Part shown: positions 1-6,574 of the stretch, piece by piece
How positions within the stretch are numbered: position 1 is the first letter of the stretch
Layout of the letters: each line of letters opens with the position of its first letter
DNA from: a virus
Taxonomy: Duplodnaviria; Heunggongvirae; Uroviricota; Caudoviricetes
Virus record (IMG/VR): IMGVR_UViG_2778261184_000015
Location: 1-6,574 of that record
DNA: 6,574 nt
Reading direction: 5' to 3' (one strand)
Notes under the pieces: generated by a model
The model's input: only the letters and a program-made list of their open reading frames with translations
Told to the model about the DNA's origin: nothing
The model's database searches: none
Made by a program: the position numbers and the translations under genes

Positions 1-201
1 TTACCCATTGGCGCGGCTTAAGAGCTTATTTTTGAATTCACAATGGTCACGATATAACCATCTTGCTCGTCCGTGGATAACTTTGGCTTTTGGCAGGTCT
101 CCGGACTTAATCCGGTCGTAGATGAAGGTTTTACCAAAGCCAGTATCAGCCATGATGAATTTCAAATCAACCAGTGAATCAGGTTGTAGTTCGTGTTGCA
201 T
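1..201 (-). CDS. Excisionase / AlpA-family helix-turn-helix DNA-binding protein (66 aa)
   Basis: Minus-strand ORF with ATG at 199-201 and GGAG about 10 nt upstream. The pattern L..L..I...TG.....IY..I..G.LP..K...GR.RW fits the phage AlpA/Xis winged-HTH family as I recall it. It sits at the distal (left) end of the leftward operon, where xis sits in lambda. The integrase would lie beyond the window start. Confidence 0.75.
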   Translation of the reverse strand: MQHELQPDSLVDLKFIMADTGFGKTFIYDRIKSGDLPKAKVIHGRARWLYRDHCEFKNKLLSRANG

Positions 202-243
202 GAGTGCTATCTCCGAATAGGGAATCGAACCTGCAAATCAGGC

Positions 244-267
244 AATAAAAAACCGCCATCAGGCGGC
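244..267 (-). terminator. Candidate intrinsic terminator (minus-strand orientation)
   Basis: On the minus-strand RNA: GCCGCC-UGAU-GGCGGU stem-loop (5 G:C pairs plus one G:U) followed by UUUUUAUU. The stop codon of the upstream small ORF (259-261) lies in the loop. On the plus strand the hairpin is not followed by a clean T-tract. Confidence 0.5.
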
Positions 268-441
268 TTGGTGTTCTTTCAGTTCTTCAATTCGAATATT
301 GGTTACGTCTGCATGTGCTATCTGCGCCCATATCATCCAGTGGTCGTAGCAGTCGTTGATGTTCTCTGCTTCGATAACTCTGTTAAATGGCTCTCCATTC
401 CATTCACCTGTAACTCGGAAGTGCATTAGTGATTTCTCCAA
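259..441 (-). CDS. Hypothetical small phage protein (55-60 aa)
   Basis: Minus-strand ORF from the track. The codon at 439-441 is TTG; the first ATG is at 424-426 with GGAG about 9 nt upstream, so the likely product is about 55 aa. No recognisable family. The 3' end overlaps the terminator hairpin. Confidence 0.45.
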   Translation of the reverse strand: MEKSLMHFRVTGEWNGEPFNRVIEAENINDCYDHWMIWAQIAHADVTNIRIEELKEHQAA

Positions 442-461
442 AAGATGCTTGAGTGCGCTTC

Positions 462-773
462 TTATTCGATTCGCACACCTGGTATTTCGCCTTTTGATAT
501 TGCTAAGTCATAAATTTGCGCAGCACTATACCCATCTCGCATCCATGAATCTAATGCGCGAATAGCCTCGTTACGCTTTTTATCTTCTCTCTCATTTTTG
601 ATATCAACGAGGACATCAACGCAATTAAGGCAAATGTGGATTTTGTCCTTACATTCGATCATGGCTGCTTTACCATGATTTACTCCACACAGTGAGCATA
701 AATCTTCAGGGTCTAGCTGGTATTTCTGTAACGTTAGAGGGTTGAATGTTGAACAGACCATAATCATCTCCAT
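462..773 (-). CDS. Hypothetical zinc-ribbon protein (CxxC-x18-CxxC), about 99-103 aa
   Basis: Minus-strand ORF. Cys26-x2-Cys29 and Cys48-x2-Cys51 form a classic four-cysteine zinc-ribbon spacing. The start is probably the third in-frame ATG (759-761), which has GGAG 6 nt upstream; the first ATG at 771-773 has a weak SD. Confidence 0.6.
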   Translation of the reverse strand: MEMIMVCSTFNPLTLQKYQLDPEDLCSLCGVNHGKAAMIECKDKIHICLNCVDVLVDIKNEREDKKRNEAIRALDSWMRDGYSAAQIYDLAISKGEIPGVRIE

Positions 774-798
774 AAAACAAAACTCGCCGTAGCGAGTT
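771..798 (-). terminator. Candidate hairpin/attenuator directly upstream of the zinc-ribbon ORF
   Basis: Perfect 7-bp inverted repeat aactcgc/gcgagtt (781-787 and 792-798) with a 4-nt loop. On the minus-strand RNA the hairpin is followed by UUGUUUUAUG, which runs into the start codon. Weak as a terminator because the U-tract is interrupted. Confidence 0.3.
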
Positions 799-840
799 CA
801 GATAAAAGAAATCCATCAATTGGTTAGGGTTTTTGTAATT

Positions 841-1032
841 CTACGAATTATGTTGTTTTTTAGCTTCAGCTTTCCATTCATCAAAGGCAGTGTCTTTGTT
901 CATGGTGCTGATATTGATCTTACGGTCAATATCATATACACGCCACTCACCGTTAGGCCTCTCTTCGCATCTAACTAAGTATGAATTGCCATTAATATCT
1001 ATGCGTCTGTCTATTTGCATGAACATTTTCAA
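841..1032 (-). CDS. Hypothetical small phage protein (about 61-63 aa)
   Basis: Minus-strand ORF. The first codon (1030-1032) is TTG with GAGGA 8 nt upstream; the first ATG is two codons in (1024-1026). No recognisable family. Confidence 0.5.
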   Translation of the reverse strand: MKMFMQIDRRIDINGNSYLVRCEERPNGEWRVYDIDRKINISTMNKDTAFDEWKAEAKKQHNS

Positions 1033-1189
1033 TTTTCGAATCCTCTTTAATATGCATTTTTTGCTATTTCAGTAGTTTACTATTGATGAGGCGTTATTAT
1101 ACACACTTCATTAATGCAAGCATCTTTATGCTATGCTACTAATTTAGCAATTGATATTCACCTTTATCGCGTATACCTTTACCGGCTTA

Positions 1190-1426
1190 TCACCGAAGTG
1201 GGGGGTGTGTGATTGTTTTCACTTCATATCCTCCATACGGAACATCAATTCTGCGACTGGAGTCGTCGCGCTTCGGATATCCCTTTGTGATAATCAGGCG
1301 GTCATACTCCCGGAACATAATTCGCTTATTCCAATAGTCATTACACAGGCGATACTCTTCCGTTTTCTCTCCTCGAATCATGGCATCGAAGTATTCACCT
1401 TTGACGGCAAGTTGTAGGTTAGCCAC
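1190..1426 (-). CDS. ASCH / DUF3850-like small protein (78 aa)
   Basis: GTG start at 1424-1426 with a strong AGGAGG 6 nt upstream. The N-terminal pattern K-x-E-Y-F-x-A-h-x-x-G-x-K-T-x-E-x-R-x-N-D resembles the DUF3850/ASCH family consensus as I recall it. Overlaps the upstream Lar gene by 8 nt. Confidence 0.65.
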   Translation of the reverse strand: MANLQLAVKGEYFDAMIRGEKTEEYRLCNDYWNKRIMFREYDRLIITKGYPKRDDSSRRIDVPYGGYEVKTITHPPLR

Positions 1427-1721
1427 GGTTAACCTCCTGCGGAGTAGCCTTTACAAGCACTGGTGCAAATCCATCTTCATTAAGGTTATGAATATAGACT
1501 TCTGTTCTCCTGCGCTCTTCAACGTTTAATATTGTTTCTGGATCATAAACCCATACTTTCATTCGACTATTCCATGAAGAAATCGCTTCAGATCTAGTTC
1601 GTTTTTCTGGTCCTTGGGCACCACATTTGCATGACACATAGCGCATTTTCCCTCTGATACTGAATGAGTATCCGATGTTAAGCACAGTGGAACCACAGAA
1701 TGGGCAGCGATATAGATTCAT
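1419..1721 (-). CDS. Lar-family restriction alleviation protein (100 aa, zinc ribbon)
   Basis: The N-terminus CPFCG...(x)...CKCG...W fits the Lar/RalR family pattern (Rac RalR is about 64 aa). This protein carries an extra C-terminal segment of about 40 aa. Its ATG overlaps the upstream stop as ATGA. Confidence 0.7.
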   Translation of the reverse strand: MNLYRCPFCGSTVLNIGYSFSIRGKMRYVSCKCGAQGPEKRTRSEAISSWNSRMKVWVYDPETILNVEERRRTEVYIHNLNEDGFAPVLVKATPQEVNRG

Positions 1722-2359
1722 AAATCATCCACCTTAGGCGCAGCTGAGACAGCAACATTCCAGAACTCAGAAAACATATTGTATGCACCAGATAGATTGG
1801 AAGTGGCATACCCTCCAAGCTCACTTCTAATCTGAACGGCTCTCATCATTTCCGGTGTTAACTCCTTCGGCACCATAACCCAACCATCCGGAGTTACCGG
1901 AGAGTTGCCATCCAGCGCGTTCAACTTGTAAGCCTGGCTTACAAGTTCGGCTTCCAGTTCTGCTATGCGCTTCTCTGATGCTTCAAGTAACGCCTGCTTA
2001 TCGCGTAGCGCTTCTTCCAGTTCAGCAACATGGCACTCACTATCAATAAGGTTGTTCTCTGCGGCTTCCAGCTCAACACGCAGCTTCCCTACCGTTAGCG
2101 CAATATCCTCGTTCTCCTGATCGCGGCGTTTTATGTATTGCTGGTTTCTTTCCCGTTCATCCAGTAGTGCCAAAGCAATCTTTGGATTAAAGGCAGCAAT
2201 AAATTCAGCGTTGTTTTTCAGAACGTGTTGCGCAATGGCCTGACTACTTAGTCGGACCTCATAACCACGTGCGCCACGGTGTGGTTTATATGAGTCCCAG
2301 TCTCCCCACGTTGCCTTCTCTGCCGCCTCACGCAGTGCCTGATAGTCAATCTTGCTCAC
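1718..2359 (-). CDS. Ead/Ea22-like family protein (213 aa)
   Basis: GTG start overlapping the upstream stop (GTGA). The N-terminal motif QALREAAEKATWGDW and the central coiled coil (AELEEAL...AELEAEL) are typical of enterobacterial prophage Ead/Ea22-like proteins. Its position matches lambda ea22. Confidence 0.8.
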   Translation of the reverse strand: MSKIDYQALREAAEKATWGDWDSYKPHRGARGYEVRLSSQAIAQHVLKNNAEFIAAFNPKIALALLDERERNQQYIKRRDQENEDIALTVGKLRVELEAAENNLIDSECHVAELEEALRDKQALLEASEKRIAELEAELVSQAYKLNALDGNSPVTPDGWVMVPKELTPEMMRAVQIRSELGGYATSNLSGAYNMFSEFWNVAVSAAPKVDDL

Positions 2360-2856
2360 TGGTTGCCTCCTTTGCGAAGCTGGTCGGCGAACAAACGTAC
2401 ACTAGACGCTTCACTGCGTAGAAACTTAACGGCATAATCAAAACCACCTCGTTCTGCGTCGTCTGCTCCGTTGTCGAGGTTATCTGCGTACATCTCTACC
2501 CCCTGCGCCCGTACTTCAGCCAGGAAAGCATCGGTGGCTGGGGTTTCCGTGAAGTTGTCCTCCCAACCGTAGTACTCCTGACGACAGAAGTTATTAAATT
2601 CCTTCTCCGACTGTTTAAGCGCCGCATTCTCCGCCGCCAGCGCCGCGCACTTGGCTTCAAGGTTATCAATCGTGATTCCGGAAGAACGACACTCACGAAA
2701 CGCCGTTTCCAGTTTTGATTCAAGTTCACCGAACTTACGCACCAGATATTCAGCGTTTGTTTCGTTAACCTTTAAATCACTTGGGATGCATTTACCTTTC
2801 AGAAAACCATCCATCTCAATTAGTGTCATTTGTTTCATTTCTTCCCACTCCGCCAC
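2356..2856 (-). CDS. Ea22-like family protein, second paralog (160-166 aa)
   Basis: The ORF opens with GTG at 2854-2856, but the ATG at 2836-2838 (Met7) has GGAG/GGGAAG upstream and forms an ATGA overlap with the stop of the upstream small ORF, so 2838 is the more likely start. Coiled-coil middle ([12 protein letters not shown]) and conserved-looking C-terminus ([21 protein letters not shown]). Confidence 0.75.
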
Positions 2857-3017
2857 ATCGCATTCAGATATTTGTTTTGATTCACTGATGGAAAAGAATT
2901 TCTCTTAAGCAATTCATCTCTCGATGGCATTGGCTTTACGCGTTGGCGAATAATCATTTCTGCCGGAAGAATGCCGGGATTGTATGCAAGTCCTCTCATG
3001 GTAAATTCCTCAGTCAT
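2835..3017 (-). CDS. Hypothetical small protein (60 aa); frame shared with track ORF 2835..3152
   Basis: ATG at 3015-3017 gives [60 protein letters not shown]. Its stop forms an ATGA overlap with the Ea22-like ATG at 2838. No clear SD. The longer track version would overlap the 98-aa ORF for about 140 nt and is less plausible. Confidence 0.4.
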
Positions 3018-3306
3018 TACTGATAGCGCCATAGCGTGAGCGGTAATTACGCAGGCGCGGGTCGATATATTCAGGGAAGTGGGTATATGTGGCTTTGCGG
3101 AATGGTCGGATTGATGTCTGGTAAATTCGCTCGCGTTCTTCTTTCTCTGCAAGCCATATACAATGGCGAAATTCCTTTTCCTCTTTCGTTTCCTGCGGTA
3201 GCGACATTATCCGATCGTAGTTTTTTCTGAATTTATCCAGCACCTCCGATACGGAATTGCCGGAACAGCGGCGCGGGTCATCTGCACCATACTGAGGCGC
3301 TGGCAT
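3010..3306 (-). CDS. Hypothetical phage protein (98 aa)
   Basis: ATG at 3304-3306 with AGGAG 6 nt upstream, 13 nt after the SSB stop. Charged, protein-like composition. No family recognised. Confidence 0.65.
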
Positions 3307-3319
3307 GATTTTCTCCTGA

Positions 3320-3835
3320 TTAAATTGCGTGAATAGCGTGACGAGGGAAGGGGAGAGTTACTGGTGCAAAGGGGATATCGTCGTCAAAATCCATAGGTGG
3401 TTCGCTGTGATTTCCCTGCTGCTGAGGTTGCTGTCTTTGTTGCTGACCATTATTTCGCTGAGGTGAAGACTGTTCATTGCCTCCTTGCTTGCCACCAAGC
3501 ATTTGCATGGTTCCACCAACGCCCACGATGACTTCGGTAGTGAACCGATCCTGTCCGCTTTGATCCTGCCATTTTCTTGTCCGCAATTTTCCTTCAAGAT
3601 AAACCTCAGAGCCTTTTCGCAGATATTCGCTGGCAATTTCTGCCAGTTTCCCGCTCATTACCACGCGGTGCCACTCCGTCTGCTCCTTTTGCTCTCCAGT
3701 TTGCTTATCACGCCATTGTTCTGACGTAGCAACTGTAAGGTTTGCAAATGCCGTTCCTGATGGTGAATATCTGATTTCTGGATCATGCCCAAGGCGACCA
3801 ATAATGATCACCTTATTTACGCCTCTGCTTGCCAT
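3320..3835 (-). CDS. ssb: Single-stranded DNA-binding protein (SSB) with 15-aa C-terminal extension
   Basis: The N-terminal OB-fold region is near-identical to E. coli SSB as recalled ([10 protein letters not shown]..., [34 protein letters not shown]). It has a short Gly/Gln-rich linker and the acidic tip MDFDDDIPF. Here the reading frame continues past IPF for 15 codons ([15 protein letters not shown]) before TAA at 3320-3322. The ATG immediately follows the annealase stop (TAAATG). Confidence 0.95.
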
Positions 3836-4543
3836 TTATGCCGCCTGTTTTAGCTCGTTAACTCTGATGTTCATTACCTGAACGCATTTAGCCTGCGCCT
3901 CCTCGTTTCCAGCCATTAATTGCCAGTCATGCTGATAACGCTCGATGAGTTTTTTCTTGTCAGTTTCTGTCGCTGCATAATCGCTGAAGTCTTTCAGGAT
4001 TTGTTCGCAGTCAACCGATGGAGATTTCTGGTTGGTATTTTCTGGTGATGGTTTGTTATCTGATGCTGGGATTGCCCAGCCTGGCAGCGATGGAGGGAGC
4101 CAGTAAAATCCTGTTCCATCCTTGAGTTTTGCCCTGTGCCATCCCTGCTTTTTGTCGAGAGATGTTTGTGCGAAACCTTCCTCAAGGTTATACAGATACC
4201 GACCTATTCCCCATTGAACGGCAGCACGCTTCATTGCACCGGAACGACCACCTTTTACTGCTTCTACCTGCGTGTTTTCAGCGGCATCCCATTTGGTTAC
4301 CCATTCGGAATCAATCTTGATTGATATGCCGCATTCAACTCCGCCGTTGTTGGGAATATCGCGGTATTCATTGCGCCATCCTGCTTTGCCGCAAACATCG
4401 TCCAGGCGTTTCATGATTGCCCGGTTCGTGACATAAGCCAGCACCATAGCCCACACTTTGCCATCGCGTGTTTTACCGCTTTGCTGTATTCGCCATTCGA
4501 TATCTTCAGGGCTGAATGGCTCATCGAATTTGTTCAAATCCAT
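3836..4543 (-). CDS. Rad52-family single-strand annealing protein (Sak-like recombinase, 235 aa)
   Basis: The N-terminal pattern F.PE.IEWR.Q..G......WA..LAY...R.....LD.V.G..GW...Y fits the Rad52/Rad22 N-terminal fold pattern as I recall it from human Rad52 and phage Sak. GAGGTG lies 7 nt upstream of the ATG at 4541-4543. It occupies the position of bet/recT. Confidence 0.85.
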   Translation of the reverse strand: MDLNKFDEPFSPEDIEWRIQQSGKTRDGKVWAMVLAYVTNRAIMKRLDDVCGKAGWRNEYRDIPNNGGVECGISIKIDSEWVTKWDAAENTQVEAVKGGRSGAMKRAAVQWGIGRYLYNLEEGFAQTSLDKKQGWHRAKLKDGTGFYWLPPSLPGWAIPASDNKPSPENTNQKSPSVDCEQILKDFSDYAATETDKKKLIERYQHDWQLMAGNEEAQAKCVQVMNIRVNELKQAA

Positions 4544-4551
4544 AATTCACC

Positions 4552-4722
4552 TCAGAATGGACACGGCCCAAGGAAATAACGCTGATTTAATACTTCGACT
4601 CGGGACAAATTAAGGCATACCCGCATTCCTTCGCGGTCACCATTATGGCGAAACCAGAGAGCTTTCTGCGTGTACATGCGCCTCTGTAACTTGCTCTCCT
4701 TCACTGTGGTTGCAAGTGACAT
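4552..4722 (-). CDS. Small ORF (56 aa), not in the supplied track
   Basis: Hand-translated: MSLATTVKESKLQRRMYTQKALWFRHNGDREGMRVCLNLSRVEVLNQRYFLGPCPF. ATG at 4720-4722 with a strong AAGGAG 6 nt upstream. The stop is 8 nt before the annealase ATG. Overlaps the 52-aa ORF in another frame. Confidence 0.45.
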   Translation of the reverse strand: MSLATTVKESKLQRRMYTQKALWFRHNGDREGMRVCLNLSRVEVLNQRYFLGPCPF

Positions 4723-4801
4723 GAATATCTCCTTCGTTACCGATTAAATCTTTCATCTGACGAATGAATTCTTCGTCTGACCAGTTATCTGTAAAACTCA
4801 T
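4643..4801 (-). CDS. Small acidic ORF (52 aa), not in the supplied track
   Basis: Hand-translated: MSFTDNWSDEEFIRQMKDLIGNEGDIHVTCNHSEGEQVTEAHVHAESSLVSP. Its ATG (4799-4801) overlaps the stop of the Kil-like ORF as ATGA with AGGA upstream (translational coupling). Overlaps the 56-aa ORF by 80 nt in a different frame. Confidence 0.35.
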   Translation of the reverse strand: MSFTDNWSDEEFIRQMKDLIGNEGDIHVTCNHSEGEQVTEAHVHAESSLVSP

Positions 4802-4950
4802 TTCCTGCGATACCACGGAAGGTTGATAGCTGATTTCATCGCTTTATTTGCTTCAAGCCACATTTTGGAATCACCAATAAATCTGGCTATTACTGCTTTG
4901 TTCTGTGCAGCACGAAGCATCTGGTGATTGATGGCTATTTCATTGCGCAT
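4798..4950 (-). CDS. Kil-like small protein (50 aa), candidate host cell-division inhibitor
   Basis: Hand-translated: MRNEIAINHQMLRAAQNKAVIARFIGDSKMWLEANKAMKSAINLPWYRRK. GAGG lies 7 nt upstream. It overlaps the 3' end of cIII by 16 nt, as kil does in lambda. The motif IA.FIGD.KM..EA resembles my recollection of lambda Kil. This is unverified. Confidence 0.5.
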   Translation of the reverse strand: MRNEIAINHQMLRAAQNKAVIARFIGDSKMWLEANKAMKSAINLPWYRRK

Positions 4951-5066
4951 AATAAGACCTCAACTCTTTTCCATCCGTCACGTAATTTACGGGTGATTCG
5001 TTCAAGTAAAGATTCATTTAATTGGAAGGCACCCATGCGAGCGCCTCCCGCGATTGCGTAAATCAT
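4935..5066 (-). CDS. cIII: CIII-like protein (43 aa), FtsH inhibitor / CII stabiliser
   Basis: Hand-translated: MIYAIAGGARMGAFQLNESLLERITRKLRDGWKRVEVLLCAMK. From memory, lambda CIII begins MQYAIAGWPVAGCPSESLLERITRKLRDGWKR, so the N-terminus and the ESLLERITRKLRDGWKR core match. The C-terminus is shorter and different. AAGGA lies 8 nt upstream of the ATG at 5064-5066. Confidence 0.8.
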   Translation of the reverse strand: MIYAIAGGARMGAFQLNESLLERITRKLRDGWKRVEVLLCAMK

Positions 5067-5090
5067 GGGTGGTTCCTTATGTTGGTTTTA

Positions 5091-6059
5091 TTAGTAGGTT
5101 ATTTTTGTTGCGAATACTTCGCCTTTTACGATGGCTGTTATGATATTTTTAGCAACATCTTCTGATGCGCCAACCTTGATAAGGTCAGCAAGTATTTTGT
5201 TATTTACTTCTTTCCGGTGAGCTTTATCCTTTGCTCTACGCTCTTCTTCTTCCTTGATTCTTTTTTCTTCTGCTATTCTGGCTTGCTCTTTTGCTTCAGC
5301 CTCGCGCCGGATTCGTTCAGCCTCCTCCTGTGCTTTTCGGCGTTCTGCTTCAATTGCCGCCTGCTTTTCTCTTTCAGCTCGTTCTGCTGCCTCTTTTGCT
5401 TCGCGCTGTGCTCGTTGCTCGGCTTCAATGCGTTCACGCTCTGCACGTTCCGCTGCGGCCTTAGCTTCTGCTTCTCGCCTTGCTGCTGATTCAATTTCGG
5501 CTTTTGCCTTTGCTTCGGCTTCTGCTCTGGCTTTCTCTTCAGCTTCTCTTTTTAAGCGTTCTTCATGCTCTCGCTTTTCCTGCTCCGCTTTGAGTCTTGC
5601 CTCTTCTCTTTGGCGGTCAAATTCGCGATCCATCAAAATAGCTATTTCATGATCAGACTCAATTTGCTTTGCGAGAGCTTCAGCTGCTGCCTTAGCTTCT
5701 TCTTCGGCTTTAATCCGCGCCTGTTCCTCCTCATAATCAGTAAGAGGCTGGCGAGCCTTGGCTTTCAGTTCATCAAGGCGATCGCGCACTGTCTTGCGGT
5801 TGGCATCAATTAGCTTTGGAATTTCCTTCAGTTCAGCAACAAGGTCTTTGCCAAGACCATCGAGATATGTTTTCGTCTGCGCAACTTTATACGCCAGAGA
5901 AGCAATCTCCTTTCTGCCCTTTGCCGTTGTGATATCAGGCACAAAGGACATAACTTCACGTTCAACCTTTTGGAGAATTTCTTCAATCTGGTCGGCAGAC
6001 TGAAATACAGTCATTGCATTTGCTTTTTCAATAACAACTAAATCTGTTACTTCACTCAT
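5091..6059 (-). CDS. Phage coiled-coil protein with long ER/K-rich helical segment (322 aa); family uncertain, possibly DUF1351-like
   Basis: ATG at 6057-6059 with GGAGG upstream. An N-terminal region of about 100 aa and a C-terminal region of about 40 aa flank roughly 175 residues made almost only of E, A, K and R (EAEAKAKAEIESAARREAEAKAAAERAERE...). The family call is from memory only. Confidence 0.85.
   Translation of the reverse strand: MSEVTDLVVIEKANAMTVFQSADQIEEILQKVEREVMSFVPDITTAKGRKEIASLAYKVAQTKTYLDGLGKDLVAELKEIPKLIDANRKTVRDRLDELKAKARQPLTDYEEEQARIKAEEEAKAAAEALAKQIESDHEIAILMDREFDRQREEARLKAEQEKREHEERLKREAEEKARAEAEAKAKAEIESAARREAEAKAAAERAERERIEAEQRAQREAKEAAERAEREKQAAIEAERRKAQEEAERIRREAEAKEQARIAEEKRIKEEEERRAKDKAHRKEVNNKILADLIKVGASEDVAKNIITAIVKGEVFATKITY
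5220..5750 (-). repeat. Low-complexity coding repeat (GAA/GCA/AAG/CGN-rich codons) encoding the ER/K segment
   Basis: The plus strand here is strongly pyrimidine-biased with short reiterated units (gcttc, ctctt, ttctgc). It generates three overlapping spurious ORFs in the six-frame track. Confidence 0.6.
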
Positions 6060-6070
6060 ATATCCTCCGT

Positions 6071-6099
6071 CAAAAAATTGCCCTCACACTGGAGGGCAA
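6071..6099 (-). terminator. Intrinsic terminator (minus-strand) immediately upstream of the 322-aa gene
   Basis: On the minus-strand RNA: 8-bp stem UUGCCCUC / GAGGGCAA with loop CAGUGU, followed by UUUUUU. The RBS and ATG of the 322-aa gene begin within about 10 nt. The plus strand has no downstream T-tract. Confidence 0.55.
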
Positions 6100-6159
6100 A
6101 GAAGATTTCCAATAATCAGAACAAGTCTGCTCCTGTTTAGTTACGAGCGACATTGCTCC

Positions 6160-6187
6160 GTGTATTCACTCGTTGGAATGAATACAC
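6160..6187. repeat. Perfect 9-bp inverted repeat gtgtattca / tgaatacac with 10-bp spacer
   Basis: Seen directly in the sequence between the two terminator hairpins, in a region with no convincing ORF. Confidence 0.4.
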
Positions 6188-6210
6188 AGTGCAGTGTTTA
6201 TTCTGTTGTT

Positions 6211-6241
6211 TATGCCAAAAATAAAGGCCGACTATGCGGCC
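6211..6241 (-). terminator. Intrinsic terminator (minus-strand) abutting the IS1 end
   Basis: Stem GGCCG / CGGCC (6226-6241) with a 6-nt loop, followed on the minus-strand RNA by UUUAUUUUU (6211-6225). The IS1 left end begins 3 bp away. Confidence 0.5.
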
Positions 6242-6298
6242 TTGGTGATGCTGCCAACTTACTGATTTAGTGTATGATGGTGTTTTTGAGGTGCTCCA

Positions 6299-6574
6299 GT
6301 GGCTTCTGTTTCTATCAGCTGTCCTTCCTGCTCCGCTACTGAAGGCGTGGTGCGTAACGGCAAAAGCACTGCCGGACATCAGCGCTATCTCTGCTCTCAC
6401 TGCCGTAAAACATGGCAACTGCAGTTCACTTACACCGCTTCTCAACCCGGTACGCACCAGAAAATCATTGATATGGCCATGAATGGCGTTGGATGCCGGG
6501 CAACTGCCCGCATTATGGGCGTTGGCCTCAACACGGTTTTACGTCACTTAAAAAACTCAGGCCGCAGTCGGTAA
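6299..6574 (+). CDS. insA: IS1 InsA (91 aa), transposition regulator and N-terminal part of the InsAB' transposase
   Basis: The 91-aa product [89 protein letters not shown] matches IS1 InsA with two substitutions relative to the copy I recall (D to E, I to V). The stop is at 6572-6574. Confidence 0.95.
6548..6556 (+). other. IS1 programmed -1 ribosomal frameshift site (TTAAAAAAC, the A6C slippery motif)
   Basis: The motif sits in the insA frame as L-K-N near the insA 3' end, where the IS1 frameshift that produces InsAB' is known to occur. Confidence 0.7.

Follow-up and report, generated by a model that had tools for sequence, protein, structure and literature searches.

The recombination genes of the window, by which is meant the whole stretch of 6,574 nucleotides that was analysed, are best read as a P22-like (Sf6-like) recombination module of a lambdoid prophage, which has no exonuclease gene because, as is proposed here, the nuclease of the host, RecBCD, is used. 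The probability of this reading is put at roughly three in four. An earlier note on the same DNA had described a Rad52-type annealase gene followed by an SSB gene, in the position held by gam-bet-exo in lambda, and had found neither an exonuclease nor a Gam-like gene. Most of this description holds: both gene assignments are sound, cIII and kil lie upstream as in lambda (the arrangement matches arf-erf-abc1-abc2 of P22 equally), and profile searches with Pfam, PHROGs and NCBIfam find no exonuclease gene. The statement on Gam does not stand, as the gene after ssb is abc2, whose product is the functional counterpart of Gam. With abc2 beside ssb and RecBCD as the likely nuclease, the apparent puzzle of a missing nuclease is removed. 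The module is of an already catalogued type (P22/Sf6/HK75-like) and not an unexplained gap, and the fitting comparison is the P22 module, not lambda Red.

The genes of interest all lie on the minus strand, and their transcription proceeds towards lower coordinates. The homologous-recombination module is part of the early-left operon, which runs leftward as cIII-kil-(two small ORFs)-annealase-ssb-abc2. In the order of transcription, the features are as follows.

5091-6059, minus strand: 322-aa coiled-coil protein, Sf6 gp33-like; no family assigned.
4935-5066, minus strand: cIII, FtsH-inhibitor lysogeny factor, upstream border of the recombination region (PF02061, E=4e-15; phrog_550).
4798-4950, minus strand: kil, host division inhibitor (PF06301, E=1.7e-20; phrog_2055).
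4643-4816, minus strand: small acidic ORF, Sf6 gp30 / HK97 gp42.1-like, in the P22 arf slot; likely start at the ATG at 4801 (phrog_2123, E=4e-41; Sf6 annotation).
4552-4722, minus strand: small ORF, Sf6 gp29 / HK97 gp42-like (phrog_1723, E=4e-35; Sf6 annotation).
3836-4543, minus strand: single-strand annealing protein, Rad52/Rad22-type, 235 aa (PF04098).
3320-3835, minus strand: bacterial-type SSB, 171 aa (PF00436; TIGR00621).
3010-3306, minus strand: abc2, anti-RecBCD protein 2, 98 codons (PF11043; phrog_656; PDB 8B1T/8B1U).
2835-2999, minus strand: DUF2737 gene, homologue of P22 orf56, downstream border (PF10930, E=7e-30; 74% identity to P22 orf56).
1-201, minus strand: TorI/AlpA-like excisionase.

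The ORFs of the module are all intact and full length, and each module gene is preceded by a Shine-Dalgarno sequence (GAGGTG for the annealase, AGGAG for abc2). The two small ORFs at 4552-4722 and 4643-4816 overlap each other by 80 nt and both lie in the slot of P22 arf. PHROGs calls the two of them 'recombinase' without visible basis. They were considered as Arf homologues and rejected, because neither matches PF17585 and P22 Arf belongs to phrog_2445. Genuine Arf homologues are found upstream of Rad52-type annealases in four other loci (L093, L094, L095 and L104).

Further along the operon, past the DUF2737 gene, come a 166-aa ORF, one gene each of the Ead/Ea22-like and Lar-like kinds and several small ORFs. 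Among the early-left genes on the minus strand, 1419-1721 encodes a Lar-like restriction-alleviation protein, 1190-1426 a 78-aa phrog_625 protein, which matches only positions 1-75 of a 98-position family profile, 462-773 a 103-aa protein whose match to a ClpX-type zinc ribbon is weak, and 1-201 the TorI/AlpA-like excisionase. The 322-aa protein contains a long Glu/Ala/Lys/Arg-rich coiled coil and is labelled 'TolA' or 'coiled-coil' by PGAP; its gene stays syntenic with the annealase family down to an identity of 43-61%. At 6245-6574 on the plus strand, directly after a terminator-like hairpin (6224-6243), stands the left end of IS1 with insA, which parts the recombination region from the N/ral/PL-proximal portion of the operon; a prophage of E. 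coli CE20 (locus L087) has IS1 at the corresponding position. Because IS1 separates the module from the promoter-proximal genes, expression of the module in this prophage may be impaired. Promoter and terminator scans of the window gave the same counts as shuffled sequence. There are 0 Chi sites in the 6.6-kb window where 0.17 are expected, so this count is uninformative.

The annealase matches PF04098 (Rad52_Rad22) with E=5e-26 and a score of 91.9 bits, where the cutoff is 20.3. The match extends over residues 4-136 and profile positions 7-153 of 153, and PF04098 is present in 120/120 of the annealase homologues listed. PDB sequence searches, with the single sequence and with a 40-sequence profile, returned no Rad52 entry and only weak noise from WW-domain and ribosomal proteins, so that a comparison of folds was needed; the predicted fold has the beta-beta-beta-alpha core of the Rad52 N-terminal domain. 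The protein shares its Pfam family and a matching predicted fold with the N-terminal annealing domains of eukaryotic RAD52 and yeast Mgm101, although identity is 14-21% and an Erf-type C-terminal domain replaces the RPA/RAD51-binding region. By family analogy, the annealase would form an oligomeric ring. Residues 126-156 (4075-4168, minus strand) contain a three-stranded segment, GWHRAKLKDGTGFYWLPPSLPGW, that weakly resembles a WW domain (match to PRP40, E about 0.1), and this segment is conserved in the distant bacterial homologues that match residues 1-160.

After the Rad52/Rad22 domain, which spans residues about 4-136 (nt 4136-4534), come a disordered linker and, at the C-terminus, a domain of three helices (residues 157-235, nt 3839-4075) with homology to the C-terminal domain of Erf from P22. 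By BLASTP, residues 157-235 and residues 134-205 of Erf are 66% identical over 79 aligned positions, and the similarity to Erf is limited to these C-terminal 79 residues. Erf itself matches PF04404 over residues 5-146 (E=4.6e-46), and the tail that it shares with the annealase lies mostly outside that domain. Assignment of the annealase to the ERF family was rejected, as it has no PF04404 match at E<0.01; the label 'Erf-like' in PHROGs and RefSeq stems from the shared tail. The annealase is a domain chimera, in which a Rad52-type annealing domain is joined to an Erf-type C-terminal domain. Many distant Rad52-domain homologues from Gemmatimonadota, Deltaproteobacteria and Bacillus were found in a genome-wide scan, and they align to residues 1-160 only; their gene neighbourhoods were excluded because naive ORF calling is unreliable in high-GC contigs. 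The chimera and these partial homologues fit a remark in a survey of lambdoid phages, where "shuffling of partner interaction domains" is named as the probable source of promiscuous module combinations (PMC12315714). We infer that the Erf-type domain docks a partner, for which the SSB tail is the most likely candidate and Abc2-RecBCD a possible one. The SSB tail is favoured by analogy with the Sak4-SSB pair of HK620 and with the binding of SSB by Beta, which is cited in the same survey (PMC12315714). A proposal that the Erf-type domain tracks abc2 was rejected, since the domain persists in diverged relatives where abc2 is not detectable. HK620, judging from the architecture of Sak4, presumably has abc2 without this domain.

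At the junction GCATAAATGGCA, the stop codon TAA of the annealase gene directly abuts the ATG of ssb. The ssb product matches PF00436 over residues 6-105, the OB fold (E=2e-38), and scores 184.7 bits with TIGR00621 against a cutoff of 53.95. The OB fold is followed by a Gln/Gly-rich linker, the acidic tip DFDDDIPF (nt 3368-3391) and a 15-residue extension (nt 3323-3367). A canonical SSB has DDDIPF at its extreme C-terminus, whereas here the motif stands at residues 151-156 and 15 residues follow it. Of the full-length SSB models in NCBIfam, those extending to the tip (e.g., NF006533 and TIGR00621) stop at residue 156.

The distribution of this extension was followed in 80 IMG/VR loci with an annealase at least 98% identical, 72 of which have at least 2.5 kb downstream. 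Across the 80 loci, the extension is present in 59/60 alleles that are free of an HNH gene; in the HNH-bearing alleles the SSB ends in ...IPF (20/20), and 14 extension residues end the HNH ORF instead. The extension codons differ from those of L093, whose SSB is 76% identical, by 7 synonymous and 0 non-synonymous changes, and from those of L095 by 6 synonymous and 2 conservative ones, and the extension is therefore under purifying selection. Most of the diverged phage SSBs that adjoin this annealase have a canonical end. Among the best 150 representatives of 50%-identity SSB clusters, 13 have an acidic tip of the DDDIPF type in an internal position with a short tail behind it, and one of these lies two genes away from another Rad52-type annealase. 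A homologue search with the 43-aa SSB tail alone returned 18 short fragments. In Sf6-like relatives, an HNH cassette of ~460 nt swaps out exactly the tip codons (3366-3380 in the window versus 5807-6268 in L001, which is Sf6). The cassette provides a ...DSDIPF-stop of its own, and its reading frame continues into the former extension. The tip, MNFDDSDIPF in Sf6-like phages and MDFDDDIPF in the window, looks like the product of a homing-endonuclease insertion with changes at the target site.

In complexes of SSB with its host partners, the partner binds the free carboxylate of the terminal Phe. A capped tip is consequently predicted to alter the choice of partners. An unlikely extension of this idea is that the capped SSB and the Rad52/Erf-type chimera form a private handshake, in which phage-coated ssDNA would be kept from the host SSB interactome (RecO, RecQ, ExoI, PriA) and channelled to annealing. 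If so, a host-like open tip would be restored to the SSB of Sf6-like phages by their HNH homing cassette.

The gene abc2 starts 13 nt past the ssb stop codon, with its own AGGAG ribosome-binding site. Its product matches PF11043 (E=3.5e-61), phrog_656 ("abc2 anti-RecBCD") and chain A of 8B1T/8B1U (E=1e-55), the cryo-EM structures of the complex between RecBCD and P22 Abc2. P22 Abc2 binds the RecC subunit (PMC9836394), and its P68 contacts PpiB, in the PpiB active site. The window protein is 92% identical to P22 Abc2; compared with chain A of 8B1T it has 3 substitutions in the RecC-binding region (residues 3-66), and P68 is kept. At this level of identity, it would be expected to bind RecC and modify RecBCD in the same way. 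RecBCD with Abc2 largely retains helicase and nuclease activity and loses its response to Chi, and it has been proposed that the hijacked enzyme produces ssDNA and hands it over to the phage recombinase (PMC9836394). Avoidance of Chi by phages with Abc2 has also been described (PMC3784561), and the lack of Chi sites in the window, though uninformative at its length, agrees with it. In P22, Abc2 is the counterpart of lambda Gam in function, with a different mode of action. Even for P22, the hijack model falls short of full proof, as Abc2 barely alters RecBCD activities in vitro and loading of the recombinase is undemonstrated (PMC9836394).

The P22 module has the order c3-kil-arf-erf-abc1-abc2-orf56, as against cIII-kil-(two small ORFs)-Rad52 annealase-ssb-abc2-DUF2737 in the window. 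The two share the operon position after c3-kil, a 92% identical abc2, a 74% identical orf56/DUF2737, an annealase with a homologous C-terminal domain, and the lack of an exonuclease gene, which is the rule in the P22 module (PMC9836394; PMC12315714, Table 1). They differ in the annealing domain, Rad52/Rad22 (PF04098) in the window and ERF (PF04404) in P22, and in that a bacterial-type ssb takes the abc1 slot and two unrelated small ORFs the arf slot; the window contains no homologues of P22 arf or abc1, which counts against the P22-type reading. Relative to P22, exchange is limited to the annealing domain and the slots of abc1 and arf.

Sf6 (genes 28-27-26-25) is the best overall match, with 97.8% identity over 71% of the window and the same annealase, ssb and abc2. 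Unlike the window, it has the HNH endonuclease cassette (gene 26) at the SSB-tip codons, and its SSB ends in ...DSDIPF. In HK75, a Hendrixvirinae siphovirus, the gene order and, ssb apart, the gene lengths are identical to those of the window (a 708-bp annealase gene, ssb, a 13-nt gap, abc2 and DUF2737), and the two modules share about 92% of their nucleotides. The HK75 ssb has 507 bp, against 516 bp in the window, and one small ORF is annotated upstream where the window has two; in content, the two modules show no functional difference. A 2025 survey of 325 lambdoid phages sorts Rec modules by anti-RecBCD protein, SSB, nuclease and strand-annealing protein (SAP), and HK75 is its prototype of the anti-RecBCD+, SSB+, nuclease-, SAP+ class, found in 27/314 lambdoid phages of Enterobacteriales (PMC12315714). 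The likewise nuclease-less P22-type module occurs in 46 phages, and a nuclease gene is absent from 84/246 phages with a Rec module (PMC12315714). The window has the features that define the HK75 type: anti-RecBCD, SSB and SAP genes are present and contiguous in the early-left operon, and a nuclease gene is absent.

HK620 (hkaM-sak4-ssb-abc2) also has an annealase, its own SSB and then abc2, with no exonuclease gene. Its annealase Sak4, in contrast to that of the window, is an ATPase resembling RecA/Rad51, and the SSB is a remote, non-canonical homologue. The cognate SSB stimulates this annealase via the SSB C-terminal tail (Hutinet 2018, PMC5928155). Lambda Red (gam-bet-exo) shares the position after cIII-kil in the early-left operon and the combination of an annealase with neutralisation of RecBCD; in lambda, however, a phage gene supplies the 5'-3' exonuclease, and the DNA mimic Gam blocks RecBCD.

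The identities, order and tight spacing of the genes, their synteny with P22, Sf6 and HK75, and the invariance of ssb-abc2 in close relatives are observed in this module; the biochemical steps we infer throughout, following the hijack model of Murphy. Abc2 would bind RecC and render RecBCD Chi-blind, with its helicase and 5'-strand nuclease activity kept, and Abc2-RecBCD would then make 3' single-stranded tails on the ends of phage DNA. These tails would be coated by the phage SSB, and the Rad52-type annealase would anneal complementary strands. Annealing in turn would circularise the terminally redundant genome and yield concatemers. The handover from RecBCD to the annealase is hypothetical even for P22.

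An unlikely, though not negligible, alternative is that no resection nuclease is needed at all. The annealase and SSB would use ssDNA at replication forks or ssDNA exposed by further host nucleases such as RecJ/RecQ, and Abc2 would serve in end protection only, as Gam does. This would agree with the small effect of Abc2 on RecBCD activities in vitro and with HK620, where oligonucleotide recombineering is stimulated by ssb only, is explained fully by sak4 and ssb, and gains nothing from abc2 (PMC5928155). It would also agree with the more diverged relatives. In Enterobacterales loci with a 49-78% identical annealase, ssb follows the annealase in 14/17, and abc2 is not detectable in these 17 loci; the next gene varies, e.g., a PolB-exo2-like 3'-5' exonuclease in L094, a PD-(D/E)xK_5 protein in L100, and small unknowns elsewhere. 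Abc2 is thus a partner in this clade and not obligate for the whole annealase family. On the other hand, ssb is followed by abc2 in 72/72 close relatives, and mere protection fits poorly with the nuclease and helicase activities that Abc2-RecBCD keeps. These points favour the use of RecBCD as the nuclease of the P22-like module.

Although the order of ssb and abc2 is invariant in the close relatives, the slot between them is not. Nothing lies between the two genes, as in the window, in 28/72 loci; a 182-aa DnaQ-like DEDD 3'-5' exonuclease is present in 29/72 and an HNH endonuclease gene, that of Sf6, in 18/72, with the 3/72 loci that have both included in each of these two counts. The DnaQ-like protein belongs to PF16473 (Rv2179c-like, E=1e-73; e.g., L003 3521-4069 and L004 6095-6643). 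Nucleases of the DnaQ and HNH types occur in the Rec modules of the survey, and 3'-5' exonucleases usually inhibit recombination (PMC12315714), which makes the latter unlikely candidates for the missing resection enzyme.

Because these genes sit exactly between ssb and abc2, the window could be taken for a reduced or decaying four-gene module that has lost the DnaQ-like exonuclease (or, as in some relatives, HNH), and the IS1 insertion shows that the prophage is gathering damage. This is improbable. The 28/72 relatives that share the minimal form include the viable phage HK75 and have the same 13-nt spacer with no remnant, the module ORFs of the window are all intact and full length, and a 3'-5' exonuclease has the wrong polarity to provide the 3' tails used by the annealase and usually inhibits recombination (PMC12315714). 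The ssb-abc2 slot is a variable cassette site, and the window has its empty form without the remnant of a deleted gene.

As to the partner nuclease, the earlier note had left open whether it is encoded by the host, by one of the unassigned small ORFs or elsewhere. The first option is most likely right, as abc2 is the known means of recruiting RecBCD; among the small ORFs, no nuclease match was obtained. All operon ORFs of at least 43 aa were compared with Pfam and PHROGs, and a subset of ten with NCBIfam as well; no nuclease family and no homologue of lambda Exo, Bet or Gam was detected in these searches, and PDB sequence searches with the 78-, 103-, 166- and 213-aa ORFs gave no nuclease. Lambda exo, bet and gam were not found by tblastn in the 80 close-relative loci nor in 80 more diverse loci. 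The pairing typical of lambda Red and RecET, in which a Bet/RecT annealase stands beside a 5'-3' exonuclease of the YqaJ/lambda Exo or RecE type, is absent from the window. In the related complete prophage of E. coli CE20, only NinB and RusA were seen beyond the module, in the nin region, and neither is a resection nuclease. That an unrecognised phage exonuclease is hidden in one of the window ORFs of 322, 166, 103, 78, 63, 60, 57 or 56 aa, several of which have no assigned function and were compared by sequence-profile methods alone, or lies elsewhere in the prophage, is very improbable in view of these searches, of the CE20 prophage and of the survey of 325 lambdoid phages, in which such modules contain no conserved unknown gene (PMC12315714).

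The P22-like module, with host RecBCD as its nuclease, has implications beyond this prophage. Annealase-SSB pairs of this kind are candidate recombineering tools, and the chimeric annealase and the capped SSB tail may matter for the design of such tools. The variable slot between ssb and abc2, which is empty or holds a DnaQ-like exonuclease, an HNH endonuclease or both, is a natural experiment on the accessory nucleases that these modules tolerate.

Follow-up and report, generated by a model that had tools for sequence, protein, structure and literature searches.

Two overlapping small genes that separate kil from the annealase gene in the early-left operon of an Sf6/P22-like lambdoid prophage

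Introduction

The early genes of phage lambda that concern us here follow the established order cIII-kil-gam-bet, and in E. coli the C-terminal tip of SSB (DDDIPF) serves for the docking of partner proteins. The P22 protein Arf aids Erf recombination but is not essential, and its mechanism is unknown (PMC12315714; PMC9836394). It was defined genetically by its stimulation of Erf-mediated recombination (Poteete et al., 1991, as cited in PMC12315714), and it was proposed as a possible DNA mimic, by way of speculation, in an eLife 2022 paper on RecBCD (PMC9836394). The HkaM protein of phage HK620 was at first annotated as 'arf' and later termed an orphan of unknown function (PMC5928155). In the HK620 system, sak4 together with ssb stimulated recombineering as strongly as the complete module did, which made HkaM dispensable in this oligo recombineering assay, and the last six residues of the HK620 SSB (NDYPPF) were required for Sak4 binding, stimulation and loading (PMC5928155).

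Here we describe two overlapping small ORFs, referred to as ORF-A and ORF-B (A and B), that lie between kil and an annealase gene in a 6,574-nt stretch of viral DNA (Caudoviricetes; IMG/VR record IMGVR_UViG_2778261184_000015, positions 1 to 6,574), which is called the window throughout. Our reading is that A and B are probably true protein-coding genes, both small, in the early-left (PL) operon of a lambdoid prophage that resembles Sf6 and P22.

Results

Gene order and expression signals

All genes of this early-left operon are located on the minus strand of the window. The gene order starts with a 322-aa Glu/Lys/Ala-rich ORF (5091-6059), followed by the upstream operon neighbour cIII (43 aa, 4935-5066; PF02061, E=4e-15) and by kil (50 aa, 4798-4950; PF06301, Lambda_Kil, E=1.7e-20). 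ORF-A (52 aa from its ATG, 4643-4801; phrog_2123, E=2.8e-41) and ORF-B (56 aa, 4552-4722; phrog_1723, E=4.4e-35) come next, and behind them are the genes for a Rad52-type ssDNA-annealing protein (SSAP) labelled 'Erf-like' (235 aa, 3836-4543; PF04098, E=5e-26; phrog_1097, E=6.9e-130), a phage SSB (171 aa, 3320-3835; PF00436, E=2.1e-38) and the anti-RecBCD protein Abc2 (98 aa, 3010-3306; phrog_656, E=2.4e-56). A preliminary description of this DNA had reported a 56-aa and a 52-aa ORF on the same strand overlapping by 80 nt in different frames, and we confirmed both coordinates and frames: the overlap (4643-4722) comprises codons 27-52 and the stop of A as well as codons 1-27 of B, and the frame of B is +1 relative to that of A (4801-4722 = 79). 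Codons 1-26 of A (4724-4801) form its non-overlapping core.

The coupling of the 52-aa ORF to kil had likewise been described correctly, as the TGA stop of kil and the ATG of A overlap as ATGA at 4798-4801. An alternative GTG start at 4816 would extend A to 57 aa and has no Shine-Dalgarno sequence (SD). The ATG of B (4720-4722) is preceded by the SD AAGGAG (4729-4734), which lies inside A codons 23-25 and is separated from the ATG by the 6-nt spacer ATATTC. With an anti-SD duplex energy of -8.8 kcal/mol this SD ranks first among those of cIII, kil, A, B, erf, ssb and abc2, in line with the earlier claim that it is the strongest in the region; stronger ones are found further off, at a 213-aa ORF (1718-2359; -11.6) and at the 322-aa ORF (-9.5). 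The SD of A itself is weak (-4.3), and that of erf (GAGGTGA, 4547-4553) overlaps the TGA stop of B (4552-4554), with the erf ATG 8 nt beyond this stop. It had been left open whether either or both of the small ORFs are expressed; from their signals, the ATGA junction for A and a strong, fully conserved SD for B, both look translated. An RNA element in place of genes was considered and rejected, given that there was no Rfam match in the window and no terminator, and that the RNA fold had a z of -0.77.

Identity, distribution and annotation

A 701-nt segment that spans both ORFs (4400-5100) matches Shigella phage Sf6 and phage IME10 at 98.9% identity. In the Sf6 annotation A is gene 30 and B is gene 29, with the same overlap, and their similarity to HK97 gp42.1 and gp42 is recorded there; A is thus the counterpart of Sf6 gene 30 and of the N-terminal part of HK97 gp42.1. 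The PHROG matches are full-length (A residues 1-52 to phrog_2123, B residues 1-56 to phrog_1723). The notion that these ORFs had gone unrecognised could therefore not be upheld, since both are annotated in Sf6 and HK97 and both belong to PHROG families. They are not new but already catalogued.

Of 5426 complete E. coli genomes, 1113 contain the 250-nt A/B region, and with about a fifth of these genomes carrying ORFs that are already catalogued, the discovery value of the locus is small. Its value for annotation is another matter. PGAP, the NCBI RefSeq annotation pipeline, is inconsistent, calling A but not B in strain E2865 and B but not A in strain CM2; one GenBank record gives B the name 'cIII'; and for the PHROGs label of both A and B, 'recombinase', we could find no experimental basis. 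NCBIfam holds no model for A, B, HkaM or Arf, and a literature search on the accessions, HkaM and gp42.1 returned nothing besides the HK620 Sak4 paper (PMC5928155).

Selection on the two reading frames

A first sample of loci, picked for their resemblance to B, was replaced, since such a choice fixes B in advance. The main sample consisted of 80 IMG/VR loci whose sole criterion was that they encode an identical Kil, and loci picked by similarity to A, with the opposite bias, served as a counter-check. The A-B arrangement was present in 57 of the Kil-selected loci, all of which kept the ATGA junction and AAGGAG with its 6-nt spacer, and the arrangement is in this respect conserved beyond chance. 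Both frames were intact in 53 of the 57, so that the relatives do not carry the stops or frameshifts in both frames that the preliminary description had named as evidence against expression. The other four were a locus with a stop at A codon 8 and an intact B, HK97, and two loci with other indels.

Polymorphism counts were small, and they differed between the two frames. At sites that belong to B only, the 28 distinct sequences with the A/B allele of the window had 5 non-synonymous and 11 synonymous changes vs 209 and 64 possible ones, and at A-only sites, with both allele types pooled, the ratio was 13:4 vs 200:37 possible, corresponding to a dN/dS of ~0.6. Within the overlap, six polymorphisms of the Kil-selected loci were non-synonymous in A and synonymous in B (45 possible), three were non-synonymous in both frames (124 possible) and none was synonymous in A and non-synonymous in B (53 possible). 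The probability of all six one-sided changes falling on B's side is ~0.009, and the A-selected loci, with 3, 1 and 0 changes in the same three classes, pointed in the same direction. Pairwise comparison with an Enterobacter phage was informative because the distance from A start to B stop is exactly 250 nt in both. Here pN and pS were 0.21 and 0.53 for A codons 1-26, 0.46 and 0.36 for the A tail (codons 27-52), 0.38 and 0.69 for B codons 1-26, and 0.16 and 0.98 for B codons 27-56; the Pro, Leu and Gly codons of the B tail vary synonymously. From the polymorphism and the pairwise patterns we conclude that both A and B are coding. Purifying selection acts on the whole of B, the overlap included, and the tail of A over the start of B is an unconstrained read-through to the first stop.

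A doubly constrained, dual-coding overlap was thereby rejected, as only the B frame is under purifying selection in 4643-4722. Selection for a long A tail was rejected by simulation: when the B protein was kept fixed and its codons were recoded synonymously at random, frame A ran on for 25 codons or more without a stop in 39-57% of the trials, so that the length of the tail needs no selective explanation. The overlap is a by-product of mosaic gene packing and not a dual-coding device. It illustrates neatly, on a small scale, how overlaps can originate, from a mosaic joint within a gene that leaves an unconstrained tail over the next start.

ORF-A and its resemblance to Arf

A is acidic (charge -9.1), and its codons 1-18 (MSFTDNWSDEEFIRQMK[D/E]) are common to other downstream modules. 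Behind the identical Kil, one A N-terminus was found joined to three different ones. In 22 of the 80 loci B is missing, and a 35-aa A (MSFTDNWSDEEFIRQMKEMLNQHKEQEKDDDSDSE) precedes a 103-aa ORF and a RecT-like gene; a second configuration is the window's own pair, a 52-aa A and a B with ...QKALW...; the third is another allele pair, a 56-aa A and a B with ...QQALM.... Because the three share the first 17-18 codons, the mosaic joint is placed inside A. In 79 of the 80 loci, Kil is followed by the ATGA junction and the first 18 residues of A; the remaining one has the stop at codon 8. Judging from these comparisons, only the first 18-26 codons of A are conserved, and we infer that its functional core consists of the N-terminal helix together with the acidic tail, of whichever kind, that comes next.

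Every A variant is acidic, like P22 Arf (charge -11.4), and another pipeline labels an A protein (P0042) as 'accessory recombination function protein'. The match of A to the Arf PHROG, phrog_2445, is weak (E=0.011 over 22 residues); three A variants gave E=0.011-0.045, always with residues 5-26 on profile positions 3-24, and hhalign of A against the Arf family returned a probability of 13% (E=0.002, 17 columns). All true Arf relatives carry PF17585, the Pfam family for Arf, and neither A nor eight A variants matched it even at E<=10. We therefore regard A as Arf-like in its position and composition, and not as a demonstrated member of the Arf family. The stop at codon 8 in one contig and the dN/dS of ~0.6 in the core are observations that speak against A being functional.

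ORF-B and the HkaM family

B is basic (charge +5.6). Its AlphaFold2 model (mean pLDDT 86.6) has helices at residues 7-26 and 30-51 and a less ordered tail, and B is accordingly predicted to form a basic helical hairpin with a flexible C-terminal tail, which in the window ends in FLGPCPF. The family reaches well past the E. coli prophages: homologues that belong to phrog_1723 were found in Enterobacter phage vB_Ecl_MII_001 (62% identity), in Erwinia phage vB_EhrS_59 (gp43, 46% identity) and in HK620 and Salmonella SPN9CC (HkaM and an ORF, both ~33% identity), and HkaM itself matches the profile with E=3.6e-33. An 18-member alignment has S10, A21, E43, F50, P55 and F56 invariant, and because of these residues the family signature is a C-terminal F-L-G-x2-5-P-F-COOH, or, more fully, F-[LI]-[GSA]-x2-5-P-F-COOH in proteins of 56-62 aa, which the window's B fits. 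An exhaustive profile (HMM) search of 1.8 billion representative proteins gave only 20 matches for the B family, mostly of 56-60 aa, and these bridge the window type to the HkaM type. By its profile matches, ORF-B is a member of the HK620 HkaM / Sf6 gp29 family (phrog_1723).

Foldseek of B against viral models and the PDB returned generic helical hairpins only, none at E<=0.001, and the B sequence profile hit one designed repeat protein in the PDB (E=0.018). The idea that B is a paralogue of Kil (KAVIARFIGDSKMW vs KALWFRHNGDREGM) was tried and dropped, as hhalign of the B family vs Kil gave a probability of 0.5% (E=0.12) and B had no match to PF06301 (Kil).

The annealase genes that follow B

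In 231 of 233 related loci, all that could be scored, the SSAP start lies 5-10 nt after the B stop. The gene that follows is of the Rad52 type, starting MDLNKFDE..., in 107 loci, of the P22-Erf type, starting MSKEFYAR..., in 116 loci, and of a third type, starting MESKKVYA..., in 3 loci; the fourth type is Sak4. One B, 98% identical, precedes Rad52-type as well as P22-Erf-type genes, and we therefore place a mosaic boundary at the B stop. In divergent loci B is present without A and without an adjacent kil. The last B codons and their surroundings, CCN TTC TGA GG, were identical in 13 of 13 loci examined, one of them HK97-type. Where a P22-type erf follows B, as in the HK97-like loci, the spacer is 10 nt long and contains no SD, which points to termination-reinitiation coupling.

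Discussion

Proposed roles of A and B

We consider it probable that both ORFs are genuine, annotated PL-operon genes with an accessory role, B as a constrained HkaM-type gene and A as an N-terminally conserved gene, and that the two are coupled. Judging from the arrangement of starts and stops, translation probably proceeds as a coupled chain kil-A-B-erf. Ribosomes that end kil would reinitiate at A through the ATGA overlap, B would be initiated from its own strong SD lying inside A, and the stop of B would hand over to the SSAP start that it overlaps or abuts. A cis role of B in annealase translation likely contributes as well.

As to what the proteins do, we tentatively suggest that A and B are accessory factors of the phage single-strand-annealing module, with B working in an SSB-tip-like fashion. 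In position and composition, A would correspond to P22 Arf. B would work via its exposed C-terminal tail, whose Pro-Phe-COOH end resembles that of the partner-docking SSB tips, and may in this way influence how SSB-coated ssDNA is handed over to the annealase or to host enzymes that bind SSB. The tie of B to four unrelated annealases would make sense if these had a pocket for SSB tails in common. The resemblance between B and the SSB tips amounts to two residues plus context and is a lead. A more far-reaching version appears unlikely to us, namely that B/HkaM is a general SSAP factor in the form of a free-standing SSB-tip mimic, with A as a possible partner or antagonist: by analogy, the B tail would dock in the SSB-tail pocket of the annealase or of host SSB-client enzymes such as ExoI, RecJ, RecQ, RecO or PriA, B would gate access to SSB-coated ssDNA, and the acidic, co-translated A could be the partner or antagonist of B. 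Such a mimic would also account for one small gene standing directly before four structurally unrelated annealases. Two observations count against an accessory-factor role of B, the sufficiency of sak4 and ssb in HK620 and the non-acidic character of the B tail.

The family nevertheless provides a modest lead, as 56-aa proteins are strictly tied to the starts of annealase genes of four different folds. To our knowledge, recombineering toolkits made from Erf, Sak4 or Rad52-type annealases usually omit the B gene. If B modulates annealase expression or SSB hand-off, the efficiency of such toolkits could be affected.

Alternative explanations

The accessory role of both proteins has to be weighed against readings in which only one of the two products matters, or in which B matters as a stretch of translated RNA. 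It is conceivable, though we find it doubtful, that only B is functional and that A is a remnant, namely the 5' end that mosaic recombination has left of an Arf-like gene. Any translation of A would then be a side effect of kil coupling and would at most bring ribosomes towards B. The unconstrained tail of a length expected by chance, the population dN/dS of ~0.6 in the core and the nonsense mutation at codon 8 in one contig all agree with such a leftover, as does the tolerance of HK97 and of sporadic variants for fusions that cost A its own C-terminus; moreover, one part of the conserved A sequence, GNEGDIH, is accounted for by the SD and ATG of B within it. A leftover is harder to reconcile with the pN of 0.21 vs pS of 0.53 of codons 1-26 against the Enterobacter phage, with 18 N-terminal residues and an ATGA that persist in 79 of 80 loci ahead of three downstream modules, with the existence of a free-standing 35-aa acidic form, and with the strong acidity, as in P22 Arf, of all variants. 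B, for its part, might matter mainly in cis, as a coupling leader that delivers ribosomes to the annealase start and whose peptide is unimportant. The constant 5-10-nt spacing between B stop and SSAP start across four SSAP types, the TTC TGA GG context shared by 13 of 13 loci examined and the P22-type erf of HK97-like loci with no SD in its 10-nt spacer would all suit a leader, but the amino acids of B are conserved while its codons vary synonymously, with pS saturated and pN at 0.16, six residues are invariant across members of ~30% identity, and the confidently modelled hairpin is not something that a pure leader would need. That B matters mainly in cis is quite unlikely in our judgement.

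Two further readings concern the overlap itself and the position of the pair. In HK97, a frame-shifting indel fuses A to the C-terminal part of B, which yields the 83-aa ORF gp42.1, and HK97 gp42 as annotated is an internal start within this ORF. At least eight further A-B fusions of 81-82 aa are present in the protein database, with differing joints. One might take the in-frame gp42.1 and these variants to mean that the overlap serves programmed +1 ribosomal frameshifting to an A-B fusion protein that has become genomically fixed in HK97, yet the joints fall throughout the overlap, the pattern expected of random indels, and third-frame variants (P0044, P0048, P0049, P0061) are about as frequent as the fusions. 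Given this scatter, and with shifts the opposite way just as common, we regard the fusions as ordinary indels. The sequence has no evident slippery site and no evident shift site next to a stop, its RNA fold does not stand out (z = -0.77), and a modelled natural fusion (P0001) had no confident packing of A on B, with a pLDDT of 55-61 in the A part; programmed frameshifting is accordingly extremely unlikely. The preliminary description had further assigned the pair to the slot that gam fills in lambda. The position does match, and since A is small with a charge of -9, and DNA mimicry has been speculated for Arf in the eLife 2022 RecBCD paper (PMC9836394), A could be pictured as an acidic DNA mimic, and A or B as a protein that, in the manner of Gam, inhibits RecBCD or some other nuclease of the host. 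An identity with Gam did not stand up, however. At E<=1 neither ORF matched any Pfam family, Gam included, and the only PHROG matches were phrog_2123 and phrog_2445 for A and phrog_1723 for B. B is basic, and A, with an unconstrained tail and a core of only ~20 residues, is short for a DNA mimic. Since the anti-RecBCD gene abc2 is located downstream in the same operon, the 'gam slot' is purely positional; HK620 and HK629 likewise have both a B homologue (hkaM) and abc2. A Gam-like inhibitor is thus very unlikely, and the sequences do not support either A or B as a Gam analogue.

Comparison with known systems

The closest described system is Sf6, whose proteins are 96% (A) and 98% (B) identical to those of the window and which has the same 80-nt overlap, the same kil-A-B-erf-ssb order and the same expression signals. 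There is essentially no difference between the window and Sf6 and its relatives, apart from F24 in the window's B, where most relatives have Y. HK620 HkaM shares with B the phrog_1723 family, the size class of 56-62 aa, the basic character and the FL...PF-COOH end, and its gene is coupled by ATGA after kil and lies 8 nt upstream of the annealase gene. In contrast to B, it precedes Sak4, a RecA-like annealase, and not a Rad52-type gene, and there is no overlapping A-like ORF.

P22 Arf (MQHEFSDEEFIALIS...) and A are both small (47 and 52 aa) and strongly acidic, each is encoded directly after kil in the PL operon and ahead of the annealase, and a [FW]SDEEFI motif at residues 4-13 is common to the two. 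However, Arf overlaps erf directly (ATGA) whereas B intervenes in the window, and the C-terminal two-thirds of Arf are unrelated to A. Lambda Gam occupies the same slot between kil and the annealase gene, but it has 138 aa and no sequence similarity to A or B, and the RecBCD-directed role would be supplied in the window by Abc2 (3010-3306). With the SSB tips (DDDIPF, NDYPPF), finally, B has in common the Pro-Phe-COOH end, which is invariable in its family, and a tail that is predicted to be flexible, and it is encoded beside SSAP and SSB genes; unlike SSB, B is not an OB-fold protein, and its tail is preceded by hydrophobic or neutral residues instead of acidic ones.

Results

The pairing of the 52-aa acidic ORF-A (PHROG 2123) with the 56-aa basic ORF-B (PHROG 1723) takes several forms among relatives of the window. 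In HK97 (L004, 1105-1356), both ORFs are fused in frame as gp42.1, and the annotated gp42 is merely an internal start of this longer product. At least eight other A-B fusion proteins of 81-82 aa are present in public data (P0001, P0005, P0017, P0019, P0020, P0023, P0028, and P0066), with joints that differ from one another, and one of them, P0017, is present on 36 contigs. Small in-frame tandem duplications were also observed in both partners (proteins P0032, P0046, and P0014; locus L140), the motif EFIRQMK occurring in two or three tandem copies in ORF-A and YRHNGE being duplicated in ORF-B.

Comparison of the related loci further located a mosaic joint inside ORF-A, past approximately codon 18 (window 4748-4801, minus strand; L094 and L108). 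An identical Kil followed by MSFTDNWSDEEFIRQMK is joined to either of two downstream arrangements, of which one comprises the window-type ORF-A tail, then ORF-B and the annealase, and the other a 35-aa acidic form of ORF-A, with an ORF of 103 aa and then a RecT-like gene downstream. At the downstream end of ORF-B, Rad52-type and Sak4 genes are preceded by GGTGA directly 3' of the TGA stop codon, and P22-type erf follows after a 10-nt spacer, GAACAATCAT, in HK97 and 115 other loci. No Shine-Dalgarno sequence was found in this spacer. The last Phe codon of ORF-B is TTC in all 13 loci examined and TTT in none.

An ORF at 6299-6574 (plus strand), which is open to the window end, looks like IS1 InsA, and a matching E. 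coli record carries an annotated IS1B transposase at this site. IS1 appears to interrupt the prophage early-left region upstream of a 322-aa ORF rich in Glu, Lys, Ala, and Arg (5091-6059, minus strand), which matches Sf6 gene 33. Its PHROG matches belong to function-unknown families, and no Pfam family was matched; RefSeq names the product 'cell envelope biogenesis protein TolA'. Strain E2865 carries an internal stop within this ORF.

Discussion

PHROG 1723 and PHROG 2123 are both labelled 'recombinase', and ORF-B is named 'cIII protein' in phage ECP1 (GenBank KY979108). As neither label is backed by evidence, both are likely propagated mis-annotations.

Binding of partners by SSB normally requires a free terminal Phe carboxylate. 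In the window SSB (3320-3835, minus strand), the canonical DDDIPF tip for partner binding lies within the chain, with 15 further residues C-terminal to it, whereas Sf6-type SSBs terminate in ...DDSDIPF-COOH. The window protein is therefore an odd variant, and the same C-terminal extension is present in at least 24 related loci.

In Erwinia phage vB_EhrS_59 (L005, 1355-1671), the ORF-B homologue gp43 is preceded by the 49-aa ORF gp44 (...DFDFIRALYEMV...), for which no match was found in PHROG. The end of gp44 overlaps gp43 as ATGA, in contrast to the 80-nt overlap in the window, and this pair may represent an arrangement without the read-through tail, the C-terminal codons of ORF-A that run over the start of ORF-B.

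Follow-up and report, generated by a model that had tools for sequence, protein, structure and literature searches.

We found that positions 4798 to 5066 of the analysed DNA (a stretch of 6,574 nt, referred to here as the window) very probably hold the cIII-kil gene pair of a lambdoid prophage in the Sf6/HK97/HK022 mosaic group, as part of its leftward early (pL-type) operon and with lambda-like functions. The pair is already known and is neither new nor unannotated, since it is annotated in phages Sf6, CUS-3, HK544, and mEp043 and in hundreds of Escherichia coli genomes. Both proteins are 100% identical to Sf6 gp32 (CIII) and gp31 (Kil), to their counterparts in CUS-3, HK544, and mEp043, and to WP_000638547.1 and WP_001243355.1. 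In addition, the CIII protein is 100% identical to a product that PGAP names 'protease FtsH-inhibitory lysogeny factor CIII' in an E. coli prophage (L096), and the Kil protein is 100% identical to an open reading frame (ORF) of HK022. The features of the pair are as follows.

4935-5066 (stop 4935-4937), minus strand: cIII, 43 aa, FtsH-inhibitor family, Pfam PF02061, the same as Sf6 gp32
4950-5021, minus strand: cIII codons 16-39, LNESLLERITRKLRDGWKRVEVLL, the counterpart of lambda CIII residues 14-37 (amphipathic-helix region)
4798-4950 (stop 4798-4800), minus strand: kil, 50 aa, an HK022/HK97/Sf6-type allele of lambda Kil, Pfam PF06301
4935-4950, minus strand: cIII/kil overlap of 16 nt, in which the kil start ATGCGCAATGAAATAG reads ..(L)CAMK-stop in the cIII frame
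4958-4961, minus strand: kil Shine-Dalgarno sequence GAGG, within the cIII codons for V-E-V and 7 nt before the kil ATG
5074-5078, minus strand: cIII Shine-Dalgarno sequence AAGGA, 7 nt before the cIII ATG

The minus-strand ORF list gives the 43-aa cIII product as MIYAIAGGARMGAFQLNESLLERITRKLRDGWKRVEVLLCAMK and the 50-aa kil product as MRNEIAINHQMLRAAQNKAVIARFIGDSKMWLEANKAMKSAINLPWYRRK. The 43-aa ORF matched the Pfam family Lambda_CIII (PF02061) at 56 bits (E=4e-15), above the curated cut-off of 25.7, and aligned with lambda CIII (from NC_001416) in BLASTP at E=3e-13. Likewise, the 50-aa ORF matched Lambda_Kil (PF06301) at 72.6 bits (E=1.7e-20; cut-off 27.6), with the full profile (1-31) covered by residues 9-39 of the ORF, and aligned with lambda Kil from the same record at E=3e-9. 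NCBIfam models matched neither of these proteins nor the small ORFs next to them; the sole match in the window was IS1. An earlier, sequence-only reading of this DNA had described a 43-aa ORF carrying the lambda CIII core, overlapping by 16 nt a 50-aa ORF with a Kil-like FIGD.KM motif, and had proposed alignment to lambda CIII and Kil as the check. Our data bear out this description: the core ESLLERITRKLRDGWKR is common, unchanged, to the 43-aa protein and lambda CIII, the overlap corresponds to nucleotides 4935-4950, and both alignments are significant, so that similarity to Kil was found rather than found lacking.

We asked whether the surroundings of the pair match those of a lambdoid leftward operon. 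The neighbouring features in the window are the following.

4643-4801, minus strand: small ORF of 52 aa from ATG 4801, which overlaps the kil stop (ATGA); the same as Sf6 gp30 and HK97 gp42.1
5091-6059, minus strand: 322-aa charged coiled-coil-like protein of the cIII operon, encoded upstream of cIII; Sf6 gene 33
6078-6099, minus strand: terminator-like hairpin with a T-run, tL2A in the Sf6 annotation
6224-6243, minus strand: second terminator-like hairpin, abutting the IS1 end
6244-6574, plus strand: IS1 left end, with the inverted repeat GGTGATGCTGCCAACTTACTGA..., insA from 6299, and the NCBIfam IS1 transposase domain

The Sf6 operon has the order N, ral, gene 34, tL2A, gene 33, cIII, kil, with recombination genes following. 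The window shares with Sf6 gene 33 upstream of the pair and, downstream, the HK97 gp42/42.1-like ORFs, a Rad52-like annealing protein, and a single-stranded DNA-binding protein (SSB). Furthermore, the DNA around the pair is 98.8% identical to Sf6 over 601 bp, including the 16-nt overlap. Small ORFs, not gam as in lambda, come after kil: two overlapping ones occupy 4552-4801 on the minus strand and encode 52 and 56 aa (Sf6 gp30 and gp29; HK97 gp42.1 and gp42). Neither matched a Pfam or NCBIfam family, and the RefSeq label 'recombinase' on both is without support. Further downstream (3320-4543, minus strand), a Rad52/Rad22-family annealing protein of 235 aa and a phage SSB of 171 aa replace lambda gam-bet-exo. 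The 322-aa protein upstream of cIII is rich in Glu, Ala, Lys, and Arg and carries the PGAP labels 'TolA' or 'coiled-coil domain-containing'; it too matched no Pfam or NCBIfam family. The two terminator-like hairpins upstream of gene 33 fit N-dependent expression.

The two genes themselves show no difference from Sf6. The window does differ from Sf6 in having IS1 in place of the sequence upstream of the tL2-like hairpins: Sf6 homology ends at 6243, and IS1 breaks the phage sequence where gene 34, ral, and N come next in Sf6. Alignments to E. coli genomes break off near 6240, and coverage of the window by a complete E. coli genome reaches 81% at best. Placement in a leftward early operon with a CII partner follows from synteny with two relatives, Sf6 and the E. 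coli prophage L096; in L096, genes for a CII-family regulator, a Cro-like protein, and a CI-like repressor adjoin the pair. The window itself ends in IS1 before it reaches such genes. The arrangement supports the lambda-like lysis-lysogeny and division-control cassette that the sequence-only reading had envisaged, with kil overlapping cIII as in lambda and P22, and with N, ral, CI-like, and CII-family genes nearby in relatives.

With IS1 upstream, at the place expected for the remainder of the pL operon, it is uncertain whether this copy is expressed. The pair could be intact but silent here, a relic in which IS1 at 6244 cuts it off from pL and N or marks a deletion of the immunity region. This reading concerns the expression of this copy and not the identity of the genes, and it is compatible with the main explanation. 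In favour of this reading, Sf6 homology is lost precisely where the IS1 inverted repeat begins, at a point upstream of both terminator-like hairpins, and insA reads in the orientation opposite to the cIII-kil operon; a search of the minus strand between IS1 and cIII found no sigma-70-like promoter, and an exact search of species-representative genomes and viral contigs did not find the IS1/phage junction. However, the window stops within IS1, so that its far side is out of view, N-modified polymerase can read through terminators and insertions, and both ORFs have the consensus sequence with no disabling change. On balance we regard a silent relic as unlikely, if worth bearing in mind, and retain the reading of the segment as the cIII-kil pair of a pL-type operon.

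We found that the 50-aa Kil shares several features with lambda Kil (47 aa) and HK629 Kil (37 aa), namely the Pfam family, the FIGD.KM turn, a predicted helix-turn-helix hairpin, and an overlap with the end of cIII. The FIGDSKM of the 50-aa ORF aligns with FIGDEKM of lambda Kil. Single-sequence AlphaFold2 predicted a helix at residues 2-25, a turn at G26-D27, and a helix at residues 28-42 (mean pLDDT 86.3). This predicted fold matches that modelled for lambda Kil, which has a helix at 4-18, G19-D20, and a helix at 21-38, with the core required for activity (Naha et al. 2025, PMC11762379). Identity to lambda Kil is 47%, and the window protein, unlike lambda Kil, has a 7-residue N-terminal extension. 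Lambda Kil tolerates loss of either its N-terminal 5 or its C-terminal 11 residues, each alone (Naha et al. 2025, PMC11762379). The C-termini differ as well: the window protein ends in PWYRRK, in contrast to the RSK- or RSSK-containing tails of lambda and HK629 Kil. An RSK/RSSK motif has been reported for nearly all Kil homologs (Naha et al. 2025, PMC11762379). Published work on the activity of the two proteins made use of lambda and, for Kil, also of HK629. The ..LPWYRRK ending is a basic cluster and not RSK; RSK is a reported regularity and not a definition of the family.

Because the lambda Kil alignment begins only at residue 10 of the ORF, and the Pfam match at residue 9, we considered whether the 50-aa ORF could be a chance reading frame, or whether the true product could be a 40-aa form starting at the internal Met11. 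The Pfam E value of 1.7e-20 argues against a chance frame. The ATG at 4950 is preceded, at a spacing of 7 nt, by GAGG, while inspection of the sequence context found no Shine-Dalgarno sequence ahead of the internal ATG at 4920. Moreover, the 50-aa frame, including MRNEIAINH, is kept in all 78 of 78 full-length related copies, the Kil of L094 has a comparable N-terminal extension, and the predicted first helix begins at residue 2. Both the chance ORF and the internal start were rejected on the Pfam score, the placement of the Shine-Dalgarno sequence, and the conservation of the 50-aa frame, and we judge them very improbable.

The start of kil lies inside the 3' end of cIII not only in the window (16 nt) but also in lambda (32 nt), P22 (20 nt), L091 (8 nt), and L094 (16 nt). 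Given the 16-nt overlap, and with the ribosome-binding site of kil placed in the last cIII codons, cIII and kil would be co-transcribed within the leftward early operon, and their translation may be coupled. The protein database also contains in-frame CIII-Kil fusions (P0044, P0063, and P0099; 83-91 aa, with both Pfam domains), which presumably arise by frameshifts in the overlap, whether real or sequencing errors.

Like lambda CIII (54 aa), the window CIII lies in a pL operon and is overlapped by kil. The region of lambda CIII at residues 14-37, an amphipathic helix, is reported to be essential and sufficient for function, and the substitutions S17A, R24A, L26A, R27A, and R32A are each reported to abolish it (Kornitzer et al. 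1991, as cited in Kobiler et al. 2007, PMC1838920). We found that residues 16-39 of the 43-aa CIII contain this whole region, with 18 of 24 residues identical to lambda. All five alanine-sensitive residues are kept: S19, R26, L28, R29, and R34 correspond to lambda S17, R24, L26, R27, and R32. The last six residues of the region are unlike lambda (VEVLL vs LIDIL). The core is amphipathic by calculation, with an Eisenberg hydrophobic moment of 0.55 at 100 degrees compared to a shuffle mean of 0.25; 1.6% of shuffles reach 0.55. At the DNA level, the 40 nt from 5010 to 4971 are 100% identical to lambda. Elsewhere in the family, variants of the 43-aa CIII (P0010-P0012, P0015, P0021, and P0022) carry substitutions at positions where lambda alanine mutants are cIII-, for example R26S (P0015, on 120 contigs), R29H/S, and R34T/G/I. 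It is possible that these are loss-of-function alleles circulating in prophages.

The sequence-only reading had described the C-terminus of the 43-aa CIII as truncated and divergent. Divergence stands, since the protein is shorter than the 54 aa of lambda CIII and ends differently (RVEVLLCAMK vs RLIDILNQPGVPKNGSNTYGYPD). Truncation does not, as our data point to a standard family allele with no truncation event. We compared the locus bin by bin with P22, lambda, and HK022 DNA and found a three-part mosaic, spanning window positions 4935-5110 on the minus strand.

Leader and N-terminal codons, minus strand: part 1, 85-90% P22-like
Core, 5010-4971, minus strand: part 2, 100% lambda
kil ATG onward, minus strand: part 3, 95-100% HK022

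In the first 15 residues of CIII and in the leader RNA, the window resembles P22 and not lambda, and the cIII leader and N-terminal coding DNA are 85-90% identical to P22 C3, whose end is likewise overlapped by the next gene. P22 differs from the window in that its C3 has 52 aa and ends in HDYCAC, and its Kil belongs to another family (DUF5444, 62 aa). HK022 CIII, recognised as a second CIII class (Kobiler et al. 2007, PMC1838920), resembles the window protein in being short (44 aa), in ending with LCAMK, and in being followed by an identical 50-aa kil. The two CIII proteins are otherwise only 40% identical, and the window core is of the lambda type and not the HK022 type. The tail of the 43-aa CIII is therefore short because cIII is joined to an HK022-type kil, whose first codons hold a stop in the cIII frame.

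We next consider whether this relation between tail and downstream gene holds across the family. Our sample of CIII diversity comprised a family-wide protein search and 11 contigs. Comparison of the contigs with lambda and P22 indicated that each type of CIII tail goes with a particular kil allele downstream.

Tail ..LCAMK (CIII of 43-44 aa): followed by the 50-aa HK022-type Kil, overlap 16 nt
Lambda tail (CIII of 54 aa): followed by the 47-aa lambda Kil, overlap 32 nt
Tail ..PCNG (CIII of 48 aa): followed by a 37-aa Kil, overlap 8 nt
Tail ..EDVCRSV (CIII of 42 aa): followed by a 48-aa Kil, overlap 16 nt
Tail ..HDYCAC (CIII of 52 aa): followed by the P22-type Kil (DUF5444), overlap 20 nt

As tail type tracks the downstream gene, the short CIII tail is a normal recombinational module and not damage. 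The family-wide search also found that all combinations of N- and C-terminal CIII modules are present in databases, including the lambda N-terminus with VEVLLCAMK (P0061 and P0037) and the Sf6 N-terminus with the lambda tail (P0048 and P0035). The existence of every combination points to a role of the identical core as a recombination joint. A further reading would make the 43-aa CIII the inactive, truncated leftover of a protein 52-54 aa long, which we hold to be extremely improbable. In its favour, lambda CIII has 11 more residues, and the nine residues at the end of the window protein are unlike those of lambda. However, what is absent is only the counterpart of lambda residues 38-54, outside the essential and sufficient region, that 24-residue region and the five alanine-sensitive residues are kept whole, and the recognised HK022 class has the same ending in a family whose lengths run from about 40 to 54 aa with many forms of 40-48 aa. 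The pseudogene or truncation reading was accordingly rejected, the essential region being intact and the same allele being carried by the viable temperate phages Sf6, CUS-3, HK544, and mEp043.

The mRNA of lambda cIII is described as adopting either of two structures that exclude each other and control its translation (Altuvia et al. 1989, as cited in PMC4908349). This switch is catalogued as Rfam RF01804 (Lambda_thermo; gathering score 50). The model recovered lambda, the positive control, at 88.5 bits, but at E<=1 it matched neither the window nor the P22 and HK022 loci; no other Rfam family was matched at E<=1 anywhere in the window. We asked whether the window leader could nevertheless fold into alternative structures, and one such element is predicted at the start of cIII.

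5024-5076, minus strand: predicted alternative-structure RNA element, hairpin B versus helix A

Hairpin B (5049-5024, within codons 6-15) is predicted to leave the Shine-Dalgarno sequence and AUG free. Helix A, in which 5076-5064 would pair with 5037-5024, is predicted to occlude both; in it, GGAA (of the Shine-Dalgarno sequence) and CACCCAUG would pair with CAUGGGUG and UUCC. Hairpin B and helix A share one 3' arm and are predicted to be mutually exclusive. The predicted minimum free energy structure is B at 30 and 37 °C and A at 45 °C. We examined the pairing, derived from the window sequence, across 13 distinct alleles (the window, P22, and 11 contigs). Hairpin B was 95.8% paired, with three compensatory pairs (AU/CG, GC/AU, and CG/UA), compared to at most 58% in slid controls, and helix A was 87.2% paired, with four pairs changed on both sides, compared to at most 54%; these alleles are few and related, and the compensatory changes trace to about three lineages. 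The compensatory changes may keep the helices paired while altering the N-terminal amino acids. These predictions raise the possibility, which we put forward tentatively and somewhat short of probable, that the Sf6/P22-type cIII leader is a second sequence class of the lambda cIII RNA switch, uncaptured by RF01804; older work on P22 or HK022 cIII may already describe it. We treat the predicted switch as a lead and not as a result.

The cIII-kil pair is widespread. We found its 269-bp interval, with presence defined as coverage of at least 80%, in 502 of 5426 complete E. coli genomes (about a tenth). PGAP names the E. coli products 'host cell division inhibitory peptide Kil' and 'protease FtsH-inhibitory lysogeny factor CIII', and identity of the products to the window proteins was confirmed in one such genome (L096). 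The 601 bp around the pair are 98.8-99.2% identical to CUS-3, phiv205-1, IME10, Sf6, and Sf101, in which Kil and CIII are annotated. At least 30 GenBank phage records encode an identical CIII, as do at least 80 IMG/VR contigs; the 80 matches listed for a four-allele CIII alignment query were all identical to the window protein. Among those contigs that cover kil, 78 of 78 carry the full-length 50-aa HK022-type gene, and two further contigs end inside kil. Both genes are called in public annotation, in RefSeq phage records and by PGAP. In the HK022 RefSeq record, cIII and kil are unannotated, and we located both by ORF listing and alignment. HK022 CIII was not recovered by tblastn with the 43-aa CIII as query, because the two are only 40% identical.

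Lambda-like function is the most likely role of both proteins, and we infer their biochemical activities from work on lambda. In lambda, CIII oligomers competitively inhibit FtsH and protect CII, which tips the decision towards lysogeny (PMC1838920). By analogy, the amphipathic helix of the 43-aa CIII would competitively inhibit the membrane protease FtsH, which would stabilise the phage activator CII, along with host sigma-32, and so favour lysogeny. Kil exerts a ZipA-dependent block of FtsZ-ring assembly in lytic growth (PMC3961180; PMC11762379). The 50-aa Kil, as a hairpin peptide, would likewise disrupt FtsZ-ring assembly in a ZipA-dependent manner and block host division during lytic development.

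For annotation, the segment is a standard lambdoid pair for the control of lysogeny and cell division, and the labels cIII and kil suffice. The CIII tail is a by-product of the downstream kil allele and not an independent feature of the protein; as the tail is set by the kil allele to which cIII is fused, its length is not to be taken as truncation. If the leader reading is true, the constraint on the conserved N-terminal residues of CIII ('of unknown function') would act on the RNA and not on the protein. Furthermore, the only known phage RNA switch that is 'off at high temperature' would then reach the much commoner Sf6/P22-type cIII.

Follow-up and report, generated by a model that had tools for sequence, protein, structure and literature searches.

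The IS1 copy at the right end of the window (the whole 6,574-nt stretch of prophage DNA analyzed here) abuts a spacer carrying hairpins of the lambda tL2 type, and by comparison with related prophages this position would lie in the middle of the early-left operon, downstream of N and nutL. On balance, the element was probably acquired recently by a simple, near-neutral insertion that N-modified RNA polymerase would read through. The insertion is an ordinary event of an already known kind. Prophage early regions often acquire IS elements, and prophages are well known to decay in this way. The case is of little consequence outside annotation, where the correction is that the site is mid-operon at a tL2 cluster, as judged from homology, and that simple polarity arguments do not apply to it.

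The left part of IS1 and its insA gene

The last 331 bp of the window (6244–6574, plus strand) represent the left part of an IS1 element, and the window ends within the element, at the insA stop codon. The left terminal inverted repeat (IRL), GGTGATGCTGCCAACTTACTGAT, was read directly at 6244–6266 (plus strand). The same sequence forms the first 23 nt of the IS1 of the E. coli CE20 prophage (L001), a 768-bp copy bounded by a 9-bp target duplication, and comparison with this duplication-flanked copy therefore fixed the first base of the window IS1 at 6244. The insA gene (6299–6574, plus strand; 91 aa, GTG start) was identified as an ORF reading away from the prophage operon, and its product matched PF03811 (Zn_ribbon_InsA, E 3e-21) and PF12759 (HTH_Tnp_IS1, E 4e-31), both well above the cut-offs. 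The A6C motif, whose role in the programmed −1 frameshift from insA to insAB' is established for IS1, was read directly at 6550–6556 (plus strand); annotated IS1 copies bear the note "programmed frameshift". The insB' part, with the DDE transposase domain, would follow beyond the window.

When complete E. coli genomes were searched, the segment 6244–6574 matched annotated IS1 in 5152 of 5426, with an identity of ∼95–99.7% to annotated IS1A/IS1B copies among the matches listed, and the best match was at least 99% identical in 96 records. The window IS1 is 96.7% identical to the complete L001 copy. It differs from a second IS1 on its own contig at 12 of 331 nt (96.4% identical), with three InsA substitutions (D15E, I80V and F81L). 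The exact InsA sequence was found in 275 blocks of a public collection, and several copies were present in each of two long-contig assemblies. By these comparisons, the window IS1 is a known minority isoform (InsA E15, V80, L81) that is already present in many public genomes.

The original prediction had placed the left end of a variant IS1 at 6244, ∼185 bp from the first operon gene, with insA directed away from the operon. The end was confirmed by the IRL, the InsA domains and the annotated IS1 matches, the distance by a minus-strand gene start at 6059, and the direction by the plus-strand position of insA relative to the minus-strand genes; that the copy is a variant is correct but trivial. 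An ORF of 106 codons (6137–6457, minus strand) was also observed, which begins inside IS1 antisense to insA, crosses the IRL and the adjacent hairpin and extends into the spacer; the IS1/spacer junction most likely created it by chance.

The tL2-type spacer and its place in the leftward operon

The first gene to the left of IS1, which is the first of the operon within the window only, is an ORF on the minus strand (5091–6059) encoding a 322-aa coiled-coil protein homologous to that of Sf6 gene 33; its start lies 185 bp from IS1. No Pfam family was matched by this protein, which has a very high content of E, A, K and R (coiled-coil repeat). Its exact sequence occurs in 381 blocks of the public collection, under labels that vary between records (TolA, "coiled-coil domain-containing", Sf6 gene 33). 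The remaining delayed-early leftward gene string (1–5066, minus strand) was defined by ORFs and Pfam matches, which confirmed cIII, Kil, a Rad52-type annealing protein, SSB, the anti-RecBCD protein Abc2, DUF2737, Ea22 (213 aa) and a Lar-like protein (100 aa), and it also holds small ORFs. At its far end lies the gene for a 66-aa excisionase (1–201, minus strand) of the type annotated TorI in relatives. No disrupted genes were noticed in 1–5066, and the window from 1 to 4801 is 99.9% identical to L030, a prophage that retains its repressor and replication genes.

The 184-nt spacer between the gene start and IS1 (6060–6243) is more than 95% identical, over its whole length, to the lambda ea10–ral intergenic region (lambda 33905–34086), and it also aligns with the matching spacers of Sf6, mEp234 and many prophages. 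As judged from these alignments, it is the homologue of the lambda ea10–ral region that carries the tL2 terminators. The minus-strand RNA of 6060–6250 folds into three strong hairpins (z = −6.2 vs shuffles). The outer one, detected by the terminator scan (6214–6243, minus strand; stem 6224–6243, U-tail 6214–6223), is terminator-like and is predicted to terminate leftward transcription. Its stem abuts IS1 and its GGCC core ends 2 bp from the element, so that the distance is 0–2 bp according to where the stem is taken to end; a terminator hairpin had been predicted 3 bp from IS1, and of this the minus-strand hairpin was recovered, with the distance to be corrected. The inner intrinsic terminator, found by the same type of scan (6068–6099, minus strand; stem 6078–6099, U-tail 6068–6077), is the homologue of Sf6 tL2A and adjoins, on the upstream side, the ribosome-binding site of the 5091–6059 gene. 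The Sf6 record labels the inner hairpin "homology to phage lambda; tL2A" and assigns most of the spacer to the boundary sequence bsq4, and in the mEp234 record both hairpins are annotated as rho-independent terminators. Between them the fold revealed a long central hairpin (6160–6187, minus strand) with a 12-bp stem that is conserved in lambda, Sf6 and mEp234. An Rfam scan of the whole window gave no match at E values up to 1, so the structured spacer falls outside the described RNA families.

The outer hairpin is also an exact mosaic boundary: in the collected loci, GGCCG-ACTAT-GCGGCC is followed by at least six unrelated sequences, and the window IS1 sits exactly at this boundary. A hybrid outward promoter at the IRL was considered and rejected, as TTGGCA is followed, after a 17-nt spacing, by TAGTCG, which has a 2/6 "−10" and lies inside the hairpin. 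A promoter scan of the minus strand of the window found nothing.

The gene orders of the relatives were used to place this spacer within the operon. In Sf6 the order is pL, nutL, gene 37 (N), 36, ral, 34, spacer and gene 33; in mEp234 it is pL, N, gene 034 and then the spacer; and in lambda it is the pL operators, nutL, N, sieB, ral, spacer and ea10. On the lambda map, ∼1.5 kb thus separates pL from the site downstream of it. The repressor gene lies to the right of the site in all IS1-free relatives examined, including these three phages, and also in L001. In the IS1-free prophages L002, L003 and L006–L015 it is found 1.7–3.5 kb to the right, and an N-family gene plus one to three variable accessory genes occupy the interval where they are recognizable. 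Wherever they are annotated or recognizable in the relatives, pL, nutL and N lie to the right of the homologous point. The homology of the spacer, together with the Pfam matches of cIII and Kil, ties the window to the lambda tL2–cIII–kil early-left (pL) unit.

By homology, then, the IS1 site is a mid-operon one, downstream of N and nutL, and the element would separate the promoter from genes of one and the same transcription unit. The original prediction was right that IS1 is upstream, in the leftward sense, of the cIII–kil–recombination–ea22–xis string, as the Pfam matches of the window genes show. The comparison with IS1-free prophages that it proposed, once run, placed the element at the edge of the tL2-type spacer in mid-operon. 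This runs against its view that IS1 was inserted at the promoter-proximal end, since pL, nutL, N and the accessory genes are on the right in the relatives, and against its view that the operon is cut off from its antiterminator, since N and nutL are upstream of the homologous point, barring a deletion. Its argument from strong polarity is likewise not supported, because the downstream genes already stand behind two intrinsic terminators and would depend on N regardless of IS1.

Read-through, polarity and deletion

A minority-isoform IS1 would thus have transposed into, or would now end at, the upstream edge of a tL2-type terminator cluster. With a simple insertion, the upstream part of the operon would be undisturbed and would supply N, and polymerase starting at pL would be N-modified at nutL, ∼1–2 kb before IS1. 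The antiterminator would load before polymerase reaches the element, because nutL and N are upstream of the site in the relatives. Such a polymerase would then read through IS1, as it would through the two intrinsic terminators just downstream, and the comparison with relatives suggests that it would not be sensitive to termination at the element. Resistance of N-modified polymerase to Rho-dependent polarity, that of polar insertions included, is textbook knowledge; N reportedly releases polarity, and N-modified polymerase is likewise said to resist the polarity of polar insertions. With a polymerase insensitive to IS polarity, a simple insertion should cost little. The left genes would be N-dependent with or without IS1, given the two intrinsic terminators in front of them, and IS1 would add only a small effect on the expression of cIII, kil, the recombination genes and xis once the prophage is induced. 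As long as the lysogen is repressed, the operon would be silent anyway. The insertion would then be a recent, near-neutral event and not a regulatory device, a reading favored by the intact appearance of the genes to its left.

Two prophages support a simple insertion. In L001 (NZ_CM188248.1), IS1 occupies 9296–10063, after the equivalent of window position 6194 and thus 50 bp to the left of the window site; it has the same orientation as in the window, is flanked by a 9-bp duplication (CACAGTGCA), and is followed by an intact right side with ral, a 101-aa gene in the N position and the repressor. In L038, IS1 is cleanly inserted, in the opposite orientation, in sieB of an otherwise intact prophage. 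Phage SfIV (L036, KC814930) was induced and formed plaques despite an IS1 at 6001–6768, between Q and the lysis cassette, next to two low-GC genes on the opposite strand that its authors termed a moron. SfIV may serve, circumstantially, as a natural example of an IS1 that costs little, since this depends on where its late promoter lies relative to the IS1.

It has also been proposed, in essence by the original prediction, that a simple insertion silences cIII, kil, the recombination genes and xis by Rho-dependent polarity even after induction and thereby immobilizes a complete prophage. IS1 is classically polar in both orientations, no outward promoter was created at the IS1 junction, and Rho-dependent termination has a precedent at KplE1, which shares the chromosomal site and a TorI-type excisionase and whose maintenance is reportedly controlled in this way. 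In confirmation, Rho inhibition is reported to raise the KplE1 copy number. Against polarity, every relative that has a recognizable N carries both this gene and nutL upstream of the insertion point, and N-modified polymerase is the very case known to withstand Rho-dependent polarity. For unmodified polymerase, IS1 adds nothing to the N-dependence that two intrinsic terminators already impose. Moreover, the KplE1 precedent does not transfer, because KplE1, a remnant of presumably 10 kb, lacks both N and the immunity region. Silencing by polarity is therefore considered very unlikely.

The simple insertion with N read-through must also be weighed against a deletion, and here the source contig bears on the argument. 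The contig NLVY01000081.1 (GCA_002511845.1; L027, 14,989 bp) was retrieved through the Ea22 protein of the window and is 100% identical to all 6574 bases of the window; the Lar-like protein occurs too widely to be of use for this purpose. The contig terminates inside IS1 at both ends and extends only ∼130 nt beyond the window within the window IS1. As this short-read contig is broken at IS1, the right half of the element, the target duplication and the right flank are absent from the assembly, and what IS1 separates cannot be read from the window sequence. From the 9-bp duplication of the L001 IS1, the left copy of the target-site duplication is expected to be TGCGGCCTT at 6235–6243. An exact search with the left junction (41 nt) gave no match in genome_contigs, viral_contigs and metagenome_contigs, and a search of the same three public collections with the right inverted repeat (IRR) of IS1 joined to TGCGGCCTT gave chance matches only, all in what is probably a secA-type gene from a Betaproteobacteria MAG and its metagenome contigs. 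Neither the junction nor the exact gene mosaic was present in complete E. coli genomes, where the best match reached 85% coverage at 97.9% identity, and the junction was not found among phage records. Two contigs (L028 and L029) stop 1–3 bp short of the junction. They were not taken as the same insertion, because the spacer recurs in different prophages and marks a boundary of the mosaic, where assembly could stop in any case.

Beyond xis, the source contig carries dsdC, dsdX, dsdA, emrY, emrK and evgA (L027 6867–14542). We take this dsdC–dsdX–dsdA–emrYK–evgA neighborhood to be the site of the K-12 remnant prophage KplE1/CPS-53. Since the TorI-type excisionase gene adjoins these genes, the prophage is assigned to that site, and the best explanation of the window element is an Sf6/P22-like prophage at the KplE1 (argW–dsdC) site of an E. 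coli or Shigella strain. The integrase gene is expected at the far end of such a prophage, not beside xis. The second IS1 of the contig (L027 14598–14966) belongs to a different isoform and lies ∼55 bp after evgA, at the place of the evgS start in L028 and L029; the source strain has probably lost an intact EvgS sensor kinase. The presence of IS1 at both ends of the contig suggests that the source genome is IS1-rich.

Alternatively, IS1 might mark where a deletion or rearrangement mediated by IS1 stopped, after pL and N had been lost together with the immunity, replication and late regions. The window would then hold an orphan early-left operon in a KplE1-like remnant, physically severed from its promoter and antiterminator, in which any read-in transcription would be halted in IS1 or at the two intrinsic terminators. 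Several observations are in line with such a loss. In L032, the IS1 (5130–5897, after window-equivalent 6200) has no target duplication, and its right side has been replaced by ISKpn26 and unrelated genes; this IS1 sits 13 bp past the central hairpin, and that of L001 sits 7 bp past it. In L031, the immunity region is gone, and three IS1 copies and fragments of ral are present. Among complete E. coli genomes, four IS1 copies were found in or next to the interval, two of them simple insertions and the other two tied to loss of the immunity region. The source contig has IS1 at both ends, the second one just after evgA; the same InsA isoform is multi-copy in two long-contig assemblies; and the K-12 remnant KplE1 occupies the same chromosomal site. 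The O157-type prophages L017, L019 and L023, with IS3-family elements in the interval and rearranged right sides, point in the same direction. However, the genes to the left of IS1 show no sign of damage and share 99.9% identity with their counterparts in complete prophages, so any deletion would have to be recent, and the simple insertions in L001 and L038 show that an IS1 in the interval need not mean a deletion. We regard a deletion as less likely than a simple insertion but as a real possibility. If it did occur, kil would be silent and the TorI-type excisionase unexpressed, and the prophage would be silenced and locked in place through the deletion and not through polarity; the original prediction would then be right in its conclusion, by another route. 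If, as the preferred reading of a simple insertion has it, the right flank is intact, the strain would be well suited for testing, in a natural setting, whether N allows read-through of IS1.

Other IS copies were also examined across this interval. Three independent IS1 junctions (6243/6244 of the window, L001 and L032) lie within 50 bp of the spacer, and in all three insA is directed away from cIII and kil. When a chimeric query carrying IS1 in the inverted orientation was used, the only inverted copy detected was the one in sieB, with none in the spacer; these numbers are too small to interpret. With three junctions among thousands of genomes, the clustering is not significant. We consider it very unlikely that the outer part of the spacer (6185–6243, 60 bp) is a preferred landing pad of IS1 in lambdoid prophages and that selection favors its occupation with insA outward, as a form of domestication in which kil and xis are shielded from read-in transcription and which frequently precedes an IS1-mediated loss of the immunity region. 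In the O157-type prophages L016, L017, L019 and L023, IS3-family transposase genes (385–404 aa) lie beside sieB in the N-to-cIII interval, ∼0.4–1.8 kb upstream of a 286-aa gene-33 homologue. The right side is rearranged in L017, L019 and L023, where the IS adjoins genes of the nin group or cII. IS1 is therefore not the only element to accumulate in the N-to-cIII interval and to be accompanied there by rearrangement.

Comparison with known systems

The window IS1 shares with the IS1A/IS1B-type elements of E. coli and Shigella the IRL, the zinc-ribbon and HTH domains of InsA and the A6C motif; it shows no difference in kind from this family and is distinct only as a minority isoform. The spacer on which it borders corresponds to the ea10–ral region of lambda and to bsq4 plus tL2A of Sf6, at more than 95% identity over the full length, and its outer hairpin resembles Sf6 and L002, not lambda, in loop and arm. 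To the right of the spacer, IS1 takes the place held in the relatives by an accessory gene such as ral or gene 34. L001 has the same spacer, the same IS1 orientation and a recombination string that is 97.4% identical over window positions 3320–6194, but its insertion is an independent event, 50 bp further to the left, with a visible CACAGTGCA duplication and an intact right side. With KplE1 (CPS-53) of K-12, the window element has in common the chromosomal neighborhood and the notion of a prophage held in its site by termination ahead of xis; it differs in having the full early-left gene set, whereas KplE1 is a remnant that lacks N and the immunity region.
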